From the NCBI GenBank assembly GCA_037189525.1, contig JBBCJC010000005.1, forward strand, positions 640,001-704,000: a stretch of 64,000 nucleotides of DNA. The letters are read 5' to 3'. Within the stretch, counting starts at the first letter, position 1, and every line of letters starts with the position of its first letter. The position numbers and the translations under genes were made by a program. This document shows, piece after piece, positions 1 to 64,000 of this stretch. Source of the DNA: Gemmatimonadales bacterium. GTDB lineage: Bacteria; Gemmatimonadota; Gemmatimonadetes; Gemmatimonadales; GWC2-71-9. The notes beneath the pieces were generated by a model that ran no database searches, was not told the DNA's origin, and was given only the letters and a program-made list of their open reading frames with translations.

Positions 1-980
1 CAATACGCAGCAAACGACGCAAAGCCGTTGATATCGCCGCCGTGGGAAATTGCCGGCCGGCCCGCCAGATCGATCAGCGCAAATCCCATCCCATAGCGCA
101 GCTTGGTACCGTCGTTGAGCACAGCCGGCGCCACCAGGTCCTGATACGACTTCCGGCTCAGGATCCGATCGCTTTTGTGGAGCGCCTGGTTCCAGGCCGC
201 CAGGTCACCCGCCGTGGAACAGAGCGACCCCGCCGCAAACGGCCACCGATGGTTGACGAAGCCTTTGATGATGAGCCCGGTCGAATCCGTGTCGTAGCCG
301 TGCGCGTGACCCTTCCGGATCGTGCGCTCGTTGCAGTAGTAGGACCGTGACATGCCGGCCGGCGCAAACAGATGTTTGGCGACATAATCGGCATACGACA
401 TCCCGCTCACCTTTTCGACCAGCAGCCCGGCCAGGAAATAGCCCGAATTGTTGTAGGTCTGCTGCTCGCCCGTCGGGAAGTCGAACGGCTTGCCCTGGAC
501 CACCCGGACCAGCGAGTCACGCGGCACGTTGCTTTGCGAGATGGTCCGAAACTCCGGAATCTCGGTAATGCCTTTGATCCCCGAGGTGTGATCGAGCAGC
601 CGGCGAATCGAGATCCGATGCCCCTGCGTCTGATAGTCCGGCAAGTATTTGGTGATGTCGGCATCGAGATCGATCTTGCCCTCCGCAGCGAGCTGCAGGA
701 TGGCCACCGCGGTGAACTGCTTGGTCACCGACCCGATTTCGTAGCTCGCATTGGGCGGGGTCGCCACATCGTGCTCCAGGTCGGCAAACCCGTAACCCTT
801 GAGGACCAGCGTGTCCTTGCCGCGAATCACCGCGACCGAACCTCCGGCCAACCGCCCCGCCTTGATGGGCGCATTGACGAGCGAGTCGATCGCCGCCACC
901 ATCGCCGCCCGGTCGGGCTGCTGCTGCCCGGCTCCGGCCACCAGCAGGAACGCCATCGACCCCATCAGCCACGGCTTCAT
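1..980 (-). CDS. Serine hydrolase, beta-lactamase/PBP-like family (runs off the window edge)
   Basis: Not in the ORF track because it has no stop in the window. ATG at 980 with upstream GAGG; translates MKPWLMGSMAFLLVAG...YEIGSVTKQF (SxxK)...LLDHTSG...YNNSGY (YxN)...HGGDING. Confidence 0.88.
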   Translation of the reverse strand, partial: MKPWLMGSMAFLLVAGAGQQQPDRAAMVAAIDSLVNAPIKAGRLAGGSVAVIRGKDTLVLKGYGFADLEHDVATPPNASYEIGSVTKQFTAVAILQLAAEGKIDLDADITKYLPDYQTQGHRISIRRLLDHTSGIKGITEIPEFRTISQSNVPRDSLVRVVQGKPFDFPTGEQQTYNNSGYFLAGLLVEKVSGMSYADYVAKHLFAPAGMSRSYYCNERTIRKGHAHGYDTDSTGLIIKGFVNHRWPFAAGSLCSTAGDLAAWNQALHKSDRILSRKSYQDLVAPAVLNDGTKLRYGMGFALIDLAGRPAISHGGDINGFASFAAY

Positions 981-1141
981 CGTCACCTCTGTTCCTCTCA
1001 GTCACATCTGTGGATTGGACCGCCCCGGACGTCGGACCCGGCACCGCGCTGTACGATCCGGACCCGGCCCGGGTTTCGTTCGGCGGTTCGGCCAGCCGAG
1101 CCCGCTTCCCTCTGCGCGGCCCCGTTTCTATCCTCCATCCC

Positions 1142-2695
1142 ATGACTCGTATTGGCGTCTTCGGCTGGGGCCTCGTTGCCCCAAAATCTCCTGATATCGA
1201 GACCTTCGCGGCCAACCTGGCAACCGGCACGAGCTGGCTCGAGCCGTTCAACGGTTTCGGCCCGGATTCCTTCCTGGTCGGCCGGCCATCCTTCGATATC
1301 GAACGGTATCGCGGCTGGGTCAGCGATCGGTTTCCGCCCCGCCGCTTTGCCCAGCTGGTCGAGAAGATGGACGAGCCCACTCTCTTCGCGCTCGGATCGT
1401 TCATCCAGGCGCTCGGGCAGAATCCCGGTATCGAACAGGACCTCCAGGCCCTGGGCGGCGCCGCCCATGTCTACGTCGCCCCCGGCCTGGGTGCCATTGG
1501 CACCTACCACGACTCGGCGCTCGAACTCTATCATGCCCAAAGGCGCTGGGATCGATTCTGGGCCGATCCGGTCCGTAACCCGGCCCTGGCGGCACACCTG
1601 GACGGTGCAATCGACCCGGCCGCCCCGCCGTCGCCCGAAGGGGCCTCGATCGACGAACGGGATGCGCGGGAGAGCGCCTGGTGGCACTACTGGGCCGCGA
1701 AGGCCCCCGGGCTGGCCGCCTACCTCGACACCCTCCGGAGCATCGAAGGGCTCAACGTCGAGGGCGACATCGAAGCCGGTAAGATCAAGATGATGCGGGA
1801 CAAGAGCCGGCGGACCGCCGCGCTCGAAGCCGAGTCCGGAGCGCCCCTGCCGCCGTGGAAATCCGTCTCGGCCAACACGATCTGGAATATCCACAACACG
1901 CCTGCTGCGCAAATTTCGATGCTGGGCAAGATCACCGGCGTCGCCTTTGCCCCGGTCGGCGCCTGCTCGACCTTCGGGCTCGGTCTCAAGCTGGCCATCG
2001 ACGCCATCCGGCGCGGGGAAGCGAAGGCCGTGGTCGTCGGCGCGACCGACCCTTCGCCGCACCCGCTCGTCGTCGGCGCGTTTTATCAGGGCCGAGTCAT
2101 TTCGGCCGATGGCGACGTGTCGAAGCCCCTGCACGGGCTCCGGGGTACCCACGTGGCCGGCGGCGCGGTGGTCTGGATCGTCGGCGACTACGACTACTTC
2201 ACGGCCAAAGGCTATCGCCCGCTGGGCATGGAGCCCGTCAGCGTAGGGACGAGTTCCGATGCGCACCACATCATCACGCCAAGCACCGAAGGCCCCCTGG
2301 CAGCGATCCGCCAGGCCCTCGACCAGGCCCATGCCACGCCGGACGAGATCGGCACCTGGGATCTCCACGCCACGGCCACCCCGGGCGATTTCCTGGAAGT
2401 CGACAACATGCGGCGCGTGATCCCGTCGTCGGTGCTGGTGACGGCCCGCAAGGGAACCTTCGGCCACGGCATGGGCGGCGGCGGCGGCTGGGAGCTCACG
2501 GCCCAGTACCTTGGCGTCGAGCGCGGCAGCCTGTTCCCCACCCCGCTCAAGGCCTCGGAACTGCACCCGTCGATTCGGGCGGTCCATCCGCTCTTTGTCT
2601 TCGACGAGGCCGTCCCCGCGCCGGGTGGCCTCGCCGGCAAGCTCTCGATGGGCATCGGCGGGATCAACGCCTGCGTGCTCTCCCGCCCGTGGTAA
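1142..2695 (+). CDS. Beta-ketoacyl synthase (FabF/FabB-like condensing enzyme) with a large insertion
   Basis: Cys-His-His triad contexts GACST, DLHATAT and KGTFGHGMG; C-terminal MGIGGINA; start placed at MTRIGVFGWG. Confidence 0.85.
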   Translation: MTRIGVFGWGLVAPKSPDIETFAANLATGTSWLEPFNGFGPDSFLVGRPSFDIERYRGWVSDRFPPRRFAQLVEKMDEPTLFALGSFIQALGQNPGIEQDLQALGGAAHVYVAPGLGAIGTYHDSALELYHAQRRWDRFWADPVRNPALAAHLDGAIDPAAPPSPEGASIDERDARESAWWHYWAAKAPGLAAYLDTLRSIEGLNVEGDIEAGKIKMMRDKSRRTAALEAESGAPLPPWKSVSANTIWNIHNTPAAQISMLGKITGVAFAPVGACSTFGLGLKLAIDAIRRGEAKAVVVGATDPSPHPLVVGAFYQGRVISADGDVSKPLHGLRGTHVAGGAVVWIVGDYDYFTAKGYRPLGMEPVSVGTSSDAHHIITPSTEGPLAAIRQALDQAHATPDEIGTWDLHATATPGDFLEVDNMRRVIPSSVLVTARKGTFGHGMGGGGGWELTAQYLGVERGSLFPTPLKASELHPSIRAVHPLFVFDEAVPAPGGLAGKLSMGIGGINACVLSRPW

Positions 2696-2708
2696 CGTCT
2701 CTCCGGGC

Positions 2709-2738
2709 TTGACGGTCTGCCGATTCTGGCGGCATACT
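2709..2738 (+). promoter_or_regulatory. Putative sigma70 promoter (TTGACG-N18-CATACT), probably giving a leaderless mRNA
   Basis: Hexamers read directly; ATG at 2744 lies 5 nt after the -10 and has no SD. Confidence 0.45.
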
Positions 2739-2743
2739 CCCGA

Positions 2744-3928
2744 ATGCCCAAGACATATCCTGCGGTCACCATGTCCCGTCGAGGCATGGTGACTGCCGTC
2801 GGAGCCGCGCTGCTCGGCGCGCCGGCCATCGTACGCGGTCGCTATCAGCTCTTTGCCCAATCGCAGACGCGATACTCGGCCCGCGCCATCAAGCTGGTCG
2901 AAGAGTCGCTCACGATCGACATGTTGAACCAGTTCCGGTTCCCCGACTTCGCGGATAAGCCGCCGCTGTCGACCCGCTGGATCCAGCAGCCGGGCAGCTT
3001 TACCGCGGAGCAGTTTGCCGTCTATCGCGATTCGGGGCTCAAGGTCTTTGCCCTGGGCCATGGCGCCGGCGATTACGCCGCCGGCGTCAAGTACTTCGCC
3101 GACTGGAACGGCTTTCTGGCAGCCTACAGCGACTGGCTGATCCGGATCGACGACCTGGGCGACTTCGACCGCGTCCGCCAGCCGGGCAAGGTCGGAATCA
3201 TGCTCACCTTCCAGGGCTCCGATCATTTTCGCAGCCCCGAGGATGTCGACACCTTCTGGTCGCTCGGCCAGCGCGCTTCGCAGCTCACCTACAACTACGC
3301 CAACCGGATTGGCGCCGGTTTCCTGGAAAACGTCGACGGCGGCCTCACCGTCTTCGGCGAACGGATCGTCGACCGGATGAATCAGGTAGGCATGGCGGTG
3401 GACCTGTCGCACTGCGGCGACCAGACCACGCTCGACGGCATTGCCGCCTCGAAGAAGCCGGTCATCTTTTCGCACGCCAGCTGCCGGGCGCTCGTCCCCG
3501 AGTCGCTCCGCTGCAAAACCGACGACGCCATCCGTGCGCTTGCCAAGCAGGGCGGCGTCATGGGCATCCCGTTCCTCCGCTTCATGGTGCACGGCGAAGA
3601 ACCGGTAACGGTCGAGCACGTGCTCAACCACTTCGACCATGTCGCCAAGCTGGTGGGGGTCGAACACGTCGGGGTCGGCAGCGACATGGACCTGGTCGGC
3701 AACCCCAATCCGGTCAACGGGCCGCCGATCACCGAAACGCCGAACTGGGAACGGTATCGTCTGCACCGCGACCCCGAGGGCCGCATTACCGTGTCAGGGC
3801 TGGATCATCCGAAACGCACCTACGATCTGGCCGAAGGTCTGATCCGGCGGCGTTATGCGGATCGCGACATCGCGCTGATCCTGGGCGGTAACTTTGCCCG
3901 CGTGCTCGGAAAGATCTGGCCGGCCTGA
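2744..3928 (+). CDS. Membrane dipeptidase (peptidase M19), Tat-like signal
   Basis: SRRGMV twin-arginine-like N-terminus; VDLSH, IFSHA and HVGVGSD motifs. Confidence 0.85.
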   Translation: MPKTYPAVTMSRRGMVTAVGAALLGAPAIVRGRYQLFAQSQTRYSARAIKLVEESLTIDMLNQFRFPDFADKPPLSTRWIQQPGSFTAEQFAVYRDSGLKVFALGHGAGDYAAGVKYFADWNGFLAAYSDWLIRIDDLGDFDRVRQPGKVGIMLTFQGSDHFRSPEDVDTFWSLGQRASQLTYNYANRIGAGFLENVDGGLTVFGERIVDRMNQVGMAVDLSHCGDQTTLDGIAASKKPVIFSHASCRALVPESLRCKTDDAIRALAKQGGVMGIPFLRFMVHGEEPVTVEHVLNHFDHVAKLVGVEHVGVGSDMDLVGNPNPVNGPPITETPNWERYRLHRDPEGRITVSGLDHPKRTYDLAEGLIRRRYADRDIALILGGNFARVLGKIWPA

Positions 3929-3996
3929 CATCCCTGGCTGCCACCGCCCCATATCACGACCGGTGTGACCACCGCACCGGCAGGTCAAGAGCGACC

Positions 3997-4281
3997 GTGC
4001 GCACCAGACGAATCGTTTTCAGCTATCTGGCTATCATCGGCATCGGATTGGGGCCGCTGCTGATGGCGCTGGGCGCCGGTGCCGTCGCCAGCGGACTGGG
4101 CTGCAGGCTGAATGAAGCGGCAGCCTATCCCTGTCAGCTCGGCCCCTTCGATATCGGTGATACACTCTACAGTTTCGGGGTGATGGGATGGCTGAGCCTG
4201 GTTACCCTCCCGCTCGGTGCGCTGGCACTGGCCGGATTCACCCTGTACCTCCTGGTCCAACGACTGCGACGGGCCCGATGA
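3997..4281 (+). CDS. Small two-TM hypothetical membrane protein
   Basis: Two hydrophobic segments around a GC...PC loop; ATGA overlap with the next gene. Confidence 0.65.
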   Translation: MRTRRIVFSYLAIIGIGLGPLLMALGAGAVASGLGCRLNEAAAYPCQLGPFDIGDTLYSFGVMGWLSLVTLPLGALALAGFTLYLLVQRLRRAR

Positions 4282-5564
4282 GTCGACGTGTGCTTGCTGC
4301 CATCGTGTTCCTGACGTCGGGGCTGCTGGCTGCTCCGGCTGGTGCGCAAGAGGCCCTCCTGCTCCGCGAGCCCACCATCGTCGACGGACGCGGTGGCGCG
4401 CCGGTGACCGGGCATAGCGTGCTGATCCGCGAGGGGCGGATCGTGGCAATCGGCCCGGTCGACCGCCTCGACACCGGCGGTGCACGCATCATCGACCTGC
4501 GCGGCAAGTATCTCCTCCCCGGGCTGATCGACACGCACCTGCACAGTCCGCCCGATTCGGGAGCAGTCGCGGCCCGGATGTCATGGCTCTTCCGGAACGG
4601 CATCACCACGGCGAGGGACATGGCCGCCGATGCCCGCATCCTCGGCGTCGTGGCCAAAGCAACCGAACCGGCCAATGTCGCAAGCGCCCGGCTACGCTAC
4701 ATGGCCTTCTGGGCCGGGCCGTCCTTCTATCAGGTCGACAAACGCCCGATCGGCTCCACCCAGGGCAAACCGCTCGGTACGGTACCGTGGTTCCTGGCGG
4801 TGGCCAGCGCCGAGGGACTCGATCACCATGCTGACGAGGCCGCAGCGCTCGGCGCGCACGCGCTCAAGCTCTACACCGATCTGCCGGCCCCAGTTTTTCG
4901 GGCCGCCGTGGCGGCGGCCCATCGCAGCGGCCTGCTCGCCGCAAGCCACGCAGCGGTCTTTCCCCAACGCCCCAGCGCCGTCATCGCCGCCGGCGTCGAC
5001 GCCATTTCCCACTCCGCTCTTCTGGTTTGGGAAGCGGTCGACTCACTGCCGTCCCGCTTTCATACCGAGCCGCATACTAACTTCGGCCCGATCGGACCCT
5101 ACGCGCGCGTCCCTCCTGACGAACCACGGATCATCGCCGTGCTCGACAGCCTGCAGCGCCGCGGCACCATCCTCGATGCCACCGTACTCGCGATCGAAAA
5201 GGGCATCTCGCCGGAAGCATCGGCCTGGTCCTTGCGGGTGACCGCGCTGGCCCGGCAGCGAGGAGTGGCCATCAGCACCGGCACCGACCGCCCCGAAGCG
5301 CCCGACCCGAATCGACAGCCGGCACTGTTCGACGAGATCGAACTGTTGGTCCGCCAGGCCGGCTTCACACCGAGCGAAGCGATCACTGCCGCGACCTTGA
5401 ACGGCGCGCGCGCGATCGGCATCGCCGCCGATTACGGCACGATCGAAGTCGGCAAAGTGGCCGACCTCGTCGTCCTCGATGCGGATCCGACGGCTAACAT
5501 CGCGAACCTCCGCCGCATCTCAGCGACGATCAAAGCTGGAATGGTCTACACCACAATACCGTAG
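4278..5564 (+). CDS. Secreted amidohydrolase (metal-dependent TIM barrel)
   Basis: Signal peptide; LPGLIDTHLH (HxH), GTD and GTIEVGKVADLVVL motifs. Confidence 0.85.
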   Translation: MSRRVLAAIVFLTSGLLAAPAGAQEALLLREPTIVDGRGGAPVTGHSVLIREGRIVAIGPVDRLDTGGARIIDLRGKYLLPGLIDTHLHSPPDSGAVAARMSWLFRNGITTARDMAADARILGVVAKATEPANVASARLRYMAFWAGPSFYQVDKRPIGSTQGKPLGTVPWFLAVASAEGLDHHADEAAALGAHALKLYTDLPAPVFRAAVAAAHRSGLLAASHAAVFPQRPSAVIAAGVDAISHSALLVWEAVDSLPSRFHTEPHTNFGPIGPYARVPPDEPRIIAVLDSLQRRGTILDATVLAIEKGISPEASAWSLRVTALARQRGVAISTGTDRPEAPDPNRQPALFDEIELLVRQAGFTPSEAITAATLNGARAIGIAADYGTIEVGKVADLVVLDADPTANIANLRRISATIKAGMVYTTIP

Positions 5565-5593
5565 CACCCGGTCAGACAGCCCGCTGTCGCGAC

Positions 5594-5625
5594 ACGAATC
5601 GACACGGTCGACGATGTCGATTCGT
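5594..5625. terminator. Hairpin with 11-bp stem downstream of the amidohydrolase; possible terminator
   Basis: ACGAATCGACA...TGTCGATTCGT. Confidence 0.4.
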
Positions 5626-5721
5626 TACACGTCACCCCACGCCTCTTCGCACAAGTCTTTTACCGAGCGCCCTTTGGCTGCTCGACCTCGGCTGGCGCGC
5701 CGATTGCGCCATTCCCCCACC

Positions 5722-6192
5722 ATGAAGCGCGTCCTGCTTGCCATCCTGCTGACGGGATGTACGGTCAATCCGGTCGAAACGGGCCGGGAAGAGCTGTATT
5801 CCGGCTACTTCCTGTCTCGCGTCGACGATCAGTTCCTGCCTGTGCAAACCGGAGAACAGCCCGAAGGCATGATCCTGACGGGTGGATTCATCGGCTTCCT
5901 GAACGGCACGGCCAGGTACGACTCACACGGCGAGCGCATCGTGAGCGGTCTCGTCCGCCGCTCGAGCGTGGTACGGCCAGCTGGCGGTGGCGCCGAGACG
6001 CTCCAGCAGATCGAGCTGGAGTATCAGTTCAGCCAAGGCATCCTGCGGATCGATCTCTGCCCGCCAGAAGCCAATTGCCTCGTGCCGGCCGAACTGGTCG
6101 GTCCTGCCGACACCGACCAGCTCGAACTGACCCTGATGTTGAACGGTACGGCCCGGTCGAGCTATCGCTATCATGCCGCCCTACCGGATTGA
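5722..6192 (+). CDS. Hypothetical lipoprotein
   Basis: MKRVLLAILLTGC lipobox. Confidence 0.65.
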   Translation: MKRVLLAILLTGCTVNPVETGREELYSGYFLSRVDDQFLPVQTGEQPEGMILTGGFIGFLNGTARYDSHGERIVSGLVRRSSVVRPAGGGAETLQQIELEYQFSQGILRIDLCPPEANCLVPAELVGPADTDQLELTLMLNGTARSSYRYHAALPD

Positions 6193-6232
6193 TGCACCGA
6201 CGCAGGCCTCAACAGCAGTCGTGTGAGCGCGG

Positions 6233-8779
6233 CTACCGATTGATCCAATAAGACATCTTGAGCAGGAAGGTGTTCGTCGCCGGGGTCCGGAACAGCGCGC
6301 CCAGATCGCCGGAGAAGGAGCGCTCGCCGTAGCGCGTTTCCCGGTCGAAGCGGCCGTGCTGCCAGACCAGAAAGATTGCCGACCCCGGGCGATACTCCCA
6401 TCGCACCACCGCATTCGATCGAAACTGTTTGACGTTGAACTCGGCCGGATCGCCGGCGCCCGCGTACGGACGATACCGATCGTCATAGTCGGCGGCCCGG
6501 GGATCGGCCAGCTCGCGAATATTGCTGAAACGTCCCTTGCTGATGAACGGCTGGAGATACAACTGGACCGTCAGGTCCGGTGACGCCGTGTAGTCCACCC
6601 GGCCAACCACACTGGCCGTTCGCTGCGTCAGACGCCCGAAGGTGTAGTGCGTCGCCCCGCCGGCATCGACCACATTGTCATACCACTGGCGATCATCTTC
6701 GTTCCATCCGAAGCCCAGGCCCAGCGATGAGCTCCACCGGCTCGACACCCGGAAACGCATCGACGGGTCGATGCTGTACGATCGGCTCCGACCACCGTCC
6801 CGTCCGCCCGTGCTGAACCACAGGGATGGAATGATCACCATCCTGCTGTCGCCCTCGATACCGCCCCAGGCGGATTGGAAATTGTCCGTGCGCACCGCCG
6901 GACCGCCCCGAGCGCAGCGATCACAGTAGGCCTCACCCAGTCCGCTCGACGTTACCCCGCCATGAAGCCACCAGTTGTTCGGGAACGAGAAGTGCACGTT
7001 GGTATTGAAGGATCGCTCCAGCAGCAGCCCCTCCGTGTTCCACTCGCTCGCCTGATTGAAATTCCAGAACAGCTGGCGGAAAAACGGCCCGGGTTGGTTG
7101 AAGGCGAGTTGCATCCAGGTTGCCTGCGCCTGCCAGTCGGCCCGGCGGAGAAACCCCAGGTCGTTGATCTCGAACCCGGGCGAGACCCGCTGATAGCTCG
7201 TCTCGAACCGAACCTTGCCTCCCCCGACCTTGGCCAGCCGCAGTTGCTGGGCAGTGCCCGACAGGCTCGTCCGCGTAGGGTCGAAGCTCAACTCGGCGTC
7301 GGGACGCTGGAAGTAGTGCACGGAACTGGTCTGAGTCGCCGCGATGGATGCAGGATCGCCGGCCACGCGCGACCCGATCAACTGGCCCGACAGTTCGAAC
7401 TGATTACGTGCAAAGCGATGCCGGAAATCGACGCCGCCCACCACTGCGCTCGACCTGAGCGCATCCTCGGTCCAGCCGTCGTTGGCCCGCTGCACCATGG
7501 TGCCGATCACGCCGATGCCGGAGGCGCCCCGCCGGAAATCTTTGGTGAGACGTGCGACGGTGTAGCTGGTGCGCGGTTCGATGGTTCGGTCGCCGGTGCC
7601 GACCTCGCGCCCCGTCACCGCTTCGAGCAGGCCAACCGACCAGCCACTGGGCGTTCGCCCCGTCAGCTTGGCAGCGCCGAGGATCGTCGTGCCCGTCGGT
7701 GAGGTGGCGTCGCCGTAGCGATCCGAGAGCGAGGGCGCCCGGCCGATCCGCCGCGAGTAGAACAGCATTTCGTTGCCGCAGTCCCGGACGACATAACAAT
7801 TGACCCGCATGCTGAGCAAGCTGCCGCCCTCGATGAAGAAAGGGCGCCGCTCTCCGAAGAACGTCTCGAACGCCGTGAGGTTGAGCTGCGCCGGATCGGC
7901 CTCGACCTGCCCGAAGTCCGGATTGACGGTCGCATCGAGCGTCAGGTTCGACGACACCCCGAACTTGAGGTCGACGCCGCCCGCCAGTCGCTGCGGATGC
8001 CGGGCTCCGGTACCCTCGAAGACCGTCTCGTTCTTGGTGAGCAGATACGGGCTGATCTCCGCCCGCCGCGGCGACGGCAGCCCCTCGAAGCCGGTCACCT
8101 CACCCAGCTGCGACGCGATCCCCGCCTGATTCCGCTGAAAACTCGGCCAGCTGACCCGTTCCTTATGCCGCTCGATATCCCGCCAGATCCCGACTCCGAA
8201 GGTGTGGCTGTCCGCCGCGCCGTAACGGAGTTGCGACAGCGGAATCCGAAACTCCGCCGTCCAGCCGAGCGAATCGACCGTCGTCCCGACATCCCAGACG
8301 CCGTCCCATGCGACGTCCTCGTTGGAATCGTTGTAGAGAGAAAAGTCCAGCTTGACGCCCGCCGGATTGACCGCAAATTGAAATCCCGACCGGCGATCGT
8401 GATAGGAGTCGACGATGACTTTGACCTGATCGGTCGGCCCGCGCACATCTCGGCGCGAGAGCAGCCGGAGCAGCTTATCGGGCTCCGGGTCGAACATTCG
8501 GACAAAGATGTAAAGGTTCCGACTGTCGTACGCGATTCGGGCCTCGGTCCGGTACCTGGGTACCTTGCCCTCGATCGGTTCGAACTCGTAGAAGTCGGTA
8601 ATCGGAACGGCGACCCGCCAGATCGCGTCGTCATCGCGCCCGTCGACCAGCGGACTCTGATCGGCGCGCACGGCAGCGGCTCGCCGTTCGGGCGGTGCCG
8701 CTGCAACATGCGCAGCCGGAATCACGGCTGTGGCCTGAAACAGGCCAATGGATAGGGCTACCAGCATCCGGTCGTCCAA
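6233..8779 (-). CDS. DUF5916-type protein with N-terminal carbohydrate-binding family 9-like domain, probably outer membrane
   Basis: W-x-AEFRIP, TVNPDFGQVEAD and FF-x-ERRPFF-x-EG motifs; aromatic beta-strand C-terminus KMSYWINR. Confidence 0.8.
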   Translation of the reverse strand: MDDRMLVALSIGLFQATAVIPAAHVAAAPPERRAAAVRADQSPLVDGRDDDAIWRVAVPITDFYEFEPIEGKVPRYRTEARIAYDSRNLYIFVRMFDPEPDKLLRLLSRRDVRGPTDQVKVIVDSYHDRRSGFQFAVNPAGVKLDFSLYNDSNEDVAWDGVWDVGTTVDSLGWTAEFRIPLSQLRYGAADSHTFGVGIWRDIERHKERVSWPSFQRNQAGIASQLGEVTGFEGLPSPRRAEISPYLLTKNETVFEGTGARHPQRLAGGVDLKFGVSSNLTLDATVNPDFGQVEADPAQLNLTAFETFFGERRPFFIEGGSLLSMRVNCYVVRDCGNEMLFYSRRIGRAPSLSDRYGDATSPTGTTILGAAKLTGRTPSGWSVGLLEAVTGREVGTGDRTIEPRTSYTVARLTKDFRRGASGIGVIGTMVQRANDGWTEDALRSSAVVGGVDFRHRFARNQFELSGQLIGSRVAGDPASIAATQTSSVHYFQRPDAELSFDPTRTSLSGTAQQLRLAKVGGGKVRFETSYQRVSPGFEINDLGFLRRADWQAQATWMQLAFNQPGPFFRQLFWNFNQASEWNTEGLLLERSFNTNVHFSFPNNWWLHGGVTSSGLGEAYCDRCARGGPAVRTDNFQSAWGGIEGDSRMVIIPSLWFSTGGRDGGRSRSYSIDPSMRFRVSSRWSSSLGLGFGWNEDDRQWYDNVVDAGGATHYTFGRLTQRTASVVGRVDYTASPDLTVQLYLQPFISKGRFSNIRELADPRAADYDDRYRPYAGAGDPAEFNVKQFRSNAVVRWEYRPGSAIFLVWQHGRFDRETRYGERSFSGDLGALFRTPATNTFLLKMSYWINR

Positions 8780-8834
8780 GCGGGGAACGACCGTTAGACT
8801 CCTCCTGTCCGCGAAACGTTGCTTGGCTCTGGCC

Positions 8835-10244
8835 CTACTTGCCGTTGTTGGAAAAGTTGATCAGCCGCCCGACCAGGACGTCGAGCGCGGTGCCGGTGCG
8901 CCCGCCCTCGTCGTACCCGTTGGTCGTGGCGATGACCGCCAGGCCGCGGCCAAGTCCAACCCACGCCACCGAATGATTGGTCGTGTTGCTGCCGCTGTGG
9001 GTCACCGTTCTGCCGTTGGCCCATGAACGGGTCGTCGTGATCCACCCGATCGCGTAGAGATCGGACGAGCTGGCCGAGAGTGTGGTAATGCCGGTGGTGA
9101 GGTGCCGGCCGCTGGCGGCGCTGATCAACGCTCCCGAACCGCCATCAGCTTTCATCATCTCTTGAATCACCCGCGCCCAATCGCGGATCGGCATATGCGC
9201 CCGACCCGCTGCCGACAGCCCCGGCGGGTTGTCGCAAGCCTCGCAGGCCACCCAGGTGTTGTTCTGGAACCGATGCGCCACCGGCTGATCCTGCGAACCG
9301 GCCGGCGCCTGCGGCCCCCAGCCGGCGCCGTTGACACCCAGCGGACCCCAGAGATGCTGCTGCATCAGGTCTTCGTAGGTACCACCCATGGCCCGCTCGA
9401 TCATGGCGCCCGCAATCACGAACCCGACATTGCTGTAGAAATAGGTGCCGTAGCTCACCGCCGGCGCATTGGTCAGACCATATCGCGCCAGCAGTTCGCG
9501 CTGCTCGCGGGCCGTGTTTGCGGCATACTGCGGCGTGCCGGGATCGTTGCGCACTCCACTTCGGTTAGCCAGCAGATCCTGCAAGGTGACGTTCTGGAAT
9601 TCGGCCCGGATCTGAGCCGACCACTCGGGGAACCAATCGACCACCTTGGCATCCCAGGTGATGTCTCCCCGGTCGACCGCAATCGCAGCAAGCGCGCCCG
9701 TCTGCGCCTTGAGATTGGAACCGATGTGCCACTTGTCGTCGATGGTGACTCGCGCCGTGCCTCCCGCCCGGCGGAACCCGCCGACCCCGGCACGAATCTC
9801 GGTGAGCGAGATGATGGCGCCTGCCATGGCCGGCATGTTGTGCGCCGCCCGCACCGAATCCACGATCCGATCCAGACTCGGCGCTTTGACCTCGATCTGG
9901 GCCGTTCCGTTCACCGATCCCGACGTTGCGGTGATCGTCGCCGTGCCGGCGCCGACCGCCGTGATGACGCCGCTGCCGCTCACCGTGGCGACCCCCTGGG
10001 CATTCGAACCCCAGGTAAAGGTCGTGGCCACGGCAGCTCCGCTGGCCGAGCGCCCTTCCGCCTGCGCGGTAACCGTCATACCGGGATAGAGATCACCACT
10101 CGGCACCGACACGGCAACCGTGGCCACGGCGGCAGGCGGGGGTGGCGGCGGGGGCGGTGGAGGCGTCGGACCCGACGGCCCACCCCCTCCACACCCGGCA
10201 GCGACGAACACACCGGCGGCAACCAGCCAGGCGCGATTGATCAT
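8835..10244 (-). CDS. Lipoprotein serine hydrolase with polyproline linker and Ig-like (Big_2) domain
   Basis: AAGC lipobox, Pro run, Ig-like VATVSGSGVITAVGAGTATITAT segment, HIGSNLK (SxxK), YSN, HSGS. Confidence 0.85.
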   Translation of the reverse strand: MINRAWLVAAGVFVAAGCGGGGPSGPTPPPPPPPPPPAAVATVAVSVPSGDLYPGMTVTAQAEGRSASGAAVATTFTWGSNAQGVATVSGSGVITAVGAGTATITATSGSVNGTAQIEVKAPSLDRIVDSVRAAHNMPAMAGAIISLTEIRAGVGGFRRAGGTARVTIDDKWHIGSNLKAQTGALAAIAVDRGDITWDAKVVDWFPEWSAQIRAEFQNVTLQDLLANRSGVRNDPGTPQYAANTAREQRELLARYGLTNAPAVSYGTYFYSNVGFVIAGAMIERAMGGTYEDLMQQHLWGPLGVNGAGWGPQAPAGSQDQPVAHRFQNNTWVACEACDNPPGLSAAGRAHMPIRDWARVIQEMMKADGGSGALISAASGRHLTTGITTLSASSSDLYAIGWITTTRSWANGRTVTHSGSNTTNHSVAWVGLGRGLAVIATTNGYDEGGRTGTALDVLVGRLINFSNNGK

Positions 10245-10329
10245 GGGTTCCTCCTCAAAGAACGAGGGCGAATATGTAGGATGTGACGCGCAATCCGAGC
10301 CCGATCAGGATCACACGATGCCGCCCGAC

Positions 10330-11106
10330 TCAATATCGGAGCGCGAGCCAGACGAAACTTCCAAGACCGACCGCCACGACCGCCCGGTGGACCCAGACAG
10401 GACCGACCCGCTGCGCCAGCAATGATCCGCCGTAGCCTCCCGCCAGACTCCCGATCGCCATCGCAAAGGCCACCGGCCACAGCACCACGCCACCACCGGC
10501 AAAGAGAAGCCCGGCCGCGATGGTCGTCAGCAGTCCGCCCCAGGACTTGAGGCCATTCATCTCATGGATGTCGGTAAAGCCGAGGATGCCGAGAACGGCC
10601 AGCATGATGATGCCCATCCCCGCGCCAAAGTACCCGCCATAGACGCCCACGAGGAACTGGGATACGATGAACGCCGGCCCCGCTCGAACCGCCTGGTGGG
10701 CCTCTCCCGATGCGCCCTGGCGCCGGCGGAGCCATCGCACGACCGGCCCCTGAACCATGAAGAGCGCGGTCGCACCGAGGACCAGGAACGGTACCACGCG
10801 GCTGAAGGTCTGTGATCCGGTCACCAGCACGAGCCACCCGCCGGTCAATCCGCCCAGCACGCTCGGCACGCTGAACGGAACCAGCCACGATCGGTTCCGG
10901 GCGAGTTGCGCCCGATAGCCCCAGGCGCCGCCTAACGCGCCGGTCAGGAGCGACAGGCGACTGGTGGCGTTGGCCACCAGCGGATCGACTCCCAGCGCGA
11001 CGATCATCGGGAAGGTCACCAGCGTCCCTCCGCCGGCCACCGAATTGATGGCCGCGCCGAGGGCCGCCGAGAGGGCGGCGATGAAGAGGACACCGGCCTC
11101 GGGCAC
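10330..11106 (-). CDS. Sulfite exporter TauE/SafE family membrane protein
   Basis: AINSVAGGGTL, ANAT and GVYGGYFGAGMG motifs; GTG start just after the stop of the upstream ORF. Confidence 0.85.
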   Translation of the reverse strand: MPEAGVLFIAALSAALGAAINSVAGGGTLVTFPMIVALGVDPLVANATSRLSLLTGALGGAWGYRAQLARNRSWLVPFSVPSVLGGLTGGWLVLVTGSQTFSRVVPFLVLGATALFMVQGPVVRWLRRRQGASGEAHQAVRAGPAFIVSQFLVGVYGGYFGAGMGIIMLAVLGILGFTDIHEMNGLKSWGGLLTTIAAGLLFAGGGVVLWPVAFAMAIGSLAGGYGGSLLAQRVGPVWVHRAVVAVGLGSFVWLALRY

Positions 11107-11108
11107 GC

Positions 11109-11369
11109 TTATCCCCGCATCCGGCGAACGACGGTATTGGGCGACCAGGTGGTTCGGACCCACCGGCCGGCCGCATCCAGCACCGCCACCGTCACGGACC
11201 CGCTGCCTCGGCTCACCACCTTACCTTCGAGCGAAAGGCCGTCGACGAAAAAGCGGTCGCCCGAGGCCAGATCGTTGACCGCACAGGGCGGATCCAGCCG
11301 GACTTCGAGTCCGAGCGTGAGCTGCGCGGTCGGGCCGCGATCGGCGGCCAGATGGTAGATATCGCCCAT
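11109..11369 (-). CDS. Small hypothetical protein (86 aa)
   Basis: Fills the gap; stop lies 2 nt before the tauE start; globular-looking composition. Confidence 0.55.
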   Translation of the reverse strand: MGDIYHLAADRGPTAQLTLGLEVRLDPPCAVNDLASGDRFFVDGLSLEGKVVSRGSGSVTVAVLDAAGRWVRTTWSPNTVVRRMRG

Positions 11370-11471
11370 GACGGCAGGGAAAGTAATTAAGTTTGGCCAC
11401 GCTCGCGGTCCGGTCGTGGCCGGCCGTGGCGCACACCGTCAATGTCGTCTCTCACTTCGATGGGCTCTCTC

Positions 11472-12653
11472 ATGTCCAACCGCTCCCTCGGACCGTCGAC
11501 GCATGCCGTTTGGGCCGGCGAAACCGATCGCGACAATACCGCACACGCTACGCAGGTACCGATCGTCCTCAGCGCCTCGTTCGGCTATGCCGACCTCGAT
11601 CAATGGCGCGACGTGGCCACCGGCAAACGACCGGGGCACAACTACAGCCGGAATACCAATCCGACCGTGGCGGTGCTCGAGGAGAAAATCCGGATTCTGG
11701 AAGGCGGCGAAGCGGCCACCAGTTTCGCGAGCGGCATGGCGGCGGTCAGCGGCACGCTCTTCGGATTGCTCAAGCCGGGCGATCGGGTCGTCACGGTCAA
11801 GGATACGTACGGCGGCACGACCCGTCTCTTCATCGAATTCCTGCCGCGATGGGGCGTGACGGTGCGACAGGTCGACACCACCGACCACGACGCCATCGAG
11901 CGTGAGATCCGGGCCGGCTGCACCCTGCTCTATCTCGAAACGCCGACCAACCCGACGCTCAAGGTTCTCGATATCGAGCGGCTGGCCAAAGCGGGACACG
12001 CCGCGGGCGCCATCGTGGTGGTCGACAACACTTTCGGCACCCCGATCAACACCAACCCGCTCGCGCTGGGCGCCGACCTGGTACTCCACAGCGCCACCAA
12101 GTTCCTCTGCGGCCACGAAGACGCCTTGGGCGGAGTGCTCACCGGCAAGGCCGAACTGATCAAGCAGGTGTATCAGTACCGCGAGATCCACGGCGCCGTG
12201 CTGGGAGCGGATGCGGCATATCGCATCATCCGGGGAATGAAGACGCTGGCGCTCCGGGTGCGGCATCAGAACACGTCGGCCCTGGCGATTGCGACCTTCC
12301 TGTCGCAGCACCCCGCCGTGGCGCGCGTCTTCTATCCCGGCCTGCCAAGTCACGAGGGCCATGCGATTGCCCGGCGGCAGATGCGCGGCTTCGGCGGCGT
12401 GCTGAGTTTCGAACTCGCGGCCGGCGGCAAGGATCTGAAGCGATTCCTGGGCGCCCTCGGGATCGCGTACTGCGCACCGAGCCTGGGCGCGGTACAGACG
12501 CTGGCGGGCGTGCCGGCCACGACCAGCCATGTCGAGTGTACCGCGGAAGAGCGGGTCGCCATGGGTATTCCGGAAAGCCTGGTGCGCTACTCGGTGGGCA
12601 TCGAAGACACGGACGATCTGATTGCCGACCTGTCGGCCGCGCTCGGAGGCTGA
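11472..12653 (+). CDS. PLP-dependent transsulfuration enzyme (cystathionine gamma-synthase/lyase family)
   Basis: YSRNTNPT, FASGMAA, ETPTNP, VDNTF, HSATKF (PLP lysine) and SLG motifs; start could be 11442. Confidence 0.9.
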   Translation: MSNRSLGPSTHAVWAGETDRDNTAHATQVPIVLSASFGYADLDQWRDVATGKRPGHNYSRNTNPTVAVLEEKIRILEGGEAATSFASGMAAVSGTLFGLLKPGDRVVTVKDTYGGTTRLFIEFLPRWGVTVRQVDTTDHDAIEREIRAGCTLLYLETPTNPTLKVLDIERLAKAGHAAGAIVVVDNTFGTPINTNPLALGADLVLHSATKFLCGHEDALGGVLTGKAELIKQVYQYREIHGAVLGADAAYRIIRGMKTLALRVRHQNTSALAIATFLSQHPAVARVFYPGLPSHEGHAIARRQMRGFGGVLSFELAAGGKDLKRFLGALGIAYCAPSLGAVQTLAGVPATTSHVECTAEERVAMGIPESLVRYSVGIEDTDDLIADLSAALGG

Positions 12654-12655
12654 CC

Positions 12656-13333
12656 ATGCCGAGCACGTTCCGCTGGAGCCCGATGCTGTTCGCGTTGGGC
12701 GCAGCCGCCCTGCTCGGTGCCTGCGCAAAGCGCGACCCGCTGTTGAGCCCTGCGCCGAAAGAGCTCAGCCGCGCGGCACCGGACAGCTTCGATGTCCGGG
12801 TCGAGTCGAGCCGCGGACCGTTCGTCATCCGGGCTCGGCGCGACTGGAGTCCGGCCGGGGTCGACCGCTTCCACTATCTGGTGCGCAACCGCTACTACGA
12901 TGAGACGCGATTCTTTCGGGTCGTGAGCGGTTTCGTGGTGCAGTGGGGCATCCCCGGTGTCCCGGCCGTTGCCGCCGCCTGGGAAAATCGCACCATTCCG
13001 GATGAACCGGTCAAGGCGAGTAACGTGCGCGGGCGGCTCTCGTACGCGCGTGGAGGCCCCGACACCCGGGGCACTCAGCTGTTCATCAACCTGGCCGACA
13101 ATGCCCGCCTCGACTCGACCGGCGGCTTCGGCTTTCCGCCGATCGGCGAAGTGGTCGATGGTATGGCAGTGGTCGATTCGCTCAACGCGGAGTACGGTGG
13201 GACCAACACGGACCGGAAGCCCGGACCATCACAGGCGGAGATCCGGTCGGAAGGCAATGCCTATCTGACTCGGGAGTTCCCGCGCCTCGATTTCATTCGC
13301 ACGGCCCGGATCGTACGGAGCTGGCGAAAATAA
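12656..13333 (+). CDS. Cyclophilin-type peptidyl-prolyl cis-trans isomerase, lipoprotein
   Basis: LLGAC lipobox; FFRVVSGFVVQWG and TQLFINL motifs. Confidence 0.88.
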   Translation: MPSTFRWSPMLFALGAAALLGACAKRDPLLSPAPKELSRAAPDSFDVRVESSRGPFVIRARRDWSPAGVDRFHYLVRNRYYDETRFFRVVSGFVVQWGIPGVPAVAAAWENRTIPDEPVKASNVRGRLSYARGGPDTRGTQLFINLADNARLDSTGGFGFPPIGEVVDGMAVVDSLNAEYGGTNTDRKPGPSQAEIRSEGNAYLTREFPRLDFIRTARIVRSWRK

Positions 13334-13335
13334 GA

Positions 13336-13908
13336 TCAGCGGGGCTGCGCAGGCTGATAGACCCTGCGCCATTCGAGCTTGCGCACCCCTCCCTCCGCCG
13401 TGATGTCGACCACCAGCAAGCCGCTGGTCGGATCGACCCGATAGCGCTCCTTGACCGTCATCCGCCCGGCTTTGCGCTCGAGTTCCAGGCGGCCGTCCTT
13501 CCAGCGCGCCGTCGTTCGGGTGACCACAGCGCCGACGGTATCGACCGACGCCCGTTTGCCGTCCAGGAAGAGCGTCTCCGGCGGCCGCAGATCGGCGCCG
13601 ACTGCGATGGTCGAATCACTCAGCTCGATCGCCAGTTGCCGGGGCGCCCGAAACTGCTCGAGCAACTCCCGCGTCTCGGCCGGCGACCGTTCCTCCCGTC
13701 CACCAAACCGACCCCGAATGCCCCCGGCGCCAGGCTGGAGCCCGCCACTCCGCCGACGCCCGAGTTGGTCGCCGGGCTGCTCACTCCGGTCCGGATCGAA
13801 GCGCCATGAGCCGGCCAGGGTCGGCACAGAATCGGTCGGCCCCGGCCGTATCTCGGCCTGACCAGTGGCAATCGACGTCAACGTCAGTACCGTCAACAGC
13901 AGCATCAT
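13336..13908 (-). CDS. Hypothetical secreted protein
   Basis: Signal peptide, lipocalin-like LAGSWRFD start, Gly/Arg-rich loop. Confidence 0.65.
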   Translation of the reverse strand: MMLLLTVLTLTSIATGQAEIRPGPTDSVPTLAGSWRFDPDRSEQPGDQLGRRRSGGLQPGAGGIRGRFGGREERSPAETRELLEQFRAPRQLAIELSDSTIAVGADLRPPETLFLDGKRASVDTVGAVVTRTTARWKDGRLELERKAGRMTVKERYRVDPTSGLLVVDITAEGGVRKLEWRRVYQPAQPR

Positions 13909-14032
13909 GAATCACTCGGAATCTGGAAACACCTGCGGGACCTGAACAGTACCAGGACAGACGGAACCGGGCAGCCAATGTTAAGCCCGCAATGCAGAGC
14001 GACGATCGAGGCGGTACCACCCCGCACTGCCG

Positions 14033-14683
14033 TCATTTCGCCCCGCCCCGATGGGACGTCCGACCTGAACGCCGCGGACGCCGACTCGAGACCGGCACGC
14101 GGCGATACGGACCAAGCGCGATCGCGAGATCGCGCCGCAGCCAGACCTCCGGCGTCCCCTCGCGGAAGAAGGCATGCGCGAGCATCGACCCGCTCACGAC
14201 CGCATGCACCAGCCGGGCCAGCGCGTCGGCATCGGTATCGTCACGGAGTTCTCCCACGCTGACCGCTTCTTCGATCCAGCTCACCAGCGCCCGCCGAGTG
14301 GCCACCGCATGTTCCCGGACGTGGGCAAACATCTCGGGATCGGTCAGATCCAGTTGCAGGTAGGCCAGGTGGTGCGCCAGCGTTGCCGGCGTCTCGGCCA
14401 TCCCGGCCACGCTCGCTGCGTATGATTCCAGCGCGCCAAGCGGCGATCCTGCCTCGGCACGCAGGGCGCGAAGCATCACGTCCGCGCCCCCCGCAAAGCG
14501 AGCGGAAAAAGCGCGCATCAGGCCCAGCTTCGAGCCGAAACGCTGGACCAGCGCGCCGGCCGTAATCCCGGCCTCCCGGCCGACCAGCGCCAGAGTCAGT
14601 TCGGCGGGCTCGACCCGACCCATAACCCGATGCAGCGCATCGAAGACGGCGTCGTCGGATACCTTACGCGGACGAGGACTCAC
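14033..14683 (-). CDS. TetR/AcrR family transcriptional regulator
   Basis: N-terminal HTH (VGREAGITAGALVQRFGSK); divergent from the SDR gene. Confidence 0.88.
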   Translation of the reverse strand: MSPRPRKVSDDAVFDALHRVMGRVEPAELTLALVGREAGITAGALVQRFGSKLGLMRAFSARFAGGADVMLRALRAEAGSPLGALESYAASVAGMAETPATLAHHLAYLQLDLTDPEMFAHVREHAVATRRALVSWIEEAVSVGELRDDTDADALARLVHAVVSGSMLAHAFFREGTPEVWLRRDLAIALGPYRRVPVSSRRPRRSGRTSHRGGAK

Positions 14684-14708
14684 CGGGCTGGCTCAAACAT
14701 CATGGGAC

Positions 14709-14759
14709 TTGACCATTTTCTAAATCGTCGTTTAGATAATAACTATATCGTCGTTTAGA
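14709..14759. promoter_or_regulatory. Tandem TetR-type operators in the divergent tetR/SDR promoter region
   Basis: TCTAAA-tcgtcg-TTTAGA (14719-14736) and a second copy CTATA-tcgtcg-TTTAGA (14743-14759); TTGACC at 14709. Confidence 0.65.
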
Positions 14760-14778
14760 ATCATAACGGGAGGGAGCC

Positions 14779-15708
14779 ATGCCGACCCGGAAACGGACCC
14801 GAAAGCTGGTGGCAGTCGTCATGGGCGGAAGCCGCGGGGCCGGACGCGGCATTACCCTCGCCCTGGGCGATGCGGGCGCGACCGTCTATGTGGCCGGCCG
14901 AACCAGGCGCGGAGGCCCTGCCCCGCGAGATAGCGCTCCAGGCACGATCGACGATACGGCGGACGAGGTCAGCGCCCGGGGCGGCCAAGGCATCGCCGTC
15001 CCGACCGATGCCACCGACCCGGGCCAGGTCGCGGCCCTCTTCGAACGGGTTGCCGCCGAGCAGGACGGGCTCGACCTCCTGGCCAATGCCGTCTGGGGCG
15101 CGGCCGACGGAGCGGACTCGGCGGCCGAATCGATGGCCGCCTGGAACACCCCGTTCTGGGAGCTGCCGGCCACCATCTGGCGCCACCAGATGGACGGCGG
15201 CCCGACAGCTTATTTCCTCGCCAGCCGCGAGGCGCTCCGCCTGATGGTCCCCAAGCGGCGCGGGCTGATCGTGGGGGTGACGGACGGCTTCTTGGAGGGC
15301 ACACCCGAGACCGTCTTGAACGGAGATCGCTTCGGGGAGTACTCCGGCAACCTGCTCTGGGACCTCTCCCACGTCACCATCAACCGTCTGATGGCCACCA
15401 TCGCGGCCGACGCCAAGCGGCATCGGATCGCGGTCATTACGCTGATGCCTGGATTCATGCAGACCGAGCGGGTGGCCAGGACCATGACGTCCGACGCGAT
15501 CCGGCGTCAGTTCCGCTATGACCTGAGCGAATCGACCGAGTACCTCGGGCGGGCGGTTGCTGCGCTGGCCGCCGATCGCAAAGTGCTGAGCAAGACCGGG
15601 AGGATCCACTTCGTCGCCGACCTGGCGCGGGAGTATGGTTTTACCGACATCGATGGCGTACAGGTGCCGAGGTTCAACCCGTTCGGGGCTACGCCCGCGA
15701 AGACCTGA
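14779..15708 (+). CDS. Short-chain dehydrogenase/reductase (DHRS1-like)
   Basis: GGSRGAGRG NAD(P)-binding motif, LLANAVWG, SESTEYLGRAV; SD GGGAG. Confidence 0.85.
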   Translation: MPTRKRTRKLVAVVMGGSRGAGRGITLALGDAGATVYVAGRTRRGGPAPRDSAPGTIDDTADEVSARGGQGIAVPTDATDPGQVAALFERVAAEQDGLDLLANAVWGAADGADSAAESMAAWNTPFWELPATIWRHQMDGGPTAYFLASREALRLMVPKRRGLIVGVTDGFLEGTPETVLNGDRFGEYSGNLLWDLSHVTINRLMATIAADAKRHRIAVITLMPGFMQTERVARTMTSDAIRRQFRYDLSESTEYLGRAVAALAADRKVLSKTGRIHFVADLAREYGFTDIDGVQVPRFNPFGATPAKT

Positions 15709-15950
15709 CCCGGCCGACAGTCAGTCAGCGCCGGAATGCCAAGCTCGAGCTGGAAACGTCGCGTCATGCTGCACCAGGATTGTCCCGGAGTCTGACCGAT
15801 GCAGAGCGATCGCAGCGGCTGGACCGCCGATCAGCAAATACCAGTAACGCCGAGCGACGCTCCTGGGCCAACAGCCACAGGACAGCCACACGGAGGATCG
15901 GATGATGAACGAGCGATTTGTAAACGGAGGAGTGACAACGACTTCTGAAG

Positions 15951-16022
15951 AGCCAGCGGTCGGGATTGAACCGACGACCGCTCGATTACGAATCGAGTGC
16001 TCTACCACTGAGCTACGCTGGC
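15951..16022 (-). tRNA. tRNA-Thr(CGT)
   Basis: Cloverleaf; anticodon arm CTCGA-TTCGTAA-TCGAG; GGTTCAA T-loop; no encoded CCA. Confidence 0.95.
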
Positions 16023-16064
16023 GTTTTGTCCCGTAACGCCACTCTTGCCGGCGCCGTAAACCTA

Positions 16065-16146
16065 TGCCCTGACTCGGATTCGAACCGAGATGCCTTTCGG
16101 CACTACCCCCTCAAGATAGCGTGTCTACCAGTTTCACCATCAGGGC
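16065..16146 (-). tRNA. tRNA-Leu(GAG)
   Basis: Anticodon arm CTATC-TTGAGGG-GGTAG; long variable arm TGCC-GAAA-GGCA. Confidence 0.95.
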
Positions 16147-16155
16147 GCGGGCAAC

Positions 16156-16184
16156 ATTATACGTTACTTGGACTTACCGGTCAA
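16156..16184 (-). promoter_or_regulatory. Sigma70 promoter of the tRNA-Leu/tRNA-Thr pair
   Basis: Minus strand reads TTGACC-N17-TATAAT, ending 9 nt upstream of tRNA-Leu. Confidence 0.85.
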
Positions 16185-16204
16185 TCGCCCAACGGGGCCG
16201 GAGT

Positions 16205-16750
16205 TCAGTCCCGCCGCCCGCCAAACCGCCGGGTTATTCCAGCCGTCAGATCCACCGCGGTCTGCCGAAACGGGTCGATCGACCGCACCCGCACCTCGCC
16301 GCGCAGACCCCAGTCTCCCATCAGAATCCTGGCGCCACCGGCCCAGTGCAAGGTCGCATAGGTGAAGCCACGCCCCGACAGGTACTCGGTAAAACCGACC
16401 CCGACACCCGTGTAGGGACGCACCGGACCAACCGGCAGCTGGGCCTGAAAGCTCACCTCGGGCAACAGATACTCGATCCGGCCGGCCGCCTGTGAACGGT
16501 AGCTGAGAAAGGTGATCCCGGGCTCGACCAGCAGGAATCGCCCGACCGGCACATCGAACCGCAGTCCGCCCGTCACGCCGTTGCCATCGGCTCCCTGATC
16601 GATACGGGAAATCCCGCCCACGAAGCTCACCGCCGATCGAGGGCGGTCCGCATCGTCATCCTCTCGTGACCAGCGACTCTGCGCAGCAAGACTCGACGAT
16701 GCCCCCGCGGCGAGGAGCCCCACCAGGAGCCATGGCGTGGCCCTGGTCAT
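16205..16750 (-). CDS. Outer-membrane beta-barrel protein (8-stranded OmpA/OmpW-like)
   Basis: Signal peptide, alternating beta strands, RPYTGVGVG. Confidence 0.7.
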   Translation of the reverse strand: MTRATPWLLVGLLAAGASSSLAAQSRWSREDDDADRPRSAVSFVGGISRIDQGADGNGVTGGLRFDVPVGRFLLVEPGITFLSYRSQAAGRIEYLLPEVSFQAQLPVGPVRPYTGVGVGFTEYLSGRGFTYATLHWAGGARILMGDWGLRGEVRVRSIDPFRQTAVDLTAGITRRFGGRRD

Positions 16751-17175
16751 TGGCGGCGCAGCGTCAGGGTAAAGGAACCGCTCTCATCAGTGCGCTGGAT
16801 GACCACGTACGCATTCAGCTGGGGCGGATTGGCCGTGAAGCGGAGCTCATTGAGGTAGCCCGACGGGCTTTGGTACTTGAAGAGCAGCACATCATCACTG
16901 TGAATCGAGTAGGTCCCCGTGATCGCTTCATCGATCGGACGGTCCTGCACCCCGCCCACAGAAGGCACCACGAGCCGGCCACCCAGCGTTCCGTCGGGAT
17001 TGACGTCGAGATCGACCGACGCTCCGCGCGCCAGCATGTCGGTGACGACGCCGTTGAGTTCGATCCGGAACCGGATCGCCTCATACGAGCCGGTAATCTC
17101 CGACGGGTCGACTCCACCGCATCCCGCAGCCAGCAGCACACCCGCGAACGCAACATTACGCCAGATTGCCCTCAT
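16747..17175 (-). CDS. Hypothetical lipoprotein
   Basis: LLAAGC lipobox; SD GGAGG; ATGA overlap with the downstream gene. Confidence 0.7.
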   Translation of the reverse strand: MRAIWRNVAFAGVLLAAGCGGVDPSEITGSYEAIRFRIELNGVVTDMLARGASVDLDVNPDGTLGGRLVVPSVGGVQDRPIDEAITGTYSIHSDDVLLFKYQSPSGYLNELRFTANPPQLNAYVVIQRTDESGSFTLTLRRQ

Positions 17176-17204
17176 GCCCTTCCTCCATCGCAGACCGTAA
17201 CTAT

Positions 17205-17257
17205 CGATGAAGGCCGCCCGTGTCGCGAGCGGCCTTCATCGTGACGAGATCGTCACG
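17205..17257. repeat. Two adjacent inverted repeats (13-bp stem hairpin and 18-bp palindrome)
   Basis: CGATGAAGGCCGC...GCGGCCTTCATCG (17205-17241); CGTGACGA-ga-TCGTCACG (17240-17257). Confidence 0.55.
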
Positions 17258-17358
17258 TAGGAATAGGGGGTGCGGCGGTAGAACGGAAGCCCGGTCTTGT
17301 CGGAGACGCGTGGTTTGTTTGTGCTCCCGCCCTACCGTCGCACCCGCGAAATCTGGGG

Positions 17359-17994
17359 TCAGCGGCCCGGCTGCAGTGTGAGCGCCACGCCCACGGTCAG
17401 CAGCCGATTGTGGAACGTCGGGAGGAGCTCTCCCACATCATTCCGAATTTGCGACCGATGCTGCATCAGATCGATGGTCGGCGTGAGATAGAGCGACCGA
17501 CTCAGTCGAATCTCATAGCCGGCGCCCACGGTCCATCCGAAACCGTCCTCGTGCAAATCCGTACCGTCGACGTCTTCGCCCGACCGGGTGAGACCGACAC
17601 CAGTCTTGAGGAACAGGCCGGCGGTCCGAATCGGGTAGATCTGCCCGATCATGAAGACGCCACCGAGGTAGCTGCGTACGTTGCCTTCGACCTCCGCATC
17701 GTATCGCGAATCGGTCCAGCCGGTGATTTCGCCGCCCAGTCGGAGATACGGATTGACCGTGCCGCCCAGACGCAGATTGAAGGTGGGCTTGGTGAGCCCC
17801 TCCGTGTATTCGGTGGCAGGCTCGAGCCGGCTCGACTCGGTGCCGGCTCCGAGACCCAGATTGAGCCAGAAACCGCGCCGTTCGCTGCTCGGCGTCACAT
17901 CCACCAGACCTCGCCGGCGCTGAGCTTCGGCGCCATGCACGGCCGCAACGGACAACGCGAGCGCGAGAGCAGTACCTACGATTCGAGAGCGCAT
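17359..17994 (-). CDS. Outer-membrane beta-barrel protein
   Basis: Signal peptide ending AEA; GFGWTVGAGYEIRL strand pattern; SD GAGGAAAG. Confidence 0.72.
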   Translation of the reverse strand: MRSRIVGTALALALSVAAVHGAEAQRRRGLVDVTPSSERRGFWLNLGLGAGTESSRLEPATEYTEGLTKPTFNLRLGGTVNPYLRLGGEITGWTDSRYDAEVEGNVRSYLGGVFMIGQIYPIRTAGLFLKTGVGLTRSGEDVDGTDLHEDGFGWTVGAGYEIRLSRSLYLTPTIDLMQHRSQIRNDVGELLPTFHNRLLTVGVALTLQPGR

Positions 17995-18177
17995 AGTTCA
18001 CTTTCCTCACGGTATCGACGCTGAAAAACGCTTCGATGACGGGAACCAGCCATCGCAAGCAGCGGGCCGAACTTTTCGAATCCCGTTATCTTATTGCTGG
18101 AGCACGACTTACTGCCACAACGGTCGCCCCGACCAGGAGCTGTCCCTGACCTGATGTCCACTTTTGTTGACACCCGA

Positions 18178-18915
18178 ATGTCCTCAGGAAGGAAATCCCT
18201 CCTCCTGCTCACCGTCCTCGTCGCGGCCGGCTGCGCCGGACTCGGTGTCTGGCAGCTTTCGCGACTGGCCGAGCGGCAGGAGCGCAATGCGCTGGCCCTG
18301 GCCCAGCGGGACCTGCCGGTCGTCGACTTGAACCGGATGTCGCTGCCCGAGCCGGTCAGCTACCGGCGGGTGACCATCTCGGGGATCTACGATTTCGAAG
18401 GCGAACTGGTCATTCGGGGCCGGCTGCTGCGTGGCAATCCCGGTGTGCAGATCGTCACCCCCATCCGCATCGCAGGCAGCGACACGGCCGTGCTGATCAA
18501 TCGCGGTTTCGTGCCGACACCGGATGCCGGATTTCCCGCCAGCTCCGCCGGATACCGCGAAGACCCCGCAGCCGACATCGCGGGCATTGCAGTGGCCGTC
18601 CCGGACGAGGGCGATGGCGCGCCGCTCGACACTCCCAAAGGCGAGACCTGGCGACGACTCGACCTGACGGCCCTCCGCGCGCGCTATCCCTATCCGATCG
18701 CGTCGTATTATGTACTGATTGAAGTCGATACGCTGGCGACCCGCGACCACACCATCCGCGGGCGAGTGCTGCCGGTTCGGGTGGAACCGCCGCCGCTCGA
18801 CGACGGGCCCCATCTCTCCTACGCGTTGCAGTGGTTTATGATCGGCGGGGCGGCGCTCGGATTCGGACTCGTCTTCATCCGGCGACGGCGGCCGGTGTCA
18901 CCCGTACCGGATTGA
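18178..18915 (+). CDS. SURF1 family cytochrome oxidase biogenesis protein
   Basis: LGVWQLSR, INRGFVP and HLSYALQWF motifs. Confidence 0.9.
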   Translation: MSSGRKSLLLLTVLVAAGCAGLGVWQLSRLAERQERNALALAQRDLPVVDLNRMSLPEPVSYRRVTISGIYDFEGELVIRGRLLRGNPGVQIVTPIRIAGSDTAVLINRGFVPTPDAGFPASSAGYREDPAADIAGIAVAVPDEGDGAPLDTPKGETWRRLDLTALRARYPYPIASYYVLIEVDTLATRDHTIRGRVLPVRVEPPPLDDGPHLSYALQWFMIGGAALGFGLVFIRRRRPVSPVPD

Positions 18916-18950
18916 GCAGACCCAGGCTGCGCAGCCGCTCGCTGTGCAGA

Positions 18951-19352
18951 TCAGCGCGCGGCGGAGTCGGCGGCCTTCCGGCGGGTCCGCTTGGGCGGGT
19001 GATACGGAAAGACTTCCTGCAATTCGGGGCGTTCGAGAAACTCGGGACAGATGGTCCGGTCGTACTCGTACGGTCCGCCGGTCTCGGCATCGAACCAGGG
19101 AAAGCCGCGGCAGACCGCGGGATAGTATGGCTTGTCGTGAATCGAGCATCCCTGGCCGACAAAGAAGATGCAGCGGCCGCCCTTGATCCGGGTCCGCAGC
19201 TCTCCCCAGCGGGTCTCGTAGACCTTGCCCTCGCCATGGTCGGCCTTGATGGCCGCCGCCTCTTCCTCGCTCACCGTCGCGCCCCAACTGCAGCAGATGG
19301 ACTGATGCGGACACGGATAACACGGCAACTGAGGCAACGGCACCGAATTCAT
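18951..19352 (-). CDS. YkgJ-family (CxxCxxCC-like) zinc/iron-chelating cysteine-cluster protein
   Basis: CYPC...CC, CIFF, CSIH...PAVCRGFP. Confidence 0.75.
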   Translation of the reverse strand: MNSVPLPQLPCYPCPHQSICCSWGATVSEEEAAAIKADHGEGKVYETRWGELRTRIKGGRCIFFVGQGCSIHDKPYYPAVCRGFPWFDAETGGPYEYDRTICPEFLERPELQEVFPYHPPKRTRRKAADSAAR

Positions 19353-19458
19353 GGATCCGCGAGGGAACGGGGGAGAAGGAACGCGATGGCGGGCGCCGTA
19401 CGCAGGGCGCGCGACCGTTTGACTATCGCCGTGAATCGGCTGAGATTATACCCCGCCA

Positions 19459-19532
19459 GCGTCCGTAGCTCAATTGGATAGAGCATCAGACTTCGGATCT
19501 GAGGGTTGGGGGTTCGAGTCCCTCCGGGCGCA
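19459..19532 (+). tRNA. tRNA-Arg(TCG)
   Basis: Anticodon arm TCAGA-CTTCGGA-TCTGA; D-loop TTGGATA with A20; GGTTCGA T-loop. Confidence 0.93.
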
Positions 19533-19589
19533 TCGATCGATTCCAGGGGCGGGCCCGAGCCCCTCCGCAAGCAAGATCGCGTTGCTATC

Positions 19590-20810
19590 GTGGCTCTCTT
19601 AGACACTCTCCGACGGTACTACTCCGACTCGTATACGACGCGCTTTACGGCCGTCGTCACCGAAGCCACAGCGCTGGACGGGCATCCGGCGGTCGTGCTC
19701 GACCAGACCTATTTCTATCCGTCATCGGGCGGGCAACCGCACGACACCGGCACACTCAACGGCATCCACGTCACCGATGTCATCGTCCGCGATGACGGCG
19801 CCGTCGTGCACCGGCTCGAGGCCCCGATCGCTCTCGGTCCGGTGACCGGCGAGATCGATTGGACCCGCCGGCGTGACCACATGCAGCAGCATACCGCGCA
19901 GCATATCCTGTCACAGGCCTTCATCCGGATCGCCGACGCGCCCACCATCGGATTTCACTTGGGTCAGGACTACGTCTCGATCGACCTGGACGTGGCCGAG
20001 CTCGATGACGAACAGCGCAGCGCGGCCTTTGCCCTCGCGCGCGAGACCATCGAACGGGCCACGCCGGTCCGGGCCTGGTTTCCCGATAATGCGGAGCTGG
20101 CGACGATCGCCCTTCGGAAGACGCCCGATGTCGAGGGCGCCCTTCGGATCGTTGCCATCGGCGACTTCGATATCTCTGCCTGCGGCGGCACCCACGTAGC
20201 CAACACCGCCGAGATCGGCCTGATCCACTGGCTCCGGACCGAGCGGCTCAAGCGGGGCGTGCGCATCGCCTTCCACGCCGGCGACCGCGCCCAGCGCGAC
20301 TACGAGATCAAGCAGCGCATCACGACCGGGCTCGGCGCCACCCTCAGTTGCTCGCTCACCGAGTTGCCCGATGCGGTGACCCGCCTCCAGGCGGAGCTGC
20401 AGACCGCCCGCCGCGAGATCGCGCGCTTCCGCGACGAGGATCTCGACCGCGAAGCTGCGGAGCTCGTGAAGTCCGCTGCCGAAGGCCCCGACGGCGGCCG
20501 GCGGATCGTGGCCGTGTGGGCCAGTCGGCCGGTCGATGAGCTCCGCGCCCTCACCCTCAAGGCTACCGCAAGCCCGGGAGTCGTTGCGCTGCTGGCCAGC
20601 GCGTCGGCCGAGCGGACTCAGCTCGCGTTCGGCCGGTCGGAAGACCTCACGATCAACCTCAAGCCAGCTCTCGATGCCGCGCTGGCCGCGCTGGGCGGAG
20701 GTAAAGGCGGGGGCTCGAGGTTGATGCAGGCCGGGGCTGCCGGAGCGCCGATCGACACGGTCCGGCGGGCGCTGGATGCGGCGCTGCACCGGCTGGACGG
20801 TACCGGATGA
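19590..20810 (+). CDS. Free-standing alanyl-tRNA editing protein (AlaX-L type, with DHHA1 domain)
   Basis: FYPSSGGQPHD; HMQQHTAQH (HxxxH) and CGGTH (CxxxH) zinc motifs; GGKGGG; GTG start inferred. Confidence 0.88.
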   Translation: MALLDTLRRYYSDSYTTRFTAVVTEATALDGHPAVVLDQTYFYPSSGGQPHDTGTLNGIHVTDVIVRDDGAVVHRLEAPIALGPVTGEIDWTRRRDHMQQHTAQHILSQAFIRIADAPTIGFHLGQDYVSIDLDVAELDDEQRSAAFALARETIERATPVRAWFPDNAELATIALRKTPDVEGALRIVAIGDFDISACGGTHVANTAEIGLIHWLRTERLKRGVRIAFHAGDRAQRDYEIKQRITTGLGATLSCSLTELPDAVTRLQAELQTARREIARFRDEDLDREAAELVKSAAEGPDGGRRIVAVWASRPVDELRALTLKATASPGVVALLASASAERTQLAFGRSEDLTINLKPALDAALAALGGGKGGGSRLMQAGAAGAPIDTVRRALDAALHRLDGTG

Positions 20811-21457
20811 CACCCCGCGATGCCGCCGTCGGCTCCAGACGTCCTTCCCGGACCGTCCTCCTTCTGATTGCCGCGCTCGGCCTCCTGATTGCTGCGCATC
20901 TACTCGACCCGGCCGCCGTCATTCATCTCCGCTACCCTGCCGCCAACGATCGCGACTGGGGCCGTCTCCTCCGCATCCTGGGGTTCGCGCCCACCTGGCT
21001 TCTGGTCGCCGCTGCGTTCTGGATGCACGGCCGAGGCGGCAGCGACGACGAGAGTATCGCGGCGCGGGATACGGCGCTCGCCATTCTCGCCGCCATCGCC
21101 ATCGGAGGCCTGGGCGCCGAAGCTCTCAAGCTGATTTTCCGCCGAGAACGCCCCCTGCCGACCTTTCAGGGCTATTCGTTCCGGCCCTTTGCCGATCGTC
21201 CGTTCAGCACCGGTCGTCTGGGCCTGCCCAGCAGCCATACCATGGTGGCCTTTGCCGGCGCCGCGACTCTGGCGTCCCGCTATCCGCGGACCGGGTGGAT
21301 CGTCCTCGGTATGGCCGCCGGCTGCGGACTGACCCGAATCTTTGCCGGTGCGCATTTCCTGAGCGACGTCGTGGCAGGCGCCATCGGCGGGATCATTGCC
21401 GGCGTTGCGGCAACGCGCTGGGTCGCCGCGCGCCGCCAGAAGGTACGACTCGCATGA
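20807..21457 (+). CDS. PAP2 superfamily membrane phosphatase
   Basis: KLIFRRERP, PSSH and RIFAGAHFLSDV motifs. Confidence 0.88.
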   Translation: MTPRDAAVGSRRPSRTVLLLIAALGLLIAAHLLDPAAVIHLRYPAANDRDWGRLLRILGFAPTWLLVAAAFWMHGRGGSDDESIAARDTALAILAAIAIGGLGAEALKLIFRRERPLPTFQGYSFRPFADRPFSTGRLGLPSSHTMVAFAGAATLASRYPRTGWIVLGMAAGCGLTRIFAGAHFLSDVVAGAIGGIIAGVAATRWVAARRQKVRLA

Positions 21458-22056
21458 TCCGCTACGCACTGCTCAGCCTGGCGCTGCTGGTAGGGGGCTG
21501 CCGCGATCCGATTCCGGAAATTGCGGCGGACATCTCCGGGCATCCGCTCCCGAGTCCGGTGCCCCGCCCCGATTTCGTTCTGACCGACATGCGAGGGGGT
21601 AGCTACCATTTCGGCGATCGCACCCGGGGCCGCCTGACGCTGCTGTTCTTCGGCTACACCCACTGCCCCGACGTGTGTCCGGCCACCATGGAAAATCTGG
21701 GCGCCGTGATGAACCGGATGCCGGCCGTGGAGCGCGCAAAGCTGGACGTGGTCTTCGTCACCACCGACCCGGAACGGGATACCCCCGAACGGCTGCAACA
21801 GTGGCTCGGTCGCTTCGAAGGCGAAGTGGTGGGCCTGACCGGCACCATCGCGGAAGTCGAAGCTGCCCAGCGAGCGGCTCGGGTCGGCGTTGCCATTCGC
21901 GATACGGCCAGCGGCAACTACGCCGTCTCGCATGCGGCGCAGGTCCTGGTCTTCTCACCCGACGATTCGAGCCATGTGGCTTATCCGTTCGGGACCCGGC
22001 AGGCGAGTTGGGCCGCTGACATTCCCAAGCTCCTCGAACGGTGGACAGGCTCATGA
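21454..22056 (+). CDS. SCO1/SenC family copper chaperone, lipoprotein
   Basis: LVGGC lipobox, FFGYTHCPDVCP (CxxxC), DPERDT, conserved His (VSHA). Confidence 0.92.
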   Translation: MIRYALLSLALLVGGCRDPIPEIAADISGHPLPSPVPRPDFVLTDMRGGSYHFGDRTRGRLTLLFFGYTHCPDVCPATMENLGAVMNRMPAVERAKLDVVFVTTDPERDTPERLQQWLGRFEGEVVGLTGTIAEVEAAQRAARVGVAIRDTASGNYAVSHAAQVLVFSPDDSSHVAYPFGTRQASWAADIPKLLERWTGS

Positions 22057-22874
22057 CGTGGTGGTGTTCGGCAACCGGTTTACCCTGGTCGTGGAGCTGG
22101 CAGGCCTACCCCGGCGTCTGGCTCTTCATTGCCTTGCTGGGATTCAGTTACTGGCGCTTCGGTCGCGCGCCGGAAGATACCCAGGCCACGCGGTACTTTC
22201 TGAGCGGCCTGCTGGTTCTCTGGATTGCCCTCGATTGGCCGCTTGGTACGCTTGGCACCTATCTGGCCAGCGCCCATACCGGCCAGTTCATTCTGATTAC
22301 GCTGGGTGCGCCGGCGCTGTTGCTGCTGGGTCTCAAGCCCCGCCTGGCGGCGCTCGCGTCCGCCGATACGTTCGGCGCCCGGACCCTGCGGTTTCTGGCC
22401 CGGCCGGCGCCGGCATTCGTCGGCTACACCGTCCTTATGCTTGGTACGCATCTCCCGGATATCGTCGATCCGTTCATGGCCACCCAGTGGGGCACCTTCC
22501 TGATCGACATGCTGTGGCTCCTGGCCGGCCTGTTCCTCTGGTGGCCGGTGACGGCGCCCGAAGGATTCCGCCGGCTGGCCCCGCCCGCGGCCATGGGCTA
22601 CCTCTTCGTGCAGACCATTCCCGGTACCGCCCCGGCGGCGTTTCTGGTCTTTTCCCAGTATCCGCTCTACCGGCTCTATGAACTGGCGCCCAGGGTTACC
22701 GAAGTGCTGACCCCGCGTTACGACCATCAGGTCGCCGGGCTCCTGATGAAGATCGTCGGCGACCCCGTGGTCTGGATCGGCATCTCGGTGATCTTTTTCC
22801 GATGGGCTAACGCCGAGCGCCAGGCGGACCGTACCAGAACCCGAACCGAATCGGCGGCATCGCGCCCGGGCTGA
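22053..22874 (+). CDS. ctaG: Cytochrome c oxidase assembly factor, Caa3_CtaG family
   Basis: Multi-TM; ALDWPL...SAH, FLWWPV and DHQVAGLLMK; next to SCO. Confidence 0.8.
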   Translation: MTWWCSATGLPWSWSWQAYPGVWLFIALLGFSYWRFGRAPEDTQATRYFLSGLLVLWIALDWPLGTLGTYLASAHTGQFILITLGAPALLLLGLKPRLAALASADTFGARTLRFLARPAPAFVGYTVLMLGTHLPDIVDPFMATQWGTFLIDMLWLLAGLFLWWPVTAPEGFRRLAPPAAMGYLFVQTIPGTAPAAFLVFSQYPLYRLYELAPRVTEVLTPRYDHQVAGLLMKIVGDPVVWIGISVIFFRWANAERQADRTRTRTESAASRPG

Positions 22875-22914
22875 GAGTCGCGCCCGGGGCGAGATTCCCC
22901 GCTCTGAGATTGCC

Positions 22915-23880
22915 ATGGATTGGGATTCGACACTCCTTCCCCCCGCCCTTGCCCGATGGCTCGGCTACTCGGCCGCCTTTCTGATCATCGGCGCTGCGGC
23001 GTTCCGTTCGATCGTCCTGCCGCGAGCCGCGCGCTCGGGCGGCGATCCGGCACCCGCAGCTCGACGCGCAGTGACCATTGCGCGCCTGGCGAGCGTGTTG
23101 CTCGCGGTGGCGCTCCTGGGCCGCCTCTACTTCCAGGCCCGGTCGCTGATCGATCCAGAGGAACCGGTAACCCGGGATATTCTCCAGGCCATCCTGCAGG
23201 GACAATGGGGTAAAGGCTGGCTGGCCCAGGCGGCCGCGACGCTCGCTGCGCTGATCGGCTGGCGCCTGGTGGGCCGAACGGCGGCGTCTCCGGTGGGCAC
23301 GGCAGTCGCCAACCTCGCGGCGGTGCTGCTGGTCCTGACCATGCCGCTGACCGGCCACGCGGTCGGTCTGCCGGCGGCCGGGCGGCTTGGCTACCCGATG
23401 ACGGCGCTGCACGTGGGAACCGCGGCGGTCTGGCTCGGGACTCTGGCCGTCATGGTCATGGTCGCCCTGGGCCGCCGATCGGATCCGTCCCCCGTGGCAA
23501 CCGGTGCGCTGATCGGGGCTTTCTCTCCCGTCGCTCTGGTGACGGGACTGACCGCCATCGTCGCGGGCGTCATCGTCACCTGGCGCTACGTGGGCGGACT
23601 GGATGCGCTCGTCGGCACCGACTACGGCCGAGTCCTGTTGCTCAAGATCGGCCTGCTGACCATCATCGCGCTGCTTGGCGCGTACAACTGGCGCGTGGTG
23701 CTCCCCCGGCTCCAGCGGGACGGCAACACGCCGATCCGGCCCTCGGCCTCGCTCGAGGTAGGTGTGGGTGTCCTGCTGCTTGCTGCGACGGCATTGCTCG
23801 TTTCCTTCGGCGCTCCGGCCGGTCTGAGCGATGAAGACGCCGATACCGGGGAACATCAGGAAACCGCCATCCTGCCATAG
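22915..23880 (+). CDS. copD: CopD family copper transport/resistance membrane protein
   Basis: LTGHA, LHVGTAAVWLG and TDYGRVLLLK motifs. Confidence 0.85.
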   Translation: MDWDSTLLPPALARWLGYSAAFLIIGAAAFRSIVLPRAARSGGDPAPAARRAVTIARLASVLLAVALLGRLYFQARSLIDPEEPVTRDILQAILQGQWGKGWLAQAAATLAALIGWRLVGRTAASPVGTAVANLAAVLLVLTMPLTGHAVGLPAAGRLGYPMTALHVGTAAVWLGTLAVMVMVALGRRSDPSPVATGALIGAFSPVALVTGLTAIVAGVIVTWRYVGGLDALVGTDYGRVLLLKIGLLTIIALLGAYNWRVVLPRLQRDGNTPIRPSASLEVGVGVLLLAATALLVSFGAPAGLSDEDADTGEHQETAILP

Positions 23881-24076
23881 GCGAGAGGGGGCAGGCAAAC
23901 CTTGCCGCCCGTCCGCCATTCCTTCCCTCTTTTCCTCGAAGAAATCACCGTTTCGTCGCGTTCTCGGGCCTTTCCACCCTGGCCCCGAGCTTGCTGAAGA
24001 GAAGGCGATTGCCCTGCCCCGACCGGGACCCGGTCCGGCGGCATGAGGGCACCGATCAAAACTCTGAGGACCGTTC

Positions 24077-24742
24077 ATGATCAATCGCGCAACTCTCGGC
24101 ACCCTGGCGCTCGGTGCGCTGCTCGTCGCCGCGCCCGTTTCGGCCCAGACCGGCCTTGCCGTTCGTGCCAGCACGTTAGGCCTGGGCGGCGAACTCTCGT
24201 TCCGCGCCACGCCGTCCGTCAGCATTCGCCTCGGGGGCAACGCCTTGTCGCTCACCCGCGATATGACCGTCGACGACATCGACTATCAGGTGGAGCCCGC
24301 CCTCAAGAGCGCCACCGCCATCCTGGACGTCCATCCGCTCGGCGGAGGATTTCGCATCTCCGGCGGTCTGGTTTGGAGCGACAATCGAGCCGACATCGAA
24401 GCGCGCCTCAACGGCCCGATTACGATCGGCAATCGCACCTACACGCCGGATCAGGTCGGATCGCTGACGGGTGGAGTCGAGTACGACAAAAGCCTGGCCC
24501 CCTATCTCGGCATCGGAATCGGCGGCGGCGGCAAGGTTTCGCTGCTCCTGGATGCCGGGGTCGTTTTCAGCGGCCATCCGACGGCCGCCCTCTCCGGGAC
24601 CACCAACCTGACCGGACCGGAGCGCGACATCTTCAATGAAAACGTCGAACGCGAAGTTGCCGACTTCCAGGCGGAAATCGACAGTCGCTCCTACCTCAAG
24701 TTCTATCCGGTCGTTTCGCTCGGACTCCGGATCCGCCTCTGA
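24077..24742 (+). CDS. Hypothetical outer-membrane beta-barrel protein
   Basis: Signal peptide, STLGLG, APYLGIG, C-terminal YPVVSLGLRIRL; SD GAGGA. Confidence 0.72.
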   Translation: MINRATLGTLALGALLVAAPVSAQTGLAVRASTLGLGGELSFRATPSVSIRLGGNALSLTRDMTVDDIDYQVEPALKSATAILDVHPLGGGFRISGGLVWSDNRADIEARLNGPITIGNRTYTPDQVGSLTGGVEYDKSLAPYLGIGIGGGGKVSLLLDAGVVFSGHPTAALSGTTNLTGPERDIFNENVEREVADFQAEIDSRSYLKFYPVVSLGLRIRL

Positions 24743-24752
24743 GATAGCAATC

Positions 24753-24786
24753 GCCCCGACAGCGGACACATCGTCGCTGTCGGGGC
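24753..24786. terminator. GC-rich hairpin between convergent genes
   Basis: GCCCCGACAGCG...CGCTGTCGGGGC, 12-bp stem. Confidence 0.6.
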
Positions 24787-24858
24787 ACGTGTCAGGTGCG
24801 GTTGAAGCGGCTGGCCATCCAGGCTGACATAGCCAATCCGCTCGAGTTCGGCACCGAG

Positions 24859-26280
24859 TCAACCTTCGCCCATTGCCGTCCGCGCTCGCTCCGCCTCACC
24901 GACGGAGGCCCGCGCGGCGGCGCCGCTCCGCCACGCAACGACGCCGAAGAGAGTCCAGGCAAGGATCACGAACCACTCGAGCGGAAACGCACCTGCCGCA
25001 TCGACCCAATGCTGGCGAAGCTGGCCAATCAGGAGAAACAGGCTGCTCAACGCAGCCAGCACGGCCACCAGCGGCCCGGCCGGCAATCGGTACGGCCGCG
25101 GCCGATCGGGATCGACCCGCCGGAGACGCGGCAGCGAAAGCGACGTGAAAAAGTAGGCCAGTGACGCGGCGGCCGACCCTACGCTCACGATCGGAATGAC
25201 CCCACTCCGGCCGAGAAAACTCGCCAGCAGACCGAACACGGTAATGAACCCGATCGCCATCACGGGCGCCCCCGTCTTTGGGTCCAGTTTCCCGAATGCC
25301 GGGCCTACCATCCGCGACCGGCTCAATGCAAAGAGCAATCGGGACCCCGCCAGCGATGCGCCATTGCCGACCGTGATGATGCCGAGAACGCCGGTGACGA
25401 GCACCAGCCGAGTCAGAAACTCGTTACCGAATCGGAGCCTGAACGCCGAGGCGGCCGGCAGTTCCTGCGCAAGAATCGGCTGCCATGGCGTCACCATCCC
25501 GATGGCCAGCGCCGCCACCGCGTAATAGACCGCCGCAGCCAGGATGACCGCGACGACCATGAGGCCGAGCATCCGGGTCGAGGTTCCGGGGCTGCGCTCT
25601 TCGAAGAGCTGGGGGATCTCACTGAAACCGCTCAGGAACCACGGAACGGTGACCGTGACGGCCAGAATCCCCGACCAGGTCGCCGCCCCGCCGGCCGAGC
25701 CGAAAGCCGGATCGAGATTGCCTAACGAACCGCCGAACAGGCCGGCCCCGATGAACACGAGCGAGAGGCCGATCTTCCCGTAGGTCAGCCAATCCTGAAA
25801 CTTGGCCGCGCCGTGTACTCCCCGATAATTGAGCAGTGCCAGCCATGCCGTCCATCCCAATGAAATCAGCAAGCTGACCAGATGGATGTCCTGGCCGCGC
25901 CATCGATAGAGGAACGGGCCTCGAAGCCCCGGGAAGAGGACATCGAGCATCCATGCCAAGGTGATTGCGATGTACGGCACCACGAACGTCAGCATCAGCA
26001 TGATGGCCCATCCGACCACGAAGCCGACCCGAGGCCCGAACGCGCGATCGACGTAGACCGCTTCACCACCGGCGACTGGATAAGCAGACCCCAGCTCCGC
26101 ATAGCAGAGCCCGACCAGCGCCATCAGCAGACCGCCGAACAAGAATGCGACGACGGTGCCGATCGGGCCGGCCTGCCCGAACCAGACGCCCAGGTAGATG
26201 ATCCACCCGACGCCGACGATGCCACCGAACCCGATCGAAAAGAACTGCACACCACCGAGTGACTTCTTGAGATCGGTCAT
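24859..26280 (-). CDS. APC family amino acid/polyamine permease
   Basis: About 12 TM; GIVGVGW, YAELGSAYPVAGG and RPRPYR motifs. Confidence 0.9.
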   Translation of the reverse strand: MTDLKKSLGGVQFFSIGFGGIVGVGWIIYLGVWFGQAGPIGTVVAFLFGGLLMALVGLCYAELGSAYPVAGGEAVYVDRAFGPRVGFVVGWAIMLMLTFVVPYIAITLAWMLDVLFPGLRGPFLYRWRGQDIHLVSLLISLGWTAWLALLNYRGVHGAAKFQDWLTYGKIGLSLVFIGAGLFGGSLGNLDPAFGSAGGAATWSGILAVTVTVPWFLSGFSEIPQLFEERSPGTSTRMLGLMVVAVILAAAVYYAVAALAIGMVTPWQPILAQELPAASAFRLRFGNEFLTRLVLVTGVLGIITVGNGASLAGSRLLFALSRSRMVGPAFGKLDPKTGAPVMAIGFITVFGLLASFLGRSGVIPIVSVGSAAASLAYFFTSLSLPRLRRVDPDRPRPYRLPAGPLVAVLAALSSLFLLIGQLRQHWVDAAGAFPLEWFVILAWTLFGVVAWRSGAAARASVGEAERARTAMGEG

Positions 26281-26325
26281 AGCGTCGTCGCGGCCGGATG
26301 AGGGGCGAGGGAAGTCAGGATGCGA

Positions 26326-27288
26326 TCAGTAACTGGACGGTGTGGCGGACAGACCAAGCATCCGGCGCGCTTCGGCCGGGGTTGCCACGCCGCGGTTGAG
26401 TTCCTCGGCCAGGTGAGCCGCGCGAGCGACCAGCTGCGCATTACCCGTGGCCTTCTGTCCGCGGCGGAAATAAACATTATCCTCGAGTCCGACCCGCACA
26501 TGACCGCCAAGCAGGATGGCGAACGTCGTCATCGGCAGCTGGTGCGGACCGATACCCGAGGTGAGCCAGAGCGTGTTCTCGGGCATTTCGCGCACCAGAT
26601 TGATGACGTTCTCGAAGGTCGGCCAGCTCGAAGTCTGATAACCCATGACCGTCTGGATCCAGTAGGGAGCTTCGAGTACGCCGGCCTGGATCAGATCTCG
26701 CATGACCCACGGACCGCCGCTGTGGTAGGTCTCGAGTTCCGGCTTGACGCCCCACTTCTTCATTTCCGCCGCAAAGCGATTGACCAGGCGATAGCTGAAG
26801 GGCAAACACTCGTCGTAAACGACTTCCTCCCGCGGATACGGCAGCGGCGGCTTTCGCGCCGCCAGTTTGAACTTGCTCATGTCGGGAGTCAGGTTGAGTG
26901 ATGCCACCTCCGGCCGAGCCGGGAGACATTGCAGCCGTTCCTCCATCGTCATGTCCGGCCCGCCGCCGGTCGTATTGTTGATGATGATCTCGGGGCACCG
27001 CTCCCGAATTTTCCGGTTGACCTCGAGCCAAACTTCGGTCGTCGTCGCCGGCCGCGTCGTATTTTCCGGGTTCCGCGCGTGGACATGGACCATCGACGCT
27101 CCGGCCTGGTACGCTTCGTACACCGAATCCGCGATTTCATCGGCCGTTTCAGGCAGATGATCGTTGGACTCTTTGCCTTGGACACCGCCGTTACAGGCGC
27201 AGACGATGATGACCGGCGGCATCTTCCCGACGCGCTCGAGATATTCGTACGTATCCGCGTAGCGCCAGAGATAATCGTAGTTCGACAT
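26326..27288 (-). CDS. Beta-keto acid cleavage enzyme (BKACE/DUF849, Kce-like)
   Basis: AGASMVHVHAR (HxH), TTGG, PEVASL and HVRVGLEDN motifs; start at MSNYDYL. Confidence 0.9.
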   Translation of the reverse strand: MSNYDYLWRYADTYEYLERVGKMPPVIIVCACNGGVQGKESNDHLPETADEIADSVYEAYQAGASMVHVHARNPENTTRPATTTEVWLEVNRKIRERCPEIIINNTTGGGPDMTMEERLQCLPARPEVASLNLTPDMSKFKLAARKPPLPYPREEVVYDECLPFSYRLVNRFAAEMKKWGVKPELETYHSGGPWVMRDLIQAGVLEAPYWIQTVMGYQTSSWPTFENVINLVREMPENTLWLTSGIGPHQLPMTTFAILLGGHVRVGLEDNVYFRRGQKATGNAQLVARAAHLAEELNRGVATPAEARRMLGLSATPSSY

Positions 27289-27320
27289 CGATTGGGCGAT
27301 TCTGGTCTTGAGGGTGAGCG

Positions 27321-28385
27321 TTACGATCGGACCGCTCGGCGAGACCGGCGGTCCGAGGTTCGTGATTGTCGAATCCTGCCGGACGACGAGCGCTGCCCGG
27401 ATTTGAGCGACCGAATCGCCTCGACCAGTCGATCCCGGCGGGTCCGCTGCGCCGCCAGCGGTTCGGGCGCCAGCCGCGCGGTCTCCCGACCGATCCGTCT
27501 GAGTAACAGCCGATCCAATCGTACTGCATCGTTCAAATCCCGCCAGAGCCCGGCGTAGGACGGGCCATATCGGGTGAAATACTCCTCGACGCCATCGTCG
27601 GCATTGGTGTTGGCGACCCCGAACGGCCCCATCAACGCCCATCGGAGACCCAGACCGCTCCGAATCGAATCCTCGACGGCCAGGACATCGCAGACGCCCC
27701 GCGCCACCAGATCGAGCGCCTCTCGAACCAGCGCGGCCTGCATCCGGTTGAGCACGAAGCCGGGAACGAACTTGCGGAGCAGCACCGGCGTCTGCCCCAG
27801 TTCGCGCATGAACCCCACCACGTCACGAACGACACCTGGCGCGGTCCGTTCCCCGCCGAGAATTTCCACCGCGGGGATGACGTGGGGCGGATTGACAGGA
27901 TGGACCACGAGGCAGCGGCGCGCTCCGGGCAGACTGCGGGCAATTTTCGTCATGTCGATTGCGGAGGTACTGCTCCCGATCACCGCACCTACCGGAGCTA
28001 TGCGATCGATGGCGCGATACAGCGCCCGTTTGATATCGAGCGACTCGGGGCCGTTCTCCTGGATGTAGTCGACATCGGCCAACGCCTCATCCAATGATGC
28101 AGACGGATGGACACGGGCCAGCATCGTCTTGGCTTTGGCCACAGACAACGCACCGCACGCGACCCGCTCCGCGAGATCATCGCGCAACCACGCGAGCGCA
28201 CTCGCAAGGCGGGCGGGATCGGCATCGAACACTCGGACCCGGCACCCGGCGCGGGCAAAAACCTGCACCCAGCTCCGGCCGATGACACCCGCACCGATCA
28301 CGGCAACGGATCGGAATCGCGGCCTTCCACGCGCACGCCGTTTTCCCGCACGCGGACGTACTACGCGCTCAGCAGTTTTCGTCAC
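27321..28385 (-). CDS. 3-hydroxyacyl-CoA dehydrogenase family, carnitine/L-gulonate 3-dehydrogenase-like
   Basis: GAGVIGRSW, QENGPE, SSTS, HPVNPP and GLGLRWALMGPF motifs. Confidence 0.85.
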   Translation of the reverse strand: MTKTAERVVRPRAGKRRARGRPRFRSVAVIGAGVIGRSWVQVFARAGCRVRVFDADPARLASALAWLRDDLAERVACGALSVAKAKTMLARVHPSASLDEALADVDYIQENGPESLDIKRALYRAIDRIAPVGAVIGSSTSAIDMTKIARSLPGARRCLVVHPVNPPHVIPAVEILGGERTAPGVVRDVVGFMRELGQTPVLLRKFVPGFVLNRMQAALVREALDLVARGVCDVLAVEDSIRSGLGLRWALMGPFGVANTNADDGVEEYFTRYGPSYAGLWRDLNDAVRLDRLLLRRIGRETARLAPEPLAAQRTRRDRLVEAIRSLKSGQRSSSGRIRQSRTSDRRSRRAVRS

Positions 28386-28388
28386 ACA

Positions 28389-31300
28389 TCAATTCCATGG
28401 TGGGAGATAGGACGCGCGCACCGACCACAGCGTAGCCAGCGTCGCGCCGTCGTAGAGCCAGCCGCCTTTCATCACGTACGCGATGTCGGCAGTATGGCGA
28501 ATGTCGGTGAGCGGATTGCCGTTGAGGACGACCAGATCGGCCAGCTTGCCCGGAACGATCGAGCCGAGTTCGGATTCGAGACCAATGAAACGGGCGCCGT
28601 GCATGGTTCCAACTGTCAGCACTTCGAGCGGCGTCATCGCCTCGGCCAGCGCCCACGCTTCCCAGTGGGTTCCGATGCCGGGCTGTTCTCCGTGCTCACC
28701 CAGACCACTGTACGCCCCGGCACGCAGCAGTTCCGCCGCCGTCTCCGCCATGAACGGAAAGGAGAACTCGGACTTGGGAAGCACCCGTTCGCCGGCCGTC
28801 ATCCGATCGAGGAGTGCGCGGGGGAAGAACCGCAGATACTTGGGATCCCGATCGAGCCCGGCTCGGGGCCGGAAGTAGGTCTTGGCGCCGTGGACGTGCC
28901 CGGCCACGATGACGGTCGGCGGATTCTGGATGCCGGCCTGGCCGAAGAAGGTGATCACGTCTCGATAGACCGGAAACGGGGCGACCAGGTGCTCCCAGCC
29001 GGTCTGACCATCCAGCGCCAGGCCGACATCGAAATAGAGCGGCCCGCCCTCTCCTGTCTGGGTAATCCCTCGCCTCCGGGCGGCCTGCAGCAACAACTGA
29101 TGCTGGCGCCGCGAGGTCTGGCGGAAATTCTTGATACTGACCGCCCCCTGATCCTCCCGCCGGTCGATCTCGAACGACGCTTGCTCCGCAGTTGCGATCT
29201 CGACCTGGTCGCCCCAGGCCATGCCGCTGGTGATCAGGACATCGGCGGTCGTATAGGTCCGCGGTCCGACGATCCGCCCGGCATCGATCAACTCGGCGAG
29301 CGGAAAGACCGAGCGTGACACCGCCGCCGGATCGACGATCGTCGTGACCCCGTACGCCAGCGCCGATGCGGACGCCGGACGATGACGCGGAATCACCCCG
29401 CTCGGCTCCGAGGTGTGATGGGCGTGCACGTCGACCAATCCCGGGATGATCGTCTTTCCCCGCAGATCGATGACGCGGGACACGCCGGTGGTATCACAAT
29501 CGCCGACACAAGTGATCCGCGCTCCTCGGACCACGACGGTTCCCGACGGGATGACACGGTCGCCGTCGATCGTGATGATTCGGGCGCCCGTCAGGGCAAT
29601 CGCTCCGGACGGTAGCGGTCTCGGTACCTCGAGGACGACCGGTACCACCGTCACCGTACCGCGTCGCACGTCGTAAGTGATGTAGCGGTCGGCGCTGCTC
29701 ATTTCGAGCGTCGTGGCATCGCGCCACCCGGCGTAGCTGCCACCCAACGAACCCACCCGAGTGCGCCCCGGTATCTCGACGTTGGGATCGGTCGAGATGA
29801 TCACGTTAGGCGAAGTGAGCGCATGGAGGTCCTGAACCCAGACACTCCCGGCGGCTTCAAACGCAAGCCAGCGGCCGTCGGGTGACAGCGCCGGATACGG
29901 AAAGGCACCCGCTCGCCGCGCAGGAAGCGTCGCGACCAGCGTCGGCTCACCGCCGGCCAACGGGACCCGACGCACCTGAATCACCTGTCGAAGTGCCTCG
30001 TCGGAAGGGAATGGCCGATAGAGACTGCCTAGACCGGCCGCGTTCTCCATTTGATCCGCGATGCTCAGATCGGCACCCAGGATCGACAACTCGCGCGGCT
30101 CGCGAACCTGACCGAGCGGCGCGCCAATCATGCCATCCGTACCAACCGATACGATCTGCCACTCGCCTGCGGTGTTCCAGCCGTTCCATTCGGGCGGACG
30201 AGCCCCAGGGCCGCGCATCACGAACAGACGACCATCGGCCGTGAGCACCGGCGCGTAGTACTCCGCGGGATCGCGCGTCATCCGAACGGGAGTTCCACCC
30301 GATGGTGAGGCCGTCCACACCTGGCCGCGCGCCCGATCATCCCAGGTGACAAACACCAGACGATCTCCATCCGGCGACCATCGGGGCGTCAGAACCACGC
30401 CGGTGGTCGAATCTCCAGCGAGATGCCGCGGTGCGCCCGACGGCAGATCCATCACCCAGAGCTGCCCGACCGCGACGAATGCCAGTTGCTTTCCGTCCGG
30501 AGAACCCACGGGCCACTGAATGGCACGCGCCCGGAAACCGGAATCCGCAATGGTCACCCGGCTGCGAGGTTGCTCGGAAACGACCCGGTGCACCCGTGCG
30601 GAAAATGGGATGGTCGTCACGGTGCCGGTCGCAACCTCGACTTTCCGCAGCTTGCCGCCTTCGGACAGGACGATCGAGGCACCATCGGGAGTCCATGCAT
30701 ATGCAGGTACCGCGCGATACGCATACTGCGCATTCACCTGGGTCAGATCCTTGGTGATCGGCGCAATTACCCGCCGCTCGGCGCCGCTGCTCAGGTCACG
30801 TACAACCAATGCCGTTCGAGGTCGGAAGACGTGGCCGCGATACTCCATCGTTTCAGCCGGTTCCTCGATCGCAAACGCCATCCGGCGACCGTCTCGCGAG
30901 AGCACGGGAACCAGCGCAGCCGGAAGATCGACGCCGACATCCGCGGCATACCCGGTGTTCCGCAGTGCCTCGAGCGCCTCGGGAGACAGTTCCGCTGGAT
31001 CGCTGCTCCGCACGTTGTCCACCCGGCCGGACGTCAGTTCGAGCCGTTGGATCCGATGACCGGCGGTCAGCAGACCCAACCCTTCACCGGTCGAGTACGA
31101 GACGTGGAAATAGAGAAAGCGTCCCGTCGAGTCGAACGCCGGCGCCTCATAGTGCATCAGCTGCCCGCCAAGCAGGCGCGCCGGCGGAGACCCGTCCAGC
31201 GGCAAACGCCAGAGCTCGGAAGTTTGCCGATGCCAGCCGCGACCCGGCGTCCGAAAGACGCGAACGGCCACCACGCTCCGGCCGTCCGGAGCCCATGCCG

Positions 31301-31727
31301 GATCGGTAAAGCGCGTCGCCTGGTCCGCAAAGATCGGTCTCGGCGCGCTGCCGTCGCTGTGCATTACCCAGACATTGTTCTGCCCGCCGCGATCGGAAAT
31401 GAAGGCGATGGACTGCCCGTCCGGCGACACCGCGGGATCGAAGTTCAGCGCATTGCCGCCCGATTCGGTGAGTGGCCGGGCCTCGCCCCCCTCGATCGGC
31501 AATCGATAGATCTGCGCCAGCAGATCGAATACGAGCCACGTCCCGTCGGGCGACACATCGACCGACATCCAGGTGCCCTCGTCTGTCGTGAAGTCGATAA
31601 CCCGGGTGACCCCCTGAGGCGGCAGCAGGCCGTCGGGCGTTACCGTTCGATCAGCCGGCGCGACCGGACGACACCCCAGCATCACGGCCAGCAGCGTGCC
31701 GATCGCCCCGATGATCCGTACCTTCAT
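28389..31727 (-). CDS. Large lipoprotein amidohydrolase with N-terminal TolB-like/PD40 beta-propeller repeats
   Basis: MLGC lipobox, repeated SPDG motifs, IIPGLVDVHAH, GSIVPGKLADLVVL. Confidence 0.88.
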   Translation of the reverse strand: MKVRIIGAIGTLLAVMLGCRPVAPADRTVTPDGLLPPQGVTRVIDFTTDEGTWMSVDVSPDGTWLVFDLLAQIYRLPIEGGEARPLTESGGNALNFDPAVSPDGQSIAFISDRGGQNNVWVMHSDGSAPRPIFADQATRFTDPAWAPDGRSVVAVRVFRTPGRGWHRQTSELWRLPLDGSPPARLLGGQLMHYEAPAFDSTGRFLYFHVSYSTGEGLGLLTAGHRIQRLELTSGRVDNVRSSDPAELSPEALEALRNTGYAADVGVDLPAALVPVLSRDGRRMAFAIEEPAETMEYRGHVFRPRTALVVRDLSSGAERRVIAPITKDLTQVNAQYAYRAVPAYAWTPDGASIVLSEGGKLRKVEVATGTVTTIPFSARVHRVVSEQPRSRVTIADSGFRARAIQWPVGSPDGKQLAFVAVGQLWVMDLPSGAPRHLAGDSTTGVVLTPRWSPDGDRLVFVTWDDRARGQVWTASPSGGTPVRMTRDPAEYYAPVLTADGRLFVMRGPGARPPEWNGWNTAGEWQIVSVGTDGMIGAPLGQVREPRELSILGADLSIADQMENAAGLGSLYRPFPSDEALRQVIQVRRVPLAGGEPTLVATLPARRAGAFPYPALSPDGRWLAFEAAGSVWVQDLHALTSPNVIISTDPNVEIPGRTRVGSLGGSYAGWRDATTLEMSSADRYITYDVRRGTVTVVPVVLEVPRPLPSGAIALTGARIITIDGDRVIPSGTVVVRGARITCVGDCDTTGVSRVIDLRGKTIIPGLVDVHAHHTSEPSGVIPRHRPASASALAYGVTTIVDPAAVSRSVFPLAELIDAGRIVGPRTYTTADVLITSGMAWGDQVEIATAEQASFEIDRREDQGAVSIKNFRQTSRRQHQLLLQAARRRGITQTGEGGPLYFDVGLALDGQTGWEHLVAPFPVYRDVITFFGQAGIQNPPTVIVAGHVHGAKTYFRPRAGLDRDPKYLRFFPRALLDRMTAGERVLPKSEFSFPFMAETAAELLRAGAYSGLGEHGEQPGIGTHWEAWALAEAMTPLEVLTVGTMHGARFIGLESELGSIVPGKLADLVVLNGNPLTDIRHTADIAYVMKGGWLYDGATLATLWSVRASYLPPWN

Positions 31728-31826
31728 TCTTCCGCTCCTCGGGTCCGACGTGAGACCCAACGCCGTCCTTGTTGCCCCTGCGGGCCGACCTTACCTTCCG
31801 CAACACCCTCCACCGCTTGTCGAACC

Positions 31827-32519
31827 GTGACCGGAACCTGGAACCCGATTTCGACGTCGACCTTGAGCGATCGGGTCTATTCCGCGCTCCGCGACGGCAT
31901 TTTGCGCGGCGTCCCTGCCCCCGGCGAGTTCGTTCGGGAACAGGATGTCAGCGCTTCGCTCGGCGTCAGTCGCACGCCGGTGCGCGAAGCGCTGGCGCAG
32001 CTGGCGCGGGACGGCTACGTCGAGCGGATCGCGCGACGAGGCTATCGTGTCCCGGCCGAGTCGGTCGATCGGTTGCTGGAGCTGTATCCGATCGTGGCGG
32101 CGCTCGAAGTGCTGGCCGGCGAGCTCGCCTTCCCCCGGATCGACGCGGCGACGATTGCCTTACTGCGCGAAGCGAATCGCGAATGCATCGAGGCACTCGC
32201 CGCCAAGGACATCCGCGCCTCGATCCATCTGAACCACCGATTCCATCACCTGCTGTCGGAACCGTGCGGCAACCGGCAACTCTGCGACCTGCTGGATCAG
32301 CTCCGCGCCCAGGTCGTGCGCCTCGAGCTCTGGTCCGCTTCGCAACTCGAGCATGCCATCGAGGCGACGCATCAGCATGACGGCATCATTGCCGCCATCG
32401 AGCAGGGGGACTTCCCCACCGCGCTGGCGCTCCTCAAGACCAACCGGCTGCAGACCTACACCGCGTTCATGCAGGTGACCGGACGCGCCCCCACCCCTGC
32501 TCAAGTCCCCGGACGATAA
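31827..32519 (+). CDS. GntR family regulator (FadR/FCD subfamily)
   Basis: LGVSRTPVREAL wHTH; NHRFH and QHDGII FCD motifs; GTG start inferred. Confidence 0.9.
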   Translation: MTGTWNPISTSTLSDRVYSALRDGILRGVPAPGEFVREQDVSASLGVSRTPVREALAQLARDGYVERIARRGYRVPAESVDRLLELYPIVAALEVLAGELAFPRIDAATIALLREANRECIEALAAKDIRASIHLNHRFHHLLSEPCGNRQLCDLLDQLRAQVVRLELWSASQLEHAIEATHQHDGIIAAIEQGDFPTALALLKTNRLQTYTAFMQVTGRAPTPAQVPGR

Positions 32520-34627
32520 GCCCGCGAGAGATTGGCCTTGATCTCGTCCAGCGTGAACCAGATCGGTTTGAACTTCCCCGCGGCAAATAGCGGCGCCTGA
32601 TCGAAGAAATGCGGCGAGGCAGGATCGCCGCTCTGTCCGAAAGGTGTAATAGAGAGAGAGCGGATCGTCGGCCCGAACTCGATCACGGCCACGTATCCCG
32701 AACCGCTCCCCGCATACCTGCGCTTGGTGCCGGTGTTGGGCGCCATGCCGAGGGCAAAGATGGTCCCGACTCCGCTGCCATCCGCCGACGGCAACGGCAG
32801 GCTGGGACGATCATCGCGATAGGCGCTCTCGCCGTTGCGCTCGCGAGGGCGCTGAAGCCGGTGATGCTCACCGAGCGGGACGCGCTCGGTCCCGAAGGCC
32901 GCGCGAAGCGAGTCGCGCACCTGCTCGAGCGCCGTCATCCTGAACCAGGTCGTCGTATCCGCCCTGGCCGATCGGGCGCCTGCCAGCCACTGGTAACGCG
33001 TAAACCAGAGCGCCGGCACCGACGACACCGATCCTCTGCGATCCCACGCGACCAGTTCCTTCACCATTGGCGACAGCGCCGCGGCGCGATCCGCATCGAA
33101 AGCGCCAAGATGACGCCATTCGTCTTCGATGAGGGGAATCTCCCGATCCGCTGCGTAGAAGCGGGTGTCGAACGCCATCGCCGCCCAGCGCTCGAACGTG
33201 AACTTCTCCGGGCCGGCCAGGAGCTGCCGCGAAGCTCGGGCACGCCAGTTGTCGGAATGCAGCGCGATGTACGGCGGATAGTCCTTCCGATCGGGGTTGG
33301 CGCCGGCCGCGGTGGTGAGGAACGGCGTGGAATTGGTGTTCTGCATCCAGCCGGCCGGCGGATTGAGCACCTGCGGCATGTCATCCGGCGTGTGGTACCC
33401 CTGCCAGTCGGTGCGCGGGTCGGTTCCGTCCACCGGCTTCGACCAGTCGAATGAGGGATCGCGCCGAGGCACCGCACCGGAGTGGATGAAGAAGATGTTT
33501 CCCGCCTGGTCCGCATATATCACGTTGTGGTGGACCAGGCCGTTGATCGCGAACGCTTCACGAAACTCGGCCAGGTTGCGCGCCTTGCCCATCGCATACC
33601 ACTGCTGCAGCGCGCCGCCCCGATCGAGCCCGCCCATGTTGACGGCGAGCCGCTTACCGTTCCGCTCGCCTACGAGCGGACCATGGTGGGTCTTGCGCAG
33701 CGTGACGTGGCGGGTCTCGAACCCGCTCGCGGTCTTGACGCGCAGCGAGTCCCGCCATTCGACGGCGAGCCGGTGACCGTTGCCGTACCGGTAGGCGAGC
33801 GGGCGGGCCGGATCGTCGAAGACTTCCTCCCAGACGTCCGACATATCGGAGCTGTTAACGGTGAGCGCCCAGCCGAGATGCGCATTGTGGCCCTTCACCG
33901 GCACGGCCGTCATGGCGTACGCAGTGAGGCCCGTCATGTTCCAGCCCTCGTCGCTGATCCAGTGACTCTCATAGAGCGGCAAGAGCGGTGTGTGCGGGTT
34001 GACGAAGAGCATCGGATAGCCGGACGCGCTCTTGGCGGCGCTCACAGCCCACATGTTCGACCCCTCGTCCTCACCTCTCGGCGCCGGCTCGACGATTTTG
34101 GCCAGCGCGCGGATGTCGACGTCATCGGTCTGCAGGTTCAAGCCCCGATACATCGCGAACAGCATCCAGCCCTCGTACCGGATCGCGATCCTGGGCTTCA
34201 CAGCGGGGTTCTTATGGAGAAAGAAGTTGGTACCGTCGGCCCAGGCATCGACCAGTGCCTTGATTTGGGTGCTGCTGGCGGCGTACTCCTCCCGGCTCCG
34301 CCGCTCCACTTCGAAGGCACGAACGAAGATGTCCCAGCCAACCCCGTCCTCACCCTGGAGTTCGGCGAGACGGCCCAGCGCCTGGATGTACGCCGGCTCG
34401 GTTTCCTGGAAACGATCCTCCGCCCTGGCGTAGGCCATGCCGAACATGGCGTCGGCATCGGTCTTCCCGTGGACGTGCGGCACACCGTAGGTATCGCGAT
34501 AGATGGTGACTCGGCGGGCCAGACGATCCCATCGAGCCACGTCCGCTCGCGAGGGACGTTCCTGACCTGATGCCGTCCCGGAAACCCCGACCAGCACCAG
34601 TAAGGCAAGACGAGCGGCCAGAGGCAT
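32501..34627 (-). CDS. Penicillin acylase family Ntn-hydrolase (PvdQ/AHL acylase/cephalosporin acylase-like), secreted
   Basis: RDTYGVPHV, GSNMW (beta-chain N-terminal Ser), NPH, GQSGDPASPHFFDQ; SD GGAGG. Confidence 0.9.
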   Translation of the reverse strand: MPLAARLALLVLVGVSGTASGQERPSRADVARWDRLARRVTIYRDTYGVPHVHGKTDADAMFGMAYARAEDRFQETEPAYIQALGRLAELQGEDGVGWDIFVRAFEVERRSREEYAASSTQIKALVDAWADGTNFFLHKNPAVKPRIAIRYEGWMLFAMYRGLNLQTDDVDIRALAKIVEPAPRGEDEGSNMWAVSAAKSASGYPMLFVNPHTPLLPLYESHWISDEGWNMTGLTAYAMTAVPVKGHNAHLGWALTVNSSDMSDVWEEVFDDPARPLAYRYGNGHRLAVEWRDSLRVKTASGFETRHVTLRKTHHGPLVGERNGKRLAVNMGGLDRGGALQQWYAMGKARNLAEFREAFAINGLVHHNVIYADQAGNIFFIHSGAVPRRDPSFDWSKPVDGTDPRTDWQGYHTPDDMPQVLNPPAGWMQNTNSTPFLTTAAGANPDRKDYPPYIALHSDNWRARASRQLLAGPEKFTFERWAAMAFDTRFYAADREIPLIEDEWRHLGAFDADRAAALSPMVKELVAWDRRGSVSSVPALWFTRYQWLAGARSARADTTTWFRMTALEQVRDSLRAAFGTERVPLGEHHRLQRPRERNGESAYRDDRPSLPLPSADGSGVGTIFALGMAPNTGTKRRYAGSGSGYVAVIEFGPTIRSLSITPFGQSGDPASPHFFDQAPLFAAGKFKPIWFTLDEIKANLSRAYRPGT

Positions 34628-34664
34628 CGATCCTCCGCGAATCGTTAGACCACGATCAAATTGT

Positions 34665-34680
34665 ATATTGTCGACAATAT
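34665..34680. promoter_or_regulatory. Perfect 16-bp palindrome, probable GntR/FadR-type operator upstream of the acylase
   Basis: ATATTGTCGACAATAT; core TTGT-N2-ACAA fits GntR-family GT...AC boxes. Confidence 0.7.
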
Positions 34681-34767
34681 CACTTGTGGAAAGTCTACGC
34701 AAGACCAATCCATACGGGAGCAAACCGCAGCACGTCGCGACCGAGCAAGTTCTTAATGGCCTCGAGC

Positions 34768-36582
34768 CTACATCGCGTCCCCGGGAACAGCGAGACCAAC
34801 GGCCTTCATCAACGCCAGCGCATTGCTCCGGCGCACCACCCCGGGCTTGAGTCGATAGTCGAACTCGAGCTGGCCATCCACCAGGATGTCCTCGAGGTGC
34901 CAGTTCTGCGCCCGGGTCCCCAAACGGTCCGCACTTTCGGTCAGGGCCAGATCGTGGGTCGTCACCACTCCCACCGCCCCGAGATCCACCAGGCCATGGA
35001 GGATGCCGCGCGCGCCGATGGCCCGGTCGTGGGAGTTGGTTCCGCTCAGCAGTTCATCGAGGAGAAACAGAACCCGCTGTCCCGACTCCGCCGCCGCGAC
35101 GATATCCCGCAGTCGCAGAATTTCCGCATAGAATCGCGAGCGACCCTCCAGCAACGATTCCCGGAGGACCAGCGACGCGCCGAGCGACCACTGCCCGGCG
35201 CGGAGCCCATGAGCCCGCACGGGCGCGCCGGCGTAGGCCAGCACGAGGTTGGTGCCGATCGCCTTGAGCAGAGTGCTCTTGCCCGACATGTTGGAGCCGC
35301 TCACCATCAGCAGGCGGCACTCCCCGCCGAGCGTCAGATCATTGCGAATCGCTCGCTCGGTGGGCAAGAGCGGGTGTGCCAGGCCGGTCGCTTCGATCGG
35401 CTCGCCGACGCCGAGTATGTCCGGGAAGTGGTCGCCGGGGCACTCGAAAGCGAACGTGGCCAGCGACACCAGCGCTTCCAGTTCGCCGACGCCGTCGCGC
35501 CAGTCGGCCGCGCCGGTGCCGATCCGTTGCCGCCAGCGTTCCACGCCAACCGCCAGCTGCGTACCGAGCATCAGCAGCGCCGCCAGCGGCGCGAACAGTT
35601 GGTTACGACGCGCGTCGGCCAGATCGGTCAGCCGCTCGAGCCGGCGAATCTGGAGCGCGGCAGACCCTTCCCCGCCGTACCAGGACGCTGCCAGCGACGC
35701 CAGCCGCGCGCTGGTAAAGGATTCCGCCCGCGCCCGATCGACCAGCGTCGCCAGCACCCGAAGCTCACGCACCGGGCGATCGACCGATTGCAACACCCGG
35801 CGCACCCGCTCGCGAACGGCCAGGCCGAGCGCAATGCCGATCGCGTAGGACAGCGCCGGCACGAGGCCAGGCACGACACCCATCAACGCCAGGATCGTCG
35901 TGACCACGTTGGCGAGGGCCACGACCATGGCGACCGGACCGATCCATCCGGCAAACGGCACCGGTGGCGCCGCTAGCCAGGGCCGCAACACCGAGGCATC
36001 GAGGACGTCGCGTACCTCCGGCGCAGCAACAGCGAGGTCGTGACGCAGCGCATCCTTGCCCGCCAGTTCGCGAACCGCCTCCTGTCGCTCGCGCACCACC
36101 GCCGCGGGCGCCGGCGTCAGTAACCAGGCAGCCAGCGTACTCGCCCCGCCTTCCGTGCCCGCGGTCGACAGGTACTGGAACAATGAGCCCGGGCCGAACA
36201 GCTCGAGATCGTCGGCATAGAGGTGGGACTCACTCCGGAACCGGGCGCCATCGTCGCCCCCCTCGCGCCAGCGGTGCTCCAGGCGGGCCACTCCGCGTTC
36301 ATAGTAGGCGACCGATCGCGCCAGGCGCTCCCGCCGGCGCGCAATCCGTTCGTGCCAGACCACGAGCCCTATGAACAGCACCGCGAGCCCCGCCACGATC
36401 CAGATGGCCACCCCGCCGCGCGCGATTACGGTCGCTACGGAGGCCACGATGCCGGCGAGAAAGACGCCGAGACGCACCAGCCCGACGCGCTCGAAACGGG
36501 CGCTCTCTTCCGCAAGCTCCGCACTGACCTGGCTCAGCCGCTGGTCATAGATTCGGCGCGGATCGTTCTCCATTGCACTCAT
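34768..36582 (-). CDS. Membrane-anchored MutS-family ATPase (domain V only)
   Basis: N-terminal TM helices; Walker A SGSNMSGKS, SRFYAE, Walker B LLDE, THD. Confidence 0.88.
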   Translation of the reverse strand: MSAMENDPRRIYDQRLSQVSAELAEESARFERVGLVRLGVFLAGIVASVATVIARGGVAIWIVAGLAVLFIGLVVWHERIARRRERLARSVAYYERGVARLEHRWREGGDDGARFRSESHLYADDLELFGPGSLFQYLSTAGTEGGASTLAAWLLTPAPAAVVRERQEAVRELAGKDALRHDLAVAAPEVRDVLDASVLRPWLAAPPVPFAGWIGPVAMVVALANVVTTILALMGVVPGLVPALSYAIGIALGLAVRERVRRVLQSVDRPVRELRVLATLVDRARAESFTSARLASLAASWYGGEGSAALQIRRLERLTDLADARRNQLFAPLAALLMLGTQLAVGVERWRQRIGTGAADWRDGVGELEALVSLATFAFECPGDHFPDILGVGEPIEATGLAHPLLPTERAIRNDLTLGGECRLLMVSGSNMSGKSTLLKAIGTNLVLAYAGAPVRAHGLRAGQWSLGASLVLRESLLEGRSRFYAEILRLRDIVAAAESGQRVLFLLDELLSGTNSHDRAIGARGILHGLVDLGAVGVVTTHDLALTESADRLGTRAQNWHLEDILVDGQLEFDYRLKPGVVRRSNALALMKAVGLAVPGDAM

Positions 36583-38075
36583 CACGGCGCCGGCGGTACC
36601 GTCCGGCGGACCGGCCTGCCCGGCAGCACACCCTCGACCAGTTGCCCGTCGCGCACCACGAAGACGCCGTTCACCATCACGTGCGGAATCCCCTCCGACG
36701 CCTGGGTCGGATTGTCGAACGTCGCCCGATCGATCACCCGCGCCGGGTCGAACATGGTCAGGTCGGCGTCGGCGCCGACCTTGATCCGGCCCTTGCGCTC
36801 CATCTCGGGCACCGCGGGGCGCAGCCGCTCGGCGGGCAGATATGACATCTTGCGGAGCGCCTCCATCAGTGTGAGCGCCTGCCGCTCGCGCACGTAGCGG
36901 CCCAGCACCCGTGCGTAGGTACCGACGCCGCGAGGATGCCCGCGCCCGTCGATCAGCGGGACCGCATCGCTCGCGATCATGATACCGGGATGCGCGATCA
37001 GCGAGTCGACCGCGGCCTCGGGGATGACATAGGCGATGATCCGACCACCCTGCCGGCGATACCGGGCAAAGCTGGCCTCGGTGAGCCGCTCACCGGTGGC
37101 GGCCCACTCGATCGCGTCGTAGTCAACGCCCAGCCGTTCCCGCCAACCGGGATCGAAGATCGCCGCCTCGAGGTTGGTGGAGGCAGCTGCGTACGGATAC
37201 ACCTCCGTGGTCACGTCGACCCCACGCGCGCGCGCCGCATCGATCATCGTGGCCAACTTGGGCGCCTGGCTCAGTCCGCTGCTGCCCAGGTGGACGATGT
37301 GCAGCGACGCGCCGCTGGTGAGCGCGTCGGAGAGCATCTCCTGAATCGCGCCAAAGCTTCCGGCAGGCTCGATCAGCCCCATCCCGCGCACATGGACGTA
37401 AATGGGTATCCCGTTGGCCGCCGCGAGTTCGAAGAGCCGGTAGATCTCCTGCGGACTGGCTGCGGGCGTATAGTTGATGCCCATCCCGATGCCCAGCCCG
37501 CCCTCCCGAATCCCCTGCTCGACCAGCGCGACGAGGTCGGGAAAGGCCTCCGGCTCGATCGGTTGATGCGACCACGCCGGAGATCCAGCCGGGGTGAGCC
37601 GTCCGATGGCCGGATCGTCCTCCGACGTGGCCCCGGTGATGTGCCTGATCCGGGCCTGGACGTGGCTGACCGTCGCCCCGTAATTGATCAACCCCGTCTT
37701 CGCTCGCTCCGCATACCACTCGGCCACCGGCCAGACCCCGCCCTCCATCTCGAGCGCGGTGGTGACGCCGTCGCGCACCTGCCAGCGGTTGCCCTCCAGA
37801 TCCTGCATGTGGGCGTGGAGATCGATGAAGCCGGGCGCTACGACGAGGCCCGACACATCGACCTCTACGGCCCCGCGGAGCGGATCGGTCGATACCGCGG
37901 CAATCCGGTCGCCGCGGATCCCGACGTGCCGAACCGCATCGAGCCCCGACTCCGGGTCCATGACGCGACCGCCGGAGAGCACGATGTCATAGGGTTCGCT
38001 CGAACCGCCGCCGCACCCCGCCATGCCGAGCCAGGCGCACACGCCCAGCATCGCCAGTCGTTTCCTCAAGGCCAT
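36582..38075 (-). CDS. N-acyl-D-amino-acid deacylase / dihydroorotase-like amidohydrolase, lipoprotein
   Basis: APGFIDLHAH, TEVYPY, IASD, HPRGVGTY and GADAD motifs. Confidence 0.85.
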   Translation of the reverse strand: MALRKRLAMLGVCAWLGMAGCGGGSSEPYDIVLSGGRVMDPESGLDAVRHVGIRGDRIAAVSTDPLRGAVEVDVSGLVVAPGFIDLHAHMQDLEGNRWQVRDGVTTALEMEGGVWPVAEWYAERAKTGLINYGATVSHVQARIRHITGATSEDDPAIGRLTPAGSPAWSHQPIEPEAFPDLVALVEQGIREGGLGIGMGINYTPAASPQEIYRLFELAAANGIPIYVHVRGMGLIEPAGSFGAIQEMLSDALTSGASLHIVHLGSSGLSQAPKLATMIDAARARGVDVTTEVYPYAAASTNLEAAIFDPGWRERLGVDYDAIEWAATGERLTEASFARYRRQGGRIIAYVIPEAAVDSLIAHPGIMIASDAVPLIDGRGHPRGVGTYARVLGRYVRERQALTLMEALRKMSYLPAERLRPAVPEMERKGRIKVGADADLTMFDPARVIDRATFDNPTQASEGIPHVMVNGVFVVRDGQLVEGVLPGRPVRRTVPPAP

Positions 38076-38184
38076 GACACACTCCAGAAGAGGCTTGGCA
38101 CTGCCGCCAACGACATGCGACCGATCCGGGGGGATCGTCCCCGTCACGGTCGCACCGATTTCGAAGAGAAACGCCGCAGGGAGA

Positions 38185-38850
38185 TCAGGTCGGATTGTCG
38201 ATCGGTTCGCTGGCCGTCAAATCCGGCAACCCGGCCAGGAGGGAGCCCAACGCCCGCTCCCAGAACCGCCCCAAATCCCGCAGCATCTCGACCCACTGGC
38301 TCTCGACCAGCGCCCGCGAGCCGAGTTCCATCGCGCTGATCGGACGGGCCGCGAGCAGCGGCTGGAAGATAAACGACGTTAGGCGACTGCGGATTTCGCG
38401 GGGATCGGTGGCCTCGCCGATGATGGGCCGAGCCGGGTCGGCAGGCTGATCCCGGAGGCGCAGCTCCAGCTGCACCAGTACGCGGATCAGCGGCCAGGCC
38501 GCCATGGGAATCGTGATCCGTCGCGCGGCCGAGGTCCGCGGGTCTTCGATATAGCCGGTCCATCCGACCAGCGGAACGGTCCCGTCGTCGGCCGCCGTCC
38601 CCTCGAAAAACCAGTCGATCGGCAGGTGATAGGTCCGAGCCAATCGCGCCAGTGTTCCCCCGTTTGGCTCCTTGGCCCGACCGGCGTGGATCTCACGCAG
38701 CGACTTGTACGGCACCCCGGCATGGACCGAGGCGGCAAGGAGATCACCGTCGTGGACATCGTCGACCAGCCGGCGAACCCGGGCAGTGACTTTCATCCAC
38801 ACTGCGCGGTCCGACCGGGACGCGCGCGTGAAGCATCGCTCTTTCAGCAT
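38185..38850 (-). CDS. XRE-like helix-turn-helix protein with unknown C-terminal domain
   Basis: AGVPYKSLREIHAGRAKEPNGGTLARLARTYHLPIDWF resembles a Cro/C1 HTH; start may be 38796. Confidence 0.65.
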   Translation of the reverse strand: MLKERCFTRASRSDRAVWMKVTARVRRLVDDVHDGDLLAASVHAGVPYKSLREIHAGRAKEPNGGTLARLARTYHLPIDWFFEGTAADDGTVPLVGWTGYIEDPRTSAARRITIPMAAWPLIRVLVQLELRLRDQPADPARPIIGEATDPREIRSRLTSFIFQPLLAARPISAMELGSRALVESQWVEMLRDLGRFWERALGSLLAGLPDLTASEPIDNPT

Positions 38851-38981
38851 GGGGATGTCGTCGTTGGAGCTTCCTAAGATTATTCCATGCGTGCGAGAGC
38901 GCTAGAGGGCGCTCGCAAGTCGTTATACGTCGCAGTGTTGCATTTCGTTGAACTCTGGTTGATCCGGCCCCGCTATCCTGG

Positions 38982-39254
38982 ATGACCCTTGTCCTGCGAC
39001 GGCCGATGGTCGACTACATCGCATTCTCGATGCACTGCGCCACCTGTCACCATTGGACCGGACAGCGCCGCCCCGAAATGATGGGCGGGCGGATCTACAC
39101 GCCGCGCCACGCCACGGTCGGGACCTGCGATTGTCCGACCGGCCATTGGCGCGGGCGCCTCAAGCCGGGTGAATCGAATTGCCCCCACTGGGCCCAGTGG
39201 AACGTGATGCGCGAATTCACCGGCCCTCCACCCGTCCGGCCGCCGGCGACCTGA
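38982..39254 (+). CDS. Small Cys/His/Trp-rich hypothetical protein
   Basis: CATCHHW...GTCDC...CPHW; fills the intergenic gap; start may be 39006. Confidence 0.55.
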   Translation: MTLVLRRPMVDYIAFSMHCATCHHWTGQRRPEMMGGRIYTPRHATVGTCDCPTGHWRGRLKPGESNCPHWAQWNVMREFTGPPPVRPPAT

Positions 39255-39347
39255 TCAGCGAGGGGATGGCCTCGACTCTCGGTCGCTCCCGGTCTACCCT
39301 TCTCTGATGCACCCACTTGCTTCCCGATGGCGCGCCGGAGCGACGCC

Positions 39348-40283
39348 ATGACCGAGCGCGTTGCCTCCCACGTCCTGATGGTGGCGCCCTATCAGTATCG
39401 GTCGAACGCCGAAACCGCTGAGTCCAACGTCTTTCAGCACGACGTCGACGCTCACCGCGCTGCGCAGCTTGCAAAGCTGGCCGTGACGCAGCACGCCGAG
39501 TTTCGCAATCGCCTGATCGACCATGGCGTGATGGTCACCTGCATCCGGAGCCTGGACGCCACGCCCGACGCTCCGTTCTGTAACAACTGGTTCTCGACCC
39601 ATCCGTCCACCGACTTCGGCCGGGAGAGCACCCTGGTGCTCTATCCGATGATGGCCCCGAGCCGGCGCCTGGAGCGCCGCGCCGAGCTGATTTCGCTGCT
39701 CAGGCAGCGGTATCCCCGAATGGTCGACCTCTCGCCGCACGAGCAGGAGCAGCTCTACCTGGAGAGCACCGGAAGTTTGTGCCTCGACTCTCGGGCGGGC
39801 GTGGCCTACGCCGCCGTGTCGGCGCGCACCGACCTGGGCCTCGCGCGTATCTGGGCCGCGGAAATGGGATATCGCCTGGTCGCCTTCGAATCGACCGACG
39901 CGACCGGAACGCCCTACTATCACACCAATGTGATGATGTTCCTCGGTCACGGCCTGGCCGGTATTTGCCTCGAATCGATTGCCGAGCACGCCGGTGATGG
40001 TCTGGCCAACCGGGAAACCGTGGAGGCCAGCCTTCGCGAGGGAGGCTACGAGGTCATGCCCATTACACGGGACCAGGTGCTGGCCTACTGCGGCAACTGC
40101 CTCGCGCTCGTCAGCGACAACGACGACCGTCTCTTCGCGATGTCGAGCACGGCGTACCGCGGGTTCACCGAGATCGAACGGCATCGGATCCATCGGCACG
40201 GTACTATCGTCCACGCCGAACTCGACGCCTTCGAAACCCTCGGCGGCGGTTCGGCCCGATGCCTCCTCGGCGAACTGTACTAG
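39348..40283 (+). CDS. Arginine deiminase/amidinotransferase-fold hydrolase (CtlX-like)
   Basis: NNWFST, LESTGS, YHTNVMM and C-terminal GGGSARC catalytic Cys. Confidence 0.88.
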   Translation: MTERVASHVLMVAPYQYRSNAETAESNVFQHDVDAHRAAQLAKLAVTQHAEFRNRLIDHGVMVTCIRSLDATPDAPFCNNWFSTHPSTDFGRESTLVLYPMMAPSRRLERRAELISLLRQRYPRMVDLSPHEQEQLYLESTGSLCLDSRAGVAYAAVSARTDLGLARIWAAEMGYRLVAFESTDATGTPYYHTNVMMFLGHGLAGICLESIAEHAGDGLANRETVEASLREGGYEVMPITRDQVLAYCGNCLALVSDNDDRLFAMSSTAYRGFTEIERHRIHRHGTIVHAELDAFETLGGGSARCLLGELY

Positions 40284-40324
40284 TCGATCTTCGTACTACC
40301 ATCACTCATGCAACGGGCAACGCC

Positions 40325-41755
40325 ATGATCAACCGTACGGCATCGGTGCTCTCACTCGCAGCAGCCGGTGCCCTTGCCGCGCAGGCGCCGCGCCAGCTCC
40401 AACCCATGGTCGCGCGCTACGTCAGCGTCAACGAGCCGGTCGTGGCGCTGACCAACGTCCGGCTGATCGACGGCACGGGCACGCCGGCTCGCACCGGCCA
40501 AACCATCGTCATCAGCGGCGACAAAATCACCGCCGTGGGTCCGGCCGCCAGCACGGCCATTCCGAACGGCGCCCGGCGAATCGACCTGGCGGGCCATACC
40601 GTCATGCCGGGCATCATCGGGCTCCACGATCACATGTACTACAGCTCGGCCGCCGGCGGCTCGATGAAGCCGATGCTGCAGAGCTATCCGCGCCTCTTCC
40701 TGAGCGCCGGCGTGACCACCATCCGGACGACCGGCAGCGTCGACTCCTATCAGGAACTCAACCTCAAGCGCTCGATCGGACAGGGCGAACAGCCCGGACC
40801 CGACATCTTCGTGACCGGTCCGTATCTGCAAGGCCCCGGTCCCGGCCCCGGCGCAATGCACCCGCTGGCCGGCCCCGAAGATGCCGCCCGGTTGGTGCGC
40901 TACTGGTCCGAAGAGGGCGTCTCCTGGTTCAAGGCCTATACCCAGATCTCACGGGCCGAGTTGGGCGCGGCCATCAAGGAGGCGCACAAGCACGGCGTCA
41001 AAGTGACCGGCCACCTCTGCTCGGTCGGCTTCCGCGAGGCGGTTGCACTCGGCATCGACAACCTGGAGCACGGCTTCCTCGACAATCTCGAATACTTCCC
41101 CGGCAAGCAGCCCGACAACTGCCCGTCGGATTTTGTCACCCAGCGGAAGGTGTACGGCGATCTGGACATCAACAGCGCCGATGTTCAACGCACCATCCGG
41201 GAAATGGTGACGCGCGGCGTCAGCATGACCTCGACCCTCTCGGTCATCGAGCTGGGGTCGGGCCGTCCGGTACCCCGCGACCCGCGGGTGCTCGCGGCGC
41301 TCTTCCCGGCTGCCGCGGCCTCGGTCGATTCGTTCTACACCCGCACGGCAACCCAGACCGATCCGGTCGCCACCAAGGCGTTCAAGAACGGGATGGCCTT
41401 CGAGCGGGCGTTCGTGGCGGCGGGCGGACTGCTCGGCGCGGGCTCGGACCCGTGCTGCCTCTCGGCGATTGCCGGGTATGCCGATCAGCGGAACTATGAG
41501 CTTCTGGTGGAAGCCGGCTTTTCGCCGGAACAGACCGTCCAGATCATGACGCAGAACGGCGCGAAGATCCTCGGCGTCGCCGATCGCGTCGGCGCGGTTC
41601 TGCCGGGCCAGGAAGCCGACCTCATCGTGCTCGAGGGCGACCTGAGCACGAATCCGGGAGTGATCCGCAACGTGGTGACGGTGTATAAACGGGGGTTGGG
41701 CTACGATGCCGCCAAGCTCACCGCCGCCATCAAGGGTTTGATCGGCCTCCGCTGA
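40325..41755 (+). CDS. Secreted amidohydrolase
   Basis: MPGIIGLHDHMYY, TGHLC, LEHG, GSD and EADLIVL motifs. Confidence 0.85.
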   Translation: MINRTASVLSLAAAGALAAQAPRQLQPMVARYVSVNEPVVALTNVRLIDGTGTPARTGQTIVISGDKITAVGPAASTAIPNGARRIDLAGHTVMPGIIGLHDHMYYSSAAGGSMKPMLQSYPRLFLSAGVTTIRTTGSVDSYQELNLKRSIGQGEQPGPDIFVTGPYLQGPGPGPGAMHPLAGPEDAARLVRYWSEEGVSWFKAYTQISRAELGAAIKEAHKHGVKVTGHLCSVGFREAVALGIDNLEHGFLDNLEYFPGKQPDNCPSDFVTQRKVYGDLDINSADVQRTIREMVTRGVSMTSTLSVIELGSGRPVPRDPRVLAALFPAAAASVDSFYTRTATQTDPVATKAFKNGMAFERAFVAAGGLLGAGSDPCCLSAIAGYADQRNYELLVEAGFSPEQTVQIMTQNGAKILGVADRVGAVLPGQEADLIVLEGDLSTNPGVIRNVVTVYKRGLGYDAAKLTAAIKGLIGLR

Positions 41756-41801
41756 CGATTTCGAAACGGGCGCCGGGTTTCCTGATCCGGCGCCTGTCGC
41801 A

Positions 41802-42629
41802 TCATCGCGTCCAGTAGGCCACGGCGCCCGCCAGTTCCCTCCCGGCCCGCCGCCAACTGCCTTTCCAGGTCAACCGAAGCCAGGTGCGCAGATACACCGG
41901 ACGCAGCCGCGGATCGGCCAGGCATTTGGCGTAGTAGGCGCCCCGACCGTGGTCGTAGAGCCGGCGAAGTCTATCGACCTCCTGATCCGATCGGCGATCA
42001 TGGTGATGATAGATCACCGGTCCGGGATCGAAGGCGCCGGCAAATCCGTTGGCCGCCAGCCGCGCAATCAGCTCCACGTCCTCGGCCGGAAACGGTGTCC
42101 CTGCGCCGAACTCCGGATCGAACCCGCCGACCGCCTCGAGCGCCGACCGGCTAACCGTCAGATTCGCGCCGGGCAGGAGACCGGCCGGAACGAAGCTCCG
42201 GGGCGGCACCGGGACCCGGTCGGTCCGCATCACGACGGCAACCGCCGCATCATCCGGTGTAAACGGCAGGAGGCGCCCCCCGATGAAGTGGACGCCCGGC
42301 ACGGCGAGACAACGCCGGACCTGATCGAGCAGGTCCGGCGTCGGATAACAATCGTCGTCGGTGAACAGGATGAGCGGACCGGTTGCTGCGCGCCAACCGA
42401 TATTGCGAGCGGCGCCGAGCCCGACGCCCTCGGTGGTCAGGACGGTCAGGCGCTCGTCCTGTCGGAGCCGCCGGGTGAGCAGCTCGGCGGTCCCGTCCTG
42501 GGACCCGTCGTCGACCACGACCAGGTCCCAATCCGGATCGTGCTGCAGCACCTGGTATCGCTCGAACGTGCCCGCCAACCCCTCTGCGCGATTGCGGGTG
42601 CAGATCACGATCGAGACCCGCTCTACCAT
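41802..42629 (-). CDS. Glycosyltransferase family 2
   Basis: ICTRNR, VVDDGS, FTDDD (DxD) and ED motifs. Confidence 0.9.
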   Translation of the reverse strand: MVERVSIVICTRNRAEGLAGTFERYQVLQHDPDWDLVVVDDGSQDGTAELLTRRLRQDERLTVLTTEGVGLGAARNIGWRAATGPLILFTDDDCYPTPDLLDQVRRCLAVPGVHFIGGRLLPFTPDDAAVAVVMRTDRVPVPPRSFVPAGLLPGANLTVSRSALEAVGGFDPEFGAGTPFPAEDVELIARLAANGFAGAFDPGPVIYHHHDRRSDQEVDRLRRLYDHGRGAYYAKCLADPRLRPVYLRTWLRLTWKGSWRRAGRELAGAVAYWTR

Positions 42630-42638
42630 CGACCCGAC

Positions 42639-43952
42639 TCAGCCCGCGAGCGGCCTGGAACGACGGGTCAACTGCCACACGGCCGTTGCCAGCACTACGA
42701 CGATCGAAAGGATCAGACCTTCCCGCATCGTCATCCGAGTGGCCAGCAACAGGGTCACGCCCACGCCGAGCGCGGCAAACAGGCCGCCGGCGGGCAGACG
42801 GAAGGACGCTTCGCCGATGGCCGGGTCCGATCCTTCCCGTCGCCGGAACACCGGCAGCGCCAGACAGATCAATCCGTAGGTCGCCAGGCGCGACACCGCG
42901 GACAGCGTCAGGTTCTGGAGGAAACTTCCGCTCAGCGCGAGCATGAGCGAGAAGGCGGCGTAGGCCACGATCGAGATGCCGGGAGTGCGATACTTCGGAT
43001 CGATCTTGGCAAAGATCCGGGGAATGTCACCCTGATCGGCCATGGCGTAACTCAGCCGAGGCACGTTGATCATGCTGGCGGCGAAATAGCCATAGAGCGA
43101 CAGCAGTGCACCAATCGCCATGAAACTGGCCCCTGCCGGTCCGACCAGAACCCGGGCAGCCTCGGCCAGCGGCCGGCTGTGCTGCGCAGGATCACTGAGC
43201 GCGAGACTGGTGACGAGTTGCACCGAGGTATACAGGAGAGCGCAGGCGCCCAGCGCCATCAGCAGCGCGAAGGGCGCATCGCGGCGCGGATTCCGGGCTT
43301 CACCGAGCGGCACCAGCGACGCCTCGAACCCGCCGTATGCGAAGATCAGCAACAGCAGCACTTCGATCCAGGTGCCCGTGGTCGGAGTCGCAACGGCCAC
43401 CGACTCGACCGCGCCACGCCCCGCCACCAGCGCCAGCCCCACCGCGCCGAACAGCACCAGCGGAATGATCTTCGCGAGGATGAGCACGTTGCTCATCACG
43501 GCGCCCTGGCGGACACCGATGTAATTGACCGCAGCGAGCGTCCCGAACAGCAGCACCAGCACGGCCGTTCCCACGCCTGGTGAACTGACCGCCGGAACGA
43601 ACTCCGCCAGATAGATTACGAACAGGTTGGCATTGGTGGCGGTGGCCGTGACTCGCACCAGATACGAGAGCCACCCCATCTGCACGCCCACGAATGGGCC
43701 AAACGCCGCCCGCGCGTAGAGATACGGCCCCCCCGCGCCCGTGAACCGCGACGCCACCTCGGCGGCGCACAACATGATCACGCCGATGGCGACCGCCGCG
43801 ATCACCCATGCCCACCAGGCGGCTCCCCCGACTTTGCCCGCGATCACGGACGGAAGGCCATATACCCCGCTGCCCAGAATGCCGTTCAGCATCAGCCCGA
43901 CCAGGGTCCACCGGCCCAGGCTGCGCACCAGCGTGCGATTCGACTCGGTCAT
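42639..43952 (-). CDS. APC family amino acid permease
   Basis: ILGSGVY, AEVASRF..AGGPYLY and FAYGGFE motifs. Confidence 0.9.
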   Translation of the reverse strand: MTESNRTLVRSLGRWTLVGLMLNGILGSGVYGLPSVIAGKVGGAAWWAWVIAAVAIGVIMLCAAEVASRFTGAGGPYLYARAAFGPFVGVQMGWLSYLVRVTATATNANLFVIYLAEFVPAVSSPGVGTAVLVLLFGTLAAVNYIGVRQGAVMSNVLILAKIIPLVLFGAVGLALVAGRGAVESVAVATPTTGTWIEVLLLLIFAYGGFEASLVPLGEARNPRRDAPFALLMALGACALLYTSVQLVTSLALSDPAQHSRPLAEAARVLVGPAGASFMAIGALLSLYGYFAASMINVPRLSYAMADQGDIPRIFAKIDPKYRTPGISIVAYAAFSLMLALSGSFLQNLTLSAVSRLATYGLICLALPVFRRREGSDPAIGEASFRLPAGGLFAALGVGVTLLLATRMTMREGLILSIVVVLATAVWQLTRRSRPLAG

Positions 43953-45268
43953 GGAATCGGCTTACTCCGCAGGAAGTCGAGCGCCAGATTGGCCATCGAG
44001 CGCACGCCGGTGGGCAGCGCGGCCTCATCGGCAAAGAAGTAGGGCGAATGATTCCGCGGCGCGGTGGCCGGATCCTGACCCTCGGGCAGCACCCCCAGGA
44101 AGTAGTACAGGCCGGGAATGTCCTGCGTAAAGGCCGGAAAATCCTCGGCGCCCGTCACGGGAGGCATACTGGGTTGTACTCCGCCCTTGCCCGCGGTTCG
44201 GGCCAGAGTCGGCGCCATCCGCTCGGTCAAGGCAGGATCGTTGTAGGTGAGCAACCCACCGCCGGGGATATCGATCGTCGCGGTGGCGCCCGATGCGGCC
44301 GCGATCGACGTCACCGTCCGGCGGACCCGATCGTGAATGTTTTTTCGGACCCCCTCATCGAAGGTGCGAATGGTTCCGACCATCACGACACTGTCGGGAA
44401 TGATGTTGCCGCGGTTGCCGCCTTGAATACTCCCGATGGTCACGACGGCAGGCAGCGCCGTGATATCGACCTGCCGTGACACGATCGTCTGCAGACCAAG
44501 CACGATCTGCGCCGACACCACGATCGGATCGACCCCGCCCCACGGCAGCGCGCCGTGAGTCTGGCGGCCCTTCACCACGATGGTGATCCCATCGGGCGCC
44601 GCCATGGCGCCACCCGAGCGGTAGCTGAGCGAACCAAGCGGCCCGGGCCAGACGTGCAGTCCGAAAATGGCGTCGGGACGCGGATTCTGAAGCACCCCTT
44701 CCTTGACCATCAGCGGCGCCCCGCCCTCTTCGCCGGCGGGCGGTCCTTCTTCGGCCGGCTGAAAGATGAATTTGACCGTGCCCGGAATCTGCGCCCGCAT
44801 CCCGGCAAAGATTTCGGCCACGCCCATCAGGATGGCGACATGATTGTCATGCCCGCAGGCATGCATGACGCCGACTTCAGCGCCGTTATAGATGGTCCGC
44901 ACCGTACTCTTGAACGGCAGATCGACCTGTTCGGTCACCGGAAGCGCATCCATGTCGGCGCGCAACGCAACGACCGGACCGGTCCGCCCGCCGCGCAGAA
45001 CCCCGACGACGCCGGTCACACCGACTTCGGTCTGCACCTCGATCCCGAGACTGCGGAGATGCTCGGCGACCAGCTTGGCCGTCCGCACTTCCCGATTGCC
45101 GAGTTCCGGGTGCTGGTGGATGTCGCGACGCCAGGCAATGACCTTGGGCATGACGGCCGCGAGCCGCGTCTCGACCTCACGCGCCAGAGGATCCGTACTG
45201 CTTGATTGCGCCAGGACCGGCTGGCCGGCGGCCAACAGCGCCAAGCCGACAAAGGTTGACCGAACCAC
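43949..45268 (-). CDS. M20D family amidohydrolase (N-acyl-amino acid hydrolase)
   Basis: HQHPEL, LRADMDALP, MHACGHD, FQPAEEG and AEDF motifs; GTG start with SD GGGAGG. Confidence 0.92.
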   Translation of the reverse strand: MVRSTFVGLALLAAGQPVLAQSSSTDPLAREVETRLAAVMPKVIAWRRDIHQHPELGNREVRTAKLVAEHLRSLGIEVQTEVGVTGVVGVLRGGRTGPVVALRADMDALPVTEQVDLPFKSTVRTIYNGAEVGVMHACGHDNHVAILMGVAEIFAGMRAQIPGTVKFIFQPAEEGPPAGEEGGAPLMVKEGVLQNPRPDAIFGLHVWPGPLGSLSYRSGGAMAAPDGITIVVKGRQTHGALPWGGVDPIVVSAQIVLGLQTIVSRQVDITALPAVVTIGSIQGGNRGNIIPDSVVMVGTIRTFDEGVRKNIHDRVRRTVTSIAAASGATATIDIPGGGLLTYNDPALTERMAPTLARTAGKGGVQPSMPPVTGAEDFPAFTQDIPGLYYFLGVLPEGQDPATAPRNHSPYFFADEAALPTGVRSMANLALDFLRSKPIP

Positions 45269-45394
45269 GGAACCTCCCTGGAGAGGGGGAGTCAGGATGC
45301 CGAACAGGAAGACCCAGAAAGTACGGCCGGACCGGGCCGATCCCAACCCCGGACACCGTTCTCGCCGGACCCGAAATCCGACTAGATTGCCGGG

Positions 45395-46705
45395 ATGACG
45401 ACGACCGCTCCTGCACCGCTCAATTTCGGCACCGCTGCCGACCTCGACCGATCTCTGTCCAGCATGGTCCATCGGCTGCGCGGATCGGTGATCCTCAAGA
45501 TTGCCGCCGAAGTACGCGCCATGATCGCGGCCGGCAAACCGCTCTGCAACCTGACCGTGGGCGACTTCGACCCGAAGCAGTTCCCCGTCCCCGAGCGACT
45601 ACTCGAAGGGGTCCGGAGCGCGCTGGCCCGGGGCGAGACGAATTATCCCCCGTCCGACGGGATGCTCTCGCTCCGCCAGGCCGTGCTCGACTATGTGGCC
45701 CGCGACCAGGGTGTTCGGTATCCGCTCGAATCGGTGGCCATTACCAGCGGAGGCCGGCCGGTGCTCTACGCCGCCTTCCGGGCCATCGTCAACGAGGGCG
45801 ACACCGTGGTCTTCCCGGTGCCGTCCTGGAACAACGATTTCTACGTCGACATCCTGAACGGAAAAAGCGCCGCCGTTCCGACCACCCGGGCCAGCGGTTT
45901 CCAGCCCACGCTGGAGCAGCTGGCGCCGCACCTGGGCACCGCGTCGCTCCTCTGTCTCTGCTCGCCGGGCAATCCGACCGGGACGGTCATGAAGGCGGAG
46001 ACCATCCGCGAAATCTTCGAGGCCGTGGTCGCCGAAAACGAGCGCCGTACGCGCGAGGGCCGGCGGCTCCTTTTCGTGATCTGGGATCAGATGTACGGCA
46101 CCCTGATCTACCCGCCCGCCGTCCATCACAATCCGCTGGCGCTGGTGCCGGAAGCGGCGCCCTACGTGATTGCCCTCGACGGCATTTCCAAGTCGTTCGC
46201 AGCAACCGGATTGCGACTGGGCTGGATTCTGGCAGCGCCCGCCATCACCGCCCGGGTCAAAGATCTGCTGGGCCACGTCGGCGCCTGGGCGCCACGGCCC
46301 GAACAGATCGCCACGGCCGAGCTGCTCAATGATCCGGCGGCCATTGCGAGCTATCGGGAGACCATTCTGGCGGCGCTGCAGGCTCGTCTCGATGCGCTGT
46401 ACACCGGCTTTACCGCCCTCAAGGACGCCGGACAGCCGGTCGACTGCATCGAGCCGCAGGGCGCCATGTACCTCTCGCTCCAGCTCGATCTGGTCGGCCG
46501 GTCGTTCGGAGACAAGGTGATCCGCTCGAACGAAGACATTCGCCAGCTGCTGCTCGAACACGCCGGACTCGGTGTGGTCCCGTTCCAGGCGTTCGGCCTG
46601 GCGGAAGACTCGGGCTGGTTCCGACTCTCGGTCGGCGCGGTTTCCCTCCGCGACATCGAGGATGCCTTCCCGCGGATCCGGACCATGCTGGCGCAGGTTC
46701 GTTAG
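45395..46705 (+). CDS. Class I/II PLP-dependent aminotransferase (aspartate aminotransferase-like)
   Basis: SPGNPTG, DQMY, GISKSFAATGLRLGW and WFRLS motifs. Confidence 0.9.
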   Translation: MTTTAPAPLNFGTAADLDRSLSSMVHRLRGSVILKIAAEVRAMIAAGKPLCNLTVGDFDPKQFPVPERLLEGVRSALARGETNYPPSDGMLSLRQAVLDYVARDQGVRYPLESVAITSGGRPVLYAAFRAIVNEGDTVVFPVPSWNNDFYVDILNGKSAAVPTTRASGFQPTLEQLAPHLGTASLLCLCSPGNPTGTVMKAETIREIFEAVVAENERRTREGRRLLFVIWDQMYGTLIYPPAVHHNPLALVPEAAPYVIALDGISKSFAATGLRLGWILAAPAITARVKDLLGHVGAWAPRPEQIATAELLNDPAAIASYRETILAALQARLDALYTGFTALKDAGQPVDCIEPQGAMYLSLQLDLVGRSFGDKVIRSNEDIRQLLLEHAGLGVVPFQAFGLAEDSGWFRLSVGAVSLRDIEDAFPRIRTMLAQVR

Positions 46706-46717
46706 GCACGCGAAGCC

Positions 46718-48091
46718 ATGCGGCTGCTCCGCATCATGACCGCCGCCGTGGTGCTCTCCGCACCCGGCGGCGTCGCTGCACAGAGCCCCGCGGGCCTGGG
46801 CGTGGTACGCGGCCGGGTGCTCGACAGCCTGGTGACGGGCAATCCACTCGGCGGCGCGACGGTGGAACTGGTCGAGTTGGCAAGGCAAACCATCACCGAT
46901 ACGCGCGGCATCTTCCGCTTCGACAGCGTTCCGGCGGGCACCTATCTGCTGACTTTCAGTCATCCCGACCTGGCGGCCTTCGGTTTCACGCCCCCGGAAC
47001 GCACCGTTCGGATCGAGCCCGGCATGGGGACGCCGATCCTGCTCGCCACGCCGGCACCGGCCACCGTGTACCACCGCCTCTGTCCCGCCCCGCGAGACAA
47101 GGATACCGGCGTCCTGCTCGGCACCATCCATGAGGCGAGTACCCGCCGGCCACTCGCGGCCGCGATTCGGGGCGAGTGGGTCGTCAACAACCTGAGTCCG
47201 GATGGCAGCATGACCCGCCAGCCACGCGGTGTGCGCGCCGAGTCCGACTCTGCCGGACGCTTTCAGCTGTGCGGCATCCCGACCGATGTCGCGGTGGCCG
47301 TGTGGACCACCGCTGACAGTCGCGACGGCGGGCCGATCGAGGTCCGGCTCGACGGTAAGGAAGTGGGAGTCCGACACCTGACCCACGGTCTGGCTGCCAC
47401 GACCGCTGCCGGACAAGGGCGAGTCCAAGGGACGATCACCGGCGGCGGGCGGCCGGTCGCGCTGGCACACGTCCGGATTCTGGGCCGCGACGGGCACGCG
47501 GAATCCGATGCCGCAGGTCAGTTCGTCCTGGATGGCCTACCCGCCGGATCCCATACGCTGGAAGCGCGCGCGCTGGGCTTCACGCCTTTCCGGCGTCAGA
47601 TCGACCTGGCCTCCGGTGGTCATCTGTCGGTCGAGATGACCTTGGCTCCGGTCGCCCCCGAGCTCCCCGAACTCAACGTCACCGTTTCGGATGCTGCCAG
47701 CGCCCGGAACGGATTCGACCAGCGCCGTCAACGCGGCCTGGGCGGGCACTTCATTACCCGGGACGAGATCACCCGCCGGGGCGCCGTCCGCGTCGAGGAC
47801 ATGCTGCGCACGGCGCCTGGGATCCGGCTCGAGCCGGTCGGGTCGAGCGAGTACCGGATCATCTCGCAGCGCGGCGGACCTGGCGGTGGCGACTCATGCC
47901 AGCCTACCGTTTTCGTCGACGCGTTCAAAGTGCCGCTCGATCCGCAGTTCGGACTTTCGCTTCCGGTATCTCCCGATGAAGTCGAAGGCATCGAAGTCCA
48001 CAACAATACGACGAGCGTGCCGCCGCAGTATCGGCTCGCGAGCGGGAGTTGCGGCGTGATCCTCATCTGGACCCGCCGAGGCCGCTCGTGA
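46718..48091 (+). CDS. Secreted protein with carboxypeptidase-regulatory-like domains and a C-terminal TonB-plug-like domain
   Basis: Repeated TD..G.F.....P.G.Y units; FITRDEI; C-terminal IEV...CGVILIWT. Confidence 0.75.
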   Translation: MRLLRIMTAAVVLSAPGGVAAQSPAGLGVVRGRVLDSLVTGNPLGGATVELVELARQTITDTRGIFRFDSVPAGTYLLTFSHPDLAAFGFTPPERTVRIEPGMGTPILLATPAPATVYHRLCPAPRDKDTGVLLGTIHEASTRRPLAAAIRGEWVVNNLSPDGSMTRQPRGVRAESDSAGRFQLCGIPTDVAVAVWTTADSRDGGPIEVRLDGKEVGVRHLTHGLAATTAAGQGRVQGTITGGGRPVALAHVRILGRDGHAESDAAGQFVLDGLPAGSHTLEARALGFTPFRRQIDLASGGHLSVEMTLAPVAPELPELNVTVSDAASARNGFDQRRQRGLGGHFITRDEITRRGAVRVEDMLRTAPGIRLEPVGSSEYRIISQRGGPGGGDSCQPTVFVDAFKVPLDPQFGLSLPVSPDEVEGIEVHNNTTSVPPQYRLASGSCGVILIWTRRGRS

Positions 48092-49362
48092 TCGGTCGAC
48101 TTCGGCTGCTGGTAGCTGCGCTCACCCTGCTCTGCGTGGCTCCCATCGAAGCGCAGCAAGACGACGTCTCGGCCGCGGTATTTCAACGTTATGCCCATCG
48201 GACTGCCAAGATCCAGGTCGTCGAGCGCGGATCGGGGGCCAAGGCGTCGATGGGCTCCGCCTTCTTCGTAGCCGCCGACGGGCGGTTGATGACCAACTAT
48301 CACGTGGTCGCCGAGGCGGTCGGTAATCCGCGCTACCGGGTCGAATGGATCGACCAGTCCGGCACTCCGTCCACGGGGCGAATCCTGGCCATCGACGTGG
48401 TTCGCGATCTCGCGGTGGTCGGGACCGATCGTCCTCGCGACGACTTCTTTACGCTGTCGGTGCCCTCCATCGCGCGCGGTACCCGCCTCTACTCGCTGGG
48501 GCACCCGGAGGATCTCGGTCTCAGTATCGTTGAAGGAGTGTACAACGGGCACCTGCAGCACACGCTCTACCCCAAGATCCACTACACCGGTCCGCTCAAC
48601 TCCGGCATGAGTGGCGGACCGGCGCTGACGGCAGGTGGGCATGTCGTGGGAGTCAATGTCGCCACCGCGGGCAACTCGCTCAGCTTCCTGGTCCCGATCG
48701 AAGCAGCCCTTCCGCTGCTGGCGCAGAGCGCGCAGGCCGCGCGCTCATCGGCGCCGCACGATTTCGTCGCGGAAGTCGGTCGCCAGGTGCTGGCGAATCA
48801 GGGAGCGTATCTCGGCGCGCTGTTCCAGGGCAACGACTCCACCATCGTGATCGGCCCGTTCGTGCTGCCGACACAGCCGGCCTCGTTCTTCCGGTGCTGG
48901 GCAGACGCCGAACGTGATCCGGACGCCCTGTACGAAGTCGTCGACCACCAGTGTTCGACCGACGACTACATCTATCTCTCGGGGCGCCAGTCCTCGGGAA
49001 TCGTGTCGCTGTCCCACCGCGTCTTACTGAGCCGAGGACTCAACCCGCTCCGGTTCTACTCGCTCTACACCGCGGAGTTTCAGAGTTCGTACGCCGAGCT
49101 TGGTTTCGGCAGCTCGGCCGACCTGACGACATACCAGTGTTCGGCCGGGAACATTCGCCAGGAAGGCGGCGTGATCCGCACCCGGTTCTGCCTGCGCGGG
49201 TACACCAAGTATCCGGGGCTATATGACGCCGTCATCAAGGCCGCCATGTTGGGCGCCCGCGACGCCGGTGTGGTGAGCCAGCTCACGCTTTCCGGCGTGA
49301 GTTTCGAGAACGCCCAGCGACTCGGGCGGCAGTACCTCGAGCATATCCGATGGTCCCGCTGA
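48088..49362 (+). CDS. Secreted trypsin-like (S1C) serine protease with a Cys-containing C-terminal domain and no PDZ
   Basis: Triad TNYHV / DLAV / GMSGGP; signal peptide; GTGA overlap with the upstream gene. Confidence 0.85.
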   Translation: MIGRLRLLVAALTLLCVAPIEAQQDDVSAAVFQRYAHRTAKIQVVERGSGAKASMGSAFFVAADGRLMTNYHVVAEAVGNPRYRVEWIDQSGTPSTGRILAIDVVRDLAVVGTDRPRDDFFTLSVPSIARGTRLYSLGHPEDLGLSIVEGVYNGHLQHTLYPKIHYTGPLNSGMSGGPALTAGGHVVGVNVATAGNSLSFLVPIEAALPLLAQSAQAARSSAPHDFVAEVGRQVLANQGAYLGALFQGNDSTIVIGPFVLPTQPASFFRCWADAERDPDALYEVVDHQCSTDDYIYLSGRQSSGIVSLSHRVLLSRGLNPLRFYSLYTAEFQSSYAELGFGSSADLTTYQCSAGNIRQEGGVIRTRFCLRGYTKYPGLYDAVIKAAMLGARDAGVVSQLTLSGVSFENAQRLGRQYLEHIRWSR

Positions 49363-50333
49363 TCCTCGAAATTACCGACGCGCGGGGCCGGCTCCGGGAA
49401 CGGATCCGGCTCGGCGCCGAGCGCGTCACCTTGGGGCGGGCCTATGACGGGACGGTCGTGCTCGACGATCCGTATGTCGACCCGATCCACCTCGAACTGG
49501 TCTCGCGCGAGGACGGCAGCATCGAGTTTGCCGACCCCGGTTCCCTCAACGGCACCTGGGATACCCGATCCGGCCGCCGCCTCACCGTCGGGCAGATCGT
49601 GCCCGGCCTGGAACTCCGAATCGGGCGGTCCTACCTTCGCGTCATCAGTGCGGACCAACCGGTTCCTCCGGCCATTCCCGATGTGGCCGGCAGAAGCAGC
49701 CCGCGCCATTTGCTGGCGACCCGACGCAGCATCGGCGTCCTGGCGCTGACGGGCTTTCTCGCCGTTCTGGCCCAGTACTTTGCCAGCACCGAACCGATCA
49801 GCCTGATCGACCTGATCACCCCGGCGCTGGCAACGCTGCTGATGGCCGCGATCTGGGCTGCGGGATGGGCCTTCACGAGCCGGGTCGTGTCGCACCGGTT
49901 CCGGTTCCTTGCGCACCTCGCGTGGGTGGCCTTCATCGCCGCGCTCTTTTCGATTGCGGGCTTGGTGTTCGATTGGATCGGATTCTTTGTGCCGAGCGGC
50001 CTGACGGGCTATCTCGAGGCGGCCATCTGGTTCGGGCTGGGTACCTGGCTCCTGGTGGGCCATCTGGAGCTCACGTCGGACCGACCCGCGCGGCATCGCT
50101 GGAGTGTCGCGGCCGGCGTCACGGCCGTCATCGTGGTGGTCGGAACCTTACTGAGTCGGGCAGAAGGCATCGACGACGCCGACTGGACCAGCCGGGACGG
50201 CATGCTCAAACCGGTCTCGGCCCGCCTGATTCCGACCCAAAGCCTCGATCGTTTCTTCGAGCGGACCGAGCGGCTCAAGCACGCGGTGGACGAGCTATCG
50301 GGCTCCCCGTCAGACGCCGCGACCGACCCCTGA
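49350..50333 (+). CDS. FHA domain-containing membrane protein
   Basis: LGRAYD...LDDPYVDPIH...GSLNGT FHA pattern followed by about 5 TM helices. Confidence 0.85.
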   Translation: MVPLILEITDARGRLRERIRLGAERVTLGRAYDGTVVLDDPYVDPIHLELVSREDGSIEFADPGSLNGTWDTRSGRRLTVGQIVPGLELRIGRSYLRVISADQPVPPAIPDVAGRSSPRHLLATRRSIGVLALTGFLAVLAQYFASTEPISLIDLITPALATLLMAAIWAAGWAFTSRVVSHRFRFLAHLAWVAFIAALFSIAGLVFDWIGFFVPSGLTGYLEAAIWFGLGTWLLVGHLELTSDRPARHRWSVAAGVTAVIVVVGTLLSRAEGIDDADWTSRDGMLKPVSARLIPTQSLDRFFERTERLKHAVDELSGSPSDAATDP

Positions 50334-50337
50334 CCGA

Positions 50338-51348
50338 TCAGGCGTAGCCGTTGGGGTTGCCCGACTGCCAGCGCCACACGTCGCGGCACATATCGTCGAG
50401 GGTCCGCACCGCTTCCCATCCCAATTCCCGCTGGGCCCGGCTCGGATCGGCCCAGCATTCCGCCGCGTCACCCGGGCGGCGAGCCGCAATCCGGTACGGA
50501 ACCGGGCGATCGGCCGCCCGGGCAAAGGCCTCGACCATTTCGAGCACGCTGTACCCACGACCGGTGCCGAGGTTATAGGTCACGATACCAGGACGAGCCG
50601 CCAGCTTCTCCAGCGCCTTCAGGTGACCCAGCGCCAGATCGACCACATGGATGTAATCGCGAACGCCGGTGCCGTCGCGGGTGGGATAGTCGCCGCCGAA
50701 CACTGCAAGCTCCGCAAGGCGCCCAACCGCTACCTGCGCAATATAGGGTACCAGATTGTTGGGGATGCCGTTGGGATCCTCGCCGATCCGTCCACTGGGA
50801 TCGGCGCCGCTCGGGTTGAAGTACCGCAACAGCGCGATCTGCCAATCCGGCTCGGCGCGATGGAGATCGCGCAGCATGTCCTCGATGAACAGCTTCGAAC
50901 GCCCGTACGGATTGACGGCCGAGAGCGGAAATTCCTCGGTGATCGGAACGCTGGCGGGGTCGCCGTACACCGTAGCCGACGAACTGAAGACGAGCGTCTT
51001 GACCCGGGCGGCGCGCATCGCTTCGAGCAGCACCAGGGTACCGTTGATGTTGTTGTCGTAGTACCGGAGCGGCTGGGCCACCGACTCGCCGACGGCTTTG
51101 AGACCGGCAAAGTGGATCACCGACTCGACCGGGCCGGCCGCGAAGACCCGATCGAGCCCCGCCCGGTCGCGAATATCCACGCGATGGAACGGGATCGGGC
51201 GGCCAGCCAACTCTTCGACCCGGCGCAGCGCCGTTTCGCTGCTGTTGCTCAGGTTGTCGACGACGACGACCTCCTGCCCTGATCGGATCAGTTCGAGTAC
51301 GGTATGACTGCCGATGTATCCCGCCCCGCCCGTCACCAGGATCGCCAT
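50338..51348 (-). CDS. galE: UDP-glucose 4-epimerase
   Basis: GGAGYIGSHT, HFAGLKAVGES, YGRSK, LRYFNP and GVRDYIHV motifs. Confidence 0.97.
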   Translation of the reverse strand: MAILVTGGAGYIGSHTVLELIRSGQEVVVVDNLSNSSETALRRVEELAGRPIPFHRVDIRDRAGLDRVFAAGPVESVIHFAGLKAVGESVAQPLRYYDNNINGTLVLLEAMRAARVKTLVFSSSATVYGDPASVPITEEFPLSAVNPYGRSKLFIEDMLRDLHRAEPDWQIALLRYFNPSGADPSGRIGEDPNGIPNNLVPYIAQVAVGRLAELAVFGGDYPTRDGTGVRDYIHVVDLALGHLKALEKLAARPGIVTYNLGTGRGYSVLEMVEAFARAADRPVPYRIAARRPGDAAECWADPSRAQRELGWEAVRTLDDMCRDVWRWQSGNPNGYA

Positions 51349-51504
51349 CTTTTTTCTCCTCGTTGAATACGCCGTTCGGGCCCTGCTGCCGCCCCTCTGG
51401 CGTCAGAAAGGTGCAACGACTGTGCCTGAAAACAACACCGCACGGGCTGGTAGGCGACCCGTGCGGTTTGAAGTTTGGCCAGGTGTTGGAACAACCGGAA
51501 GGAA

Positions 51505-51927
51505 CTACCTGAAATGGGGACAGCCCAACGCCCGCCGCAACACCTCGGGCGCTCGACCTTGGACACGGAACCTACCAACCAGCATTCCGCGGGAGGGACC
51601 TGCAACACACGCAGCGGAAACCGCCGCCGTCGGCAACGCAACGGGCGGGACGAGGGCCCAAACGCCCTCCTCCTCGGCCGCCGGTTCCCAGGCGAGGTCG
51701 TCCGCGGGACCGACTTCGACTAACCGCACTTCGCCGTCCGCACCGACCGGCACCGAAATGACGAACCAGGTCCGGCGCGCCGTAACCGGACAACGACCGA
51801 AGAACCCATGCAGCGCACCGTCCGCCACGGCGATATCGCCGCTGACGGAAATCCGAAACTGGTGTATCGCACCACAGTCGTTGCAGGGAATCGCGGCCAC
51901 GTTCATCATTTCCAGTGGAGCCAGCAT
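51505..51927 (-). CDS. Hypothetical Cys-rich protein (possible zinc-ribbon N-terminus)
   Basis: SD GAGGA before ATG at 51927; CNDCGAIH...CPVT, C-terminal GCPHFR; preceded by the shared 30-bp element. Confidence 0.6.
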   Translation of the reverse strand: MLAPLEMMNVAAIPCNDCGAIHQFRISVSGDIAVADGALHGFFGRCPVTARRTWFVISVPVGADGEVRLVEVGPADDLAWEPAAEEEGVWALVPPVALPTAAVSAACVAGPSRGMLVGRFRVQGRAPEVLRRALGCPHFR

Positions 51928-51991
51928 ACCATCCTCACTTGGTCGGTGCGCACCGTCGTGATGCGCGCGGACATACATTAGGAATTCTTCG

Positions 51992-52021
51992 CGCAAACAA
52001 CAAGTTGGGAAAAAACCTTGC
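51992..52021. promoter_or_regulatory. 30-bp shared upstream element, copy A
   Basis: CGCAAACAACAAGTTGGGAAAAAACCTTGC; 29/30 identical to 54704-54733. Confidence 0.8.
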
Positions 52022-52040
52022 CGTTCATGCAAGGAAAAAC

Positions 52041-52724
52041 CTAGGTCCGCGTCAATACGTCCTCGAGACTTGGCGCACCGGGTTGGCGCATCCGTTCCAG
52101 ACTCAGTTGCTGCAATGCACGAACATTGGTCACGCCGAGTGCTTTTTCGACCTTGACGCGATGGAACTCCACCGTCTTGGTCTCGACCCCGAGCAACTCG
52201 GCAATTTCCTGCGTCGTCTTGCCCAGGCCCAGCAGCGCAAACACCTGGCGCTGGCGGCGGGACAGGACTTCCAGCGGGTCGGTCAATCGACTGGTCGCCG
52301 ACTGGCGATCGTCTTCGACCGCGGGACGGGTCCGCGCTTCGAACTTCGGATTCCGATAGGTCCGGCCGGCCATCACGGTTTCGACGGCCGACAGCAAATC
52401 GGTATCGGAGGAGAGCTTGACCACGAAGCCCGCAGCTCCGGCGCGGAAGGCTTCGTCGACGTAGATCCGCTCCGTCTGCATCGACACCACCAGCACCTTG
52501 GTGTTCGGCGCCTCACGGCGAATGTCGCGGCAAATATCGAGGCCCAGACGATTGGGCATCAGGAGATCGAGCAGCACCAGATCGGGCGCGAGCGCATGGA
52601 CCTGCTCGAGCACCGCCGCACCGTCGTGCACCATCCCGATCACCTCGTACGTCGGTTCGAGCATGGCCTTGAGCCCCTGGCACACCAGGGCGTGATCGTC
52701 GGCCAGGAGGACACGGGCTCGCAT
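52041..52724 (-). CDS. NarL/FixJ family response regulator (REC + LuxR HTH)
   Basis: LADDH, LLDLLMP (phospho-Asp), FVVK, LSRRQRQV...TVEFHR. Confidence 0.93.
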   Translation of the reverse strand: MRARVLLADDHALVCQGLKAMLEPTYEVIGMVHDGAAVLEQVHALAPDLVLLDLLMPNRLGLDICRDIRREAPNTKVLVVSMQTERIYVDEAFRAGAAGFVVKLSSDTDLLSAVETVMAGRTYRNPKFEARTRPAVEDDRQSATSRLTDPLEVLSRRQRQVFALLGLGKTTQEIAELLGVETKTVEFHRVKVEKALGVTNVRALQQLSLERMRQPGAPSLEDVLTRT

Positions 52725-53500
52725 CAGATCGCTTCCCGTTCCGGAACCCAGGCAATGATCCGCGTACCGCGACCGGGCTTACTCACGATCGACAATTCGC
52801 CCTGAACGGCGCGAAGCCGCTCCGACATGCCTAACAGGCCGAGCCCCGCGCCGACACCTTCCGTCACGTTCATCCCGCGTCCTTTGTCCTCGATCTCGAG
52901 CACGATTCCGTCATCCTGCGACGTCAACCTGACTACAGCGGTGCGAATCTCGGCATGGCGCGTCACGTTGCGCAGGCCCTCCTGCGCAATCCGATAGAGC
53001 GCGAGCGATGCGGCATCGCCGACCCGGTCGAGCACCAGCATCGAGTCGGCGTAGACCTCGACGTTCAGGTCGTCCGACACCTTCATGTCGACCGCCAGTC
53101 CTCGGAGCGCCTGCACCAGCCCCAGGTGGTCGAGAATGGCCGGGTGCGCCCGCCGCGCCATGCTGCGCACCTCATCGGCCAAATCATTGAGCTCCTCACG
53201 CAATCCGTCGATCCGCTGGGTCACGGCCGATGTCGGGCTGGGAATCGCGCGTCCGAGCGCGCTCAATTCGCCTCCGATCAATGCCACCCGCTGAATCACG
53301 TCGTCGTGCAAGTCGCGCGCGATCCGCGACCGCTCCGCTTCCTGCGCTTCGACCATACCCTGGCTGAACCGCCGGCTCTGCTCTACCTGGCGCCGCTGGG
53401 CCACGACGATCACGCCGATGACGGTGCCAGCAAAAATCACCGTGACCATCGCGGTCAGGACGTAGACCCAGAAGATCGTCTCCGGACGCAGCGACGGCAT
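52724..53500 (-). CDS. Histidine kinase (HisKA_3 + HATPase_c) with one N-terminal TM and no sensor domain
   Basis: ERSRIARDLHD H-box, QEGLRNVTRHA N-box, DKGRG, GLGLLGM; TGATG overlap with the regulator. Confidence 0.92.
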   Translation of the reverse strand: MPSLRPETIFWVYVLTAMVTVIFAGTVIGVIVVAQRRQVEQSRRFSQGMVEAQEAERSRIARDLHDDVIQRVALIGGELSALGRAIPSPTSAVTQRIDGLREELNDLADEVRSMARRAHPAILDHLGLVQALRGLAVDMKVSDDLNVEVYADSMLVLDRVGDAASLALYRIAQEGLRNVTRHAEIRTAVVRLTSQDDGIVLEIEDKGRGMNVTEGVGAGLGLLGMSERLRAVQGELSIVSKPGRGTRIIAWVPEREAI

Positions 53501-53506
53501 GGCGTC

Positions 53507-54202
53507 TCACCCCCCGGGTACGACGGATCGGCGTCCGCTTCGCCGACCGGCGGCTACCGGGCGGTCGATGTGCCAGACACCCCACGCAATCATCAGATAT
53601 CCCGCAATGGCCAGCACCAGGCGAGCGTGGTACGCCAGGTTGACCAAGTCGTTCCGATCGCCGAACAGGTTGGCCAGGAGCGGCTCGAACACGACGGTTG
53701 CTCCGTAGATCACCATCATGCCGGTACACAGCCAGAACCAGAACTCCGAGGTCCACCGCTCATAGGTGACCTGCACCCGGGTGACCAGGGTAAAGCCCGA
53801 CGCCGCCGTGACGAACAGGATCTGCACCGGCCCCGAGATCAGACTGAAGTCGGCCGCGATGCCCTGCAGATACTGGGCAACACTCCACGCCAGGACGTAC
53901 GCACCAATCGCTCCCAGCATGACCTGCCGCTGCCATCGTTTCGGCTGCCACGCGGCAAAGCCGGCCAACGCCAGCACCGTGGCTACCAGCTGCGGACCCT
54001 CCTGCAGCAAACGGGTTCGCACGCCCCGGAGGGACAGGGGTGCGGCGACCATGGCATAGGCGAGATAGACGGCGATCGACACGATGTGAAACCGGCCGCC
54101 TCGATCGAGGACCGACCATCGTCGCACACCCCAGAGGACCACCACGGCCATCATGGCCGTTTCGATCGCCGCGAGCCAGAAGTACGCCGCCGCCCCTTCC
54201 AT
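53507..54202 (-). CDS. Hypothetical 7-TM membrane protein (candidate accessory sensor subunit)
   Basis: Seven hydrophobic segments, FWFWLCTGMMVIY; 6-nt and 8-nt gaps to its neighbours. Confidence 0.8.
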   Translation of the reverse strand: MEGAAAYFWLAAIETAMMAVVVLWGVRRWSVLDRGGRFHIVSIAVYLAYAMVAAPLSLRGVRTRLLQEGPQLVATVLALAGFAAWQPKRWQRQVMLGAIGAYVLAWSVAQYLQGIAADFSLISGPVQILFVTAASGFTLVTRVQVTYERWTSEFWFWLCTGMMVIYGATVVFEPLLANLFGDRNDLVNLAYHARLVLAIAGYLMIAWGVWHIDRPVAAGRRSGRRSVVPGG

Positions 54203-54210
54203 AGCGCCGA

Positions 54211-54615
54211 TTAGAAGTTGAAGACGCCGTTGATGTCCCCGCAGTACGGCGGGCACTTCCACGGCGTATCCCCAATAATGCCCTTCAGGATGTCATTGCC
54301 CTCGACGTCGACGCCGCAGAACATCAGCGTCACCGTGCCTTTGGCATCGACACCGGGATAGAAGCGCAGCCCCACACAGCCCTTCTGGGCCAGGATGTCC
54401 TTGAAAATGTTGGCCCCATAGGCCGAGGGCGCGAGTTCCCCGGTTCGGCCGGCGAATTTCTTGAGGTAGACCTCACGCATACGGCGAGCCTGGGCATGCG
54501 TCAGGCGATGCTTGCGAGTGCCGAACGGCGGCACCCGACGCTTGGGTTGCTTGGCCGGTGTTTGGGCCGCCGGCAGCTTCGATGCCGCAGTGCGCTTCGA
54601 GGGTTTGCGAACCAT
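54211..54615 (-). CDS. Small hypothetical protein with GCVGLRFY / GVD..GND core and C-terminal CPPYC motif
   Basis: SD GAGGAG; 134 aa; ...ILAQKGCVGLRFYPG...CGVDVEGNDIL...DTPWKCPPYCGDINGVFNF. Confidence 0.82.
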   Translation of the reverse strand: MVRKPSKRTAASKLPAAQTPAKQPKRRVPPFGTRKHRLTHAQARRMREVYLKKFAGRTGELAPSAYGANIFKDILAQKGCVGLRFYPGVDAKGTVTLMFCGVDVEGNDILKGIIGDTPWKCPPYCGDINGVFNF

Positions 54616-54703
54616 CGTCCATACTCCTCACACGAGTCGATTCAGTCTTGCGCGATGAACTCCGTCGAACCTGGCCCCACAGCACAAAGCTCCCAAGCTG
54701 CCA

Positions 54704-54733
54704 CGCAAAGAACAAGTTGGGAAAAAACCTTGC
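54704..54733. promoter_or_regulatory. 30-bp shared upstream element, copy B
   Basis: CGCAAAGAACAAGTTGGGAAAAAACCTTGC. Confidence 0.8.
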
Positions 54734-54797
54734 TTTTTCCGAATAAAACCCGAAGATTTTCTTGAAGATTCGGATGCGCAACAGGCTGGACTGATCA

Positions 54798-54823
54798 AAT
54801 AATTGAGTATATATTCAATTATT
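54798..54823. promoter_or_regulatory. 26-bp near-perfect palindrome, probable TetR operator of the efflux operon
   Basis: AATAATTGAGTATATATTCAATTATT; half-site AATTGAGT recurs at 54867 and 54881. Confidence 0.72.
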
Positions 54824-54882
54824 GCGTATCACTAAGTTGTTAATCAGCAACTGTTTGAGAAATCTGAATTGAGTTACAGCAA

Positions 54883-55548
54883 TTGAGTAAAGACACCGAA
54901 CAGCCGGTGGAAGCCTCCGATCGGCAACCGCGCTGGCGACGCCGACCCGCCGAGCGACGCAGTGAAATCGTCGATGCGGCGGCGGGGGTATTCGGAGAGC
55001 GCGGCTACGACCACGCCACGCTGACCGATATCGCCAAGCGCGCCGGTGTCTGCGTCGGCACCGTGGCGCACTACTTCGGCAGCAAGGAAGACCTCTTCCG
55101 CGCGGCCCTGTTCGACCGGGTTCACGAGGAGTTCGCCAGGGAAGAGGCCATCCTGGCCGGACATCAGGGTTCCTATCGGAGCCTGATCGAAGGCTTGCTG
55201 CAGCGCATGGCCGACCGGGTCCGGCGATTCGGAACCGGCGACCTGCTGTTCACCGGCCTGGCGAAGGCCAGCACATTTCCGCAAGCCGGCCACTTGCTCT
55301 GTACCGAGGTCGGCGACCGCTGGCGCCGACTCTTCTCCGGGGCAATCGAGGCCGGCATCCAGCAAGGTGAGTTCCGCCGCCTCGACCCCGATCGAACCGC
55401 CCGCGTCCTGGCGAGCGCGCTGATGGGCATGCTCGTCGCTCATGCGCGCCTGTCACGATTCGATCCGCGCAGCCCGACCGCCGATCAAATGATCGAGACC
55501 TATCTCGACCTGGTAAGCCACGCTCTTCTCGAGCCCAGAACACCCTGA
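54883..55548 (+). CDS. TetR/AcrR family regulator
   Basis: IAKRAGVCVGTVAHYFGSKEDLF HTH; first gene of the RND operon; TTG start uncertain. Confidence 0.9.
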   Translation: MSKDTEQPVEASDRQPRWRRRPAERRSEIVDAAAGVFGERGYDHATLTDIAKRAGVCVGTVAHYFGSKEDLFRAALFDRVHEEFAREEAILAGHQGSYRSLIEGLLQRMADRVRRFGTGDLLFTGLAKASTFPQAGHLLCTEVGDRWRRLFSGAIEAGIQQGEFRRLDPDRTARVLASALMGMLVAHARLSRFDPRSPTADQMIETYLDLVSHALLEPRTP

Positions 55549-55551
55549 ACC

Positions 55552-56679
55552 ATGTTACCCACTCATCGCTACCCGCTTGCTGCGCTTGTCCTCGCTTTAC
55601 CGCTGACGGCCTGCCAGTCACCGCCGCCGCCCGTCATGCCGCCCACCGAAGTGACCGTGGTCGACGTCGCCCCCCAAACGCTCGGCGAATCCATCGAGTT
55701 CATGGGCGCCGTCGAGGCGTACCGGAACGTCGAGATCCGGTCGCAGGTCGCCGGGATCGTACTCGAGCGGCCTTTCACAGAAGGCGCCGCCGTGCAGGCG
55801 GGTCAGGTCCTCTATCGGATCGATCCGCTCCAGTACGACGCCGCCTGGCGAAGCGCTCGGAGCCGTCTCGCCGAGTCTGAAGCACGGCTGGCCAACGCCG
55901 AGCGGAACCTGGCGCGACTCAAGCCGCTCCTGGCCGACAACGCCGTCGCCCGGCGCGACGTCGACGACGCCGATGCCGAGCTGGCGCGCGCCCGCGCTTC
56001 GGCGGACGACATGCGCGCTGCGGTCGACCGCGCCAAGAAAGATCTGGACGAAGCCACCGTCCGGGCGCCGATTGCCGGCCGCGTCGGACGCGCCCATCTC
56101 CAGATCGGAGCGCGCGTCACCGGCCCCGGCGACCTCCTGACCACGATCGACGTGATCGATCCGGTCTATGTCTCGTTCCGGCCGAGCGCGGCGCAGACAC
56201 TGGCCTGGCGGCGCGACCCCGTAGCGGGCAAAGCCCTCCTGCCCGGAGGCACAGCCCGGATCGAGCTGACCCTGCCCGATGGCTCCGCCTTTCCGCGGCA
56301 GGGCCGGATCGATTTCGTCGACCCGGTCGTCGATCCGGCCACCGGAACGCAGCAGTATCGGGCAACCTTTGCCAACGGCGAGCGCCTCCTGGTGCCGGGA
56401 CAGTTCGTCCGGGCGTCGCTGCGCGGCTTGCAGCGCGTCAACACCCTGGCCGTCCCGCAGCGAGCGGTCCAACAGGTGCTCAACCGGCAGTTCATCTATG
56501 TGGTGGGCGCCGGTGACACGGTGCGCGCCCATGATGTTCGCACCGGCGCGCTGCTCGACAGCCTGTGGATCATCGAGGAGGGGATTACCGCCGGAGACCG
56601 CGTCGTGGTCGACGGGGTGCAGAAGATCGGTCCCGGTGCGGTGGTCAAGCCCGTAACGGCGGCACGGCCGGGCACATGA
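55552..56679 (+). CDS. RND efflux periplasmic adaptor (AcrA/MexA-like), lipoprotein
   Basis: LTAC lipobox, EIRSQVAG, VRAPIAGRVG, LVPGQFVR. Confidence 0.93.
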   Translation: MLPTHRYPLAALVLALPLTACQSPPPPVMPPTEVTVVDVAPQTLGESIEFMGAVEAYRNVEIRSQVAGIVLERPFTEGAAVQAGQVLYRIDPLQYDAAWRSARSRLAESEARLANAERNLARLKPLLADNAVARRDVDDADAELARARASADDMRAAVDRAKKDLDEATVRAPIAGRVGRAHLQIGARVTGPGDLLTTIDVIDPVYVSFRPSAAQTLAWRRDPVAGKALLPGGTARIELTLPDGSAFPRQGRIDFVDPVVDPATGTQQYRATFANGERLLVPGQFVRASLRGLQRVNTLAVPQRAVQQVLNRQFIYVVGAGDTVRAHDVRTGALLDSLWIIEEGITAGDRVVVDGVQKIGPGAVVKPVTAARPGT

Positions 56680-59600
56680 GTACTCCCAACGTCCTCCCGC
56701 CTACCGAGCGGGAATACCTATTCATCCGGCGCCCCGTCACGGCCGCCGTGATTTCGATCGTGATCGTGCTGCTCGGCCTGTTCGCCATGCGGAGCCTGCC
56801 GATCGCCCGTTTTCCCCAGATCACCCCGCCAGCGATTCAGGTCACGGCTGTCTTTCCGGGCGCCACTGCCGAAGACGTGGCCCAGGCGGTTGCGGCCCCG
56901 ATCGAGCAGCAATTGTCGGGACTCAACGGCCTGCTCTACTTCAAGTCGGCCAATTCGTCCGACGGCGTGATGAATCTCGAAATCGTGTTCGACATCTCGC
57001 GCGACCAGGACCTGGCCGCCGTCGACGTCCAGAACGCGGTCAAGCTGGCCGAGCCGCAGTTGCCGGAAGAGGTGCGGCGGAACGGCATCGTGATTCAGAA
57101 GTCGCAGAGCGACATCCTGATGGTCGGGTCGCTCACCTCGGACGATCCGAATCACAGCATCGAGTTCATTACGAACTACGCCAAGCTCTACGTCGAGGAC
57201 GAACTCAAGCGGATTCCCGGCGTCGGCAACGCCCAGGCGTTCGGCGGCCGCGAGTTTGCCATGCAGATCAGCCTCGACCCGGATCGGATGGCGCGGCTGG
57301 GCGTCACGGTCCAGGAAGTGGCCGCTGCCATTCGCGACCAGAACGCCACCAACCCCGCCGGTCGGCTCGGCCGGCAACCGTCGCCCGAATCGACCGAGCT
57401 GACCTTTGCCGTGACCACCCGCGGACGGCTCGCGACTGCTGCGCAGTTCGACAGCGTGGTGGTGCGCGCGCGGACCGACGGCTCCCTGATCCGGGTCGGC
57501 GACGTCGGCAGCGCCAATCTCGGGGCCCGGAGCTACGATGCTACCGGTCGCCTGAACGGCAAACCGACCACCAACTTCCTGGTCAATCAGCGTCCGGGCG
57601 CCAACGCGCTCGACGTCAAGCAGGCCATCGACGACCGGATGGCCGAGTTGAGCCGGACCTTCCCGCCCGGCTTCCAATGGCAGGCCGCGTTCGACACCAC
57701 GCCGTTCATCCGTGAGTCGATCACGGAAGTCGTCAAGACACTGCTCGAAGCAATGGTGCTGGTGACGCTGGTCGTCTTCATCTTCCTGCAGAGCTGGCGC
57801 GCAACCCTGATCCCGCTCCTGGCCGTCCCGGTCAGCATCATCGGCACCTTCCTGGGCCTCCAGGCCATGGGCATGTCGATCAACACGCTGACGCTCTTCG
57901 GCCTGGTGCTCGCGATCGGTATCGTCGTCGACGACGCCATTGTGGTCATCGAAAACGTCGAACGGATCATGGCCGAAGAGCACGTGCCTCCTCGAGAAGC
58001 GGCCAATCGGGCCATGAAACAGGTCTCGGGCGCGCTGATCGCCATCGTCCTGGTGCTCTGCGCCGTGTTCGTGCCGGTTGCCTTCATCGGCGGCGTGACG
58101 GGCGAGTTCTACAAGCAGTTTGCCGTGACCATCGTGATCTCGGTGGTGCTGTCCGGCATCGTCGCGCTGACCCTGACGCCGGCGTTGTGCGCCGTCCTGT
58201 TGACGCATTCGAACGAGGACAGCACCAACAAGTACGCCCGGAAGTTCAACACCTGGTTCCATCGGGTCACCGATCGCTACCTGGGCGGCGTCGGCCGTCT
58301 GGTGGGTCGGCCGCGGCGCTGGCTGGCCATCTTCGGTGTGATGACGGTGCTCACCGTCGTGCTGGCCCGCCGGGTACCGACCGGGTTCCTGCCGACCGAA
58401 GACAAGGGCTTCTTCGTGGTCTCGATCCAGCTGCCGGACGCCGCGTCCCTGCCCCGGACCGAGGCCTTCGTCGAGCAGGTCGAAGCCATGCTCGCCAAGG
58501 AACCGGCCGTGACCAACATCACGGCCATGGTCGGACTCGACATCCTGACCCGGGCGACCCAGACCAACAGCGCCACCATGTTCGTGCGACTGGCCCCCTG
58601 GGAGGAGCGCAACGCGAATCAGAGCGTCGATGCCATCCTGGCCCGTACCAACGGCGCGCTCTGGGGCATGAAGGAAGCGATTGCCTTCGGCTTCAACTTC
58701 CCCGAGGTCCCGGGGCTCGGTACCTCCGCAGGACTCGAGCTCAATCTGCAGGCGCGTAGCGGCAGTGACATCCGCCACTTCGCGCAGCAGGCCCGTTCCT
58801 TCGTCGCGGACGCCAATCAGCTTCCGGAAATCCAGGGCGCCAACACCACGATCCGCGCCGATGTGCCCCAGGTGTATGTCGATATCGACCGGGATGCTGC
58901 CGCGGCCAAGGGTGTCAGCATCGGCTCCATTTCATCGACCATGCAGGCGCTCCTGTCGACCCTGTATGTCAACGACTTCAACCTCTATGGCCGGACCTGG
59001 CGGGTGCAGGCCGACGCGGGAGCGGCGTTCCGGCAGCATCCGGAAGACATTGCCCGCCTCTACGTCCGGGGACACGGCGGCGAGATGGTGCCGCTTGGTT
59101 CGCTGATCCGCACCGAAATGCGCACCGGGCCGAGTATGGTCACCCGGTTCAATGGATTTCCTTCGGCCATGGTGACGGCCACGCCCAAGCCGGGTAAGAG
59201 TTCGGGCGAAATGCTCGATGCGGTCGAGAACCTGGTGGCCGAGAAGTACGCGGCCGACGGGATCGGCTCGGCGTTCAGCGGCCAGTCGTTTCAGGAACGC
59301 CGCACCAGCGGTGAAGCCGGCCTGGTCTTCGTACTCGGCCTGATCCTGGTCTTCCTGGTGCTTGCCGCGCTGTACGAAAGCTGGGCAATTCCCTTTGCGG
59401 TCGTGCTGGGCGTACCGTTCGGCGTTGCAGGCGCGTATTTGGGGGTCTGGCTGCGCGGTATCCCGAGCGACATCTACTTCACGGTCGGCCTCATCACCGT
59501 CGTCGGCCTGGCCGCCAAGAACGCGATTCTGATCGTCGAGTTCGCGACGGAACTCAGGCGCAAAGGCCTTGCCGTTCGTGAAGCGGCCATGGAAGCGGCC

Positions 59601-59843
59601 CGGGAACGTTTCCGCCCCATCCTGATGACCTCGTTCGCCTTCATTCTGGGCGTGCTGCCGCTGGTGATCTCGGGCGGCGCGGGCGCGGCCGGCCGGCACT
59701 CGCTCGGCACCGGCGTGTTCTTCGGAATGCTGGCGGCCACGATCATCGGTGTCTTCTTCATTCCGCTCTTCTTCTTCGTGATCCAGCGGCTGACCGAGCG
59801 GAAACAGTCCGTGCCGGCCGGCGCCGTGGAGGAACGATCATGA
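56676..59843 (+). CDS. RND efflux inner-membrane transporter (HAE1; AcrB/MexB-like)
   Basis: FIRRP, GIVVDDAIVVIENVER, KNAILIVEFA and RFRPILMTS motifs. Confidence 0.96.
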   Translation: MSTPNVLPPTEREYLFIRRPVTAAVISIVIVLLGLFAMRSLPIARFPQITPPAIQVTAVFPGATAEDVAQAVAAPIEQQLSGLNGLLYFKSANSSDGVMNLEIVFDISRDQDLAAVDVQNAVKLAEPQLPEEVRRNGIVIQKSQSDILMVGSLTSDDPNHSIEFITNYAKLYVEDELKRIPGVGNAQAFGGREFAMQISLDPDRMARLGVTVQEVAAAIRDQNATNPAGRLGRQPSPESTELTFAVTTRGRLATAAQFDSVVVRARTDGSLIRVGDVGSANLGARSYDATGRLNGKPTTNFLVNQRPGANALDVKQAIDDRMAELSRTFPPGFQWQAAFDTTPFIRESITEVVKTLLEAMVLVTLVVFIFLQSWRATLIPLLAVPVSIIGTFLGLQAMGMSINTLTLFGLVLAIGIVVDDAIVVIENVERIMAEEHVPPREAANRAMKQVSGALIAIVLVLCAVFVPVAFIGGVTGEFYKQFAVTIVISVVLSGIVALTLTPALCAVLLTHSNEDSTNKYARKFNTWFHRVTDRYLGGVGRLVGRPRRWLAIFGVMTVLTVVLARRVPTGFLPTEDKGFFVVSIQLPDAASLPRTEAFVEQVEAMLAKEPAVTNITAMVGLDILTRATQTNSATMFVRLAPWEERNANQSVDAILARTNGALWGMKEAIAFGFNFPEVPGLGTSAGLELNLQARSGSDIRHFAQQARSFVADANQLPEIQGANTTIRADVPQVYVDIDRDAAAAKGVSIGSISSTMQALLSTLYVNDFNLYGRTWRVQADAGAAFRQHPEDIARLYVRGHGGEMVPLGSLIRTEMRTGPSMVTRFNGFPSAMVTATPKPGKSSGEMLDAVENLVAEKYAADGIGSAFSGQSFQERRTSGEAGLVFVLGLILVFLVLAALYESWAIPFAVVLGVPFGVAGAYLGVWLRGIPSDIYFTVGLITVVGLAAKNAILIVEFATELRRKGLAVREAAMEAARERFRPILMTSFAFILGVLPLVISGGAGAAGRHSLGTGVFFGMLAATIIGVFFIPLFFFVIQRLTERKQSVPAGAVEERS

Positions 59844-61282
59844 TCCGCTCGCTCCGCATTCTCATTCCGGTCGCCCTGGCGGCCGGCTGCGCCGTGGGTC
59901 CGTCGCCGCGCGTGCGGCCGGAACCGATTGCGCCGCTCCGAACCGCAGCCGGGGATGATGCTCCCCGGCCGCTGCTCGACTCACTCGTCACGGCCAACCT
60001 GCCCGCCACCGGCCCGCTCGTGCTGGCCGACGATCCGGCGGCGGTCGCGCTCCAGTGGCTCGATGTCGTCAACGATCCGGCGCTCGCAACCTTGGTACGT
60101 ACGGCGGTCGAACGGAATCTCGACCTGCAGGCCGCCGCAGCCCGAGTGCGCGAGTATCGCGCTCTCTTCGGCGCCGCCCGGGGCGAACTGCTGCCCCGGC
60201 TCGATGCCAACGGGTCCTATAGTACCAACCAGGCCGTCTTCGGCTCGCTCGGTGCGATGCAGTACGACGCCGTGCGGATCTCGGCCGACCTGCAATGGGA
60301 GCTCGATTTCTGGGGCAAGCTGCGGCGGCAGACCCAGGCCGCGCGCTTCGACTGGGGCGCCCGGGAGGACGACCGTCAGGCGATCCTGCTCAGCCTGGTG
60401 AGCGATGTGGTCACCGCGTACCTCGAGTTGCGCGAACTGGACGAAAACGTCCGCGTCACCGAGCAGACGTTGGCGAGTCGCGAAGCAACCCTGCGCCTGG
60501 CTCGTCAGCGCTTTGCGCAGGGGGTCATTTCCGAGCTCGACGTCCGGCAGTTCGAAGCCGAACTGGCCGGTCCCGCGGCGCGAGTGGCCGAGTTCATTCG
60601 GTTGCGGACGCAGAAGGAGAACCAGCTCTCGGTGCTGCTGGGCCAGGCGCCTCAGCCCATCGTGCGCGGATTACCGCTCGATTCGACCGTCCGGAAGATC
60701 ACGCCGCCCGATTCGATCTCGTCGAGCCTCCTGGCCCGTCGGCCCGATGTGATGCGGGCCACCAAGTCCTGGTCGGCCGCGGCAGCACGGGTCGGCGTCG
60801 CGGTCGGAAACCGGTTGCCGCGCATTGCGCTGACCGGATCGTACGGCACCCAGCAGCCCGATTTCAGCGGCCTGTTTGCCACCAACGGCGAGGTCTATGC
60901 CGCCGGTGTCAACGTCTCGCTGCCGCTGTTTACCGGCGGACGCCTGCTCAACCAGCAGCGGGCGGCGGCGGCACGCGCCGATCAGGCGCGGATCGACTAC
61001 GAGCGCACGGTGCTGACCGCGCTGCGCGAAGCCAACGACGCGCTCTCGTCGGTCCGTCTCTCACGCCAGCAGTTGGCCGCGCAGCTGACTCAGACCCAGG
61101 CGCTCCGGCGCGCCGTTACGCTGGCTGAGCAGCGCTATGAAGCGGGGATTTCGAGTTACCTCGAGGTGCTCGATGCCCAGCGCGGCCTCTATGCAGCCGA
61201 ACTGGGCTTAGTCCAGACGCAGCGTCAGACGCTGACCACGACGGTCCAGTTGTACAAGGCGTTCGGCGGCAACTGGCAGTAG
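59840..61282 (+). CDS. Outer membrane efflux factor (OprM/NodT-like), lipoprotein
   Basis: LAAGC lipobox, WELDFWG, RRPDV and LYKAFGGNW motifs. Confidence 0.94.
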   Translation: MIRSLRILIPVALAAGCAVGPSPRVRPEPIAPLRTAAGDDAPRPLLDSLVTANLPATGPLVLADDPAAVALQWLDVVNDPALATLVRTAVERNLDLQAAAARVREYRALFGAARGELLPRLDANGSYSTNQAVFGSLGAMQYDAVRISADLQWELDFWGKLRRQTQAARFDWGAREDDRQAILLSLVSDVVTAYLELRELDENVRVTEQTLASREATLRLARQRFAQGVISELDVRQFEAELAGPAARVAEFIRLRTQKENQLSVLLGQAPQPIVRGLPLDSTVRKITPPDSISSSLLARRPDVMRATKSWSAAAARVGVAVGNRLPRIALTGSYGTQQPDFSGLFATNGEVYAAGVNVSLPLFTGGRLLNQQRAAAARADQARIDYERTVLTALREANDALSSVRLSRQQLAAQLTQTQALRRAVTLAEQRYEAGISSYLEVLDAQRGLYAAELGLVQTQRQTLTTTVQLYKAFGGNWQ

Positions 61283-61300
61283 CCGAGCGTCGGCGCGGTG

Positions 61301-61340
61301 CCCCGGTCGCCCATCGACCGGGGGGCCCGCCTCTTTCTTT
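61301..61340 (+). terminator. Probable intrinsic terminator of the RND operon
   Basis: CCCCGGTCG-cccat-CGACCGGGG followed by a pyrimidine tract. Confidence 0.55.
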
Positions 61341-61411
61341 ACCATCAGCGACCGCCGGCCGGCTCGATGGCCGCGACGAACGGCCCAGTGCATCGGGAGA
61401 CGGCTCCGCGA

Positions 61412-61720
61412 CTATGCGGCGACCAACGGCTCGATCTTCTTGATTGCTTTGGCAGCCGGCGCGCGCATGGCATGCCACAGATCCCAGTCTTGCTGCAAGC
61501 CAAGCCAGAAATCAGCCGGCATACCCGTCGCCTGAGCAAAGCGCAGAGCGGTGTCCGGTGTCACACCTCGCTTTCCCCGAACAATCTCATGGAGGCGCAC
61601 AAATGAGACGCCAATTCGGCGCGCAAAGGCGCTCTGGCTTTCGTTGTACTCCTCCAGGAACTCCTTGAGCAGCATCTCCCCAGGATGGGTCGGGGGGCGA
61701 TTCGTTGGCAAGCGCGGCAT
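61412..61720 (-). CDS. higA: HigA family antitoxin (HTH-XRE)
   Basis: PTHPGEMLLKEFL, GKRGVTPDTALR and FWLGLQ motifs; SD AGGAGG. Confidence 0.93.
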   Translation of the reverse strand: MPRLPTNRPPTHPGEMLLKEFLEEYNESQSAFARRIGVSFVRLHEIVRGKRGVTPDTALRFAQATGMPADFWLGLQQDWDLWHAMRAPAAKAIKKIEPLVAA

Positions 61721-61747
61721 GAGAACACAGCCTCCTGCAATGTGTAT

Positions 61748-61804
61748 CTATAACGCATGTCGTTATTACGACTTGTATTATACACCGTTCTCGGCGCCAT
61801 ACAA
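61748..61804 (-). promoter_or_regulatory. higA promoter (TTGTAT-N16-TATAAT) with downstream palindromic operator
   Basis: -35 at 61804-61799, -10 at 61782-61777; operator ATAACG-catgt-CGTTAT at 61750-61766. Confidence 0.7.
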
Positions 61805-61841
61805 CGGCAAGAGAACGTAGCGCCCCCAACTAGACCGAACC

Positions 61842-61870
61842 TTGAGCGCTATAACATATAGCGTTACACT
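61842..61870 (+). promoter_or_regulatory. higB promoter (TTGAGC-N17-TACACT) with overlapping operator
   Basis: Operator CTATAAC-atatagc-GTTAC at 61849-61867, same TAAC-N7-GTTA geometry as the higA site. Confidence 0.7.
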
Positions 61871-61877
61871 GCCGCCA

Positions 61878-62167
61878 ATGATCCAGTCCTTCTTGAATGA
61901 GGGTACTGCCGACATCTTCGACGGCAAGGATACGGCCGCCGCCCGAAAGGTGTGCCCGTCCAACCTCGTAGACGTCGCCCGCCGCAAGCTGGATCTCGTC
62001 AACCGTGCAGTACACGTTTCCGACCTTCGCATCCCACCAGGAAATCGTCTCGAGAAGCTGAAACGGAACCGCGAAGGAGCATGGAGCATTCGAATCAACG
62101 ATCAGTACCGAGTCTGCTTCCGATGGGACAAAGGCGCCCATGATGTCGAATCACCGACTATCACTAG
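61878..62167 (+). pseudogene. higB: HigB-like (RelE/ParE superfamily) toxin with an apparent 1-nt deletion near the 3' end; as sequenced the ORF reads on to 62204
   Basis: MIQSF...ARRKL...LRIPPGNRLEKL...WSIRINDQYRVCFRW; adding one A at 62150 restores VEITDYH-stop. Confidence 0.8.
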
Positions 62168-62235
62168 GATGCGACCCGAAGGAGGGCCGACAGCGGATGG
62201 ATGAGCACAGAACTGCCAAGAGAGTGGCAATTAGA

Positions 62236-62261
62236 ACGAAAACGCGCCCCGATGGGGCGCG
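62236..62261 (-). terminator. Intrinsic terminator of the tRNA cluster
   Basis: Minus strand CGCGCCCC-atc-GGGGCGCG-TTTTCGT. Confidence 0.7.
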
Positions 62262-62316
62262 CGATGTCGTTTTCGATGTCGTTGAGAATAAAGGACTTAT
62301 GCTTGCGACTGCTGAA

Positions 62317-62389
<73 letters not shown>

Positions 62390-62406
62390 GTCGTTCCTCG
62401 TATCGA

Positions 62407-62478
62407 TGACCCCAACGGGAATCGAACCCGTATTACCACCTTGAAAGAGTGGTGTCCTAACCGTTAGACGATGGGGCC
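62407..62478 (-). tRNA. tRNA-Glu(TTC)
   Basis: Anticodon arm CCACT-CTTTCAA-GGTGG. Confidence 0.95.
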
Positions 62479-62495
62479 GGGGTCGCTCGGTCGAG

Positions 62496-62568
<73 letters not shown>

Positions 62569-62597
62569 ATATATGTCGTACCCACTGCCTTACTCCA

Positions 62598-62670
62598 CAG
62601 GCCCGGAGGGAATCGAACCCCCAACCCCCGGTTTTGGAGACCGGTGCTCTACCAGTTGAGCTACGGACCT
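62598..62670 (-). tRNA. tRNA-Trp(CCA)
   Basis: Anticodon arm CCGGT-CTCCAAA-ACCGG. Confidence 0.95.
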
Positions 62671-62708
62671 AAGCCCACCTTATCCTCGCCCCACCAACTT
62701 CCTGCGAG

Positions 62709-62783
62709 GGTGGCTGACGGGAATCGAACCCGCAACCTCCGGAACCACAATCCGGCGCTCTAACCGATTGAGCTACAACCACC
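62709..62783 (-). tRNA. tRNA-His(GTG) with encoded G-1
   Basis: Anticodon arm CCGGA-TTGTGGT-TCCGG; G-1:C73 pair. Confidence 0.95.
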
Positions 62784-62800
62784 ACGTTGTGGAGCCCGAA

Positions 62801-62830
62801 AAACTACGCGCGTAACCGCCTCATGGTCAA
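62801..62830 (-). promoter_or_regulatory. Putative sigma70 promoter of the tRNA cluster
   Basis: Minus strand TTGACC-N18-TAGTTT, ending 17 nt upstream of tRNA-His. Confidence 0.6.
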
Positions 62831-63111
62831 CCCCTTAGCCGCCTAGGGCACCACCCGGCATCCCAACGCCCGACCACGGGCCTGGAACTTGCCAACCCAC
62901 TCAGGTGTGGAAAGTTATTTGACGGTCGCATACGGCAGCGGCTCGGCCGGTTTCCGGCCCGGAAATGCGCCAGATTCGACTGCGACAAAAGAACATAACT
63001 AGCTGTAAAAACAAATAGATACGCAGTGGAAGATCACCCGGATTCTCGCAAGAGGACCGGCGCAGGACGACGGAAGTAACTCACAAGAAGTCGTACACTT
63101 GGAGGACGCAT

Positions 63112-64000
63112 ATGCAGTGGCGTTCAGCCCGTGTTTGGGGTCGCGCAGTTCCTTTGCTTGCCGCGATGGTCGTGGCAGGCTGCAGCCAGGATGGGCCCAC
63201 CGGGCCACGGATTGCGAATCTCTCGATCGCATCCCCGAACCCGCAGTCCGGCCCGATCGGCGGCCTGCTCCCCCAACCGCTTACGGTACGGGTCCTGGAC
63301 CAGCGCCAGGAGCCGATCTCCGGCGCGGTAGTCTCCTTCTCCGTGACCGCCGGTAACGGCACCATCGGGGCAGCCAGCGACACCAGCGACGCCGACGGCT
63401 ACGCACAGGTGACCTTCCGGGTCGGCTCCTCGGTGGGCGCCCAGACTGTTGCCGCGTCCCTGCCCGGCCAATCCCCGGTCTCCTTCCTCATCAACGCCAC
63501 CTCGGCGCCGGCCAGTCTGGTCCAGATCGTCGAGGGCGATGCGCAAAGTGCCCAGGTCGGCAGCGAGCTCGAGAAAGAGCTGGTCGCCCGGGTAACCGAC
63601 GCCTTCGGCAACCCCAAGGTCGGTGTGCCGCTGTCGTTCGCGGTCACCAGCGGCGGCGGCACCGTCTCGGCGGCAACCGTGCTGACCGACCAGGAGGGCC
63701 TGGGTAAGATCCGCTGGACCCTCGGCATCATCGCCGGGACCCAGCTCGTCAGCGCCTCGACGGGGGCCATTCCCCCGGTCACGTTCAGCGCGACAGGTAT
63801 CGCCGATTCGCCCGCCCAGGTCCTCGTCGTGAGCGGCGGAAACCAGGTGGGTACCCCCGGCGCTGCCCTCCCAGACTCGATCGTCGTCCGCGTGGTCGAC
63901 CGCTTCGGCAACGGCGTGGGTGGCGTCACCGTGAACTGGACGCCTACAGAGGGAGCCGGTACGGTCAGTCCGAGCAGTTCCGTCACCAACGCCACCGGTC
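63112..64000 (+). CDS. Lipoprotein with tandem bacterial Ig-like (Big_1/invasin-type) domains (runs off the window edge)
   Basis: Not in the ORF track. SD GGAGG, ATG at 63112, MQWRSARVWGRAVPLLAAMVVAGC lipobox; repeats of VRV.D..GNP..GV.V.F.V..G.G...TD..G.A. Confidence 0.85.
   Translation, partial: MQWRSARVWGRAVPLLAAMVVAGCSQDGPTGPRIANLSIASPNPQSGPIGGLLPQPLTVRVLDQRQEPISGAVVSFSVTAGNGTIGAASDTSDADGYAQVTFRVGSSVGAQTVAASLPGQSPVSFLINATSAPASLVQIVEGDAQSAQVGSELEKELVARVTDAFGNPKVGVPLSFAVTSGGGTVSAATVLTDQEGLGKIRWTLGIIAGTQLVSASTGAIPPVTFSATGIADSPAQVLVVSGGNQVGTPGAALPDSIVVRVVDRFGNGVGGVTVNWTPTEGAGTVSPSSSVTNATG

Follow-up and report, generated by a model that had tools for sequence, protein, structure and literature searches.

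A putative kin-specific signalling cassette with a seven-helix receptor candidate in Gemmatimonadota and Bacteroidota

Related systems and layout of the cassette

For Gram-positive bacteria, quorum sensing by peptides or proteins that fall into specificity groups is described in textbooks; to our knowledge, hardly any such system has been described for Gram-negative phyla. In the staphylococcal agr system (AgrB-AgrD-AgrC-AgrA), the signal gene, the polytopic receptor, the kinase and the regulator form one autoregulated operon. Three-component systems with an accessory membrane protein are a second point of reference and include UhpC-UhpB-UhpA, LiaFSR/VraTSR, SaePQRS and KbaA-KinB, and the sensory rhodopsin-transducer principle provides a comparison for a seven-helix protein with an output through the transmembrane (TM) helix of a kinase. 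Self-processing modules, such as intein-like, GAIN and thioester domains, perform autocatalytic cleavage or cross-linking by means of a conserved acyl donor and a nucleophile. According to the accessible part of PMC6834553, the hypervariable region of agr reaches from agrB to agrC and defines the allele groups. Population or danger signals can also control immunity: the accessible parts of the respective articles describe that CRISPR-Cas is induced by an acyl-homoserine lactone (AHL) population signal in Serratia (PMC5179492), and that antibacterial and antiphage factors are induced after kin lysis in Pseudomonas (PARA, Gac/Rsm; PMC4348357, PMC11888443).

The window, that is, the whole 64,000-nt stretch of Gemmatimonadales DNA analysed here, contains a cassette of four minus-strand genes (52041-54615), which encode, in this order, a small protein, a seven-helix (7TM) protein, a histidine kinase and a response regulator. 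The packing given in the preliminary description was reproduced, with gaps of 8 nt and 6 nt and a TGATG overlap between the kinase and the regulator gene; its span excludes a pair of 30-nt direct repeats and a fifth gene (51927-51505). The features are:

54704..54733, minus strand: cassette promoter box with the core CAAGG-T6-CCCAACTTG on the minus strand; predicted regulator site
54211..54615, minus strand: small-protein gene, 134 aa; putative signal or signal precursor
53507..54202, minus strand: 7TM gene, 231 aa; putative receptor
52724..53500, minus strand: HisKA_3 histidine kinase gene, 258 aa; one TM helix, without sensor domain
52041..52724, minus strand: NarL/LuxR-type response regulator gene, 227 aa
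52030..52044, minus strand: second, weaker box-like site, which overlaps the regulator stop codon; similar upstream sites occur in congeners
51992..52021, minus strand: promoter box copy 2, upstream of the fifth gene and followed by TTGTTG-N17-TAATGT (sigma70-like)
51505..51927, minus strand: fifth gene, 140 aa, Cys-rich (CxxC...CP...C)

The cassette resembles agr in that a putative signal gene, a polytopic receptor, a kinase and a regulator are encoded together and in its internal hypervariable block. However, it lacks an AgrB-like enzyme and an AgrD-family propeptide, a folded domain of around 105 aa takes the place of the short propeptide as putative signal, two ORFs rather than one encode receptor and kinase, a HisKA_3 kinase is combined with a NarL-type GerE/LuxR regulator whereas the agr regulator is of the LytTR type, and the hosts have an outer membrane. 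We consider it reasonably probable that the cassette is a kin-specific, autoinduced and thereby self-amplifying circuit for cell-to-cell signalling by a protein or peptide.

Conservation across phyla

Since the gene arrangement is conserved across phyla, it is not due to chance. Loci with at least 2.6 kb of downstream sequence numbered 79, of which L041 and L119 probably represent the same one, and were from Gemmatimonadota, Bacteroidota and related phyla. In every one of them the small gene is followed by the 7TM gene, and 74 have the complete set of four. The co-occurrence proposed for this single locus therefore holds across phyla, and the relatives beside kinase/regulator pairs that the preliminary description had mentioned for Bacteroidota were indeed found. 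The pair of small and 7TM genes persists where the kinase class changes (L119, L125, L131, L136 and L138), additional modules of a tail and a 7TM gene with different tails are present in L040 and L120, and L280 carries a boxed 7TM-kinase-regulator set without the small gene. No further conserved gene was found in the cassette, and phage and plasmid collections yielded no relative of the Bacteroidota member P0243. A literature search, for which most subscription journals were out of reach, returned no description of the cassette, which does not prove that it is unpublished; PMC12419801 is, judging from the accessible part of the article, unrelated.

The kinase and the regulator

In the kinase, HisKA_3 and HATPase_c directly follow the single N-terminal TM helix, which agrees with its initial classification as sensor-less, and H65, the N box and both G boxes are intact. 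The regulator consists of Response_reg and GerE domains and contains D53 and K103, so that all hallmarks of a NarL-family two-component system (kinase boxes, receiver and LuxR helix-turn-helix, phospho-Asp and Lys) are present. Its recognition helix is identical among five congeners. The best NCBIfam matches of the kinase are MctS, UhpB and LiaS, all under the cut-off. As in the three-component systems named above, a sensor-poor HisKA_3 kinase and a NarL regulator appear to rely on a separately encoded membrane protein; in contrast to these systems, the partner belongs to an unnamed 7TM family, a dedicated small partner is encoded and allele blocks are exchanged. None of the UhpC/MFS, LiaF, SaeP/Q and KbaA families was found above cut-off in 96 members of the 7TM family or 79 small proteins; a KbaA match of one of 91 7TM members (E 9e-5) was below cut-off and was not accepted.

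The 7TM protein

The 7TM protein belongs to a large, unnamed family without a Pfam or NCBIfam entry. Its model (pLDDT 93) comprises seven helices in an arrangement that resembles the GPCR/rhodopsin type, with N-out/C-in topology. It is a stand-alone protein, and a fused 7TM ORF of more than 320 aa was found in none of the 80 loci examined. The best 50 rows of a structural search were all GPCRs, GPCR-like proteins or rhodopsins (rmsd 4.1-6.8 over ~200 residues, sequence identity 4-11%), at Z scores of 10.4-12.7, at which helical bundles may match by their common arrangement alone and the likeness is not decisive; the best Foldseek match had an E-value of 3.5e-3. The number of helices and the topology, and putatively also the arrangement of the helices, are those of GPCRs (class B, adhesion, Ste2) and of microbial rhodopsins. 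In contrast to the latter, the protein has no retinal-binding Lys in helix 7 (184-210), and in contrast to GPCRs, its output would run through the kinase TM helix, which is closer to the sensory rhodopsin-transducer principle than to G proteins. When alignments of the 7TM protein (residues 1-215) and of the small protein (residues 30-134) were combined in an uncontrolled complex prediction, the score was 0.00, which weighs neither way.

The small protein

The small protein consists of a basic N-terminal extension, a compact alpha/beta domain and the tail D-x4-C-P-P-Y-C, and the motifs GCVGLRFY, GVDxEGND and DTPWKCPPYC noticed earlier are all present. It belongs to a large, unnamed family of 1509 representatives, for which no Pfam or NCBIfam entry was found, also when the 79 small proteins were searched. 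The best match in a fold search of its model among 48,161 representatives reached Z 3.1, which does not imply a new fold, and Foldseek returned nothing at E 0.001. PDB sequence searches with the small and 7TM families gave no match, and the ESM Atlas contained 'hypothetical protein' clusters only. Conservation of the tail, whose absence would have spoken against the proposal of the preliminary description, is high: 143 of the 150 best representatives carry CPxxC, and the residue at position -5 of the tail motif (D116 here) is D, E, Q or N in 287 of 290 motifs. R84, Y86, D108 and D116 are conserved polar residues, as are C121 and C125.

It had been suggested that a disulfide- or thiolactone-cyclised tail is released from this protein. 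This idea finds no support: the model shows a compact domain with an ordered tail (pLDDT 92), CPxxC is internal in 33 of 77 two-domain relatives, and no AgrB-like enzyme, other processing enzyme or exporter is encoded within the cassette. The prevalence of D/E/Q/N at -5 together with replacement of the first tail Cys by Ser or Thr in L090, L093 and L121 is only suggestive of self-processing. Hydropathy revealed no hydrophobic segment in the protein of the window, and twin-arginine export was rejected, as KRR is present but not followed by a hydrophobic core. An N-terminal hydrophobic segment is also missing in 103 of the 150 best representatives. Signal-peptide forms directly precede the same 7TM family in five loci, and the four loci checked are cassettes with a kinase-type gene next; such versions inside the same cassette suggest that the small protein acts on the outer face of the putative receptor.

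These data also bear on the rather unlikely alternative that the small protein stays with the 7TM-kinase pair of its own cell permanently, as a subunit or modulator that senses thiol status, metal or envelope damage via CPxxC, with no passage between cells. Most members are indeed leaderless, the domain is compact, the kinase is UhpB/LiaS-like, and ordinary two-component systems are commonly autoregulated. Of the leaderless members, 113 of 116 retain a third Cys, against 21 of 27 of those with a signal peptide; this would be expected if the leaderless proteins remained in a reducing environment, with the reservation that these members are not phylogenetically independent. However, the receptor family is the same for secreted and leaderless forms, and the first Cys is replaced in the three Ser/Thr variants. 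The thiol- or metal-responsive modulator considered in the preliminary description is, in a cytoplasmic version, weakened by the signal-peptide forms in full cassettes and by these variants, but keeps some probability.

Exchange of allele blocks

In close relatives within the Bacteroidia, one DNA block that comprises the small-protein tail, the 7TM gene and the kinase TM helix has been swapped. The loci L103 and L111 are 90-100% identical at the DNA level outside this block and 51-73% inside, with limits at the tail codons and at the end of the kinase TM helix; their kinases and regulators share 99-100% identity, whereas the 7TM proteins share 36%. For three pairs with identical tails, 7TM identity is 87-100%; for the other 19 pairs whose regulators are at least 90% identical, it is 36-84%. 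In 68 of 76 close pairs, the 7TM protein has diverged more in its outer than in its inner half. Partial correlation between 7TM identity and tail match was only 0.33 across 150 non-independent pairs, and co-exchange could be hitchhiking because the tail and the 7TM gene are adjacent. A hypervariable block that couples the putative signal and its sensor, as in agr, occurs in Bacteroidia relatives; among the nearest relatives of the window, where contigs of four other studies cover the cassette at ~95-98%, no swap was found.

In these exchanges the kinase TM helix travels with the 7TM gene, which strengthens the earlier proposal of a split receptor formed by the 7TM protein and the kinase; the helix probably docks on the 7TM protein. 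Sensing of a fixed chemical stimulus by an accessory subunit would leave unexplained why these blocks are swapped between near-identical genomes, and also why extra modules of tail and receptor exist and why identical small genes stand in tandem (two to four copies) in some loci. A further alternative, which we regard as quite improbable, is that the small protein is not the signal and serves as an induced antagonist, i.e., a feedback brake, or as a small enzyme that produces, alters or degrades a different 7TM ligand. The conserved residues named above could form an active site, a brake would fit the first place behind an induced promoter, and both the boxed set without a small gene (L280) and Cys-less paralogues that adjoin the 7TM gene in several Ignavibacteria-class loci are compatible with either role. 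However, the variable residues within the motif travel with the receptor allele, which fits a binding epitope better than a catalytic site, and no conserved substrate gene is located nearby.

Promoter boxes and putative targets

The direct repeats at 54704-54733 and 51992-52021 are identical at 29 of 30 positions, and the former abuts a -35-like TTGTTC (54715-54710). The box is found upstream of the small gene and of the fifth gene in five of five congeners. Of 301 genomes searched in the order, five contain its pattern, each of them belonging to this genus, and the other 296 lack it. From its position and lineage restriction, we infer that the box is probably bound by the regulator of the cassette itself. 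Non-Gemmatimonad cassettes have their own NarL-type palindromes: the upstream regions of 60 such cassettes contain 141 GT-N6-AC palindromes against 37 expected (64, 22, 36 and 32 for control spacers of 4, 5, 7 and 8), and 41 of the 60 have at least two, 22-26 nt apart. Taken together, the genus-specific box and the palindromes at distant cassettes suggest that the cassette probably induces itself. Together with the hypervariable block, the boxes lend support to the quorum-type logic suspected before.

A target-site duplication or att pair was rejected as explanation for the repeats, since single copies of the motif lie in front of other genes, a -35/-10-like pair is conserved along with it, and congeners with differing flanks retain it. 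With only three to five sites per genome, a LexA-like global damage box was likewise rejected, and an RpoH- or ECF-type promoter is not favoured, since TTGnnn-N17-nAnnnT matches sigma70 spacing.

The fifth gene, whose product matches neither a Pfam nor an NCBIfam family, lies behind the cassette in all five congeners, each time preceded by a box of its own, and is a probable regulator target. The 30-nt box also precedes the cas3 operon of this genome, so that the circuit probably switches on CRISPR immunity genes here. Other boxes precede a WYL gene before an Hma/Tmt-like island, an RHS protein, a metallo-beta-lactamase-fold protein matching Avs1a/LmuA models, GmrSD, Dam/DndB, FRG and AAA_21. 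Within the genus, only four of 14 non-cassette boxes precede defence or conflict genes, and cas3 is boxed in one genome only. Among 58 boxed genes scanned in Bacteroidia, secreted proteins form the largest annotated class, with a type IX secretion signal in 14 of the 58, against roughly 3-6% of all genes, and six are defence genes. Control of immunity by a population or danger signal would link the cassette to Serratia and Pseudomonas; in contrast to their acyl-homoserine lactones or Gac/Rsm, signal, receptor, kinase and regulator would here be united in one compact, allele-specific cassette with unrelated input proteins.

The boxed defence genes and the hypervariability, which suits an arms race, would also fit a guard against phages or competitors, in which the small protein holds the receptor off until a protease or binder of the invader targets the variable tail, frees the kinase and thereby induces defence; diversity would then not reflect kin recognition. 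We find this scarcely probable, because secreted proteins, and not defence genes, form the largest annotated class of Bacteroidia targets, PADLOC models match neither the small nor the 7TM protein, and ORF listing revealed no conserved defence genes in cassette neighbourhoods.

Proposed mechanism and significance

In the kin-specific circuit that we favour, the small protein, whole or as a piece with the variable D/E-x4-C-P-x-x-C loop, would pass between cells, reach the outer face of its cognate 7TM receptor and activate it, and the receptor would control the sensor-less kinase via the kinase's single TM helix. Tail, receptor and helix, swapped as one allele, would create specificity groups. 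Against this reading, the protein of the window is leaderless, and an exporter or processing enzyme is missing from the cassette. A protein of 12-15 kDa should not cross the outer membrane; leaderless forms would have to leave the cell through lysis or by a non-classical route. Tentatively, the circuit can be extended to a widespread protein pheromone or kin-lysis alarm of the Gram-negative FCB group, in which the small protein is secreted in some lineages and lysis-released or self-processed in others, its variable disulfide loop acts through a stand-alone GPCR-fold receptor on the kinase helix, alleles of loop and receptor are recombined, also from silent spare modules, and the output comprises CRISPR-Cas, other defences and secreted weapons.

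The proposal makes precise predictions, namely a defined DNA box, its targets (cas3 in this genome) and allele pairs that do not cross-activate. If it is true, Bacteroidota, Gemmatimonadota and their relatives would own a quorum-sensing system with specificity groups built from two large unnamed protein families, including a GPCR-shaped bacterial receptor with its natural ligand encoded next door. Such cassettes would then be a source of numerous matched ligand-receptor pairs with which 7TM signalling independent of G proteins could be studied and orthogonal reporters could be built.

The cassette and its surroundings

The four minus-strand genes have the sizes, gaps and motifs given in the preliminary description. 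A domain and residue check identified the kinase and the regulator as an ordinary, intact HisKA_3/NarL pair, in which the single transmembrane (TM) helix of the kinase is immediately followed by the H box. Neither the small protein nor the 7TM protein matched a family in Pfam or NCBIfam. Both genes are single-copy in this genome, and one 7TM relative, 90% identical, is labelled Gemmatimonadales. The features considered here are:

54704-54733, 30-nt repeat (box), upstream of the small-protein gene
51992-52021, second copy of the box, upstream of the fifth gene
51927-51505, minus strand, fifth gene, Cys-rich, 140 aa
54798-54823, 13-nt inverted repeat upstream of the next locus, probably the TetR operator
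54883-61282, TetR-like gene and RND efflux operon (periplasmic adaptor, pump and outer-membrane factor, named from sequence features), divergent from the cassette
61412-62141, presumably, from their motifs, a HigA-like antitoxin ORF (61412-61720, minus strand) with a HigB-like toxin ORF nearby

In the window, the cassette sits between the TetR/RND locus and galE; in three of five congeners, genomes of the same genus, it directly follows a tRNA cluster whose last gene is tRNA-Lys(CTT). Its location has changed within the genus.

The small protein and its tail

A profile built from nine close relatives of the small protein retrieved 1509 representatives at an E-value of 0.001; matches with a name are annotated as hypothetical proteins (Bacteroidota, KSB1, Hymenobacter), and no credible Pfam match was obtained for any of the 79 members aligned. 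The predicted model is a compact domain of two helices and a beta hairpin, with high confidence overall (mean pLDDT 89.8) and slightly higher confidence in the tail (92). Among the 150 best representatives, 143 contain CPxxC. Two domains in tandem occur in 77, and 33 of these have two motifs; an N-terminal hydrophobic segment, as called by a simple hydropathy rule, is present in 47. Five positions before the first Cys, 287 of 290 motifs have E, D, Q or N, while the four residues up to this Cys and the two within CPxxC vary freely; Ser or Thr replaces the first Cys in three loci. Such a pattern is reminiscent of autocatalytic cleavage or cross-linking, but would be accounted for equally well by a buried contact with the conserved Arg84. 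The released cyclic tail proposed earlier is possible but found no direct support, and the cassette contains nothing that would export or cut the small protein. That the small protein is instead a brake or an enzyme appears unlikely.

The 7TM protein

Gemmatimonad and Bacteroidota-group 7TM members are one family by sequence comparison (profile-profile probability 99.4% over 213 columns; cross-group recovery 72/75). The predicted model has seven helices, and the lysine/arginine distribution gives an N-out/C-in topology. With a Z of 10.4-12.7 and an rmsd of 4.1-6.8, the top 50 structural matches are exclusively GPCRs, GPCR-like proteins or rhodopsins; for a helical bundle, such a Z points to arrangement at most, not to kinship or function. 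A second search returned the same classes. Since helix 7 lacks a Lys, the protein is not a retinal protein.

Conservation of gene order

Searches recovered the small gene from 55 of 401 genomes in the phylum and from 32 of 151 genomes in an Ignavibacterium-centred class. Gene order was compared in 100 loci: 20 came from the phylum set, and the others were the top 80 among 158 loci in the genome collection, from groups such as Bacteroidota, Neomarinimicrobiota, Calditrichota and KSB1. It was counted in the 79 with at least 2.6 kb downstream, omitting 21 shorter ones. The 7TM gene comes next after the small gene in all 79, and the four-gene set is complete in 74. Among the omitted loci, L117 has no 7TM gene although 1.5 kb is available; L041 and L119 are probably a single locus. 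Several loci retain the small and 7TM genes next to a different kinase class; because the kinase class changes while these two stay, they and the kinase helix can be regarded as the input module. At five loci (L167, L172, L174, L177 and L179), small proteins with signal peptides are encoded directly 5' of the same 7TM family, and longer stretches from four of these show a one-TM kinase-type gene next, with a regulator in three. In these lineages, the small protein works outside the cytoplasm. A cell-autonomous accessory sensor is a reading that we regard as doubtful.

Allele blocks and spare modules

Among 75 complete cassettes, 22 pairs, which are non-independent, have regulators at least 90% identical; their mean identity is highest in the kinase (91%), followed by the small-protein core (82%), the 7TM protein (68%) and the variable sites of the tail (64%). 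In the clearest pair, L103 and L111, the DNA is 90-100% identical as far as the tail codons; identity falls to 51-73% from the tail through the 7TM gene to the kinase TM helix, and returns to 95-100% from the first cytoplasmic residues of the kinase onward; L069/L074 and L081/L083 show a comparable dip. Identical tails (three pairs) accompany receptors that are 87-100% alike, and in 68 of 76 pairs the outer half of the receptor has diverged more than the inner one. Adjacency alone could carry tail and receptor together; that both block ends coincide with functional borders argues for a functional block. It is comparable to the hypervariable region from agrB to agrC, as described in PMC6834553. 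Two loci, L040 (6044-6223) and L120 (6978-7154), contain a spare module in which a second 7TM gene accompanies a half small gene whose tail differs; the half gene of L120 shares DNA homology with the full gene. Recombination with such a module would exchange tail and receptor in a single step; polymorphic toxin loci have comparable orphan modules.

Eight loci (L161, L162, L164, L168, L170, L171, L173 and L178) carry tandem small genes, near-identical copies with a conserved acidic/Pro-rich N-terminal extension, ending in a variant next to the receptor gene whose tail lacks the acidic residue and both Cys; this copy is possibly an antagonist or partner subunit. L280 (9752-11945) is a boxed 7TM-kinase-regulator operon without a small gene, in a genome with a full cassette elsewhere, and possibly encodes an eavesdropping receptor. 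No allele swap was found among the nearest kin of the window, contigs from four other studies that are about 95-98% identical throughout; across the genus, receptor identity drops to 32-53% while that of the regulator remains at 72-77%.

Promoter boxes and candidate regulon

The two boxes flanking the cassette are identical at 29 of 30 positions and lie 65-90 nt upstream of the starts of their genes. A third copy is found about 80 nt upstream of cas3 in a type I-E operon accompanied by an array of 55 repeats (contig C13), and a fourth, weaker one is located before an exported-looking protein that has no name. Both cassette promoters carry the box in all five congeners; among 301 genomes of the order, the pattern occurs in five, all of this genus and sharing the regulator's recognition helix, and the reversed control pattern in none. 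The box abuts TTGnnn-N17-nAnnnT and apparently occupies an activator's place. Palindromes of another kind accompany distant cassettes: upstream of 60 non-Gemmatimonad small genes, 141 GT-N6-AC palindromes were observed versus 37 expected, arrayed with a period of 22-26 nt. We read these putative sites as autoregulation of the cassette.

Outside the cassette, six genomes of the genus contain 14 boxes. Single boxes precede cas3, a WYL gene upstream of a TmtA-like/HmaA/HmaC island, a metallo-beta-lactamase-fold protein matching Avs1a and LmuA models, an RHS protein and a kinase-like ORF. Four stand before short hydrophobic ORFs, of which three are clearly homologous, three before proteins that look exported, and two beside insertion-sequence remnants. 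The type I-E repeat is identical on contigs C13 (55 copies) and C1 (58 copies) of this genome, G000; its cas genes are low in GC3 (about 0.6), which suggests that they arrived recently, yet they are preceded by the cassette's box. Three congeners (L059, L061 and L065) encode a 68-aa single-TM protein without a Pfam family behind a strong box; none was found in the window's genome.

In ten Bacteroidia genomes, the palindrome of the resident cassette recurs at several to about twenty places each, and all sites in 40 hand-picked regions are intergenic. From 101 genes listed behind sites, 58 were scanned; this set includes three added third-position genes and leaves out cassette genes, very short ORFs and repeats. 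A palindrome between divergent genes was assigned to both of them, which makes some of the targets false. Of the 58, 14 have a type IX secretion signal (background 107 to more than 150 genes per 3.2-4.9 Mb, an estimated 3-6%) and six are defence-like (GmrSD_N, HEPN, Dam, DndB, FRG, AAA_21); several more are proteases, lipases, S74-chaperone or RHS proteins, and 20 belong to no family. Quorum sensing output usually comprises secreted goods and defence. Control of CRISPR-Cas by quorum sensing is described in PMC5179492. A guard system as an explanation of the cassette is very improbable.

Proposed function

The simplest account of all these features, and in our view the probable one, is a kin-specific autoinducing circuit in which the 7TM protein would read the variable loop with its outer face and work the kinase through the kinase's helix. 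This logic is already known from agr and three-component systems; the input parts belong to neither, and no published description of the cassette was found in the literature searched. Signal delivery is the weak step, as the window's small protein has no signal peptide and its cassette neither exporter nor cutter. Leaderless small proteins may leave by another export route or be released by lysis; in the latter case, the circuit would become a kin-death alarm, resembling in its logic PARA as outlined in PMC4348357 and PMC11888443.
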